64,000 bases of DNA from Sphyrna mokarran (lineage: Eukaryota): NCBI GenBank assembly GCA_024679065.1, contig JAGIQG010000004.1:73656001-73720000 (forward strand), in the 5' to 3' direction. Position 1 is the first letter of the stretch; each line of letters starts with the position of its first letter. Made by a program: the position numbers and the translations under genes. Positions 1-64,000 of the stretch are shown here, piece after piece. A model generated the notes under the pieces. It did not search any database and was not told where the DNA came from. It was given only the letters and a program-made list of their open reading frames with translations.

Positions 1-1964
1 ACATTTTCAGTTCTGTTAATCAAATTGTGTGAAGTCACCACTCTCTTAACAATATTAAAGAATATTTTCATATAAAACAGTGATTGTGCTGATTTAACGC
101 AGATTTTGAGTTTGGCAATTGGCAAATGAATTTAGGTGACAACTGGAGAAAAACACTTCTGGAAACTTGTGCAATTTTTCCAGTCGCACACAAAGTGAAA
201 ACTCTGCCCAGTATTTTATTTTTTCTGATGTTGTAATAGTTTCCACATTCATAGTCGGACTATCCTTTGTTTTTAGAATTCTGCTTCTACTAGGATATTT
301 GTGCTGTAAACTTGATATATGGAAGCAGATGAGTGTGAATCAGAGTATTAAGGTCAGAATGATTTGTTAAAAAAATGTGTATAACTATCCAAGTGAGTAT
401 TTTGGAAAACTTAAATTTAAAATATTATTTTAGGTTACTTTGTTGCTATAACCTGGATTTGATTTGCATATATGTAAGTAGGATTTGAGAGTGTAGTAGC
501 AGCTGTTATGTTAGCATGTATGACTGAATTAATAGAAAGTTTCAAAAAGTAATTATTAAAAGAAGAATTAAGATTAGAATGAAAAGCCAGAAGAACACAG
601 CAGATTTCAATTTGTTAAGGAAGGAAGCATGTAGTGATGTAGGTAAATGTCATTATAATAGGGTGGTGGAGAAATGGGATACTTTAGACCCCTTATCAAC
701 CTTTTTTTTCTTTTTACGGATATAGTCTATTTTCAAAATCCTCTGATTATGTCTGTAGATTTTCTTTTTTTATTAGAATTTTATTTTTAAATTTAAAATA
801 AGTCTTTAGATTATTTTCTTTCTGGACCTTCCCTTCCCAATGCACCTTTTCCCTGATTGGGAAGTTTGACAAATGATCTGGACCAAGTACTCATGCTCTC
901 AACCAAAGAAGCTTGCTTTGGAGCACATCACAGGGCGAAATGGCCCATAAATGTACAATGAGACTACTGTGAACCTTTCATTTTTCTCTTTAAAACACAT
1001 TTTAGCAAACCATTTGCAAAGTATATTCAGCTGTAGTACATCTTATTTATTGTTAAATATTCATTTTAGAATTCTAAAATTATTCATTTGCAAAGCTGAA
1101 ATAAAGACCGTTATGAAATTGGCTATATAAAATTGCACATATTCTGATTGCCATGTCTTAATCCTCATGGTAATGGTTTAAAGTGTTACTGCATACCAGT
1201 TATACTTGATTGTAATTTTTACGAAGGGGGTCCTAGGGGAATAGTGTTTTCTACATGAAAATCAAAGTTGCTTCTCATTAGAAGCTCTTGAACCAAGATT
1301 ATAACATTTTATTCAATTTAAGTGAACTTCCAAGCCTAATTTTATGCCAACTATGATGTTCAGTAAAATACTATTCAGCTAGGTATTCTGCAAATATGCT
1401 TTTGTGAGAGTGATGATGCATAATAAGAAACTGGAAATCTTAAACTTTCCCCTGAACAGTTAAGACAATATTTTACAAATTACCTCATCATGGCACCAAA
1501 TTTCATTCAATGCATGGTGGTTTTGGGTATATTTTGGCATAGAAGTATTAATGGAACTCGAATGGATCCTAACTTGATATTAATATAGGCAGAAACCCAG
1601 CAGAAACTTGATTTGTAATTGTTTACACTCACACCAACTTTGTGCAAAGCCATATTTTCAGACTGATTTTTAAACTTTCCACATGCACTTTTAATTTAAG
1701 AAAACAAATGCTTGCTCTGCTTGTCCTTTTAGAGGAGCTCAGAGAATGGAATTCTGGGCAAATGACCAAACAGGCATGTGTACCGAGTGACACGGTGGTT
1801 GACTTTATTGTGAATTGGATGGATGTATAGCATGACTTCTCTCTACTGAAAGCAAATCATATTTCATAATTAATAATCTGAATGAATTAGATTGAATAAA
1901 AACTGAGCTCTTGGAGACTCAGAATTTTGACCGTGTGACAAATAGCTGATGAAACAAAATATCT

Positions 1965-2310
1965 GCATTCTCTCAGTGGAAGTCCTCTTGTTTCTAGACT
2001 TGATGGTCATGGATTCAAGCTCCACTGTGGAGACTAGAACACATAATTTAGGCTGATGTTTTAGTTTGGAGCTGTAGAAGGTGGAGGTGCTGTCCTGTAG
2101 TATTAATCAAAGAAGAGCACAGGAGTTATTTTGAGGCCCTCACTAACATTTTTCCTGCAAACATAATGATGAATCATCTAGTCTTTTATTTGCTTACCTT
2201 CTGTGGGGCCTAGCTGTGCACAAGTAATATGCTGATTTTCCATACATTATAATAGTGACTATATTTCAAATGTACTTAATCTGTAATATTTTAGAATATT
2301 TTGAGGCTAT
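1965..2310 (+). mobile_element. DeuSINE (SacSINE1-like)
   Basis: ggattcaagctccact B-box region, gaagagcacaggagtt, tttccatacattataatagtgactatatttcaaa; similar to 27295-27680. Confidence 0.6.
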
Positions 2311-2547
2311 TCTTTTCTTTCCAAAGAGTTGCAATCATGTGATTGATATAATGTAAATAAAAAATTGTCAGAATCAGAATACACTTTGTTTAGTCACTCA
2401 GAATCCAATACTTTTTTTTCCTGTGTGCAATAAGACCTTTTTACTCTGCTGATGAGCTCTTCTAATGAATCCATAGTTTTGCTTTTCATGTTGCATGTGT
2501 CTAAGGCTCCCAGTTCATTCATTTTTGAATCCTTTTGAGATGTAGGA

Positions 2548-2608
2548 ATTTTTTAAATATATAAATATTTAAATATATTTAAATATATAAATTTTTTAAA
2601 TATATATT
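2548..2608. repeat. AT-only quasi-palindromic repeat of ttaaatata units
   Basis: Direct reading. Confidence 0.8.
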
Positions 2609-2664
2609 GTATTCTGTATTCAGCCAATAGAAGTTTATGTTTCGTTTTTGAGTCTGTTGTATAA

Positions 2665-2808
<144 letters not shown>

Positions 2809-3357
2809 TAGTTAATATATTTTTCATCTAATCAGTTTTTGCAAAAGTAAATACAAGTTGAATAAATAAAAGAGCAAAGAAGAAAAAGATGCTGACAGTC
2901 ACTGAATCTGAACTTGTTATTTGTCAATAAAATCAGTCATCGGTGATAGAGAGTAAACCTCACGTGTCCAAAAGGGACAGAACAGCCTTAATAGCAGGAT
3001 GGATATCTGAATAAAGTTGTCCTTCTTTGTTAATCCCGATTCAAAACTATCCCAAAAAAAATTGGAATTTTTTTCCAATTTCATTTCATTATGTTTTGAC
3101 TTGTTACTTCTTTCCCTAATCCCGCTTCAGTAAATGAAGTGTATTTAGACTGGTGACCTATTGCGTTTGTGGCACAACTAATAAATTGCATATCGTACAA
3201 CATGATATGTAAGAAAATTTATTGATATCAGGCAGTATGTATTGAGAAAAGTGAATTTTTCTTCAAAGCCACTCTTTGTGGAAACAGATTTATAATTACA
3301 TTAATGCATATATCTGCTGTCGGTACTGAGGTCATAGAAACTAATAAAACAATGTGA

Positions 3358-3477
<120 letters not shown>

Positions 3478-3829
3478 TAAATCTTTTATTCATTGTCTTT
3501 TGGGATTTGTACTGTATATTTTCCATTATGCATTTTTGTGTCTATTTAAACAGTAACCTTGTTTTTTTTTAATAGTTTTCTTAAATGCAGTGATTACATT
3601 GTTGATTAGAACTAGTTGAGTAATGTAGCAAAGTAGCATTTTTTGGAATTTTATACTAGTTTGAAATGCTTTTTTAAATTTGCAAATGTTATATGATATA
3701 AAATTAATATAGATTGTTAAACATTAAGAGTAAATGCTCAACTTTATTTGTAAATACCCTATTATTGTGATTTTTTTAGCTTGATTAAACTTAAGTACAT
3801 GTATTGGAGAATGTGAATTTTAATTTCAG

Positions 3830-3867
3830 CATTTTACTTGATGAAGGAGGACATATCAAGTTAACAG
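3830..3867 (+). CDS. RPS6KA6: RSK4 exon (ILLDEGGHIKLT)
   Basis: atttcag|c and g|gtaggt, 38 bp, phase-compatible with neighbours. Confidence 0.94.
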
Positions 3868-5857
3868 GTAGGTGCATTCACTACTCTGTGTCAACTGTAT
3901 AGATAATTGTTTTTATTAATGAACAAGATTGTTTTGTCGATCTTTTTTAAAAAAAAGCTGATTTGAAATTTGCAGTATGTTAGCAAAATTTGCTATACTG
4001 AGAATGCTTCTCACTGAGGTAGTTTGAATCCAGATGGTAAAATTTCTTATGCAAAATGGAGGAATTATTTGATGCTCTGCAGTCAAAAGATGAACTGACA
4101 TTCTGAATGATGTCAGGACACTACCAAAGAAAGACCTACAACAAGCAAAACACTTCAGGATTAGCTTATTTCTCAGTTTTCATCACTTATGGAAATAACT
4201 AGAAATAATTATTTTTGACTGCTTACCTTCAATTCAATACATGATAAATAAGGCAACATTTGCTGTTACATTGATTCATTTAAGTAAAAATGAAAATAAA
4301 AGAAGAACAATGTACATAATCTGTCAGCAGGACATAGCAATGTTTGCAACAAAACCATATGATTAACTTTTTGTTCATTTTGAATGATCAATTTGAGCCC
4401 GAGTTTAAAGGTGAATGATGGAAGCAGTCACTGGTGTTTGTATGCTGTTTGCTAAAGATTCAAGAATCTCAAATAAAGATGTAAAAATCCTTGCAAGCCA
4501 CCTTTTTTCCCTTAGCTGCTTTTAAAATATCAGAAGGCATGATGTGTATGTGTTAGAAATATACCACTTGCTTTTGTTATTCCATCCAATGTGTTTTCAT
4601 CTTCACTCTAATTTTGAACGGATGACATAAAACAACCAATTTTTAGCAAGTGGCTTTTATGTGATTTGAAGCTGTATTTTGTTCTAACTTGCAGTCCAAA
4701 CTGATAAACCATGTTATCAGGTGATTACATTGTCCGAAACAAGAGCCTGAAACTTAATCAAAATTTGCCCTACAAAGTGAGTTTTGAAAAAAATTGAAGC
4801 TGTTTTGAGAAATTCATTTAAATACAGAATTTATTTACTTTTTGTTTAAATGCCCTTATATTCAACATTATGCATCATCATCATTGCCCAGTTCTTGGAG
4901 TTGAATTTCTCTGGTTATTTTATCAGTTGCTTTGATTAAAACTCACATGAAAAGTAACAACTTTGTACTTTGTACTAGCACTCTAAAGTAATAAAATGTC
5001 CCAAGGCAGATATGTTAGTGTATTAATTTGCTGATCTGAACAAAATTTGAAACAGTAAATGCAAACTTACATTGAATGCTGAAAAATTGATTATTGCTGG
5101 AAATGAAAAGTAATATCATGTAACAAAAACCTTGCACCTTAATGCTTTTTTCAGAAGACATGCAAAATAATTGGTCATTTATCTTTTTTTGGTAAGTGGG
5201 ATGTCTGACTCACAGATACAAACCATTATTTATGTAAGATAAAATTTTCATTTAAAATCATCTTCAGAAAGGTGTGTGTCAGGGACCTATTCTTGTTCTG
5301 CACAATGTTCTTTACAATAAACCTAAATATTGGATTGCTCTCATAGCGTTTTATGCACTGTAAAAATATTTGACTAAAATTATCCTGAAGGCTGCTGCTG
5401 CATTTTATTATACATCTTTGAACAAATTCCTCCATTTTACATTTGTAATGTTTTTTGTATGATTTAGGAAACTGATTCAAATAATCGCATGGGAAATATC
5501 ATCAAGTATTTTCTGTGGTCTTAAGTCTTCAAGTCTTAAGTAGTATTTTCTGCCAGTTGCTAGTTAGAATAGCATCTATTATGTGGTAACATTGCTGTAA
5601 TCCTTATTTGGTTGGTGGAATATATTGGCCTTTCAACCAGTTTATAAATTGACCATTTAGTATTTTATTTAGTTATGTTCTGCAAATTTCACATGATAAA
5701 ATTTGAATTTGTTCCTACAGTTATAAAGTTGCTTAGATTAATTTTAGTAGAGGATGAGAAAATATATAATTCACTTCCAGTCAGCCCCCACTCTTAGAAT
5801 AGTCAAACTACCGACTTGCAGAAACATGGGCATTTTAGTAATGAATCATGACTTAAA

Positions 5858-6335
5858 ATCATAGAATGTTTGCAGCACAGAAGGAAGCCTGTCCTGCCCA
5901 TGCTGACTCTTTGCAAGAATAATTCATCTAATGCCACTCCCCTGTGTTTTTCCCCATAGCCGGCATTTTTTTCCCTTTCTTCAGTTAAGGATCCAATTTT
6001 CTTTTGAAAGCCATGATTGAATCTTGCTCCATCACATTCTCTGGATTCCAGGACCTAATCATTCACTGATTTAAAAAAAAGCTTTTCCTCCTGTTGCCGT
6101 TACTTCTTTTGCCAATCACCTTGAATCAGTATGCTCTGATTCTTCATTTTATCCTCAACGGGAAGAGTTCCACCTTATCTCTTCTTTCAAAAATGCTCAT
6201 GATTTTTGCATACCATCATCAAATCTGTTATTGATCTTCTCTTCTCCAGGCAGAATGGTCCCAATTGATCCATGTGACTAACGTTCCCCATCCCTGGAAT
6301 CATTCTTGTGAAGCTTTTCTATACCCTCTCCAACT
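5858..6335 (-). mobile_element. Old CR1 3' fragment
   Basis: atcatagaat...cagcacagaaggaagcc tail and degenerate ORF2 end. Confidence 0.65.
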
Positions 6336-6609
6336 TGCCATCTATATTTACCGTTCAGCTGCTGCATAATTATTTGGCAGCTCTGCAATCCCAACCAACT
6401 GGGCTGTATATCAGCTGCTCCTTGATAAAATGTTGCCATATTAAAGAGCAGGAACACAGTATGTACCAGTGAGGTGACAGCCTTAATAGCACTTGTTGAT
6501 GTGCGCTGACACAGAGCTGAATAGCCGCCTTCAGTGGAGTACTATTCTATGATTCTATCAAGTAGGTTTGACTGGGGCAAGTGTGACTTCGTCGGTAAAC
6601 AGTTGGTAA

Positions 6610-6954
<345 letters not shown>

Positions 6955-7367
6955 TAATTAATGAAAGTGATTGAATATATCCTGGTGTTGAATTTTCAGT
7001 TCAGTTTCACTTGTGTATTACTCTATCTACGTTTCTTCAGATGCATTGGTCCTGGACAAAGGAAATTGAAAATGACTAACTCGAGAGTTATTAAATCTGA
7101 AGAATTCAGTTATACAATTGCTCTTAGTCTGTAATTCTGAAACCAACTGTCAGCTCCATTTTCACATTAATGTTTCAGACGTTAATGTGATAGTTTAAGG
7201 CTGCACTTTTATGGAAATTTCATTTGGAGGCCTTATGCTGAGCTAAGAGTACTTGTGGAATTCCTGGCTGGTTGGGGTTTAATATTGGGCCCTGAGTGCC
7301 TCAAGGATTGAATTTCGTGAATACCTTTATGTCCCAAATTTAGCATTGAAGCCATGAATTTTTTAAT

Positions 7368-7692
7368 TCTTTTATGGGATGTAGGGTGTCGCTAGCTGGG
7401 CCAGCATTTATTGCCCATCACAACAGACTGTTAAGAGTCAGCCACATTGCTGTGGATCTGGAGTCATATATAGGCTGTACGAGGTAAGGATGGTAGATTT
7501 CCTTTTTTATTGGACATTAGGGAACCAGACAGGTTTTTACAATCATCGACAATGGGTTTATGATCATCAGACTTGGAATTCCAGATTTTTATTGAATTCA
7601 AATTTCATCATCTGCCATGGTGAAATTCGAACCCGGGTTCTCAAATCATTATCTTTCTAGTCCAGTGATGATGCCACTAGGCATTGCCTCCA
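7368..7692 (-). mobile_element. tRNA-headed SINE-like repeat
   Basis: B-box ccgggttcgaatttcacc on - strand; tail ggccagcatttattgcccatc, related to tails at 42010-42100, 36100-36235 and 22345-24420. Confidence 0.55.
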
Positions 7693-8061
7693 ACATGATA
7701 GTGGAACTTTTGTGGCAACTTTTGGATTTAAGGATTATCCTCTGGATTTCAAGATATTTAAAGACAGAACCAACATTGCTAGCAAGAAACTACAAATTAT
7801 TTATACTATACCACTGATAAGCAGATCTTTACATCTTGTTAAATTTGTTTTATTGGCTTTAAATATAAAATTTCCAATGCTTTTTAATATGTATACTCTA
7901 TATTATACTGATAACTGGTTAATATTTATTTGAATATAAATGTTATGCATTGCTGATCAAACTGCTGCTCAGCTAATTAAAACAATTAGTTGCACAGATA
8001 ACAAATTTTAAGACTCAATTTTGCTTTGAAGCCACTGTCTATATTTTGCTCTTACTTTTAG

Positions 8062-8132
8062 TTTGAGATGCTTACTGGTACATTGCCATTTCAAGGTAAA
8101 GACCGGAATGAAACTATGAACATGATTCTCAA
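8062..8132 (+). CDS. RPS6KA6: RSK4 exon (FEMLTGTLPFQGKDRNETMNMIL)
   Basis: cttttag|ttt and aa|gtaagt, 71 bp; KDRNETMNMIL is RSK4-type. Confidence 0.96.
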
Positions 8133-9290
8133 GTAAGTTTGTTAAATGTACTTTTGTGCAATTCATGTTCATGTACTAGCTTGTAGGGGGCATAATAATG
8201 CTTAACTTAATAAACACACCATGGAAACCCCCTTGGTGACCATTCTGAGGTTACAGGAAAATATAATGGATATTGGGAAAAAAAAGATCACGTAGAGGTT
8301 TATTTTAAGTAGGAGCCTGTCATAGACATGGCAATTCATTCAATCTTTCATAATTGGGGGATAAAAGATAATTAGGGATATAGTTCTATTTTTCCGTATC
8401 CCCTCATTGACAATTGTATGCGCTGTGATGCTGGTCTCTGCTTTTTGCACCTGGCTTATCCAATAAAATAAAACATTCCTTCACTTAAAACTGTGAAAAA
8501 TATAGGATTTGTTTTTATACTTGATGTTACAGTTTGGGAGGAGCTTGTCATTTTCTGAAATCAACATAAAGTCAATCAAAATTCATTTAAGAGAGGCATG
8601 CAGATTAAAATGCAAGTCTAGGAAGCAGTTTTAATAAAAACTTTTCAAGTTAGAGGTGAGTGTTTAGCCTCATATCACTGGGCCAGCTTGACTAGTTTAT
8701 TTAAATGTTCTTTAATTAGTTTACATGGCTGCAAGTCTAAATGGATAATCTGAGAGAAACACATCGCAGTACAGTGAAGTTCTAAATTTTACTTTGCGGT
8801 TGGTGCTCTCTGCTCCCACCTGCCCCATGCCTCGTGTTAACTGCACATCAATCTGTCAGAAGTAGATAAAGGTGTCAAATTGAAATGGGGAATAATGGAT
8901 ACCTGAGAGTGATTAGAACACACAAATCAAATTGAGGGTTACAACTTATGTCATAAACAAGTTTAAACTGCAGAAAATTGCACGTTTCATCTGAAACCAC
9001 AAAATGAGATTGTAATTTGAAAATCATCATCGACGTCTGCTGTTTGTAATCTAAACGAGTTTAATTTTTAAATTCTTTGTGCTGGCTGCAAATAATTGGA
9101 TATGTGATGACTTTGAAGATGAGATTAAATATTGAAACGTCATTGCTTCAAACTGATTCATTTTTCTGTATAGTAAACAGCTACTTTATAATAAATCAAA
9201 ATTATTCTTTTCCATATTCAGTAATGAACCACTGTAGCTACACAGTTTATGGACCAGATTTTCTGTACTTTTTCATTTTCCATGTTTTGC

Positions 9291-9448
9291 AGCCGTGGAA
9301 TCTTCTGGTCCCACTGCTCCCAAAGAGGTTTCCTGTTGTTTGCACATTGCGCGCCCCCCCCTCCCCCCCCAAAAGAACATGTGGTAACAGTTTTTTGCCG
9401 GTGGGAATGATGCATCCCATCGGCATGAATGACCACAAGATTCCAGCC
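9291..9448. mobile_element. MITE-like element
   Basis: TIR ggaatcttctggtc (9297-9310) / gaccacaagattcc (9431-9444), 13/14 match; GC-rich interior. Confidence 0.6.
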
Positions 9449-10237
9449 TATGCCTTAAAACTAAAACATTGCAATATTACAAGATACAGCTTTCACTTCC
9501 AAAGACTCCTTAACTCTAAATTAACACCAAATTCAATAAACTATTATCAGAATAAACATTTGGCCCAAACTACCACATTGAACAGATAAGTATTTGATGT
9601 AATCAGGATACTAGTGCCAGCTATCACATAATGGCACTTTAAAACCAATGCCCCCGCAGCATGTTATATCATTTTGACATTTGTCAAAATTTAACAAAAA
9701 TTTTAAATTTCTAAATGTCCATCTCATAGGCCTAGGCAGAACAATGTATATATTGAAAAAACAGTTTCTAAAATTAAATCCATACATACATCTTCATGTA
9801 TTTTAGTTGTTAAATAGCCCAATTATATTTTTAAGATTAGCTAACGCTATTGGAATTATGCAAGTCAACTATCGGAAGCATTAATTTACATTCACTTAAA
9901 AGTCAAATACTTTTTTTATTGCATCGAAGTTGTGCCATTATTTAGGGAGGTTGTATTTTGTCTACGTAGAATATTTAAGATAATTGACAAAAGAACCAAA
10001 GAGGGGTTTGGGGTGAGAATGTTTTTTACGTAGAGTCAAGATCTGAAATGCACCAGGTGAAAATTTCTGTTGCAACTTTCAAAAGGCAATTGAGGAGAAC
10101 AGTGAAAAATTAAACTCAAAATGTGGCAGAGCTGTGGGGAGGAAAAAGGAATTGAATTAATAGGATGCTCTTTCAGATCCAGCACAGGCCTGATGGGCTG
10201 AATCATCCCCTTCTATGCTCTGAATCTGTGGTGATTA

Positions 10238-10572
10238 AGATAAAGAACAAATAACAAAGAACAACACAGCATAGGAAACAGGCCCTTCAGCCCAACGAGC
10301 CCATGCCGCCATTTTAATGTTCCCACTTCCACCCATGACCCTTGCTAAAGTCCACGTAAGCCACATTGACTGCACTGCCCTCATCTACCTTCTTGGATAC
10401 CCCTTCAAAAAATTCCATCAAATTCATGGGAGATGATTTTCCACTCACAAAGCCATGTTGACTGTCCCTAATCAGTCCTTGCCTATCTAAAATGTCCGTA
10501 GATCCTTCTAATAACTTACCCACCACAGATATTATGATCACCGGCCTATAGTTCCCAGGGTTTTCCCTGCGG
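10238..10572 (-). mobile_element. Internally deleted CR1 (RT segment fused to 3' tail)
   Basis: ORF 10314-10541 SQHGFVSGKS...VDEGSAVNVAYVDFSK joined to acaggcccttcagccc tail. Confidence 0.8.
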
Positions 10573-10586
10573 TCCTAAATAATAGG

Positions 10587-10692
10587 TAGAAGTTCCACAA
10601 CACCATGTTTAAGTCCAATCAGTTTTTCTGATCAGAGAAAGTTATATACGCCTTATTGTGTTTACCCCAGTCCAATGCCAGCATCTCTACAT
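10587..10692. mobile_element. Deleted inverted Penelope pLTR remnant
   Basis: Left cacaacaccatgtttaagtccaa; right tgtgtttaccccagtccaatgccagcatctctacat is the reverse complement of the pLTR terminus. Confidence 0.72.
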
Positions 10693-10914
10693 CGTCCTGA
10701 ATCACAGTCAGGGACCCAAGTGTTCTTGGCCAATCATACCAGCGGCCCATCCTCGGGAGCCACAGTCAGGCCACCATTCTCCTGATCAATCACAGCCCAC
10801 CACCCCCACATCCCCAGTGTCCCCCAGCAAATCAGGGCCCAAGGGGGCGGGGGGGCCGTGGCCCAGGGCCTGAGGGCAGGGGGGCGTGGTCCATGCCAAT
10901 CAGAGGGGCCCGGG

Positions 10915-10941
10915 GTGTGTGTGTGTGTGTGTGTGTGTGTG
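10915..10941. repeat. (GT)13 microsatellite
   Basis: Direct reading. Confidence 0.95.
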
Positions 10942-11363
10942 CCCCTGGCCAATCAGATTCCGTTTTTATTACATTGAGTTTGAACATGTGCGTCCAAATA
11001 TTCCATTTTCCATGAAACCTTCAAATTGGTGGCTAGGGAAGTATGTGATGGAAAGAGAAATTTGACAAACAACTACCAAAGCCTTCATTCTATTGACCCA
11101 ACACCGTGGCAGTCTTTGGTGTTTTGCTGGTTCATGCCATTGATGCTTTCTATCTTAGATGAATAAAGTTAATTTATGGCAGTAATGTAGATTGCTTATC
11201 CTTTGCTCAAGTGAGCCTATTTTGCATGGAATGAGAATGATCATGAACTTAGAGAAGAAGTGTAAATACTGTATGTTAAATAAAGATTATGAAGCAGCTG
11301 CTATATATTAGTATGTAATGTTGAGTATCATTTAAATAAAATAATCCATTTACTCTTTCCAAG

Positions 11364-11452
11364 AGCTAAATTAGGAATGCCTCAGTTTCTTAGTCCAGAA
11401 GCTCAAGGTCTTCTCAGAATGTTATTCAAGCGAAATCCTGGGAACAGACTAG
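11364..11452 (+). CDS. RPS6KA6: RSK4 exon ([29 protein letters not shown])
   Basis: ctttccaag|a and g|gtactg, 89 bp. Confidence 0.95.
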
Positions 11453-12049
11453 GTACTGCTCATTTTTTTAATCATCATCCATCTCTATATTGAAGTTATT
11501 GTTTCCAGTTATTGTTGGATATTGGTGGATATGTATCTGATAATGAAGGTCAATTGGCACTGCAAAAAAATCATTGCAATATTTTGTTGCATGCCTATTG
11601 ATGTCGTTGTCTATAGAATGCTTGAAGTACTTTTTTGAAGTACATTGCATTTCTATTCCTTTACATTTAATCTTTAAAGTGATAAATAGGACATTGTAAG
11701 GAGGAGGTTCTTGGTGTCGAGATTGTCTCCAGTGCAAATGCTTTACAAACAGAGTTCTGTACCCTCTTGGCTGCCCAATAGATTAATGCAAAGAAATAAT
11801 AGGAAAGACAATACTGGAAAAAACTCTTAATTTATCTGCCAACAAACATCATTGGCTCTCATCTCCCATTCACTATCCCATTTACGTTTCCTTTCCCCCA
11901 TGAATTTATAGACGCAATTCATTAATTACTCATTCAGCTGATTTCAGGCATTTACCAGTACAAACAATAAAATCTGAACTGAAAGTTCATTTTTTTCTTG
12001 GCTTATGATCAGTTTGTGTGTTATGGCCATGCAGAACCAGACCTTTTGG

Positions 12050-14320
12050 GCACAAAATTTGATGCTCTTTGATCCATGGCTTTGACACTAGGTGTTCTGT
12101 TTTGGTGCCAAAGTAGTGTTTGCACCATTTGTGCTCATTTCTAGTGTGTCACACATGGAACATATTCTTGGTGAGGGTGTTAATATGATTGTGAGGAGCT
12201 TGTGCTGGAATCTGATGCCAGGTGGTGTATCTTGCTGATCTGTTGCCAGTGCTACCATTTTTTTGATGTCTTAGTTAACACCCTTCCTTAACTTGAATAT
12301 GCATTCAGCAGCAGAAAGGTCTAGGCCAATAACATTAGTGTTATTTAAAGATATTCTGGTCTCGTAAGATAGTTACTAGTTTCTCTACTGGCTCAATTGG
12401 AGTTCATGGAAGTGCTGAGTGTTTTGAGGAGGAGGTTAAAGTTGAGGCCTGCAGGAAATGAAGCTGCATGTGGAAAAGATCTTGGTTATGATTACAAGGG
12501 TTCTGTACACAACACCTACTCACAGTCATGTGTTCATAGTTACTTTTCCCTTAGGCTGTAGCAGGATTGGGAGATGAAACAAACAAAACATGTTGCTTAA
12601 AGAGAGGAGAAGTGCTCAGAGCAAAAAGCCTTTGCACTGTTGGTCTTCAGGCAACGTAACATCTATCTCCAACTAAGCCAGCAATAGTATCAGAAGCAGG
12701 TATTGACAGAACTCTGTCATCCTATTGCAACCAAACCTACAGCCACTAAAGGGCTCTGAAGGTGAAATTCTTCATACTGGATTACTTCCAGGCTGGAGCA
12801 GGCAACATTTCTCAGTTCTCCACCTCTACAACAGATAACTGACAGGCACAGTTCCTCCAGGAGGGGAGAGTTCATTATTGTATTTATTCTTTCTGAACAA
12901 AGAGAAACAGGTGGAGCATGTATGTATTTTTGCCAGGATGGGAGACTTCCTTATGGTGCAGTCGTGTGGCTTTGTGAGTTCCACATCTCAGTGTTGAGAT
13001 CAAATACAACCAGAAAGATTACCCCTTGTTTAGTGTGCAGTTGGTGTGTGATAGTAATCAGCACATCATGCTGGTGAATTCTTGGTATCCTGGCAGCTGC
13101 TATGGGGCTTTCATTGTGTGCTGATGTGTTTTTCTGATCTTTCAGCCACCACTTCAAAGTAGAGGCTGATTGTTGAATGACAAGGGATTTGGTTTATATT
13201 TGACTTTTGATTATACTCTGCAACCTTGGTCACATGTAGCTTGCATGCATACATTTAGCCATACTGCTAAGCGATAGATCATATTTACCACTGAGGTATT
13301 GAAGCGCAGTTCCATGCCTGGACTGCTTTGGAATAGCCTTTGACAAAGTTGTGTCATAATTCACATTCATCTGCTGCATGGTCTCGAATCTGACTATAGC
13401 AGGACAGTGTTTTCAACCTGAGAGATTTGGCTCTGTGGTTTGCAGCAGTGCTAAGTATGTGATGGTGCAGCAGGCAACCCAAATGAAACAATGAATATGA
13501 GATGTCAGTTTGTGTGTGACAAAGATCGGAAGGTGAGTGGAGCAGGTGAGGCAAATTTAGCGGCATATGTGGTGAATTGAGCATTGCTAGGCTGATAGTT
13601 CAATTCTAAGGGTATGACATTTGAAAAGACATCGGCTGACTTTGATTGCTCTTGAAAGGTCATTAGACTTCATGTGGCTCAACGTCCAGGTCTTTGATGG
13701 CATTGATCTTTATAAACGTTTGCTTCAGTTCCGTCTTTTGTTTTTATGCGGAGAGCCTTCTGGCCCCCTATGGATACAGGGCAATTCTTCTCCTGTCCAC
13801 CTTGAGCACCCAGGGACTCAAGTAATATGTTAGAAAATCTGGGAGCTTGCTCTCTGCTATGTTGCGCCATCTTTATTCTTCCTCTAGGTTAGACACTGAT
13901 GACTTTGGTGCCTCATGCAGCCAGAGTGTACTTTCTCTTTAAAAGGACTAGGCTATCTTTAAGTAGTTCAGGATAGCATTAAGTGGTGCTAACTTTGGAT
14001 GACCATGGACACCCTGGTGATGTGTGCATTTTTTCTATAATCCATTTGTAACTGCATTGCATGCCACTAACATTTGGGTTAGCAGGCATCACAAAGCTTG
14101 TGTGCTGGGTGTATCATTTTAAATCAGCATAGGTTAGTCTGGCATTGCGATCCCTATGCCTGCATTTGGGCTATTGAATTTTTAGCCCTTACTGTTTTTC
14201 ATCAATGACTTTGAATTTGATGAAGCATTTGGCACTGATTGAAAGGTAACTAATCAGATTCTCTCGTTTAAAAAAGTCTTGCATTTAATTCCCAATATAA
14301 GCAGAAATTGTGCATTTTTT
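12050..14320. mobile_element. Decayed PIF/Harbinger DNA transposon (transposase on +, Myb/SANT-like ORF on -); boundaries approximate
   Basis: + strand FQAGAGNISQFS (12786), FARMGDFLMVQ (12929), SVQLVCDSNQHIMLVNSWYPGSCYGAFI (13032-13115); - strand MAQHSREQAPRFSNILLESL...KSNDLSR (13870-13650). Confidence 0.75.
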
Positions 14321-14834
14321 GTACTTTTCAACAACTTGGGAAAAAACTAGCTCTTTTCCATAGTATGCTGAGATGTATTGGGGAACATAATAGAGAAAAG
14401 CTTATCTCCCATTAATTTTGGTTCACCTAACATTAAAAACTGTTGCCCCCTATTTTCATTGTTGAAAAGGCCAGAGTAAAATTCCACTCATCATTGAAAA
14501 AAACCTAGCCATGTGTTAGCACTGGTGCTTCAAATGAAAAATGTTGTTTAGAATTGAATTTCTTCTAATGTGCTGATATACACTGGAAATACCTGTGCTG
14601 AGACATATAATTAATTTCCTAATTCCTGCACATTGTGAAGTGGGCTTGTGTAAAACACAAATTGCCCACTATATTGCACTGCTTTTGCAGCATTGTGCAG
14701 TGATGTAACAGCATTCATTTGTCTCCAGTATATGTTACTTGAAAAAACAATTAGTTGTACTGGGTTGGAGATTGACCTCTGCCTGCATGCAGCCAAAACT
14801 ACAAATAAACATCCCATGATCTTAATTCTTGTAG

Positions 14835-14899
14835 GAGCTGGCCCTGATGGAGTTGAAGAGATCAAAAGGCATCCATTCTTTGCTACCATTGACTGGAAT
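14835..14899 (+). CDS. RPS6KA6: RSK4 exon ([22 protein letters not shown])
   Basis: tcttgtag|ga and aat|gtaggt, 65 bp. Confidence 0.95.
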
Positions 14900-15338
14900 G
14901 TAGGTGTTTCCCATTCCAACAAGCAAGATCAAGGTCACAAAGCTGTTAAATGTAATGCTTTTTACTCCTGAAAAACACAAAGTTAAAATCTAAATGTTCA
15001 TGCTTTTAATTCAGTGCTTATTTGAAAGAATTTTTTTCTGCTGTTAATAAAAGATTTTTAAAAATTACATATTTTCTGGGATATTAGAGCATTTGTACAG
15101 AGATTTTGTAACACTTATGCTAATCGAACTTATGAATTCTTCTCTAAGATGTTAGCATCCATTGCAACTGTAAATTGTGAAAGGATGTTGCAATTTTGTA
15201 AATCCTGAATTTTAAAAAACATGTAAACGTTAAACCAATAATTCAAAGTAATGTAGTTGGGTATTCATAATTATCCACATTATCATTCAAAACAAAGTGA
15301 CAGAGACATGTAAAAATGAACCATTCTCTTTATCTTAG

Positions 15339-15441
15339 AAACTAGTCAGAAAGGAAATTCAACCACCGTTTAAACCTGCTTCTGGTAAGCCAGAAGATAC
15401 TTTCTGCTTTGATCCAGAATTTACAGCTAAAACACCAAAAG
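15339..15441 (+). CDS. RPS6KA6: RSK4 exon ([34 protein letters not shown]), AGC C-tail
   Basis: tatcttag|aaa and g|gtacag, 103 bp; ASGKP and TFCFD are RSK4-type. Confidence 0.96.
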
Positions 15442-15849
15442 GTACAGATGATTACTCTTTTATTGTTGCTATGTATTGTGTGAAAATCTAACGCATCACT
15501 TTCTCTGAAACAAAATTAATTAGGAGTTTTGTCATAGATATTGAAGGAAGTTTCATCTCTGTACAGTAACTGTAGTGTTTCTGTTAAAAAATTAAATATG
15601 ATTTAATTTTTATGCCCTTTTATAATGTTCATTAAACTTATTAGATTGTTCAAATCTCAGAAAACAGATGGGTATTTAAGATGATCCTTATACTTTTCAT
15701 TGTGCCTTGCTTTCATTTTTCCCATATTGTTAATGTTATTAAGATACAAATGCTTCCAGTTCCAATATTTTAAAATCAACTTTTGCATTTTTGTAAGTTG
15801 AAGGAAAGTTTTCTTCATTAGCTTTCCAAGCTGGTATCTCTTGTACCTG

Positions 15850-17215
15850 TTAATTGGCAAAAGAAGCAGTGGTGACACGAGGAAAACCTTCTTTACATAG
15901 TGAGTGGTTAAGAACTGAAATGCACTGAGTAGTATACAGTAGAGGCAGGTTCAATAAGGAAATTGGATTATTAGCTGAAAATGAAAAATGTGCAGGGCTA
16001 CAGTGATGATTTGGATTGCCGGTGTTGGACTGGGGTAGGCATAATAAGTAGCCTCACAACACCAGGTTAAAGTCCAACAGGTTTATTTAGTAGCATGAGC
16101 TTTCAGAGCACTGCGTCTTCATCACGTGAGAAGACAGTGAGAAAACAGAGAGAGCCAGCACAGATATGATGGCTCGAATGGCCTGCTTATGAGCTGTAAT
16201 TTCTATGGTTGGAAATTGACTAAGAAGCTCAGCTGGAAGAAATGGAGAATAGTGGTAATGGCAGGTACTCTAATGGACAAGGTGTGACTATTCCTGCAAA
16301 GATCTGTTTTGAGGTTTTAAATATTGATTGATGTATTTGTTAATAACTTAGATGGTGTGATAGCCACAGATCAAAATTTTTTTATGGCAAAAATAAGGCA
16401 GTATTGTCTGTAATGCAGATGGAAATGTAAAATTACAAAGATCTATTTATAAATTAAGTTACTTGGCAAATGGATTTCAAAGTCAGCAAACGAGGCCATT
16501 CGCTTCGACCATAACATAGATGCAACTGGGTGCTTTCTAATTCACAAAAAAAGATAGAAACAGTGGAAGTCCAGAGAGACTTGGGATTCCAGATATACAG
16601 AACCATGAAGTTGTATAATCAGGTGGAGAAAATAATGAGAAGGTCTCTTGGGATGCTAGCCTTTGTACCAAAAACAGTAATACAAAGGGGTAGAAGTCAT
16701 GTTTCAACTGCTTTGGTTAGACCACACCTGGAGCATTGTGTGCACCGCACCTTACAAAATATAAATTAGCCCTGAGGGAATGTGTAGAGTTAATCAAATG
16801 GTCTCCAAGGATTAAGCTACGAGATGAGGTTCCTGTGGTTGGGTTCCTTTGAAATTAGAAAGTGATTGATGACCACAAGTATCCACATGAGTTCAGGGAT
16901 GGCCAAGGCAGGGTGGGTATCGTTTAGCTGAATGACCACCTTCTCAGGAAATGCATCAACAATGGGTGATTTGATAGAAATTCTCAAGTGATCAAGGGGA
17001 ACAAATAGAATTGATAGAAACTAGTTCTGCTGATTGGTTGTTGATTCTTGAAAAAAATTAGAGTAGACTTTTCAGGCAGTTCATGCTTGACTAACTTTAA
17101 AGCTGATAGGTCTTTGTTAACCTGATGGTGTTAAGGGCCAGCATGGTTGCACATCAGCCATTATCATGTTGAATGTTGGATAGGAATAAAGGGCTGGATA
17201 ACCTACCTGAGTGGT
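15850..17215 (+). mobile_element. Degraded CR1 fragments (a 3' tail followed by an RT/C-terminal segment)
   Basis: VQRDLG...LVRPHLEHCV remnant in ORF 16530-16769. Confidence 0.7.
16007..16133 (-). mobile_element. Solo Penelope pLTR fragment inserted in a CR1 3' tail
   Basis: tgccggtgttggactggggta...cacaacaccaggttaaagtccaacaggtttattt; acagtga repeated at 16000 and 16134. Confidence 0.8.
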
Positions 17216-18114
17216 TTGTTTCCTTTAGAAATTTATTTTCAAATTTAGTTTGAAATTTAATAATTTGTTTTGATGCCCACCTTAAGATATATTGCACAAA
17301 ATAAATCTTTATGCTTCCCTAAATAAACCTACCATAAAGGTGAGGATTAATGGAACCCAATCCTCAGAAGCACCTTAAAAATAAAGCTTATCTGCTTACA
17401 TACATTCTGACTTATCTCATATATATTGCATGTGAATACGGAAGTAAGTGTTTCTGGGTTCATATTAGAGAGCGTGTTGTCAATACAGATGGGAAACATC
17501 CTGAAGACATCTCACTTGCACTGTGTCAACCCCTTTCTGTGTTTCTACTCAATTATTTAGCCCACTGTATTAGTAGAGCTGGTAATCCTGTCAAAATAGC
17601 TGGAAAGGAAATTTAATCTGAGTGGATAAAGAATTTGTGCCAATCTCCCACACTGTAATTTCAGGACCTAAACCTTTAAGTTAGAGTCAGGGGTAGTGAT
17701 CCATTGGTCATCAAGACCAATCTTGAGAGTTATGGCAGCTCTTTAAAAACAACTGACATTTTTCTCAGAATATGTGATTTATATATTGCTTGAAACCTCA
17801 GGTGAAACTACATCATTATTTGAGCAGACAAGTGCCGTTTTGTTCCATGGATAGCTTTTATTCTGTGGACAGAAATGTTTATTTTAAAAGAGCATTCAAA
17901 TGTGATTTTTAACATAACATTTTGAATAATTTGTTGTTGCTGGGAATTGTATGTGTTGTAATATTAGATGCCACTTTAATGACTCGGGCATTGAATTGTA
18001 TGATGTGTACGTGTCTTGGAGTTCATTGAGATTGTCAGAACTAGAATTACAATGTTCATGAAACTTTGTTGTGGAAATAAATGAATGATAATTGAAGGTT
18101 TTTTCTTTGTTTAG

Positions 18115-18239
18115 ATTCACCTGGAATTCCACCAAGTGCTAATGCACATCAGCTTTTCAGAGGCTTTAGTTTTGTTGCAACTAATGCAGTGGAAGAAGTG
18201 CAAAGTAACCCACTGACAGCCGTACACCCTATTGTACAG
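18115..18239 (+). CDS. RPS6KA6: RSK4 linker exon ([42 protein letters not shown]) with turn and hydrophobic motifs
   Basis: ttgtttag|at and cag|gtacaa, 125 bp; FRGFSF hydrophobic motif. Confidence 0.96.
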
Positions 18240-18392
18240 GTACAATGCATAGATGGTGAAATAACAATTGTGATGCTGAACTTAGAAAATGTCTACAGAC
18301 TGTGTTCTAATGTTGGGCAAGATGCTATGTTTTAACAAAAACATCTAATTTTTTGATAAGGAATTTTAATCTTATTTCTTTGTTTATAATAG

Positions 18393-18515
18393 CTGCATGG
18401 GAATAGCATGCAGTTCAATGATGGATATGAACTAAAAGAAGATATTGGGGTTGGCTCCTATTCGATCTGCAAGCGCTGCATACACCGAGTTACCAATATG
18501 GAGTTTGCCGTCAAG
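18393..18515 (+). CDS. RPS6KA6: RSK4 exon ([41 protein letters not shown]), start of C-terminal kinase domain
   Basis: ttataatag|ctg and aag|gtaatt, 123 bp; Gly-rich loop GVGSYS. Confidence 0.96.
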
Positions 18516-21500
18516 GTAATTAATGATAACCCAGTCGTCAAATCCTAATAGGAGTGCTGAAAATTTACTGCCTAATGTATAGTGTGGGTTTTTAATGAGG
18601 CTTTGTTATGGACTTCCATGTTTTGGAGAAAGGAATAGATTTCTATCTTGTTTGTCCTCTGTTAGAGTTAAACTCTCCAAATATGATGGTTCATTCCATT
18701 GGTATTGCATCATCAACTTTGAGTATTAATTTCTCATTATAATTTTTACAAGCACAACTTTCTGCAAGGTAATTTGTTAGAAGTTTGGAGATATTGTTAC
18801 TCCTCCAAACTCATATAATCTGAATTCATGAAGCTCAATTTGAATTTTTACATGTGTTCTACTGTTGATTGTAAAACAAAATCACACTGAATGTTATCAC
18901 AATTTGTTCTCATTGGCAGTCACATATAACTATTCATATTATACTTCTCTGAATTAATGAATGAAAATTCAATTTATTTTAACAAGAAGACTTCAACTTA
19001 AAGTTTTTTCATTAGTGTCACAAGTAAGCTTACATTAACACTGCTGCAAAATTCTGTTGTTTACAATTTCCCTTACTAGTGCCAGGTTTTCTAATTTGTG
19101 TCAACATCCATGTAATGGGTGACACAAATATAATCATGAATTACATATACTGTGCATAATGTATGCTGTTTGTCTTAGTGGTAGTATGGGGTGGATAATA
19201 GCAAGGGGGCAAATTTTAGAGGCATGATTCTCATCACCCTGTATGTTCAGAGTTTTGAGATTTGGTGAATATCAAGACTTCTCCCTCTTGCCTTTCTGCC
19301 ACTTATTCAATCCCCAAACTTCCCCTTTGCTGCTTCCCTGCTAAATGGCTCTCTTTTCGATGTTCTCGTTGTCTTTCTGGTCTCCTGCTTTTTGCGATTC
19401 TCACCTGCCCCAAGCTCGCCATAGACCCTCTTCCCCCCCATCCCTACCCTGATCATCAACCCTACCACATGCATGCCTCTCATTTTCTCACCCCCTTATC
19501 TCCCTCTGACTTCTGTCTTGACCCTGAGTTGAGAGAGGTAAATGGTGAGTAGGAGGGAGGCAGTGAATGGGCAGGCACTGAGTAGAAGAAGCTGGGAGGC
19601 TGGTGTTAACTGGGAGGGTCAGGATGGAAATGGTGAGTTGGGAGAGACAATGGGTGACAATGTGCAGGAGGGAGGCAGGGAGTATGAAGGTGGGGGGAGA
19701 GGGGAAATGGCGAATCAGAGGAGGCGGCAAACTGAAGAGTCGAAATTGAGGAAGGAAGTGGCAAATTGAAAGAAGAACCGAGTGGGACAATGTGGCCAGG
19801 GAAAAGTGATGAGATGAGCAAGGCAGCAGTGATGAAGTCAGGAAGGGAAGCAGTAGGCAAGAGACAAGCATTAGCAATGGTGACAAGCTGCAGTCAGGAA
19901 ATGGAAAGCAAGAGGTAAATTGAAAGAGTTAGAAGATTGTTTGGACTGTTAGGACCACTGATCTGGTCATTCTGCTGCACCTGATTTTGGAGAATCACTA
20001 AAGGAAGATTGATCCTATAGACTTCAACATAATAAAATTAAGGGGCTTTTCCTGGACGTTTTGTGCTGTAATTTTCTTTGTTTTAGTTTGGTCGGTGCAG
20101 GCTCGGAGGGTCAAACGCCCTCTTCCTCTAACTTTCTTAGTTCTTTGTTATTTTCAGGTAGTTTGTGAGAACTTTTGGATTCCTTATACAGATCTCCAGA
20201 TAATAATGCAGAGGTTCTTGTGATGTCATCCAAAAAGGAATTTTAAACCATGCATATATGTAGATGCTTATGCTACATGTCCCTAATTCACCTTTGCATA
20301 TATTGTGAGAAAGTTTACTATAAAAATAGTGAATTGGTTTAATATTTCATAATTAGTAGACTTTAATGTAAAAAAAACTCTAGGCGTTGTTGTGATCCTT
20401 GATCACACCCCACGCTGTGTTGGGAGGTTGAGGGAGGGGCTATCCATCCACGGATCAATAACATTTGTTTAAAGTAAATTAAATTTGTGATTCAAAATGC
20501 ATATGAAGTGAGTAAAATCACACGATTCTGCATGTCTGCAGCCAACAAAATAAACAGCATTGTACAAGTTCAGAAAGATAAAACAATTTACAATATATAT
20601 TTTATATACTAATGTTGAAGTATGTGTGAATTAATAGACAAACTGTGTTTGCGTATACCACACTACATCGTAGATGACAGATATGACCAAATTTAATTTC
20701 ATGGATTTCTCAGCAACCCACCAAAGATTTGTTACATCTTGCATCAGTCATTCTGACTGAAACTTTGTTTTTCACACGAGAGTTTCAAACCTCTACAGTT
20801 GAAGATTTTGTCTTAGAATTCTCTTCAAAGGTTGCTCCCATTTGGACGGGTTCAACAACAATCCACCTTGCAGGATTTCAGTCTCCCCCTCCAGGATTCT
20901 TTTCGCCTGGATCTCCGAGTGCATTCAAGCTTCAACTTCCAGGCACAATTTCAGATCTCGGGCAGTGCCAAGCAGAACACCATTGCTCCAAAGGGATACC
21001 TTTGCTCTGACGGCCTGCAACATGAAGTCACCAACTTTCAGCTGCACTGGATCTTCAGGGCATCTCAGTTAAATTCATTGGACCATTTCAATTAAAGCCA
21101 GCTTCCTGTAGCTCTTGAACTGAGAGCCTGTTACTCTGCCCTTTTCTTCAATTTCATTTAAGGAGCATATTCTTATCTGGACTTTTATCCTGGGCTGAGG
21201 CCACTTTTCAGGATCTCTCCTTGTTCTGTTTCTGGTTTGGGACCTGTTTCCTCCTCCCATGTCTCCCTTAGGGCATCTACCAGATCATAGTGTTCTGCCT
21301 CCGATCATCTTATCTGCCTCCTTGCCGTATTTTCTCTTTCCATAAGTGCAGGCACATAGAGCCAGCCCTTGGTCTAAAGTACAAAAAGAAAAGAACTGTG
21401 AGTGAGTGACCATTTCCTAGCTGGGGCATGTGCAAAAGGCCCTAGGTTGGTCAGGACTGAAGTTCTCGACTTACAAACTAAAGAAAGTTAAGTAATTGAA

Positions 21501-22409
21501 TAAAGTGGAATATATGCCACTGCTGCTTCAGAAATTAATTTAACAGTCATTTTCCCTCTTGGGATTCCATTTTCTCTTCACACAGTGCTCTGTTCCCCAG
21601 TTCCCAGATGTCGTTTCTCCTTGAATATTCACTTAATTTACAGGGATACTGTCTCGCTGACTTTTTCCAACCTGTTCATGAGAACCAACTTTCGCCAAAT
21701 TCACAGAAACCTCTGCCTTGTTGATGTAAAGAAATGATGGAGCTGTTTTTCTCACTCTTTGCAGTTTTAATTAAAAAAACACTTCAGTAAGCTGAAAAAA
21801 TAAATTGCCTTTTTGCCTATTTTCTATCAATTAAGGCTTGTTTAGCTCCTTCTATTTTATAAAGGAAGTCAGTTTTTGGCAGTGCCTTAAAGGAGCAAAG
21901 TGAGGTAGAAAGATGTGTTTAGAGAGTATTCCAGAGTTTGGAGCCTAGGTTACTGAGGGCATGGCTATCAGTGATGGAGCGATTAAAATTGAAGATATAC
22001 AGGCGGCCACAATTCATTGTGCACTGATGTCTCGGAGTGTTGTGGGATGGAAGAGATTACAGAGCTGGGGAAAGAAGAAGACCATGGATTAATTGGAAAA
22101 CAAGGATGAGAATTTTAAAATCAAGATATTGCTCAACCAGGAGCTAATGCAAGTCATTGGGCACTGAAGCGATGGAGCATGGAATTTCCAGTGTTTAGAC
22201 ATAAGCAGCAGAGTTTTGGGTGATGGATATGGAATATGGGAGACCCATCAAGAGTTGGAAAGTGAAAGCTAACAGATACCTGGGAACTGTATTTTCAAAT
22301 TCCCCTCTAATTTGCATGTCACTTTGATTTGGACATTTAATTTTGCTGTTCCTTCGTTGTCAACGTCTTGGCGTGCCCTATCCACTGGCATTGTGAGTAT
22401 AATTTCAAG

Positions 22410-24304
22410 ATGTAGAGATGCCGGCGTTGGACTGGGGTAAACTCAGTAAAGTTTCACAACACCAATTTTAAATCCAACCGATTTATTTGATAGTAAATCT
22501 GCGAGCTTTCGGCATTTGTGCCTTCGTCAGGCGAATGAGGTGTTCTGGTCTCCAAAGCACGCACATCAGCACAGACAGTTTACAGATTGCTGATTAGAAT
22601 GCGAATCCTTACACCTAACCTGCTATTCAAGTCTTAAAGTGGCTAACAGCAGAGGTTAGAGGGATGTGTATTGTCTCCAGACAGCACAATAAGTGAGGTT
22701 TTTTGCTAACCCAGGCAAGTCATGGGGGTTACACATAGTGTGACATGAAGCCAAGATCCCTGTTAAGACCATCCTCATGTGCGTGGAACTTGGCTATTAG
22801 TCTCTGCTCAGCGACTCTGCGCTGTCGTGTGTCGTGAAGGACACCTTGAAGAACATTTACCCGTAGGTCGGAGGCCGAATGCCCGTGACTGCTGAAGTAT
22901 TCGCTCACAGGAAGGGAACTGTTTTGCCTGGCGATTGTTGAGCGATGTTCATTCATCTGCTGTCGTAGTGTCTGCATGGTCTCCCCAATGTACCATGCTT
23001 CGGGACATCCTTTCTTGCAACATATTAGGTAGACAACATTGGCCGAGTTGCAAGAGTATGTACCATTTACCTGGTGAATGGTATTCTCACGTTTGATGAT
23101 GTCGTCCATGTCAGTGATCCAGCATGTCTTGCAGAGGTTGCTGTGGCAGGGTTGTGTGGTATTGTGGTCACTGTTCTGAAGGTTGGGTAGTTTGCTGAGA
23201 ACAATGATCTATTTGACGTTGCGCGGTTGTCTGAAAGCAAGAAGTAGTGGGGTGGGGATGGCCCTAGCAACATGTTCATCGTCATCAATGATATGTTGAA
23301 GACTCCGGAGAAGATGTTGTAGCTTCTCTGCTCCAGGGAAGTATCAATGATATGTTGAAGACTCCGGAGAAGATGTCGTAGCTTCTCCGCTCTGGGGAAG
23401 TACTCCCCGGAGCGGAGAAGCTACGACATTTTCTCCGGAGTCTTCAACATATCATTGATGACAATGAACATCTCGCTAAGGCCATCCCCACCCCACCACT
23501 TCTTGCTTTCAGACAACCACGCAACCTCAAACAGATCATTGCTCTCAGCAAACTACCCAACCTTCAGGAGAACAGTGACCACAATACCACACAACCCTGC
23601 CACAGCAACCTCTGCAGGACATGCCGGATCATAGACATGGACGACATCGTCAAACGTGAGAATACCATTCACCAGGTACATGGTACATACTCTTGCAACT
23701 CGGCCAACGTTGTCTACCTAATACGTTGCAAGAAACGATATCCTGAAGCATGGTACATTGGGAGACCATGCAGACACTACGACAGCGGATGAATGAACAT
23801 CGCTCAACAATCGCCAGGCAAAACAGTTCCCTTCCTGTGGGCGAACACTTCGGCAGTCATGGGCATTCGGCCTCCGACCTTCGGGTAAATGTTCTTCAAG
23901 GGGGCCTTCACGACACACGACAGCGCAGAGACGCTGAGCAGAGACTGATAGCCAAGTTCTGCACACATGAGGACGGTCTTAACAGGGATCTTGGCTTCAT
24001 GTCACACTATGTGTAACCCCCATGACTTGCCTGGGTTAGCAACAAACCTTAGTTACTGTGCTGTCTGGAGACAATACACATCCCTCTAACCTCTGCTGTT
24101 AGCCACTTTAAGACTTGAATAAGAGGTTAGGTGAAAGGATTCGCATTCTAATCAGCAATCTGTAAACTGTCTGTGCTGATGTGTGCGCTTTGGAGACCAG
24201 AACACCTCATTCGCCTGATGAAGGCACAAACGCCGAAAGCTCGCAGATTTCCTATCAAATAAATTGGTTGGATTTAAAATTGGTGTTGTGAAACTTTACT
24301 GAGT
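22410..24304. mobile_element. Penelope-like retroelement: two 5'-truncated copies in inverted (palindromic) arrangement, each encoding the GIY-YIG endonuclease C-terminus plus pseudo-LTR
   Basis: ORFs 22729-23109(-) and 23750-24016(+) are near-identical; NVVYLICCKKGCPEAWYIGET is a GIY-YIG motif; arms 22441-23401 and 23402-24304; 16-bp direct repeat tgagtataatttcaag at 22394-22409 and 24300-24315. Confidence 0.93.
24209..24248 (+). ncRNA. Minimal type I hammerhead ribozyme motif in Penelope pLTR (mirror copy on - strand at about 22497-22536)
   Basis: attcgc-CTGATGA-aggc acaaac gcc-GAAA-gc-TC-gcagat; conserved core with stem II and a palindromic AGCT replacing stem III. Confidence 0.7.
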
Positions 24305-24899
24305 ATAATTTCAAGTCAGACACTGATTCAGAAAGATGGTCTAATATTGTCTCCTCAAAGACGTCTCGCATTAGTCAATAAATTCTGGCCTTGACAGCAA
24401 TGTCCATATCCAGAGAATGAATTTAAAGGAAATTGTGGTACTTAGCATAGATTACCCATTCAGAGCCAAACATTTTACATTTGCAATCAAAAGGATTTAA
24501 ATGTTGGGTACTCTGTGCTTGTGTTAATCAGCTTAACTTATTCATAATTCTTTATTCTTCTGGACGCTTGCTTTGGAATTCATTGGCCTGTGAGTAAAAA
24601 GTTACAACTGAAGATTCCCCTCTGTTGAGAGACAAACAGTGCAAGCTCGATGATGCAAGGGTAATCCTCAAAATGTGACTGAAATACTTGATACAAGTTG
24701 CATAGCAAGTTAGCAGAATATTTCCAGCAAGGAATCTCTGTTGTTAGCACCTGCTCTATCAACTTGGACAGTTAAAGCAATATTCTTACTCTAACATCTG
24801 TCTCATGCAACTCTTCAGTTTATTCCAGGAAACCTGTACTCAGAATCTCATTTTTTGCATAATTGCCTTTCCTTTCCAGAAGGCACCATTGATTTCATT

Positions 24900-25830
24900 G
24901 AACATAAGAAATAGGAGCCTTTAAGTTGCTTTGCCGTTCACTATGGTCATGGCTGATCTGATTTTGACCTCAAATCCACTTTCCTGTCTTTAATCCTTAT
25001 CTTCTCTCTCATTCAAAAATCGTACTGTCTCAGGCTCCTCTGCTGTCTGGGATAGAGAATTCCAGAGAGTCGTGATCCTCAGAAAAGAATTCCTGCTTCA
25101 TCTCTGTGTCTTAAATGAACAACTTCTTATAACTATGTTTCCTAATTCTACTTGAGGGAAAACATCCAGTATTTTCTCTTCTAAGCCGTCTCCGATATAT
25201 TTCAATATGTTCATGGACATTCTTCTGATGTCCAATGAGTATTGGTCCAACTTGCTTTACCTTTGCTCAAAAGACAACTCCTTCCTCGCAGAAATCAACC
25301 CAGTGAACCTTTTTTGAATTGCCTCCAGTGCAAGAATATCACCCCCATTCCACTTCCTTAAAGTAAGGAGACTAAAAACACATCAACACTTTGTACAGAA
25401 ATAACAAGATTTCTTGACTCTTATACTCCAACCCCCATGCAATAAAAGCCAGCATTGCATTTGTCTTCTAGATTACTTATTTTACCTCTGTGCTAATGTT
25501 TTATATTTCCCACTGCCCTGCAAAATTCTGTCTTTCTATTTAAATGATGTTTTGCTTTTAGGTTCTTCCTATCGTAGTGGATAATCTTATATTTTTCCGC
25601 ATTATGTCCTTACCTGCTGAATTTTTATCCACTAACTTAACCTATCTATCTTTATCCCTGTGCAGACTCTGAAATCATCTCACAACTTGCTTTCCCACCT
25701 GTCTTTATACACTGAGCAAATTTAAGCTATAATTGTCCAGTAATTCAAGTCACTAATATGTATTGTAACTAGGTGAGGGTCCAGCACTGATCCCTGGAGT
25801 TTCCAACTAGTTAGTTACCCATCTGAAAAG
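24900..25830 (-). mobile_element. Degraded CR1 3' fragment
   Basis: gaacataagaaataggagc tail; ccagcactgatccctgg corresponds to PQGSVLG on - strand. Confidence 0.65.
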
Positions 25831-27294
25831 TTACCCACTATAAATTGTAGCATGTGAGGTGACACCATTTTTCAGGCCCCAAAAAGTTGTGTTTTTACAC
25901 ATACTTGGTGTATAAGTTGACTCCCCTTTTCAGTTTCTGAATGCCGCATTCTATTTACAGAACTTTTAACTAAATGCAAGCGAACAAGCAGATGATATTG
26001 ACAGTGTTGCAAAGATGCATTTGATTTTAAAAGATCCCCATTTTGCGGCTGGTGTTCATAATCTTTCAAAATGGTGACCATCCTCATCTGTGCTGGCGGT
26101 TTTCTATTATACTTAATACCTGAGTTGGCCTTTGCTTTTGGAGGGATTTTTCGAAACTTCAGCTGTTGACTTGTACATTGACAACGGCAGAATTTGTCCT
26201 AACTTTGTTTTTCGTTAGCGAATACTTATCACAGAGTGCCCCCCCACCCCAATATCATGAAGTTTATGCAATAAATTTATATGTGACATTTTATTGAATG
26301 TATTTGATAATTCAAATATACAACATTTACTTTTTCCTTTTTATCTACTGTTTCTCTTTAATCCACTGTGCTCATAACATTCTCAAAGAGCTAATGAATA
26401 AGTCAAGCCTGTAATGAATTTGTCCACAAATCTGTCTTTTCTCTTTGCACAGAGCACATTCTGATGAATGGTTTAGTTGATTTGGAGCTGGTTTAGTTCC
26501 TCATGTTTTATTACCAATGTGACGTCCCATTATTGCAAGAGCTGAATATGTAATTGTGGCACCATCCTCTTAATGCTGCATTGTTTCTCTTGAAGAAATT
26601 ACTGGAATTGCTGGAAAGAAAATTTAATTCCTTTCATGCTGTATTTGAAAGGCAACATTGCCAATAGCTTCAGCAAATATTTCACCATTTTGAAATGAGC
26701 AAAATAGTTAAGTTTGCAATGTTGGTTACGTATGAGGTGATCCACTGCAGTGACACAGCATAGTGCATCTTTCAAATCCATGAATACTTGTTGAAAGTCA
26801 TTTTCAAGCCAGAGTTGTATGTTCTGAGATTCTGGTGTATGAGATACTGGGATTTGTAAACATTGGAAACTTAACTGATGCTTTTCCAGTTTTTAGTTCT
26901 TAATAAACTGGGAATTGTGAAATGACTTGCCTTGCATTTCCCACATCACCATTACTTAAGATTATGTTGATTAATGTTTACTATTGGCTCACTGTGAAGT
27001 TTGTAATAATGCCAGAAGAGATTTCTGATTGTGTTTCTGATTTTGAGACCAAGCTGATATGAAATATCTAATGAAAAGTGGAAGCTTTCGTATTTCTCTA
27101 ATTTAATCCATAATGTTTCCAAAATGATTTTCTGGAGAATTAAGCAATAGTTAAATGACCAGTGATATTTAGTACTGTATTTTCAAAGTTCACTTGTCCC
27201 TTGATTCTATTCAGTAAATTTTTGGTGTTGGAATATGGAGTAATTTTTTTGTTATTATGAGTCGACAGCCGCAGAGAGGAAGAACAGTGTTGAC

Positions 27295-27680
27295 CAGGAC
27301 TCAGTAGTAATACTCTTTATTCTAAGGCGGAATGTTTTGGATTGAAGGCTTTGGAATATGAGCAAAAGATCTAGGTTGACTACTCCAGTTCAGTACTGTG
27401 AGAGTATTGCACTGTCAAAGATGCTATCTCTGGATTGAGATGTGAAAGTTGAGGCGCAGTCTGTTCTCTCAACTGGATGTAAAATATCTTATTTCCTCTT
27501 CAGTGAGGGGATGTTCTCCCAGATGTCTTGTCTGCATTTAACATTAAAGCAGATTGTTGGTTGTTGTGTGTAGGATCTTGCTATGCAAAAATTGGCAGCT
27601 CTGCATCGTCACAGTAATTATGCTTAAAATGCATAATTGGCTGCAAAGTTTTGTGGAATATCCAGAGATCATAGAATATT
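27295..27680 (+). mobile_element. DeuSINE (SacSINE1-like)
   Basis: cagtactgtgagagtattgcactgtcaaagatgct...tggatgtaaaatatc...gctatgcaaaaattggcagc. Confidence 0.65.
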
Positions 27681-27724
27681 ATGTAACTGGAAATACTTGT
27701 CCAGGTTGAGACAGGAAGGAAAAT

Positions 27725-28055
27725 ATAAAGACAAAGAAGACAAAGAACAAAACAGCATGAGAAACAGGCCCTTCGGCCCAACGAGCCCGCGCCGCCACCT
27801 CGATGTTCCCACTTCTACACGCGATCCCTGTCCATGTTTATAGATCTATTGATTAAAAACCAAATTTGGGACAATTTAGGGAGAATTTGTTTTGCCAATT
27901 AGCCTAAGAGCACATCTTTGGGATGTGGGAGGAAACCGGAGCGCCTGGAGAAAACCCACGCAAGCACGGGGAGAATGCGCAACCTCCCACAGACACAGGC
28001 CCAAATCCATGTATCTGCACAGCACAGCGATAGTCACTGAGCTGTCGTGTTGCCC
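27725..28055 (-). mobile_element. HE1-like V-SINE (degenerate tRNA head, V core, CR1-type tail)
   Basis: tgtgggaggaaaccggagcgcctggagaaaacccacgca V-domain; acaggcccttcggccc tail hairpin; aaagaac-type terminal repeats. Confidence 0.75.
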
Positions 28056-28279
28056 ATCAAATGGTCCAGGTCAAGCATACACTAACGATGTGAAGCAGTA
28101 GGATACTCTCGAAAAAGGTCCAAGAGCAGTCCTCTCACGACCCATCGTGTGTATGCCCCTCGTTAGACAACAAGGTGGACCAAAGCACCTGTAGGATAAA
28201 AACAAGTACATCAATATAATCATCTATTTACACACTTCCCAGGGACTCCCAAGGCTCATGATCCCTATTTTAAATCAGT

Positions 28280-30420
28280 TTTCTATACCCATCCATTCCC
28301 ATTCTGTTCATGTGCCCATCTAAGTATTTCTTAAATAACTCCAGAGTGCCTGCCTCCACCACTTTATTTGGCAGCGCATTCCATACCCCTACCACCCTCT
28401 GTGTGAAAAAACTCCCTCTAGCATCCAAATTATACCTTACCCCCTCACCCTAAGCCCGTGAACCCTCGTGCTATTTGAGTCCATCCTAGGAAAAAGCTTA
28501 ACCCTGTTTACTCTATCTATACCCTTCAAAATCTTGTACACCTCTATCAGATCTCCTCTAAGTCTACGTCTTTCTAAGGAAAACAGTCTCAATTTGCCTA
28601 ATCTCTCCTCGTAACTCAGACCTTCCATACCAGGCAGCATCCTGATAAACCTCCTTTGCACTCTTTCCAGAGTCTCGATGTCCTTCCGGTAGTAAGGCGA
28701 CCAGAACTGGACGCAGTATTCCAAATGAAGAATAACCAGCGTTTTATACAACTGCAACATTAAAGGCCAGCTCTTGTACTCTATACCCCTTCCTATAAAG
28801 GCTAGCATACTATATGCTTTCTTCACAACCTTCTCCACTTGCTCTGCCACCTTCAGAGACTTGTTCACCTGCACCCCCAGGTCCCTCTGCGTTTCTATAC
28901 TCTTAATAGGTCTACCCTTTATCATATACCTCCCCTCTACATTCTTTCTCCCGAAATGCATCACCTCACATTTATCAGGATTGAATTCCATCTATCTGCC
29001 CAAGCTACCAGCCTATCTATGTCCTGCTGCATTGCCTGACAATGCTCCTCACTATCCGCAAGTCCAGCAATCTTTGTATCGTCTGCAAACTTGCTGATCA
29101 CTCCACTTACTCCCTCTTCCAAGTCATTTATATATATTACAAATAGAAGACGTCCCAGTACCGAGCCCTGCGGCACACCACTAGTGACCGACCTCCAGCT
29201 ACAGAAACACCCTTCCACTATTACTCTGTGTCTCCTATTACCAAGCCAGTTGCTTATCCATCTAGCTACCTGTCCTTTTATCCCATTTGCCTTGACCTTC
29301 TTGACTAACCTCCAATGAGGGACTTTGTCAAACGCCTTACTAAAATCCATATGGACGACATCAACGGCTCGCCCTTCGTCCACCGTTTTCGCCGCCACCT
29401 CAAAAAATTCTACCAGATTTGTAAGGCACGACCTCCCCTTAACAAATCCATGCTGTGTATCCTTAATCAGATCGCAACACTCTAAGTGCCTATACATCCT
29501 ATCTCTAAGAATCCCCTCCAACAGCTTCTCTACCACTGACGTCAAACTCACCAGCCTATAATTTCCAGCGTTATCCCAACACCCTTTTTAAACAACGGTA
29601 CAACATTAGCTATTCTCCAGTCCTCTGGTTCCTCACCTGTGTCCAAGGAAGAGACAAAGATTTGCGTCAGAGGCCCAGCAATTTCACCTCGCACCTCTCT
29701 AAGCAGTCTGGGATAAATGCCATCAGGCCCTGGAGATTTATCAGTTTTAATGCTACCTAGAAGCTCCAACACTTTCTCCCTCGGTATGGATATTTCCCTC
29801 AACTGGTCCACAGCTCCCTCAGAGACAGGAGCTGTCAACAAGCCCCTCTCCTTCGTGAATACTGATGCAAAGTATTCATTCAGGATCTCCGCCATTCCCT
29901 CGGGCTCTAAGCACAGTTCCCCTCCTCTGTCCCTAAGAGGTCCGATTTTTCCTCTAACCACCCTTTTATTCCTAACATAGGAGTAAAAAGCCTTTGGGTT
30001 TTCCTTAATCCTATCCACCAAAATCATTTCATGCCCCCTTTTTACCCTTCTAACTCCCTGTTTGAGCTCCCTCCTACTCTCTCTATATTCCTTCAATGCT
30101 GTCTCGGTTCCCAGCTGCTTCGACCTATCATACGCTTCTCTTTTCTTCCTAACCAAGTCCTCAATATCCCTAGTAATCCACGGCTCTCTAATCCTACCTT
30201 TCCCATCTTTCCTTTTCGCCGGCATGTACTTATCTTGCAACATTTTCAGTATTCCCTTGAAAGAGTCCCACATGCCTAGCGTGGACTTACCCTCAAACAA
30301 CCGTTCCCAATCAGTTTCCGTAAGTTCCTGCCTAATTCGACCGTAGTTAGCCTTCCCCCAATTCAGCACCTTGCCCCTAGGGCAACAAGCATCCTTTGCC
30401 ATCTGTATCCTAAAGTAGAC
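28280..30420 (-). mobile_element. CR1-clade (HER1-like) LINE, 5'-truncated ORF2 with frameshifts
   Basis: Overlapping ORFs 29548-30429, 28961-29551 and 28437-28991: KSPGPDGIYP, QHGF, DFSKAFDKVPH, GVPQGSVLG, KFADDTK, HLEYCVQFWSP. Confidence 0.96.
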
Positions 30421-33400
30421 AGAATGCATATCTGTGTCAACCAGGTTACTCTAAAATGATCATTTTGGCATAGCTTTATCCTGATTAGTCATGACCGTTA
30501 CCAGAGGACTTTCTAACTTCCAGACAAACTGGTAAAGTTTAATTATCTTTAAAACAAATGGCATTAGTGGCCTTCTCTAGAGCTGCACAAAGCTTATTTA
30601 TATTACTAAAAAAGTAATTCTGGTCATCAGAGATTCTGTGTTTCCAAGGACAAAGGCAGCTATTTGTGACTAATATCCAATGTGCAGTCACAGCCCTACT
30701 GTTACCTGCTTCAAAACACAATGGGTTTCAACTATGGGTCTCGTTTGTCAATCTAAAACTACACTATCACATTACCGAGACTTGGATTGTCTGAACTTAT
30801 TTAACTAATAACCTGTTGGACCACGTTGTCAGTTTCTTTTTGAAGTCCAAGAGAAACTTATTCCAAACAGACAGCTTGTCATTGTCTACCATCTTACCAC
30901 TGAAACGGTAGCAGCAGGAAGATTCCTGTTCAGGTACAATTGCATGATCCACATCTATACTGTGAGTTAGTGGGACTTTGGAGTCTGTGCCTTCAGATTA
31001 TTTTCACTCTATATGTCTTCTCTCCTCATGGAATGCTCATTTCTGGAAAGAGGGATCATTCTGTGATAGTAATCCAATCTACCTTTGGAATAAATATTCC
31101 ATTAGAGTTTAGATTCTGGACTTGCATAAAATCGTAACTTGTATCTTTTATTGTGGTCTGACCCTATATTGCCCTTATCCATTTTTACCGTATAAGTGCA
31201 TAAACGGGCAGCCACTGTGAAACCTCTTCTGCGTTAACACTTATGTTTTATCTTATCTCGCTTTCGCAGTGCAAGCAAGCTATTCATAGAGTTTGGGACA
31301 TTCCATTTTTAAGGCAAAATTTCATCTCCCAACTTGTGCTAGAAAGTTCTGCCACTTATCAGTGTGCTCTCAGGCTAATTTACGTTTACTTTCTTTTCAC
31401 TTTTATAATGTTACAAAGAAAACAATATTTTTCTACATCTATTCTTGCATTTAAAATTGAATTTGAATTTATTTGCCTCACACGTTCCAGCCAGTTCCCT
31501 CACAGTTATGTTCTTTCTTGGTTTCCCTGAGCTTTTCTTCTGAGCTTTATGATTCTTCTAGTTTGCCATGCACCAATTGATTCTCTATTTTGGCATTTGC
31601 TGCTTTGTTATGCCCAACCACGTTATTTTTGGATTAATTTTAATTGTTCCTTTGGGGTTTTTATTAAGAGTCATGGTCCACTTCAACCACACCCTTCCTT
31701 CCACCATGCAACACATTAGTTATTGACACCAAATTCCATATGCAATCCTGATGTGCATCAGGCCTAATGCAATAGTAATGTTGTATGGGATGTAAACTTG
31801 AGTTTGAAACGATTTTCTAACAGATCCTCATCCTAATGTTTTCTATATATGGAACTGTTATTACAGAACGTCAGTTTAATCAAAGCCAGAAATAAATTAT
31901 GCACAAAAGCCTTCTCAATGCACTTCTTTCTGGGAATTACAAATGCCACATTCACTTTTTGTCTTTATTTCCAGGTCACTTAACAGTTCCCTTGGATTTG
32001 CTTACTCTTCTGTAGTATGCTGATTAACATTAAATTTTCCAAAGCAGCTATTGTACTACTAAAAAATGTTTCAGCTGGGAATATGAAGCAAAGTCTAGTT
32101 TTATACATATATTCCATAAAATAACACCTTAATTTTACAACAGGCTTTATTAATGGTAAATGGGTTTACCATTTATTACAATTAATTAATTTATTAAATA
32201 ATCTGAAATGATAAAATGGATGGAGCTTTCGTTCAGGAACTGGGGCTTAAGTTCCGGATCTTGAGTGCTTCGGATTCAATCAGCCATGAATAAATTCTGC
32301 TTGAGAGAGAAAATGCATCATCATAATGAAATTATAGCTTTTACCCTACTTATTTGGAACTGCAATGCATAGGCAGAAAGTTTACAACTTACTGAGGGGT
32401 GTGGCTAATGAGGCAGGTGGAATGGGGGAAGGCAACAATATCGTAAATAGCTTTAACTTCTGCTGTGCCATAAAAGCAAAATCAGAGCCAAAAATGTTTT
32501 TTTTATATATTGTGTCGTTGGCGAAGATTGAATTTTGACGTGGGCGATGGAGGGGCATGTTTGGTGTACTTTGGTGCTGAGCCCAGATGACATGGCCTCT
32601 GCATGACAACCAAATAATGATGAGTAAGCATCTAGTCAGGCATTGGTTACTGGAGCCTAAGCAATGGAGAAAACCTTCCCACTTGATGCTGTATCAAATC
32701 CAGCTTCAAAAAGTTGTACAAATTAACAATTAGGGGACAATACTAAATAGTGTGTAAACATCACAAAAAGAAAAAAATGTATTATTTTTGTGGGGGAAGA
32801 ATAGAAAGTAAATAAATGGAGTACTTGTATTCTGAAAATCAATTGTGGAAAATGAAGCAAAGAAAGTGTTAGAATGCAAATAATTGAGAACTTAGGGTTT
32901 TGGAGAAAGGAGGTAAAACATAGCTACTTTGTATATTCAGAAGTTGTAAAGTACTATCTAAATATACTGTAGATATTATGTCTGTAAGGTCTGAACCTTT
33001 TAGCATAAGATGTAGAATATTTAGATCTTGGATCAGACGTGTAATCTATTTGAATAAATTTGTTATATCTTGATTTAATTTAAACTGCAACAAATCATAG
33101 TAAACATCAGACACATTCAAAGATCTCTGTTTATCTTTCGGTGTTGCAGTAAGAGGTCTTGCAGGCAGTTTTACTGTGAGATATTTCAGTTAGCAGGCAG
33201 CCTTAGTGATGTCATGTGAAATTGCTGTTCTAATCTTATGTTTTTGATTTTCTTTTCAATCTATGCATGTAGAGTTTGTCATAGATTCAGAGATGAGAAT
33301 GAAACATAGTTGTCTGTATACTGTACTGAATTTAGTTTAAAAAAATATTTTGCTGCAAAATACAGCTCAAAAATTTTAAATGGAACTGCAACCTTTTGTT

Positions 33401-34739
33401 GGCCATGCATCACGTTCCTTGTGAATCCTGAGTCTAGATCTCTTGAGATTTTCTGTTCCAATGAATTAGAAAGCACTTGGAGTCAGTAAAGAAGGAAGGA
33501 AGAAAGACTCGCATTTCTATAATGTCTTTCATGAGCTCAGGACATCCAAAATACTTAACATCCAGTCAAGTGCTTTTGAAAGTACTCACTTTTGAAATAA
33601 TGTGGAATAATCACTTTGGAAACTTTGAAAAATGGTAGCTTATGTCTGCAGCAGTGTTGCTGAAATGCAAAGTTTAAATATTTTGAGCAAGGAAATTATA
33701 CCTTATGCTGATCGGTTCATCAAAATCTTTTAGTCCAATTTCTGTCTTATAGGAGATACTTCTGCCTATTAATTTATATGGGAAACACAAATGTATAGTT
33801 ATGAATCTTGGTTTATTCTGAGAACTTTCCAATTAGTTAATTTCTATTCTGTCTCTTGATGCATTAAGCTACAAATCTTAATCATCCCTTTCTAATACAG
33901 ATGTAGGGGGATTTGCATCATGGTCGCTTCTTGATGTCTGTGCTTAAAACACAGGTGCAAAAAATGGGTTTGGGGCAGTGCATGTTTGTTCTGATGGCTT
34001 TTTGCTTCTTCCAAGTGTAATGTTGGAAACTGCATTCATATACAGGCAGATTATGTGCCTGTGAACTATTGAGGTCCACCAATTGTAATTGAAGGGCAAC
34101 TATCTCATAGGTTATTAAAATGTTTGTCAAAAAGATCAAGGGATCAGACCATTCCATTCAATTCAACTATGCTATGTAATTGACGATCGTTCACTTAACA
34201 TATTACGAGAGATATAATTTCTAGTGTCCTTTGCATCTTTGAAAAATGTTGAGCAGCATATCTGTGACAGATTTTGTGCATAGTTGCATCCTCTGTTTCC
34301 CTTTCAAATGTTATACTGAACTCAGTCGTATTTTGATCACTATTACTTAAACATTCACACACCATTAGGTTGTTAATAAACCTGGCTCGTTACTAAATCT
34401 AATATGTCATGCCCCCATTGTTGGTTCTAGAACTTAAGCTGAAGAAAATGTCCTATATACACTCAAGAAATTAGCTACTCTTCAGACAAGTGGTAGCCTA
34501 CTTATCCCAATCTACACGCAAGTTAATATTTCCTATGAAAATTACTCCTCCTTTGCTACATGCTTGTGCTCTCCATCTTTCCTGTTGATTTCAACATGGT
34601 ATATTTAGCTGCCAGTCTTGACTATCTTGTTACAATGTCTCAGTAATGGCTACTTTCTACATGGTTCCTTGTATTCCTTGCATTTGGGCAAAAGAATGCT
34701 TATTTGGGGTACACTCCTTAACCAATCCTTGTGCTCAGA

Positions 34740-34948
34740 CAAAAACTGAAAATGCTGGAGAGACTCAGCAGGTCTGACAGCATCTTTGGAGAGAATAGAG
34801 CCAAATTTTCGAGTCTAGGTGATCATTCATAAGAGCACATCCAGACAAGAAATATTGGCTCGATGCTCTCTTGCAGATGTCAGACCTGCTGAGTTTCTCC
34901 AGCATTTTCTGTTTTTATTTCAGATTCCAGAATCTGTAATATTTACCT
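34740..34948. mobile_element. Short inverted-repeat element, probable second Penelope-type pLTR family
   Basis: aaaatgctggagagactcagcaggtctgac / gtcagacctgctgagtttctccagcatttt inverted arms plus an unpaired 3' extension. Confidence 0.7.
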
Positions 34949-35789
34949 GTCCTTGAGCTATCTTGTTTTACTCACATTTCCTATTTCTCTCCCCTGCTTT
35001 AATTAATCACCACCTGATCGCTTTCCCCTTGTGTGTGATGCCAAATGGACAATTTATGACTGTTACTTAATTGTTTTCAACTATTTTCATTGCTTTTCCA
35101 CCTGATTTTTTTTCTCCACTCCCTACCCACGTGTTAGTTTAAAATCCTCGTGACTGTCCCCTTTTTTTTTCACAGGGCTCAGGTCCAAACCTAATCTAGG
35201 TGAAGCTGCTTCCTGTCTTAGTACCAGTGTCCCACAAACCTCTACTTCTCATTATTACTTCAACCTCATTCAGCCTGTTCATCTTTCTAAGTTATTTATC
35301 CCTATACCTGTTTGCATATGACTCTGGTAATAATCAAGGGATTTATTATCCTTGCGTTCCTGATCTTTGAGTTTAGCTCCTTAGTTTCTGGTAGCCTCCA
35401 AGTAGGACTCTTGCTTGCTTTGCATTTGTTGGTCCTATGATGGATCACAATGACTGGGTCCTCTTCTTCCTTTCCCTCTCGCTCCTCTCTTTCTGCTTCT
35501 TTTCAGATCCTTCTTGCTACCCACTGATTTGAGTAGGCCCTCAGATTTTCTGCTGCTCTAGCTCTGTATGAAGTGCTCTGTGATTGTTAAAGATATATAA
35601 ATATATTAAATGTATAAGTTATTTTGTGATGTTGTGTTGCATATGTCCAGCATGAACACATGAGGGCAGTAAGCATGCAAAATTGAATGAGTCAATGAAC
35701 AGAAACTGCAGTCATTTGGGATTGGTTTTATGATTAGCTGAAATATTCATCAATTTGTCTTTGCTAATTAAATTGTCTTAAATTTACAG

Positions 35790-35879
35790 ATAATTGATAA
35801 GAGCAAACGAGACCCTTCAGAGGAGATTGAGATACTGATGCGCTATGGACAGCATCCAAACATCATTACTTTGAAAGAT
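35790..35879 (+). CDS. RPS6KA6: RSK4 exon ([30 protein letters not shown])
   Basis: tttacag|ata and gat|gtaagc, 90 bp; EILMRYG is RSK4-type. Confidence 0.96.
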
Positions 35880-36689
35880 GTAAGCTCATAGTTTAATTCG
35901 AATTGCTTTTATAACTTGCACCATTTTTAAAGGCTAATATTGCAGGACACATGTTCAGATGTTTCTTTTACATTCCTTTCATCTATTAAACAGGGTTCAA
36001 ATAATCCAAAGCAATTTGTTTTCTATTTGTTTAATTGAGTTTCTGAATCATTCTGTAACAGTCGACTTGCTTAAATATATATTGCTGTTACATCCTTGTT
36101 GCTGGGTCACTACTCTGGAACTCTCTACCGATATATTTAATACCATTGTGGGAGCAATTTCATTACAAGGACCACAGTAGCTCAAAGGGCAAACCCACCA
36201 GCCAGTCACAGCAAATAGGGATGGGCAATGCATGCCGATGTTGATTTCAAATTATAGTGAATAGTTTGTATCTGTAATGAAAGTGACTCAAATGACTTGT
36301 GGAAGCAGTTAATACAAATCTCTTAACGTTTGCAGTACCTTGTTTATGTTGATACAATGCAAATCCACATCTTGTAGCTATCTTCACGTTAACATCCAGA
36401 AGTCCTGTATGGAATGTTTGTTCTGAATGTATTGACTGTCATTCTGAAAAGGTTTAATCTTGGTGCCAACTCATCCTGTCCTGATTTTGTTTGATTAACA
36501 TTTTATCATACCTTGTATGGGAGTCATAAAAATGATAGTATCAATGCTCTTTTCCTCCACCCCACCAGTCCCAACTATTCTCCCACTCCCATTTGGACTA
36601 CAGTCAGAAACTGATGTCATATCATTATTTTTGCATTGACTTGAAAAGTAGAAATGTAACTCTACCTTCACAAGCTTATATTGTAAAAT

Positions 36690-36993
36690 CTACAGTGCAG
36701 AAGGAGGCCATTTGGCCCATTGGGTCTGAATCACCAACAGTCCTACTCCGGCCCTACACCTGTAACCCCATGTATTTACCTTACTAATCCACCTGACAAA
36801 CTAAGGGGCAATTTAACATGGCCAATCAACCTAACTGCACATTTTTGGACAATTGAGGAAACTGGAGCACTCAGAAGAAGCCCACACAGACACCAGGAGT
36901 GCAAACTTCACACGGTTACCCAAGGCTGGAAGTGACCCTGGGTCCCTGGTGCTGTGAGGCAGCAATGCTCACTATTGTGCAACCATGCTGCCC
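36690..36993 (-). mobile_element. Full-length HE1-like V-SINE
   Basis: Head gggcagcatggttgcacaatagtgagcattgctgcctcacagcaccagggacccagg (- strand), V core, tail ggaggccatttggccc. Confidence 0.82.
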
Positions 36994-37948
36994 CAATGCC
37001 AATAAACGGAATTCCTGTTGAAAAATTGTAGCTAGCAAGAGTACACTTCCCTGTAATTTTACCTTTAGAATGGTGTCCAATGCATGACCTTATAAAATGA
37101 GTCCAATTATAACAGATAGTGTGACATTGTTTGATTTTGGTTGTTCTTGAATTATGTGACTCCCACCCTGTCACATTCCCTCACTCCCATCCCCAACCAT
37201 AATCATTACTTGGGTATTGGCATTTAAGATGTACATAAAGAACATGCAAGTCCTAAAGCCAAATTTATGCTATATCTATCCAATTGTTGAACAAATATGT
37301 AAAGAGAAATGTTCTTCATAAGCAGTGGAATCTGGGTTCTGGGATAGACGAGGTGACGTGGTAGAGCAGTATGCTGGACTTTGTGGAGTAGGGAATATGG
37401 GCTACAGGAATATGGGGGTAAGGAGCAGGGCATTGGACTTTAGGATAGAGGGCATGTGCTGTTGGATTCTGGGGAGAGTTGGAGCACTGTTGGACTCTGA
37501 ATGTTCATGACTGAATTATTTGTGGTAATGATTGTGTGTGCAAATGAATTTTGCTTGTATATGCAAACAGCATAATTTCTCATATATAAATAAATTCTGG
37601 CTATTTTTATTCAATTGATTCTAAAAATGCACACCTAGCTTTTCCCAAAATACCATCATCTCTGTGTTATGTATGTATGTAAGCTTAAACTACCATGGGT
37701 TGAGCTTTATATTGGGTGGGATCTTATGGCCTTGCTTGGAAGAAACCAGAAATGCCTACCTGCAGTCAGTGGCGATTTCTGTTGCCGTTCCTTCACCCGC
37801 GTTGATTCAGTGTCACGTGAGGTGGTAAAGTTCTGGTCATTGTGTCCAAATAATGTTGTAAACATATTTGTTAAATTTGAAGTTTCTTCAAGAATGACTG
37901 TTGCAAGACAATTTAACATAATTTGTTGTTGGCTGTTTTGCACGCAAG

Positions 37949-38107
37949 GTTTACGATGATGGCCGATATGTTTACCTTGTCACTGAACTATTGAAGGGAG
38001 GTGAGTTGCTTGATCGACTCCTTCGACAGAAGTACTTCTCTGAACGGGAAGCCAGTGCTGTACTATTCACGATAACAAAAACAGTAGAATATCTTCACTG
38101 CCAAGGG
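37949..38107 (+). CDS. RPS6KA6: RSK4 exon ([53 protein letters not shown])
   Basis: cacgcaag|gtt and ggg|gtaagt, 159 bp. Confidence 0.96.
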
Positions 38108-38972
38108 GTAAGTCATTAATCTTACAGCAAATCATAATTCCTTAGAGCCTTAATCTATATGTATAACATAATTCTGTTTCAAATTTTTGCTTCAGTGTTA
38201 AAAATGCACGTGTAGAGAAAATACTTTAGGATTCTTTGTCTTAGTTAACTTGAATATGCACCTTGCTTTTTCTTTTATTTCTTTAAATGCAAAGCCAGTT
38301 TTTCTCATCCTCTTGAGAAGATAGTGATGAACCTATAAAGGAACCTTGCTGAAATTTCTTTCATATTGCACACAGTGACTTTTTAGAAAGAAAGTGTAAT
38401 AACTAAGAGAGGGGAATAGGCCGTGCAGCCTCTTGAGCTTCTTCTATCACTGTGGCTAAATCTCTGCTTCAGCTCCGCTTTCTTACCTTATCTCTATATT
38501 CCAAGATTCCCTTAGTGCTCAACAATCTAAAGCTAGAGCATTATATCTTTACTTATTTCAAATTAAGTTAGCTGGATTTGGTTTTGTGTTACTACTGTGT
38601 TCTGAGGAGTCTGCTACTTTGTGTGTATATTCATTCAAGTTGCAACATTTCACAAATGTGAATTATTTAATTTATTCCAACATTCATTTTTAGTAAAAGA
38701 ATTTGTGACCCTTTTCTCTGCAGAAGGGGTTTTAGTGACAAAACCTACTGTCGTTGTTTCCTTTTACTGAGCCACAATCATGCAAGACTTTGAAAATATT
38801 AATCTGTAACAAATGCAAAGTATGTTCTGTTTAGACTGCAGAAATTCATCAAGAGGAATCCTCTCTCTATAAAACTTGCTGCAACTTTTGGTAATGTTTC
38901 TGTGATGTAAATGATGTTTTAGTGTTCCAGATGAGCTGTGTGAATAATTTGTAGTCTTTTTTGTACTTAAAG

Positions 38973-39134
38973 GTTGTGCATAGGGATTTAAAGCCAAGCA
39001 ATATTTTGTATATGGATGAATCTGGTGATCCTGAATCTATCCGGATATGTGACTTTGGCTTTGCTAAACAGCTGCGTGGTGAGAATGGCCTGCTCATGAC
39101 CCCGTGTTACACAGCCAACTTCGTGGCTCCTGAG
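38973..39134 (+). CDS. RPS6KA6: RSK4 exon ([54 protein letters not shown]), CTKD catalytic and activation loops
   Basis: acttaaag|gtt and gag|gtatgt, 162 bp. Confidence 0.97.
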
Positions 39135-39509
39135 GTATGTCAACAATCCTCTTACCTGTTGCATTTAAAGAAACTAATTGATAAATTGGAAAGATCTCTC
39201 ATCTGGAATCTGGGATAAATTTATGAAACCATTGATTAGTTGTTATAACCTTTAACTCACTATTCTGAAGAGTGGGACTGCTACATGATTTAGTAGCACC
39301 AAAAGAATCTAGCAAGAGTTAACATAATCAAATAGCTCAGATGCTAACTTGTCTACTGATTTCTGTTCAACTGAAGTTTACTTGGACTGTCCTAAATGGG
39401 AACTAATTTATAGCAAAATGTAATTAAGATTATATTACATGGGCTATAAACTACTGTCCATGGACCATGTGCTGCCTGAGCCTTGGCAATGTAGCCCATC
39501 TAAACTTAC

Positions 39510-39770
39510 TAAGTGGTAAGATTTTAGCCTCTCAGTTAGAAATTTTCAGGTTCAAGTCTCACTCCAGCAACTTGTTCAGCACACAATTTAAGATACAGAC
39601 TTGTATTGAGGGCGACACTGCACTATTGGAAGTGCTGTTTCCCAGATGAGATATTATCCTGAGTATCTCAAGTGGATGTTAAAAAATCCCATTGTCACTA
39701 TGTTGAAGATGACTAGGGAAAATCTCCCACTTCTGATTAATATTTATTCCCAGCCCAAGTGATTAAAACA
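39510..39770 (+). mobile_element. DeuSINE 5' part
   Basis: aggttcaagtctcactccag, ctgcactattggaagtgctg, gtggatgttaaaaaatcccat. Confidence 0.6.
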
Positions 39771-40689
39771 CGTTGAACCAAATTTTCTAAAAAAAATAAA
39801 GGTGCAGCTGTAAGACACATGTCCAAATTGGCTGGCATTTTCGGAGGTTGAGGTATGTATTTCCAGAAGTTAGTTGTTCTTTAACGTTTTATCATTGTGC
39901 CTCACAAGCATATCTCACCCTTATCCTTCCAGTTTTTTTTTTGCTGGATTTGCCCATTAATTTCCAATTTTAAACTCACTGCAGTAATTTAGGGCTCATG
40001 ATTAGCAGCTTAAATACCCTTTTAACAACATAATAGTTAATGCACTGCTCATTAATCTCCCAGCTAAGAAAATGAGCAATTTAACAATTCCTTCAGTTAG
40101 TGAATTGTTAAGACATTATTATAAATTTTGATTTTTTTTTCTTTCCTGCTGTCTTAATTATCCTGTACCTGTTTTGACTAATTCATTCACCTTCTCTGTC
40201 ATGCCTTTCGTTTCCTTCTTAACCGTTAAATTTCCTGTGTTAAGGAGTTACCCTGTTGAATCTGTTGTTCATTAAAGTTTCAGATGCTGTGTTGTCAGTT
40301 TGCACTTCTAGCAAGATATGATGATTGCTGGAAAAGGTTGAACCAATTGGGTACATAATGAAATGCATCCTTCGGTTAGATTTGACCCATTGCTATTATC
40401 ACATTGTTATTTGTAGGACATTGTGCAAACTGCCTGCTGACTTTTCTACATTGTGTTTCCTTGTCTGTAAAGAATGCCTGTGTGTCCTGCGACAGTGAAA
40501 GGCCCCATGTGATTGAAAGGCCAGAAAACTTTCTTCTGTATTCTGTTTCTTTCTTTTTCATTTGCCCCTTTTGAATTTTGTGAATTTAAGTGTTTGGAAA
40601 AGCCATTCTTAACATGTGAAAAATTTCTAATCAAAGTCTGTTTGCACAAGCATCTTATAAAATGTAAACGTTAATGAAAAAAAATGTTC

Positions 40690-40990
40690 TTACGTTATAT
40701 CACATCTTCAGGATGACCCAAGGTGCGTTATAATAAAATGCTACCACTGTTGGGAACAGATCAGCCCCTGCCCGTAACAAGGTTTCAGGCACAACAATAC
40801 TATGACAGATCAGTTGATCTGTTTTGTTAGTGTTGATTGAGTAAAGTCTGTTGTCTAGGACATCGGATGAACTGCCCTGCTTTTCTTTGAATATTGTCAT
40901 AGGATTTGTTTTATACACCTAACTGGATAGTAACAGGCAGCACTTAGACTTAATGTTTCATCAGAAACACAGTGCAGCACTAAAGCGAAG
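40690..40990 (-). mobile_element. DeuSINE fragment
   Basis: Reverse complement of core: ctgttttgttagtgttgattgag, aactgccctgcttttc. Confidence 0.55.
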
Positions 40991-41499
40991 TATGGCCAAA
41001 ATTATCTGCTCAAAAATCATTGGTTTAAACTTTATCATGGTCCATAAGGCATGAAAACTCGAAGCAGAAGTATTGGTGCATTCCATTTGGCATCTGTGCA
41101 GGGAGAAGAAGTGATATTTGGACTGTAAATTCTTCCTCAGAACTGAAAGATATTATGAATTAAAAGCATTTTAAAAAGACTGGAATTGGAAAAAAGGCAA
41201 AAAGAAGCACAATGACTACACGCAAAGGAAGAAATTGAATGTTCTGTAAAGTGTTTGGTGGAGAACAGGAGATAGTTAAATGGCATAAGTGATATTCATT
41301 TGAGATGAAAGGAAATGTAATGTGAAATTAAAGATATAAACAGTGTTTAAAACTTTTCCACTGTTTTGAAAAAAGTGGTAATTTATGATCATGGATTTTT
41401 GGAACAAAAAAGCATACAACAAATCAAGCCTTTAATAATTAGGCTAGTTTTTCTTTTGACTGAAATTTGTTGAAAGTACACCTTTTTGTTGCTTTTCAG

Positions 41500-41576
41500 G
41501 TTCTTATGCGACAGGGTTACGATGCTGCATGTGACATCTGGAGCCTTGGAGTGCTTCTGTACACCATGTTGGCTGG
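41500..41576 (+). CDS. RPS6KA6: RSK4 exon ([26 protein letters not shown])
   Basis: cttttcag|gtt and gg|gtaggt, 77 bp. Confidence 0.96.
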
Positions 41577-42362
41577 GTAGGTAGAGCTAAACTCACCAAG
41601 ATTCCATTTGTATTGCGTCACCTGGTCTTTACATTATGTCAAACCTCAGTATCATTCTCAAACCAGTACTTCTCCAACATATTAAATAAGATCTTCTCGA
41701 ACATGGAAAATTGATATGCAAGTAAGGCTTCTGTATTAACCTGTGTCTAATGAAAGCATTTTAAATTGAGAGATTTCTGGTGTTCCAGCACCATTTCAGT
41801 TTTAGCCAACCAGATGTGCTTCATAATATCTTTGCATTGAGCTGTCTTTATGTTTGGAACTGTTACTTAGTTTGGTGCTTAAATCTCTTTGTTTACTGTT
41901 CTCCTCTTGACTGCCGTTAATCTTGATTATTTTATTGAGTTAATCATACTATTCTTTTCAGATTATGTTATTAAACAAATATGAAACATCAAACCTGATA
42001 CTTAAAAATTATTTCATGGGATTTGAATGTCATTGGCAAGGCTAGTATTTGTTGGCAATCTCTAATTGCTCTTGAGAGGTAGTGACGAGCTGCCTTCTTG
42101 AACTGGACAGACTATCTGTTGTAGATGCACACACAGTGCTATTGTTTTTCTGGTACCTAGATTGCTAATGAATGACAGTGTTGGACCATTGACCTGTCAT
42201 GATGTGGAAGTGAAAATTAAAGTTCAAAGGCTGAAGACAAAGTTAGTGCTTAAGTTAGTATGTTTAAATGGATTGCAGGAAATATAGTTTTGCCCTTTGC
42301 ATAGAATGATTATATGTCTCAGATTTATTTCTGGCATAGAATTTTTTAAGTGTTGTGTCGTT

Positions 42363-42417
42363 CCCCCCCCCACCACCACCACCACCACCGCGCACACGCA
42401 CCACCACCACCACCACC
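42363..42417. repeat. Poly-C plus interrupted (CAC)n microsatellite
   Basis: Direct reading. Confidence 0.9.
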
Positions 42418-43902
42418 TGGAAATCATTGAACCTCCTTTGGCTGTACACGAAGCTCCAGATTCGAATGGCTTGTCATGCTTTCTCCTGCAGTGCAGAATC
42501 AAATGTAACCAAGAGAGATGATAATTAGCGATGTTCCCTGTGTTGCGGCCAGTGCTGGATCCCACCACTGCTGCTGAGTGGAGTTCATGCTTCTCTTCTG
42601 TCTCGATAAACATTTTACTTGTTAGTTGCATCCTCTCTTTGTACTTTATCCAAAACATTTCTTCACTGAGCTGTGTGTAATTTGAAGTTCATATTCCCAA
42701 GACTGCACCGGTTCTGAATCTTTGTTAAACTGCAAAATTCCTAACAAACTTGTACAACAACAAAATTGAACATGAATGGCACTTATAGTGTATGACAGTA
42801 TTGCAGTTTATGTTGAAATTTGATTTATAAACAGTTTCCCCAAATTAAAAGTTTTGAAAGAAAATTGAGAAGTGAACTAGGGATGTTTTTTTTCATGGAG
42901 GGACTGAAAATTTTTAACCTGAATGTCAAGTTTAGTGAACTTTTCTAATCTGGCCAATGTGATCAAAATCCAAGCTACAAAATACAAATGAAAATATTTT
43001 AGGAGTTTGGATCTCTAAAAACATTTGAATATATTACAATACGGCCCCAGTTTAACCCCAGACAGTGCTCACTGAATTTTTTTTGCTTGTTGTAAAATTG
43101 CTGGTGCCAGATAAACAGCTATTGTACTGTTACTTTTCTGAAAAGTTTGAATTTTTTCCACTGCTTTTGCATTCTGGGATTGATTTTTAATTATTGCTTT
43201 AATAAGAAGAGGAATAAGAAGAGAAATTAAGAAGGTTCCTCTTCTTAATTTACTGCAGTAAATTATCCTCTCGTTCCTCTTTGAATACAAGTTCAACCTG
43301 GCTAGTGTGTGAACTTTTTTAATGTTTGGCTCAGCAGGTAGAGACATATGGATATAAGTAGGTTAGAATTACTATCATCAACATTACAGAATGAATAATT
43401 TACATGGTTGCATGAAGTTGCTCTCTTTTACTATTTAAGAACAAGCTTATCTGTTTAAAATTATTAAAAGGATTTGTTATTTTAAATGGGTTAATATCTA
43501 CACTGAAATAGTAAAAGAAGGTGTATAAATGCATTATGTTCATTGTGGATAGCATACTTTCTAGCCTAAATTGTATCTGTTATGTCAATGTTGTTGGTGA
43601 ATTAAATTGAACTTAGTGCAGAAGAAAGGCTATCAATTTCTGGTTTTACATCTCTTTAAACGGCGTTATGGACACTTGCACTCATTCAGTACTACTTTCT
43701 CTATCATTGAACATAACTGATGAGGAAGTTTCATTTGCAAAAAACAGTGATTATTTCAAACTTTGAATTGTCAAACTGAGTTAAAGGATTGGACATTTTG
43801 GCACTGCAAAACTAGTGAGCTGATAAGAAGTGCTATCATGCAGTCATTGGGCTGATGACAGCAAGGAATTTTAGAAGACAGCAGAGTAAAAGTTACTTTG
43901 CA

Positions 43903-44057
43903 ACCAAAAGAAAAAGTGCTGGAAAATCATTGACAAAGGGTCATCTGGATTCGAAGTATCAGCTGTTTTCTCACTTCATAGATGCTGCCAGACCTGCTGA
44001 GATTTTTCCAGCATTTTCTCTTTCAGATTCCAGCATCTCCAGTAATTTGCCCTTTTA
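43903..44057. mobile_element. Short copy of the same inverted-repeat family with 15-bp TSD
   Basis: aaaagttactttgca at 43888-43902 and 44058-44072; gatgctgccagacctgctgagatttttccagcatttt matches 34870-34910. Confidence 0.75.
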
Positions 44058-44652
44058 AAAAGTTACTTTGCAGCTGATTACATATTGTTAAAAATGCATT
44101 CGCTGGGATTCTCTGGCATGCCCGTGGTGTTCTTGGTGGTATGCCGTTGGCTAGTGGTGGAGTGTGCCTTTACACCATCAGCAGGGCAAATGATTGCTGG
44201 CGTGGAGAATCAGAAGATTGTGCCATTAGTCCATATAGCCATAAACACTTTTAGCCTTTGATGACCAGCTGTTTGTAGTAAAGTAAATGACTTTCTTCTT
44301 TTAATGATTGAGGCATAGTGTACAAATGAGCAGCACAGTTTGGCTCCCACTTTGCAAATTGCAGTCGCCTTCAGAGTGCTATAATTGACCCCAAATTGGG
44401 AATAAAATAATTGGCCAAACTTCTGACTTCTGTCCGAATGCATGTTATGGATGTCAGGTGAGATGAGGACATCATCAGGATTGGCTGTGGTGAGTCACAT
44501 AGGTTGCACTAGGCTTGCATGTGAAACATAGCCACTGATGAAAGGAAGGCAATCAATATCAAAGAACCATATTTGTTGCTGCCACAAGCAAATTGGAAAG
44601 TATGAGCATGAGTTTTTGTTAAATCACAAATTCATCTTTTCACATACTGTAG

Positions 44653-44770
44653 CTATACTCCTTTTGCCAATGGACCAAATGATACTGCAGAAGAAATTTT
44701 ATTACGAATAGGAAGCGGCAAATTCTCACTGAGTGGAGGCAACTGGGATACAGTCTCAGATGCAGCTAAG
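44653..44770 (+). CDS. RPS6KA6: RSK4 exon ([39 protein letters not shown])
   Basis: actgtag|c and aag|gtaagg, 118 bp. Confidence 0.96.
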
Positions 44771-45399
44771 GTAAGGATACTGTGCCAGTACAATTATGGT
44801 AGCAGTTAAAATTTGCTTGTAAGTATAATGTAACATTTTAAAAATAAAACTGAGAGAAAATTGATGGGTTAATTGGCCATTGAACAATTCATGTTGCCAA
44901 AAGCTGCATTTCTCCTTCAGTGACTTTTGATTGTGCTGTCACTTAACTGAATTGCATTGATATCCAGTCTAGGCAAGGTGAGCACTAATAGTATTAAAGT
45001 AGAAATAATTTTCATTTTTGCACTCAGCACAATTTCATAGTCTTGAAGCTTGTACAGTTCAGTCCAACAGCAAAATTGTGCTTCAGGAGTTGAAGTGTTG
45101 CCTTGTGCTTTGGCTCTGAATAATATTGTTTGATTACTATGAAAGTATTGGCAATTTTTTGGTGCTAATATAAATCACTGAGAACCAGGTTAAAGCAGTG
45201 TTGAGTGGGCCAATGTAATCAAGCTAAAGGATTTTTTAATCTGGAGTTGTCAGACAGTGGATAAAGAACTCTGTGCTTACCCCCTCAAATTTTCATGTTA
45301 ACTTCCCAAGTGAAGATCTATTACATCACGACTTTGTTCACATCACAATATTATTCATGTGAGCTCTGTTATAAGTAGGCTGGCAGCTAAAATTCAGTA

Positions 45400-45905
45400 G
45401 CAAACAGCGAGAGATATATTTTGGTAGCTAGAATGAGGTGAAATAAATTAAATGGTACAATTTCAGAAAGAGTGCAAAAGCACAGAATTGGGGGAGTACA
45501 CACACAAATCTTTAAAGATGGCAGGACAAGTTTAGAAGGCCAGTGAAGAATTACACAAAATTCTTTGCTTTAAAATAAAAATGCAGAATACAAAAACAAG
45601 AAAGTTGTGCTCAGCTTTTACGCAACACTGGATGAGCCACAGCTGAAGTATTGCGTTTAGTTGAAGGAAAGATGAGAAGATCTGAAAGATAATGCAGAAG
45701 AGATTTACTGGAATGGTACTCGTGATGAGAAGTTGGGGTGGTTATCCTTGGGGTGCGGAGTAGATTTGATACAACTGCTTAAAATTATGCATTTTTTTGA
45801 GAGTCTAAATAAGGAGAAGCAATCTCTAGTGATCAAAGAGTCAATAACCAGACGATGCAAATTTAAGGTGATTGGTAAAAGAGCTAGGGATGACGTGGGG
45901 ATTTT
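45400..45905 (+). mobile_element. Degraded CR1 ORF2 C-terminal fragment
   Basis: ccacagctgaagtattgcgtttag resembles PQLEYCVQ; followed by gcagaagagatttactggaatggtac. Confidence 0.6.
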
Positions 45906-46266
45906 TAATTCAACTTAATTCTACATTTCTGTAGAGCCAAATTACTAGTAGATACTTCTAATGTTGGACTTGATATAATGAATATGAAGAATAGTTTGGT
46001 AATGGGTATGAGCCACATACTGTGCTTGTGTCTCCTATATTACTCTCCTAGTTTTGTCAGAGAAAGATTCTTATGTTCTCAGCTTGACCCAGATTTAAAC
46101 TAATGTCCCTGAGTTAAAAAGCAAGTCTTTAACTCTTCACAGTAGCCATATCCAGAATTAATTTTCAATTATTCTTTAAACAGTTTTCATCAATATCAGC
46201 ATATCCAGTTGTACTCTTAGCTTTAAAGAGTGATTTTAAATGCTTTCCTTCAATTCTGAAATCCAG

Positions 46267-46407
46267 GATTTGTTGTCCAATATGCTTCATGTCGATCCCC
46301 ATCAAAGATTCACAGCTGAGCAGGTGCTCAAGCATCCCTGGATTGCTTGTCGGGATCAGCTACCACATTTCCAATTAAACCGACAGGATGCACCTCATCT
46401 GGTAAAA
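46267..46407 (+). CDS. RPS6KA6: RSK4 exon ([47 protein letters not shown])
   Basis: aatccag|gat and aaa|gtaagt, 141 bp. Confidence 0.96.
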
Positions 46408-46457
46408 GTAAGTGTTATCATAGGTTTATTGACCCTTGGTCTGTTATGTTTAAATTC

Positions 46458-46637
46458 ATGTGGAGATGCCGGCGTTGGATTGGGGTAAACACAGTAAGAA
46501 GTCTCACAATACCAGGTTAAAGTGCAACAGATTTATTTGATAGTAAACACCACAAGGTTTCGGAGCGCTGTTTCTCACTCACCTGATGAAGGAACGGCGT
46601 TCCGAAAGCTTGTGGCGTTTACTATCAAATAAACGTG
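46458..46637. mobile_element. Miniature inverted Penelope pseudo-LTR element
   Basis: Begins with the same atgtggagatgccggcgttgga terminus as 22410; internal inverted repeat tttatttgatagtaaacaccacaa / ttgtggcgtttactatcaaataaa; flanked by atgtttaaa direct repeat (46446, 46638). Confidence 0.85.
46579..46615 (+). ncRNA. Minimal hammerhead ribozyme motif, sense to RPS6KA6 pre-mRNA, in the last intron
   Basis: tcac-CTGATGA-a-ggaac ggc gttcc-GAAA-gc-TT-gtgg: stem I tcac/gtgg, 5-bp stem II. Confidence 0.7.
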
Positions 46638-47428
46638 ATGTTTAAACTGGCTGTGATACTTGCATAACCATGTATGTTTTACAGAGCACTAAAAGTGCTC
46701 TGAGCTATTGTTTGCTCTCTTAGAAAATAGAGTACTAATAGAGTTCCCAAAGATTGGATTGAATTAAATGCAACAGGAATTTGTTAAATTTGTTAATGAC
46801 ATTTTATTGCTTATTATAAAAAACTGCATATCTCGCTTGTTCAAAAATATCAAAAAATGCATTAAATATTTCATTTTTCAGTTCAGCGATGACATTGCAT
46901 GCAATAATTATCAAAGTGGCTGAGAGCATCAGCATGTGTTCACTGTAAACTCACTTGCCCATGTGTTGATGTGTTACATCAAGTGATCATGGGCAGAAGT
47001 AGCCACATGGATAGATGAGATAGAAGGACTAAAGGGCAGATGACTAGTGGTACTGTACCCCATCACAGGGACAGCATACTTGGGAATTATTTTGGGGGGG
47101 AAAACATACAACTTTCCCTAAAATAAATTTGCAGCTTTTGCCTGCAAAGTGTTGCAGTAACATGTTTTCATTATAATAATGGAAATAAGCATCAGCCAGA
47201 AATATATAATATACTTCTGCTTTTACTTGTAAGCAATTAAACTGCCTTTGATTATTGAATTGATAATCGGAGTGAAGAGTCCTGTTTTTCAGTCCCAGTT
47301 TATCCACTGAGAAATGTTGGTTTCCAAAATTGTGTAGAGAAAGAAACTATTTAATTTTGATGATCTGAAGTAAAGAACATGGTATTTCAGTGTTGTGTTT
47401 CCTAATAAAGATCTGTCCTTATTTTTAG

Positions 47429-47554
47429 GGTGCCATGGCTGCTACATATTCTGCCCTCAACCACAAGACCCTTCGTCCAGTGTTGGAGCCAGTTGCAGCT
47501 TCAAGTTTAGCCCAACGCAGAGTCATGAAAAAACTTACCTCAACAGACTTATGA
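47429..47554 (+). CDS. RPS6KA6: RSK4 last coding exon ([41 protein letters not shown]) with ERK-docking LAQRR and class I PDZ-binding tail
   Basis: tttttag|ggt acceptor, TGA at 47552-47554. Confidence 0.96.
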
Positions 47555-49512
47555 AATATGTATAAACCAACAACATATGACTTTTTCAATTGACTTGAAT
47601 GGCAGCAAGTTCCTGGTGGTTGCACTAACTTAAGAGTTTTTGCTTTTCCTTATTTTTTTACTTTGAGTATTGGGAGATCAAGCTACCAAATCAAGACGAA
47701 GGATTAGGTTCACTGGAAGATGGAGCGATAAGGTTTTATCAGTTATAGAAAAAGTTACAGAGGCTTATTCATCTCACTAAATACAGACAGGTTTACATCA
47801 TGGAAGTTGAATCTTATTGCAATTCTGAAAAGGGCATACTAATTCTGATCAAGGTGGCAGTGGGATCAGCAAAGTATGGAAGATGGTCGCTGATGGCCAC
47901 ATTCAGAGCTTTTATGTGATCTTGTTCTGAGGCATTGGTTAATTAGACTTTGTATATTATTTATTTACTTTCATTTTCAAGAAATACAGTACTTTTAGAT
48001 AAAGTTTTATTTTGATGTCAATTTATATATTGTCATTAAAATGTCATATTGCACATCACTTCTGGATTGTATTAAGTTGTCCAACAGCCTTAATATTGCT
48101 CCTTAACAAATATTCTTTATTTGGTTTTCCACTTTTTCTGAAATTTCTGGACAGCACTTGAATTTCTGCATTTTTGTAATGAGATAAATACTGTCCAAAA
48201 GGTACATTTGACAATGTTTCACCTTTTATGGTTGAGATATTACAGTGAAATCTAGAAAATACTGACATGTAGGGTAAGCGCATTAATCATACTAAGGTAG
48301 AGGATCCTGCAGTCCCTTCAAGTAATTTCTGAAGAGAGAAATGAAAACATTAGTATTCTGTGATGTTGACATACTTCATCTTTGTGTTCATCACAATAAC
48401 ATTTTGATTTCTTCAGTTTGCTGTGGTTTATGAAGTTGCAGATAGCTAACAATGTCATCTGCATGGCGAGTCTAAACCTGCAACACTGCTTGTCCCATAT
48501 TCTAGTCATGGTCATATTTTCAAAATCAACCAACTTGTGTAATTGGATTAAATTAGAATCTTGGCCCTAAGCAAATGGAAAACTACAATAAAGATAAGAC
48601 ATTTTAACAATGCTTTCACTTTTATATTATATAATCTCTTCCAGCTATAAGAATCCTGCACAATTTCAGTGTTGATCACAATCCTTGCTGTCACATTTGT
48701 GAAAGAAAGTCTTTGACGTATGCTGCCTGAATAATACAATTCACGAAAGTGTCTCCAGTAATCCGATTATGTTTATGAATTTGCTGGAAAGCCAGGTGAA
48801 TGAAATATCTCTGAAGGACATCATTGCAATTATTCATAATGTGTCCATTTTCTTAAATTCACGTGTCACACTGGTGATTTGTGCAGAGCCATTTATGTAG
48901 AATTTGGTTCAGATTTTGTTGTGCTAGTAATAGCAAAACTGTTGGCACTCATTATTATTGGGTAAAACTGACAGCAACACGTACGCATTTAAACACAGAA
49001 ATCCACCAGTTGCTATCAGTAATGCTCTGCTTCTCCACAGGATGGTGCTATTTCAGTCTTCACAGATGGAACCCACACTGTGAATAAGGCATATTTTGGG
49101 GATGTGGGGAAAGAACCTGTTGGGTAGCAAGTTGTGGTGACCTGGAACTGGCTGCTTATAAATGTAGCGGATCTAGAGAATATTAGTAATTTCAGAAGGA
49201 AATTGGATGCACACTTCAGTGAAATTAACTACAGGGATAGAGTGGAGAATGGGACTAATTGGAGTACTCAGACAGCCGTTGTCAGCTTGATGGGCCAAAT
49301 GGCCACCTCTTATGCTGTAATGACTTTGATTCTTATTATCCACTATTCACGCACTAAAGATCAATGGATCAGCTTAAGCTTTTTCAATCAGGAGTAACTT
49401 TGAGTTTTTAACAGCGTAGAAAGTCATAATTACTGCTGAACAACTCTGAAAAATGAATTTCACAAATATGAAGTTTAATGCGCTTGGATGAAAATGAAAG
49501 TTGAATTTATCA

Positions 49513-49518
49513 AATAAA
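49513..49518 (+). terminator. Candidate RPS6KA6 polyadenylation signal (3' UTR about 2 kb)
   Basis: AATAAA followed by a T/GT-rich tract (gtttttgtatttggtcttttatgtc). Confidence 0.5.
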
Positions 49519-50218
49519 ATTAGATTAATTTTTTAATATAGTTTTTGTATTTGGTCTTTTATGTCTTTCCCTTAATCTCACATGTGTATCTCTATCTTCA
49601 CTTTGTATGCAATGATTTAAATGTGATTTATATTTTTTTTTACTTCCTGCTTTGCCACCTGTGAGAAATCTTCAAGCTGACTGGCACTCTTTTGCTTGCT
49701 CTGCTTACGGGTGCCCCATGTCTTCTATTGAGCTCAAATCAGCTAAATGCCCAAAGAATAGAAATCTCTGCGACAAACCTGCTAAAATTCCCTGGGCAAT
49801 TTCTTGATGTGAACTGGTGCAAGCCATTCCTTTGCTACTTATGACAAATTTTTGGGCCATTACCATTGATTGTGGATAGTATATTACAAGTCTTTTTTTC
49901 TGTTAATATATTTTAGTTTTATTGTAACAGTCATAGCTAAAATAATGTCTCACAAATGTTTGATTCTGGCCAACATTTTGGTCTTCCCCCAGGTTTTGAT
50001 GATGAAGTGTTTGAAATAAGAGTTTTGCAAGTAGGAACTCCAACTTGTCAGAGAACAACTTATCCTTAGACCAAAAAGATGATGCAGTTTGAGCTTTCTG
50101 TAACATTTGTAAGACCATTCATAACTCAGATATCTAAAGGTTGTAAATTAATATTTCTCAGAACCTGTACAATCGGAATTTAACTGTCTTGAAATCATTT
50201 GTGGTAATCTTCAATGGT

Positions 50219-53200
50219 TGATATGACCGAGTCAGAAGAAGTGAACCACTTCAGTTCTATTCCATCCATTTGGTTGCAACAAAGGTTTTAAAATTTATTT
50301 TCCTCATTAACGCTTTTTCCAATTCAAGTGTGTTAATAAGAAACTAATCAAAGCAGGTTTTCTTGAGTCAAAGAAAGCATAAATTTATTAGCTACTAAAC
50401 TCGAGAAAAAAATAGAGACACACACAGAATTGAAGTAAAAAAGTTACCAGTCCAATAAATAAACGAACATATGACTGAACTCATTTGCTTGTCCTTGAGG
50501 CATATATTGTTGAACATTGCGGCTTAAGTTAGTTGGTTTCCTGTGGAATTCTGAAATTCATTTATTTCAGATCTGCACTTTGTTGAAGACGCTTTTAGTT
50601 TCAGAGAAAGAGAGTTTGTTTCTGCTCTCTTCCAGCAGTGTTTTCAGATGATTATGATAATTTTTTTGATTTCCTCCTGATTCTGCTTGGAAATTTCTAA
50701 AACCCCTTCTGTATAGTCTCAAGAAGAAATAAGATTAGAATGCCTTACAAATCTTGTTGCAGACCAAGTAATTCCATTTTTTGAAATGTTGATCTCTGTA
50801 ACGTTTGATATATTTCAGGATAGAAATCAACAGAGATGGGATTATTTTGTAATAATAATAATAACAGGAGGTTTTGAATGCCTGTTGAGTATTTGGCTGG
50901 TTAGCTGTTCCCATAGTCCTGATAGAGCTACAACTGATCAAAGTCCATGACTTTGCATTTTTAATGCTTTCCTTTCAGGAGAGTCATTGTTTAAAGTGGG
51001 TCTCGACACCCCGCCCGGGCTGTGAAATTCCATGCAACAGGTCTGCACTACAATTCGTAGAGAAATTTGCCAGAGAAGTGGTCAGCTTACAATATTTGAC
51101 ACCAGGTGGCTTGTGGCATGATTTTTGATCTGTGTCTTGTATTTTTTTTTAAACAGGTCTCTGTTAAATAGTTCCATATGTGTGTGGTTAGCTGGTGAAG
51201 TTGTAAATAGATCTTAATCACAGCTTCTCATTGTCTTACCTACCTCTCACAAAGAATGAAATGAGATTCAATTGAATTTCGTTACAAGAACGGAAAAAAA
51301 AACACATTCACTGTAATTTATTTTTTTAATGTTAGTCTAGATTATCTTCTCAGTTCTAACTGGACCTCTAAATTTTGTAAGAAGTCTCACAACACCAGGT
51401 CCAACAGATTTATTTGGTAGCAAACACCACTAGCTTTTGAAGCGCTGTTCCTTCGTTAGGTGAGTGGGAAGTCTGATAACAAACAGGACATATCAAGACA
51501 CAAACTCAATTTACATGAATAATGATTGGAATGTGAATCTTTACAGCTAATCGAATCTTAAAAGGTACAGACAGTGAGAGTGGAGAGAGCTTTAAACACA
51601 GGTTAAAGAGATGTGTATTGTCTCCAGCCAGGATGGTCAGTGAGATTTTGCAAGTCCAGGCAAATCATGGGGGGTTACAGATAATGTGACATGAACCCAA
51701 GATCCCTCATGTGTGTGAAACTTGGCTATCAGTCTCTGCTCAGCAACTCTGCCCTGTCTTGTGTCATATAAGCCACCTTGCAGAATATTTACCCGAAGAT
51801 CAGGAGCCGAATGTCTGTGACCACTGAAGTGTTCCCCAACGGGAAGAGAACGGTCTTGTTTGGTGACTGTCGAGTGGTGTTCATCCATGTCAGAGTATCT
51901 GCACGGTATCCCCAACATACGTTGCCTCAGGCCATCCTTTCCTGCAGCGTATCAGGTAGATAACGTTGGCCAAATTGCAAGAGTATGTACTCTCTACCTA
52001 GTGGATGGTGTTCTCATGTGAGATGATGGCATCTGTGTCAATGATCCAGCACGTCTTGTAGAAGTTGCTGTGGCAGGGTTGTCTGCTGTTGTGGTCACTG
52101 TTCTCCTCAAGGCTGGGTAATTTGCTGCGGACAATGTCTGTTTGAGGTTGTGCGATTGTTTGAAGGCAAGAAGTGGAGGTGTGGGGATGGCCTTGGCGAG
52201 ATGATTGTCTTCATCAATGACACGTTGAAGGCTCCAGAGAAGATGTCATAGCTTCTCTGCTCCAGGAAAGTACTGGATGACGAAGGGTACTTTGTCGACC
52301 GTGTCCCTTCTTGTCTTCTGAGGAGGTCAGTATAATTTTTTTGCTGTGGTGCGTTGGAACTATTGATCAATGAGTCGAGCATTCTGAGTTTTGAAGTTTT
52401 TCGAAAAGAACTGGTTGTGGTCGGTATACACAACAATCTCTGTATCCATTTCAGACATAGATCTCATCATATTTGAGAAGCAGTAATAGGGTTTCCTTTT
52501 CTATTTCCAAGCATTGTTCCGATGTTTAGTTTTTTGGAGAAATACCTGATTGGTGTCTCTATTCCTGATTTACTCCTCCTAGTGGAGGACAGTCCCTACC
52601 CCGAAGTCGCTAATCACTGGCTATGTTAATTGCTTTGTTGAAATGTGGAGCAGTTAGCACTTATTCATTTATTAGAATGGCTTTCAGCTTTTCAAGACTG
52701 TCTGGAATTTCTTGGCCCATACTACTTTTACTTTATTCTGCAATATATCTGCCAGTAGAGCAGCTACAATCCTAAAACTTGCCATTACCTCGTTCATCAG
52801 CCTTTGAAAGGGTCCTCAGTATTTCTGAGTCCAAATAACTTGACTCAATGCTGTCTGGAGTTAGAAAAGATTTCCTTTGTATGGGCAGTTGAACCTGCCA
52901 ATATTCCTTAAGTAAGTCTGTCTAGGTCATGTAGATTGCTCTTTTTATACAATCTTCCTGGTGGAGGGTATCAGATAGAATTGATTCTTGTCACTGAATT
53001 AACTTTTCTATAGCCAGTGAAGAGCCTTGTGGATTCATATGGCTTGGGTGTGAACACAACTGAGGAGCTCCAGCTATTAGGCTTTAATGGTTAGTTCTCT
53101 AGTGTGTCATTAATCTCCTCCAAAACCTGAGTTTGTTTTCTTGGACCTAAATGATAGGGATGCTGCCTTATGTGACGCGTATCTCCCACATTTGCAGCAT

Positions 53201-56200
53201 GAGGAGATAATGTGGTACAGCCTGGCTTTTCTCTACACAGGTTTAAAATGCAGTGAACAGTCTTGTCAAGTCAGCTCACTGGTTTGTATTTAGGTGGATG
53301 AATAAGGAATCTAAGTCCTCAAGCATTTCTGCATTGTTAGCCGGATAGTCAGGGATTCAATGTGGCCCTCACCCATACCTCCCACAAATCATCCTCACTG
53401 TTACCTTATCCCCTAGGTTGGTGGCTAAGGGCAGGCTGTTAACTTGCTTGTCCTCTTGGCTGTAATGTTGTTTCATCACATTGACATGATATAGCTTTTG
53501 CATTTTCCAATGGTCCAGTGTGTCAGGTAGTTTACTTCCCTGAGGTTTTTTGCTACTCTGTATAGGTATTTAGATGTTCACCATAAGTGGTAGCAACACT
53601 AACACCTAGTCTTCTGGCCGAAGATTTCTGACCCTAGCACACTTGTCTGACTGTGTTTTTTCACAGCTATTTGGAAGATTTTTAAAGAGTTTTTGGGTTA
53701 CTTTACAGGCCCTTGTGAATTGCTCACTTAACGCTGTTACATGATATAATAAGAAGATGCCCTTCTGCTCTAAAAATTTCCTTGTTTAATTTCAGAGATC
53801 TCTTACTTGGTGTTCCTAAACTAATTTGAGTGGAGAAAAACCAGAAGACTCACTGGGTGAGTGGTTGATAATGAACACATGAAAACCTAGTCCTTTACAG
53901 TACTGCTGCCCCCATTCCCTGCAAAGTGCTTTTAGGATCTGGTGATATTGTTGTAGTGCCTCCTGTAATGATGGATGATGTGTTTATGGGTTATGTCCAT
54001 CTATCCATGACCTGGAATATTTTGTACATGGAATTTGATCCCTGATCTGACTAGATCTCTATAGGCAGTTGATATCTAGAAATGGGTTAGTTCCCCCATC
54101 ACTGTTTTGGCAGTTATGGTTCTTGAGGGAACAGCCTTTGGGAAGTGACAGCAATGTCCATGATGGTAATGTTAAGGATATACAGGTAACCTGTTTTTGT
54201 TTTGGGCAGGGCTTTTGCACATTCCACAAACACCTTGCTGAATGGTGCTCCAAAAGCTGGCATAGGAATGACACGCAGGTTTTAATGCAGGCAGGAGTTT
54301 CCCCATAACCTGGCAGGTGTGCCACTTTCTGCAATATCTTGCTACATCCTTGTGGAGTTGTGGCCAGTAGAAATGTTGGTTGATGTGAGCTTGGGTTTGC
54401 CATGTGCTGACATGCTTAGTCCATGGGCTTTGTATGCTCGCTGTAATATTTCCCTGAGATACTTCGGTGGATCACTGTTTACTCCTCATTTTCATTTTGC
54501 GGGGATCTCATCTTCCTCCTTAGCAACTCATTTTAATCTAATAGCATTTAGAAATTGCCTGGGCAGTCTGACCAAGTTTCTTTGGGTCAGCTTCTGAGTC
54601 TCAATCAAGGAAGATTTATTTATTATCTCCTTTCTGTCTTCTTGACATTTGAAAGAAGTTTCAGATAACCATACAATAGAACCATCTGTCTCCAGCGCCA
54701 TTCAGCCTGCACTGATGGAGCTTGTCTGGCCATAGACAGGGTTATCACACAATCAGAGAAAATACTAGGCAATATATTCTGAAAATGTATTGCCTCCTGA
54801 TCTTGCTTGGCTCTCACGAGAGCACTGGAAATGTTCTCACGTTTGAACCTGTCAGATCATTGCCATGGAGCAGGTTGATCCCATTCGTGGTCACTAGTCC
54901 TGAAACAAGCTTGCATTCCAGGTGCACCCAGTACAAAGAGATGCCTTTAACAGTACCTTGGCACTTAGTGCACTTTCTGGTGGAAAGATCATGCCATTTC
55001 CCAGCAGAGTTTAACTGGATCCTGTATTCCTCAGTATCACTCCAGGCTTATTCACCTCACTCTGGAGATGTGTGACTGTTCTTCTGATACAATATCCTTC
55101 TAATACTCAGGGATTTGTTTAAACTCACTGTCGCTCTCACTAGTGTGTCTACAAGGATTTGCCACCACAGTCTGAGCTCTCTAACTGACTCCCATGGTCT
55201 GTGTGAGGTTAATGTGTCCCGATAAATCCCAGTTTTTTTTTGTATCTGAAACTTTAGTTAGAGAGATGTTGCTCTTTATGCTCTGCAGCAGTCCTACTCC
55301 TACCTTTCAGTGGTTAAAATGCACAAGCTTCCTGGCCTCACTTTTCTCAGTATCACCCTTTCTGGCCTGAGGAGGACTCTCCATATTTCTAGCTGTCCCT
55401 TCTCCCCAAGAGTTTCCTTTGGGATGAGAATTTGTGGATTAGTTCATTATCATCAGTCATCTTTGTGCCTGCGTGGTCCTTGCTGCCCTATGTGCTCAAT
55501 GTGTGTTCTTATTAGGAAATGTACGGAATTTCTGAACTGCTCAAAGAAAATTATTTCATGAAGGTTTTGATCAGCAGCTTATGTTTTAAATATCCACACC
55601 CACTGGTGGAAAGCAAGCCGCTTAAACTTCTCAAATTCTAGGTGTGTCTGGTCAGGCTGTTTCCAGAACTTCTAAATGTATGTCTGGCACTAGCTGGTAT
55701 GCATTTTAAAATTACCTTTTTTGCTTCCTCATATCTTATGGCACTTTCTTCAGGTAAGAGAGAGAAAATCTTGAGAGTTCTTTCTTAAAGCTCACTTTGC
55801 AATAACAGGGACCAGTGTTGAATTGGCCACTTTAATGCTATGCTAACAATTCGGAAGAGATGTTCTAGAGCTGCTCCATCGAACTGAGGGATTAAATAGG
55901 TGAATGATTTCCTCAGACTTAAGTGATGTCTTCAGAGAACATAGTCACATCCTTGCATCTTAACTCGTTATTTTACTTAAAAATCCCTTTGCCTTTTCTC
56001 TCTCTTCATTTGTTCCCTATCCTGTCTTTCTCCTTTCCTGAAATGTTGGTTTCAATTTCCACTTAATTTAACAGAGAAATCTTAATTTCTCTGTTGCTAA
56101 TGTACCTGTTTCCATGTTAGCAAATACTACTTTGTGATGTTTGGCCACTCATTTTAAAATTTCTGATTTTATAGTTTTTGCATGAAATTCTGTCTGTCAT

Positions 56201-57425
56201 GGAGCCTTTTAGCTCTCTGTGGGACAGAATTTTAAAATCCACCGAAGTAACTTTCCTCTCTTAAAATGTACTGACATAAAATGTGAACATTATTGCATTT
56301 CATTATTACAGACTCAAACTCTTTTTGCAACTTTTAATTGTTTTCAGAGGGACAGTTTATTTCTTGTACTCTTACTCTTTTATTAGAACATGGGAGCAAA
56401 TCTTAGAAACCAGTCCTAAACTTTGTTACGACTGGGTAAGGAGGAATGCATTGGCTCCCCCTTCTATTCAGCCCCTTTGGTTGATCCCAGCAAAAGTTTT
56501 TAAAATCTATTTTCCCTTTTAAAAACACGTTTTCCAATTCAAATGTCCTTATTTGCTAATAAGGAGCCAATCAGATCAGGTTTCCTTAAGTCAAAGAAAG
56601 AGCAAATTTATTTGCTACTAAATCTGAGAAAAAAAGACATACAAATTAGACATAATGAAGTTGGAATCCAATAAAAATTTAAAGGGATATACAATTAAGC
56701 CCTTTGCTTGTCTTTGAGCTGTAGATTGTTGAACGTTGCAGCTGTTTGAAGTTAATTGGTTTCCTGTATAATTCTGAAGTTGACTTGGTTCAGGTCTGCA
56801 CTTTGAATATACTCGTTCAGCTTTGGAGAGAGAAATTTTTTCTGCTGTATTGTGGCAGTGTCTTCAGATGACTGCAAATGTTTCTCACCCTGATCCTAGT
56901 TGGCAGAATCAGTTTTTAATACTCTTGTGGTATAAACAAAAGGAATTTGATTAACATGTCTTGCAGTCATCATTGTAGACCAAGTAATTCCATTTTTGAT
57001 CTTTTTACCTCTGAAAGGTTTAATACATTTTAAGATAAGAATCAACAGGAGATGGGGTTACTTTGTCCTCCATTGTTGATTTTGAATGACTATTTAACAG
57101 TTCCGATTATATTGATATAAATATAGCTGGTCAAAATCCATCACTTTGCACTTTTAATGCCTTCCTTTCAAGAGAGCCATTCTAATGAAGTGGATATCTA
57201 CACCACCCAAATGTGAAATTCTGTACAATAATAATGCAATGCAATGCATGTAAAATTGTTTTAGAGAAATGGTCAACTTGCATATCAGACATCAGACGAT
57301 TCATAGCAGTCATTTTTTAAATCAGTGTCTCTTTTTAAAAAAAAATAGGTCCTTAAACAGTTTAACGTGTGTGGTTAGCTGGTAAAGTTGTAAATCTCTC
57401 AGTCACAGCTTCTCATTATCATGCA
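50219..57425 (-). mobile_element. Decayed Gmr1-like Ty3/Gypsy LTR retrotransposon with two ~1-kb LTRs (about 50219-51240 and 56424-57425)
   Basis: Colinear diverged direct repeats; - strand remnants gag LIPQFD..LKWP (~55850), PR VILRNTGSS (~55030), IN FPKAVP/EI*SDQGSN (~54150-54030), RT SWSSSVVFTPKP/YRKVN/FGLRN..FQRLMN (~53080-52795), RH YFSKKL/IEKE/VYTDHN (~52550-52410). Confidence 0.85.
51377..52381 (-). mobile_element. Penelope-like 3' fragment (GIY-YIG region plus pLTR), related subfamily, inserted in the LTR element
   Basis: ORF remnants LPVGEHFSGHRHSAPDLRVNILQGG...VAEQRLIAKFHTHE; pLTR matches 46490-46575; hammerhead core mutated (CTAACGA...AAAA). Confidence 0.88.
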
Positions 57426-59408
57426 TGGTGTTCAACTCCTGATTGCTCATAAAGACCATGTCAAAGATAGTCAACTTTCCACGGTGGCGAAACTTCACCT
57501 TCAATAGCAGCCTTTAGAGTTTTTTAAAAAATAATTTCAACTTTTGTGAGCAACTTGATTGTTGATCAAATTAATTCCAATATGCTTGAACCTTTTGAAG
57601 TATGCGAGTGAGTTTGTATTCAGGTTTAGCACACATGGATGGCCTATCTTGTTACAATCATGGATAACTATCTATAATCCTTTAGTTGATCTGGAGCTGG
57701 TTTGTGGAGATTTTGAAGCCTGTGTGTGACCTACTGAGGACTGCATCACCTGGAATGAAACAATACAATACTAAAAACACAGCTTGCTATTTCTCTCATC
57801 ATGATACATTCTACCTGCGTTATCCATAATTTATTTCTTAAGAAGGGTGCACGCCTACAATTTAACGTGTCTTTTCCTTTTTAAGATGCTGACTGATTTG
57901 CTCTTTTTCTAGCATTTAATGTTTTAATCTACGATTTCCAACATTTGCAAGGAGTTCCTGTTTTACTTTTGACTTTTGAATTTTACAACCCCATTGCAGC
58001 CACCATGGACTATCGCTAAGAAAATGAATAGGGCCCAATTTGCCTTTTTGTCTCAAAACACCACATGTGGCATTATGAAAAACACTTGCTCTCTGCTTGA
58101 TCTTTTTTTGTTGAATGAATAATTGTCCAAAGGAAAAAATTCTTCACATTCCCAATCTCCTGAATGTACTTGAGATAATGTCTGGATTGGAAATTGAGGA
58201 TTTATGAAGGATTTCATTGCCAACAATATCTTTGACTACAAGGAGGCTTTCTAACCACAGTTCACTTGATTAAAATAATTGCCACAGTATTTTCGTCAGT
58301 TACATCACTCCCATGGGGTTGGAATATTATTTTTGATTGCACTGAAAACAGCGACATCTTTCAAAGCAGGAATCACAGTATAAACAACTTAGTAGATTAG
58401 TGAATGATAATCCTGGCAGAAGGAGCAAGATTTCCTATTTTGGGACTTAGTGGGGACACAGGAAATGGGACTCCAGACATCTCATATTTCTGACAACAGT
58501 CACATCTTTTTAAACTTCATTCTTAGAATATGGAATGGCTAGGGAGGCTCACAATCAGTAACCAAAATTACTTGCTCTTAACATGGTGGTTGCAAGTCAT
58601 CTCATTTGCTGTTCATTTGATGAGACTACTCCTGTATTGAATGTTCTATAGTTCTGATCCATAGTTGATAAAGGAATGCCAATCTATGCCCAAGTCAGCA
58701 TAGGATGGGAAACTTGGAGGTGATGATGCTCCTGTACACCTGCTGCACTTCCAGGTGTTGAATATTGTGTAGAAGGCTTTGTTTGTTGTAGACAAAAAGA
58801 ACATATGAATTCATTGCATCTGTTTCATTTAAATAAAGTAAGTGACAGCTGTTTCATTCTGCAGGACAGTGCTTTGACCAATCAAAGCCAAGCTACCTGG
58901 TTTATATTTCAAACATCTGCTGGTCTTCATCAGCTGGTGCATTCTCCATGGCAACAACTCTACCAATCAGCATTCTCTTCTTGTACAGTATAAGTTGTTG
59001 TTTTCTCCTTATACTGGTATTCTTATGAAGTCTCCTGATGAGTGCAGGGCAAAAAAGCTTTGACTGTCTCTTTTTGCTATTATTAATTTACACTTTGAGA
59101 AAGTTACAGCCAACATTGCCTATAATTTTCTTTGGACTTTGGATGATTTATTTAAATGTGCTGCTCTTTAAATTACTTCTGTTAAAGGGACCAACTTGTA
59201 CATGTCCTGGGTCTGGGGAGGGAAGTGGCAGTAGAATTTCCAGATTGTTGCATTTCTGGACTGCTTAGAGAGGCTGCTTCCCAAACAAAAGAAACTGAGA
59301 TGTTGAAGGGCAAGGGGCAAAATCTAACAGAACACATCATAACACACACAATTTTATCAAATTCAATGCCCAATGTTATGATCCTATTCACTAATTTCCT
59401 AAGGGAGG

Positions 59409-59984
59409 CATAGAACATTACAGCGCAGTACAGGCCCTTCGGCCTCGATGTTGTGCCAGCCAGGGGACTCTCTAATCTAAACTATTCCAATATCATCCAT
59501 ATGCCTATCCACCGACCATTTGAATGCCCCCAAAGTAGGCAAGTCCACAACTGCTGCAGGCAGGGCATTTCACGCCCTCACCACCCTCTGTGTGAAGAAC
59601 CTGTCTCTGACATCCGTCCTATAACTACCACCTCTTAATTTAAAGTTATGTCCCCTCATGTTGGTCATCACCATCCGAGGAAAAAGGCTCTCACTATCCA
59701 CCCTATCAAGTCCTTTGATCATCTTATACGCCTCAATTAGGTCACCGCGTAACCTTCTTCTCTCTAATGAAAATAACCTCAGGTCCCTCAGCCTTTCCTC
59801 ATAAGGACTTCCCACCATACCAGGCAACATCCTGGTAAACCTCCTCTGCACCCTTTCCAATGCTTCCACATCTTTCTTATAATGTGGTGACCAGAACTGT
59901 ACGCAATACTCCAAGTGCTGCCGCACCAGAGTTTTGTACAGTTGTAACATAACCTCACGGCTCCTAAATTCAATCCCTCTACCA
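59409..59984 (-). mobile_element. CR1 LINE 3' fragment
   Basis: ORF 59570-59950 HLEYCVQFWSPHYKKDVEALERVQRRFTRMLPG; tail catagaac and ggcccttcggcc hairpin. Confidence 0.93.
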
Positions 59985-60095
59985 GAATCAAAAGATTAGT
60001 AAACCTGACATGGTACTGATTAAAGAAATACATTTCACACATGCTGAAATTAAGCCAAACTCTGTAAAAACAAAAAAATCTTAAGCACAGTTTAT

Positions 60096-60269
60096 TTATT
60101 TTTTTTCAGGCCAGAACATTGGCCCAGCAACAGGCACAGGCAGAACTCTCATCCCACCAATCTTCAAATATCGATATCCAGATTCATCTGGTTTGAATTC
60201 TTCTACTTTGCTACTTCCGGGCTTGAAGTTTTCTGTCTTCTCGTGTGCAAATTCTTCTGTTAAAATCTT
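60096..60269 (-). CDS. Putative unknown gene, terminal exon (KILTEEFAHEKTENFKPGSSKVEEFKPDESGYRYLKIGGMRVLPVPVAGPMFWPEKK*)
   Basis: Acceptor ttccattttgcttacccttgaag|aag (phase 0); stop TAA overlaps tandem AATAAA (60091-60100), followed by a T-rich tract. Confidence 0.55.
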   Translation of the reverse strand, partial: KILTEEFAHEKTENFKPGSSKVEEFKPDESGYRYLKIGGMRVLPVPVAGPMFWPEKK

Positions 60270-60810
60270 CTTCAAGGGTAAGCAAAATGGAAATTTATTA
60301 ATAGAAAATAGCTTTTCACCATTCACATTCTGTTGATATTACAGTTCTGACTGGCATGAATTCAGTTTTTTGTAATCTTATCAAGTTGAGTGATTTGATT
60401 AGTTTATAACAGTTCTGTAACCAAAAGTAGAGCCTGATCAGTGTGGAGGTTAATGTCTCCACCAATGCTAAGGTCAAGGGCTATAACCGTATTAAGATTG
60501 TCAGCTCTGCTGACGTTGAGGTACAGGGTTAGACTGGCACAAAGACCAGAGCTTTACCCTTACACACGTCAGCGCTATGTTGGATTATGTTTTAATGACT
60601 CCTTTGACTCAAGATTTATGTACATCTGTGAAAAGGTTAATTTGACTCTTAGACCAGTGCTCACATAAAACCAATGGGTGTGTTATGGGTTTATACAACT
60701 TCACTCCATTAAATATCATCCACCAAAACAAGCAACAATAATCTTGTCCTGATGCCTTCTGATTTAAAATAAGTATTGATATGTTTACATTCGGTGAATG
60801 TGAAACCTAC

Positions 60811-60932
60811 TTCCATTTTGTGTAGATGTATTGGGTGTTTTGATGGCATCCTTTTATTTGGACATCTGGGCTTTTCAAAGCTATGGTTTTTGTGAAGCTT
60901 TGATTGTTCCAAGTTGAAAATAGCATCCAGAT
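60811..60932 (-). CDS. Putative unknown gene, internal exon (DLDAIFNLEQSKLHKNHSFEKPRCPNKRMPSKHPIHLHKME)
   Basis: Acceptor tcatttcccattgcag|at (phase 1), donor gaa|gtaggt (phase 0), 122 bp open. Confidence 0.55.
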
Positions 60933-61805
60933 CTGCAATGGGAAATGACAATATTGGTTTTCCATTTAGAAAAAATGTAATTCAGGCTTTATAGCACTTC
61001 TGTAGTCTATTAACAAATCAATCTAAGTAAAGAGAAGTAGAGGTTACAATGCCCATAATATTACAGTTTTAAGTATGTTTAAACTGAGCAACTTTCCCTA
61101 TAACAATGATGGCAACCAGCATTACTACTTTAGTCAATTGTTCACTTGCTTCTCTTCCCGTTAAGCTTGCTATTTAAATACAAATTATTGATGAGATAAT
61201 GGCAAGATGGAGGGTCAACCCCTTTTCTTTCATTTATTGTTAAAGTATTAGTGATAAACACAATATGGATATGGGATTTATCAATAGCTCACTGATCCTG
61301 TGATTTTCTTTTCATGGTAATTTATGGAGTTCTGGGATGGGTCTGTGGGAGGCAATATGAAACATTCATTTGTCATTCATCAGTGGTAATCATGTGGCCA
61401 TAAAAAGCAATAACATCCCAAGCATAATGCAACTTCAAAAAAGAGTTTAACTGAATCTTTCCCAGTGAAGTGTTTCCATAAATCAAAATTAGGGGTGGAT
61501 TCAACCTCTTCTCCCTATACAAAGAATTATAAATGTGAAATAGAAAAAAACACAATGGACCAGTAAGGTCATGTAAATATTAAAAGACACTGACTTAAAT
61601 ATATAACAATTTTTGTACCTGAGCAATGTCATACTAGAACTATTATATTTGTAAGGATTCAATGTGAGATAGCTATCTCATCAGACACGACTGATTTGAT
61701 GCACAGGACAGGTCACCTGAATGGGAAAATGAACTCGGGGGCAAATAGGGAGGGAATAATTAATAAGTTTATCTTGGATAAAGAGTTACTGCCTGCTGTA
61801 CAAAC

Positions 61806-61905
61806 CTAATATGGTTTTCTGACTAGAAGAGATCTCCAAATACTTGTCTTCATCGAGGTTTGGTGATAGAGCTGGAGGAGCGCAGTCAGCATAGTCTTCG
61901 TCCAT
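61806..61905 (-). CDS. Putative unknown gene, first coding exon (MDEDYADCAPPALSPNLDEDKYLEISSSQKTIL)
   Basis: acaATGG Kozak context; upstream acceptor cttgtgtctctctcag| (exon starts 61976); donor g|gtttgt, phase 1. Confidence 0.45.
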
Positions 61906-62919
61906 TGTGATTGGTGTGAGTTGATTAAATAGGTTTGGTCTTAGTCACAGTGATTGCTAGAATTTGCCACCTTCTGCTGAGAGAGACACAAGTATTTTTC
62001 AGAAATCAATATGACTCAAATGAAAACCTACAAAGGGCTGTTGGAGAGATTAGTAGGCATGTTCTTCACTCCATAACATCCTCAACAGTCATTCCTCAGC
62101 TTTAAATCTTGAGTTACTTTTAGAAATGGCTCCACCTGGAGCCTACATTATACTACTTAAAGTATTTTACAATATCACTTTCTGGCAACTTATTGATAAT
62201 ATACAAATAACTGTATTTTGTAACTATTACACCTTCCTTGTTTTAAACAAAGCAAAAATAGAATTAAATATATGATAAACATCAAATAGGTGCCTGTAAT
62301 GTTCTTGTGAAAACCCACTTTTCAGAATATAAGTGTCCCAAATAACTTGTTCGCTCACACACTGATCACAGCCTTATTTAAAAAGTGTATTTCTTTCATA
62401 TACCGAAGAGTATCCAATCCCTGTTCAAGGCTGATGTTGGACGATGATTACAGAGTTCATTGTTTAAAAGATAATTTTCTTGTATGGGAGATGGATTGTG
62501 ATCTCACAATGAATTCAATGGTGAGTTCATAATAGCTCAGAAGTGCCTACCTTACGAGGCTCCATTGTGCTTAACAGAGTTTATTGAAAAATAATGTGCT
62601 TGTATTTTTGGAATCCTCAAAAGTTTAAAAAATATTTTTAACACTAGTTTAATATATGCTGCAGGTTACATTAAAAGAAAATTCTTGGTCATATTTGACG
62701 TGCCCATTTTTGGAGCAATTTCAATGTAGTAAGGACATGGTAGAAAGATACGAATAGATGAAATGTAGTTATTACTATTGTTATTTACTCTCAGGAAATG
62801 TAGTCCTCAGATTTCCCCCCTCAGAATAAACTCATTGTAATGGAGTTGGGGCAAGAAACAGTTGTATCAGTTTCCCCCCTCTTTTCCTCCATTTTTAGAT
62901 AATGATGTTCTGTGTTGTG

Positions 62920-63500
62920 TCTTAAGGATGCTAAACTGAGGTGGTGGCTGCTCCCATGCTACTATTTAAAGAAACTGGGAGTTCTCCTTGTTGGCCTGGC
63001 CAAGATTTGTCCCTCAACCAACATCACTAAACCATTTCCAAAACATTGCTATCTTTGGGACCACGATATGGGTAAGTTAGAACATAGAACAATACAGCAC
63101 AAACAGGCCCTTCGGCCCACGAGTTGCGCCGATCACATCTACCACTCCACAGACCTATCTATAACTCCCTATCCTATTCTTTTCCATATACTCATCCAGA
63201 AGTCTCTTAAAAGACCTCAGTGAGTTTGCCTCAACAACCTCCGACGGCAGCTGATTCCATTCACTCACCATCCTCTGAGTGAAAAACCTACCCCTGACAT
63301 CTCCTTTGTATTTGCTTCCCTGCACCTTAAATCTGTGTCCTCTCGTAGTGACCATTTCAGCTGGGGGAAATAGTCTCTGAGAGTCCACCCTATCTATTCC
63401 TCAAGTTGTTTGGCTCCTTTCCTCTGTCAAAAAGTATTTAATTAGCTGTAAAATGCCTGAAAATGTTCTGAGGTCATAAAAAAATGCCTGTTAAATTAAA
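62920..63500 (+). mobile_element. DeuSINE split by the CR1 insertion at 63079-63402
   Basis: gggagttctcc...tccctcaaccaacatcactaaa on the left continues as aaagtatttaattagctgtaaa...ctgaggtcataaa on the right. Confidence 0.65.
63079..63402 (-). mobile_element. CR1 LINE 3' fragment nested inside a DeuSINE
   Basis: TRGHRFKV...RFFTQRMVSEWNQLP; aagtt at both junctions (63074, 63403). Confidence 0.9.
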
Positions 63501-64000
63501 GCAATGTAACCACTATTTAAGCTGAACCTCTCATGTTTTAGTAAAGCATCCAACATTGTTCATACCATAAGTAGACATTCTCCCCATCCCCCGCTGAGAT
63601 TACCTTAATAACAGATATCTTATTAGTGTACATTCTGGGAGGATATCCAGCAAACCTCTTTTTTCTGTTAAGGATGGACAGCAGTCCCCTGTCTAGATCG
63701 AGACAATCACTCTTCCCGAAACTCAGCAGCACCTTGTCTCCCGGGCTTTATGTAAATTTTATCACACACGGAAAGTGGGTCATGTTTAAGATTGGATTCC
63801 CTTTACTGAATTAATACTCAGTGTCCTTGCAATTCATAACAGCACCAGTTACCAGTACACACTTTCTCCAGTCAATTGCTGTTCAAAAATGTTCACCTGT
63901 TAAGCAAAGAGCTGCTAACTATTCATCCTCAAGAACCTATTGGCTTCCATTACTGCATGTCTCATCTTGTGATGCTATATTTCATTGCAAAGACATTAAT

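Follow-up and report, generated by a model that had tools for sequence, protein, structure and literature searches.

In mammals, CYLC1 lies between POU3F4 and RPS6KA6; excerpts of two papers give the order POU3F4, CYLC1, RPS6KA6 in human (PMC11202778) and describe a mouse interval of these three genes alone (Pou3f4, Cylc1 and Rps6ka6), with testis-only expression of Cylc1 (PMC11075558). The defining features of cylicins, as set out in the available parts of PMC10684152 and its supplement, are Cylicin_N, KKD/KKE repeats and a pI above 10, and the Cylc2 sites under purifying selection include 37F, 39K, 40P, 42R and 43P. CYLC1 co-precipitates CAPZA3 and moves with CAPZA3 in spermatids (PMC10994659, in part), and cylicins are cited among mammal-specific families in the accessible text of PMC5554394.

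The other closely related system is twinfilin's motif for capping-protein interaction (CPI). According to excerpts of the two studies concerned, the twinfilin tail wraps around the β-subunit stalk of capping protein and has no uncapping activity alone (PMC7840138), and the loss of Twf1 K325, which is followed downstream by the K332/R333 pair, cuts binding about 30-fold (PMC6249002). The ELM resource lists only four instances of the twinfilin-type CPI motif and describes it as employed by twinfilins. Here we describe a candidate small shark gene that occupies the CYLC1 slot and may encode such a motif.

A three-exon model between RPS6KA6 and POU3F4

The window, meaning the whole 64,000-nucleotide stretch of DNA analysed, contains on its plus strand the last coding exon (47429–47554) of an RSK kinase gene, whose name, RPS6KA6, comes from the first-pass annotation and from its position beside POU3F4. 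Convergent with this gene, on the minus strand, the annotation had proposed a small three-exon gene. We reproduced its three segments (61905–61806, 60932–60811 and 60269–60096; 100 + 122 + 174 nt) with their AG and GT ends and matching phases (1 to 1 and 0 to 0), as well as the 131-aa translation of the joined segments. The start context acaATGG and the two overlapping AATAAA signals at the stop (60100–60091), followed by a T-rich tract, were likewise present as claimed. The protein would be 15 kDa, with a pI of 6.3, and is predicted to be mostly unstructured; its GRAVY value of −0.86 agrees with the earlier description of it as hydrophilic.

The predicted first coding exon (61905–61806; 33 codons + 1 nt) encodes an acidic segment and is the least secure part of the model. 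It is preceded by a predicted 71-nt 5′ UTR part (61976–61906) that has stops in all three frames and begins at an acceptor at 61976 (6.6 bits). Exon 2 (60932–60811; 122 nt, phase 1 to 0) is basic and carries the motif described below, while the coding part of exon 3 (60269–60096) comprises 57 codons and the stop, with four prolines among its final 14 residues. A β-hairpin was predicted with low confidence at residues 32–46 of exon 3 (mean pLDDT of 59), and a Foldseek search with this predicted fold gave no match with an E-value below 0.001. Splice sites were scored using a matrix derived from the RPS6KA6 gene of this genome (20 acceptors and 17 GT donors, with two GC donors excluded). The four splice sites of the candidate gene scored 4.0, 6.6, 8.9 and 5.1 bits, all within the leave-one-out range of real sites (1.8–10.9 bits for acceptors and 3.8–12.0 bits for donors). 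The exon-1 donor is weak (4.0 bits), and stronger acceptors occur inside intron 1 at 61514, 61022 and 61716. Upstream, a strong donor (9.2 bits) follows a Kozak ATG at 62565–62551 and could mark the end of a further exon; speculatively, its joining to the acceptor at 61976 would yield a 16-codon uORF. The sequences at 62701 and 62864, just upstream of this site, are what we take to be a CRE half-site and a MYB-like site, respectively.

A synteny check 3′ of rps6ka6 identified a class III POU gene (single exon, 408 aa) that lies on the strand of the candidate, 131 kb past its exon 1, and has 97% identity to a Mustelus POU3F4-like protein over residues 1–105. The candidate is thus flanked by RPS6KA6 and POU3F4 and occupies the slot of mammalian CYLC1; human CYLC1 presumably has the same orientation. 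The first-pass annotation had named CYLC1 as the convergent neighbor of mammalian RPS6KA6, and this remark held up better than its author thought, both in the position of POU3F4 and in a short motif apparently common to the candidate and conserved Cylc2 sites. No other lysine-rich or lysine-repeat exon was found in the 145-kb RPS6KA6–POU3F4 interval. Between the candidate and POU3F4, there is a degenerate CA-rich simple repeat of approximately 11 kb (about 73.817–73.828 Mb of the same contig, C993) with long His/Thr frames. Just upstream of the window (piece L026, about 5480 and 7670), two RSK introns have apparent GC donors (G|GCAAGT).

We then asked how often such a chain arises by chance, requiring chance chains to meet all criteria of the observed one. 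Markov sequence gave four qualifying chains per 4.0 Mb, or 0.13 per 64-kb window on both strands; the real intergenic stretch (145 kb × 2 strands) contained one besides the candidate, and other DNA (233 kb strand-bases) contained two, counted without inspection. The overall chance expectation is 0.1–0.7 such chains per 64-kb window, rising to 0.8–2.5 when the Kozak or AATAAA filter is dropped. The pattern is therefore only moderately beyond chance and does not by itself establish a gene. On the other hand, the base periodicity in the predicted frame was coding-like (P = 0.011 against stop-free intergenic stretches), with negative scores in the shifted frames. The earlier statement that the region resembles no repeat familiar to its author was borne out, as positions 60010–62400 are single-copy and matched only themselves in a search of the genome that skipped very common words; the own-genome search also found no retrocopy that would prove splicing.

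Homologues of exons 2 and 3 were not found. A phmmer search with exon 3 against 1.84 billion representatives gave six matches, none of them vertebrate and none a true homologue: five were tandem-repeat proteins and the sixth was named as a VCBS-domain protein. Word searches with exons 2 and 3 also found no homologue in a collection that includes proteins of Mustelus, Heptranchias, rays and skates, which leaves the gene either without annotation in those proteomes or much diverged. Exon-by-exon Pfam scans, whose sensitivity is limited as the joined protein lies outside them, gave no match, and the ESM Atlas and metagenome loci gave nothing usable.

Constraint on exons 2 and 3 in a related species

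For comparison, we used the only public sequencing run listed, which behaves not as RNA but as genomic DNA from a related species, sequenced at low depth: repeats reach a depth in the thousands, contigs run through introns and no RSK splice joints are present. Since the run behaves as genomic DNA, it was used for comparison only and not for expression. Exon 1 lies outside the contigs of the relative, and the following figures concern exons 2 and 3. Only 4 of their 296 bases differ, as against 78 of 1223 (6.4%, a low estimate owing to the 90% likeness filter on contigs) in six non-exon contigs (Fisher P = 1.6 × 10⁻⁴), so that total divergence is about one-fifth of the background. In exon 3, 2 of 174 bases differ, as against 31 of 427 in the rest of its own contig (P = 0.0014), whereas exon 2 (2 of 122) does not differ significantly from its own flanks (P = 0.34). 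The table of changes left out six lower-supported rows and changes near contig ends; in the worst case, with all four unlisted changes of the exon-2 contig placed in the exon, the count would become 8 of 296. The three splice sites covered, including both of exon 2, are identical in the relative, and the 284 intron bases adjoining exon 3 contain 23 listed changes. A 2-nt deletion (60970) lies just outside exon 2. Within the coding part, a single base is missing from the A run at the stop, which lengthens the frame by one codon, and there is no other indel. Approximately 110 nt past the stop, a minus-strand LINE fragment (59983–59410), which we take to be CR1-type, is absent from the relative (contig joint 59410–59983), marking a dated, lineage-specific insertion.

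The frame of exons 2 and 3 is open in both species. Stops or frameshifts in related sharks, together with a dN/dS near 1, had been named beforehand as evidence against a gene; in this one relative, exons 2 and 3 have no stop or frameshift, but all of their changes are nonsynonymous (E to G, A to P, H to Q and K to E), with both exon-2 changes outside the motif core. No silent change was observed among the four where 3.6–5.2 were expected (P = 0.005–0.03), and the missing silent changes fit nucleotide-level constraint better than protein-level constraint. This raises the possibility that there is no protein gene here and that the chain is a chance arrangement within DNA constrained for some non-coding role, such as that of distant POU3F4 enhancers, or within a non-coding transcript. 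The number of chains expected by chance, the weak exon-1 donor with its stronger decoy acceptors, and the lack of a homologue among annotated shark proteins agree with such an explanation. It would require, however, two separate constrained patches whose edges fall at predicted splice sites, against the many changes in the intron bases beside exon 3, and it leaves unexplained both the frame periodicity and a second copy of exon 2 that is conserved at the protein level (see below). Rfam gave no match in the exons and one match with an E-value of 0.34 in intron 2. We regard a non-coding origin as unlikely. The constraint on exons 2 and 3 in the relative, together with the coding periodicity, supports a real gene, and we consider the locus probably protein-coding. 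The earlier proposal of a lineage-restricted or fast-evolving small gene remains the best reading, while the precise exon structure, exon 1 in particular, and any link of the gene to testis are inferred.

A CPI-like motif in exon 2 and its second genomic copy

The first-pass annotation had pointed to a repeated FKP in the protein. This is present in exon 3, but the informative motif is the F-x-K-P of exon 2, which encodes S-F-x-K-P-R-x-P-x-K-R within a CPI-like region at model residues 47–65 (60894–60838, minus strand; core S51–R61 at 60882–60850). Among 177,635 PDB sequences, the sole match to exon 2 was 7ds6_C, a twinfilin-1/CD2AP peptide, with an E-value of 0.46; the value became 0.12 with a trimmed 23-residue core and 0.011 with a two-copy profile, again as the sole match. 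These E-values are weak, and 7ds6_C is an engineered twinfilin/CD2AP chimera. In the alignment, F52-E-K54-P55 falls on the twinfilin half, with the lysine at Twf1 K325, and the basic pair K60-R61 corresponds to Twf1 K332/R333 with a spacing one residue shorter. The canonical CPI motif has an N-terminal half with the consensus L-x-H-x-T, and this start is absent from the exon 2 sequence. The shark motif thus looks like a natural version of the engineered twinfilin/CD2AP hybrid.

An own-genome search revealed a second copy of the exon-2 motif on another contig (C1437:40839684–40839826, minus strand; 63% over residues 10–37, E = 0.0077). Ten of its 11 core residues are kept; six of them are encoded by synonymous codons, and there is one R/K exchange. 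The K60-R61 pair is among the features retained. A tight back-translated pattern matched these two sites only, and a control pattern matched none. Silent differences are to be expected in a chance protein match too, and the weight of this copy therefore lies in its E-value. The copy sits behind an acceptor of the same phase as that of exon 2, with an in-frame stop three codons after this acceptor and a weak donor (2.8). No matching exon 1 or exon 3 was found in the surrounding 120 kb, and an 81-aa frame behind the copy proved to be a dispersed repeat with 74 matches. The best readings of this copy are a relative that has decayed or an error of assembly; coincidence has a chance of one or two in a hundred.

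The second copy lies about 200 kb from exons that are presumably PPARA-like, as judged from the translations of two of them, and 1.1 Mb from SMC1. We rejected its assignment as a CYLC2 orthologue, as the nearby SMC gene is SMC1 and SMC2 is on C1215, and as an RSK-paralogon copy, as the RSK genes are on C993, C224, C335 and C816. On C1215 (122.47–124.06 Mb), SMC2 and a large-exon glutamate-receptor gene, which we take to be GRIN3-like, are 1.6 Mb apart in what is probably the CYLC2 slot.

The broken state of the sister copy bears on whether the candidate itself has recently decayed, or is spliced differently from the model, with exons 2 and 3 real but the start elsewhere, for example at the 62565 ATG. 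The strong upstream donor with its Kozak ATG, the position of exon 1 outside the contigs of the relative and the wholly nonsynonymous changes would all suit such a history. Against this, exons 2 and 3 are open in both species and differ at about one-fifth of the background rate, and we regard a pseudogene or a different start as improbable.

A more serious alternative is that this is a real, small, fast-evolving shark gene of another function, in which the likeness of the motif is incidental and the gene is a mere occupant of the CYLC1 slot. This reading accounts equally for the exon constraint and the periodicity; short-motif matches come easily after the fact, the single-sequence PDB match is weak and the locus has no Cylicin_N match. 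Conversely, the motif is the very stretch that the two distant copies in the genome have retained, with silent changes, and a twinfilin-type pattern is rare, occurring in only 3 of 7,936 stop-free 40-residue windows of the DNA analysed, which includes both copies. We judge an incidental likeness to be possible but not probable. Our own tentative interpretation, which we hold to be somewhat more plausible, is that of a likely real, single-copy small gene in the CYLC1 slot whose middle exon encodes a predicted capping-protein-binding motif; to judge from the motif, binding of the protein to capping protein is similarly tentative.

If so, the 15-kDa protein would dock on capping protein via F52/K54/P55 and K60/R61, with the F-x-K-P and the basic stretch wrapping around the β-subunit stalk as the twinfilin tail does. 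It would tether or recruit capping protein on actin structures, shield it there, or act as a competitor of uncappers, with no direct action on actin, while the acidic N-terminus, the low-confidence C-terminal hairpin and the proline tail could serve other contacts. The site of action would likely be spermatids, by analogy with the co-precipitation of CAPZA3 by cylicin-1. A stand-alone small protein of this sort, whose motif is a hybrid of twinfilin and CD2AP, would add a new type to the regulators of capping protein. The genome has three intron-containing capping-protein α loci (C1437:25.75 Mb, C882:89.82 Mb and C805:3.88 Mb) and one β locus (C860:21.96 Mb); no intronless CAPZA3-like α copy was among the matches listed.

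Comparison with cylicins and capping-protein regulators

The first-pass annotation had seen no cylicin similarity. This stands as far as Cylicin_N and the lysine repeats are concerned, but a short motif is apparently common to exon 2 and the conserved Cylc2 sites. Cylicin_N (PF15241) had no match in scans of the single exons; genome-wide it gave three matches, the best at 20.2 bits (below the cut-off of 27) and none on C993. The model contains no KKD/KKE triplet, and one intergenic stretch has two, on the opposite strand. With Cylicin_N and these repeats lacking and a pI of 6.3 instead of one above 10, we did not file the candidate as a cylicin. In a comparison made by eye, exon 2 agrees with four of the five listed Cylc2 sites in 37–43 but with only 4 of 19 over positions 19–57; by hand estimate, this agreement falls short of significance if the register is free and comes to about 0.05 for the block once the choice of that block is taken into account. 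We take the cylicin exon carrying the F-x-K-P block to be similar in length to exon 2 and to have the same phases.

It is possible, though in our view unlikely, that the candidate is orthologous to cylicin-1 and represents an ancestral cylicin devoid of repeats. If true, cylicins would date back to the first jawed vertebrates (the shark–mammal split) instead of being mammal-specific, their lysine repeats would have been added later, and the one element kept since then would be a twinfilin-type CPI motif that has gone unrecognised and that explains the hold of cylicin-1 on CAPZA3/CAPZB in the sperm head. The link also offers a testable spin-off for the mammalian proteins, namely the role of the conserved F-x-K-P of CYLC1/CYLC2 in CAPZA3/CAPZB binding and acrosome anchoring. 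Literature searches returned nothing joining cylicin, capping protein and CPI, no cylicin in a shark context and, for sperm and CAPZA3, no "CPI motif" among the matches listed; the available portions of PMC2765723, PMC10881157, PMC10651396 and PMC13752377 contain no statement about where cylicins came from or about a CPI motif in them.

Compared with the cylicins CYLC1 and CYLC2 as described in parts of PMC10684152 and PMC10994659, the candidate shares the POU3F4–RPS6KA6 slot of CYLC1, an F-x-K-P-x-x-P block found at conserved N-terminal Cylc2 sites, a proline-rich end and fast evolution. Cylicins are several hundred residues long, whereas the candidate has 131, an acidic N-terminus and a lower pI, with neither KKD/KKE repeats nor a PF15241 score. 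Compared with the twinfilin tail (ELM LIG_ActinCP_TwfCPI_2; PMC6249002, PMC7840138 and PMC8728146, from excerpts), it shares H-K-x(1-2)-S-F-x-K-P with a basic pair behind it. Unlike in twinfilin, the motif is internal and its K-R is one residue nearer the Phe; whole twinfilin's pair of ADF-H domains is absent from the 131-aa model, which has no Pfam match in the exon-by-exon scans. Finally, the resemblance to the canonical CPI proteins (CD2AP, CIN85, CapZIP, CKIP-1, FAM21 and CARMIL; ELM LIG_ActinCP_CPI_1) lies in the second half of the motif, for which the CD2AP portion of 7ds6_C is the aligned partner, whereas its first half is twinfilin-like.
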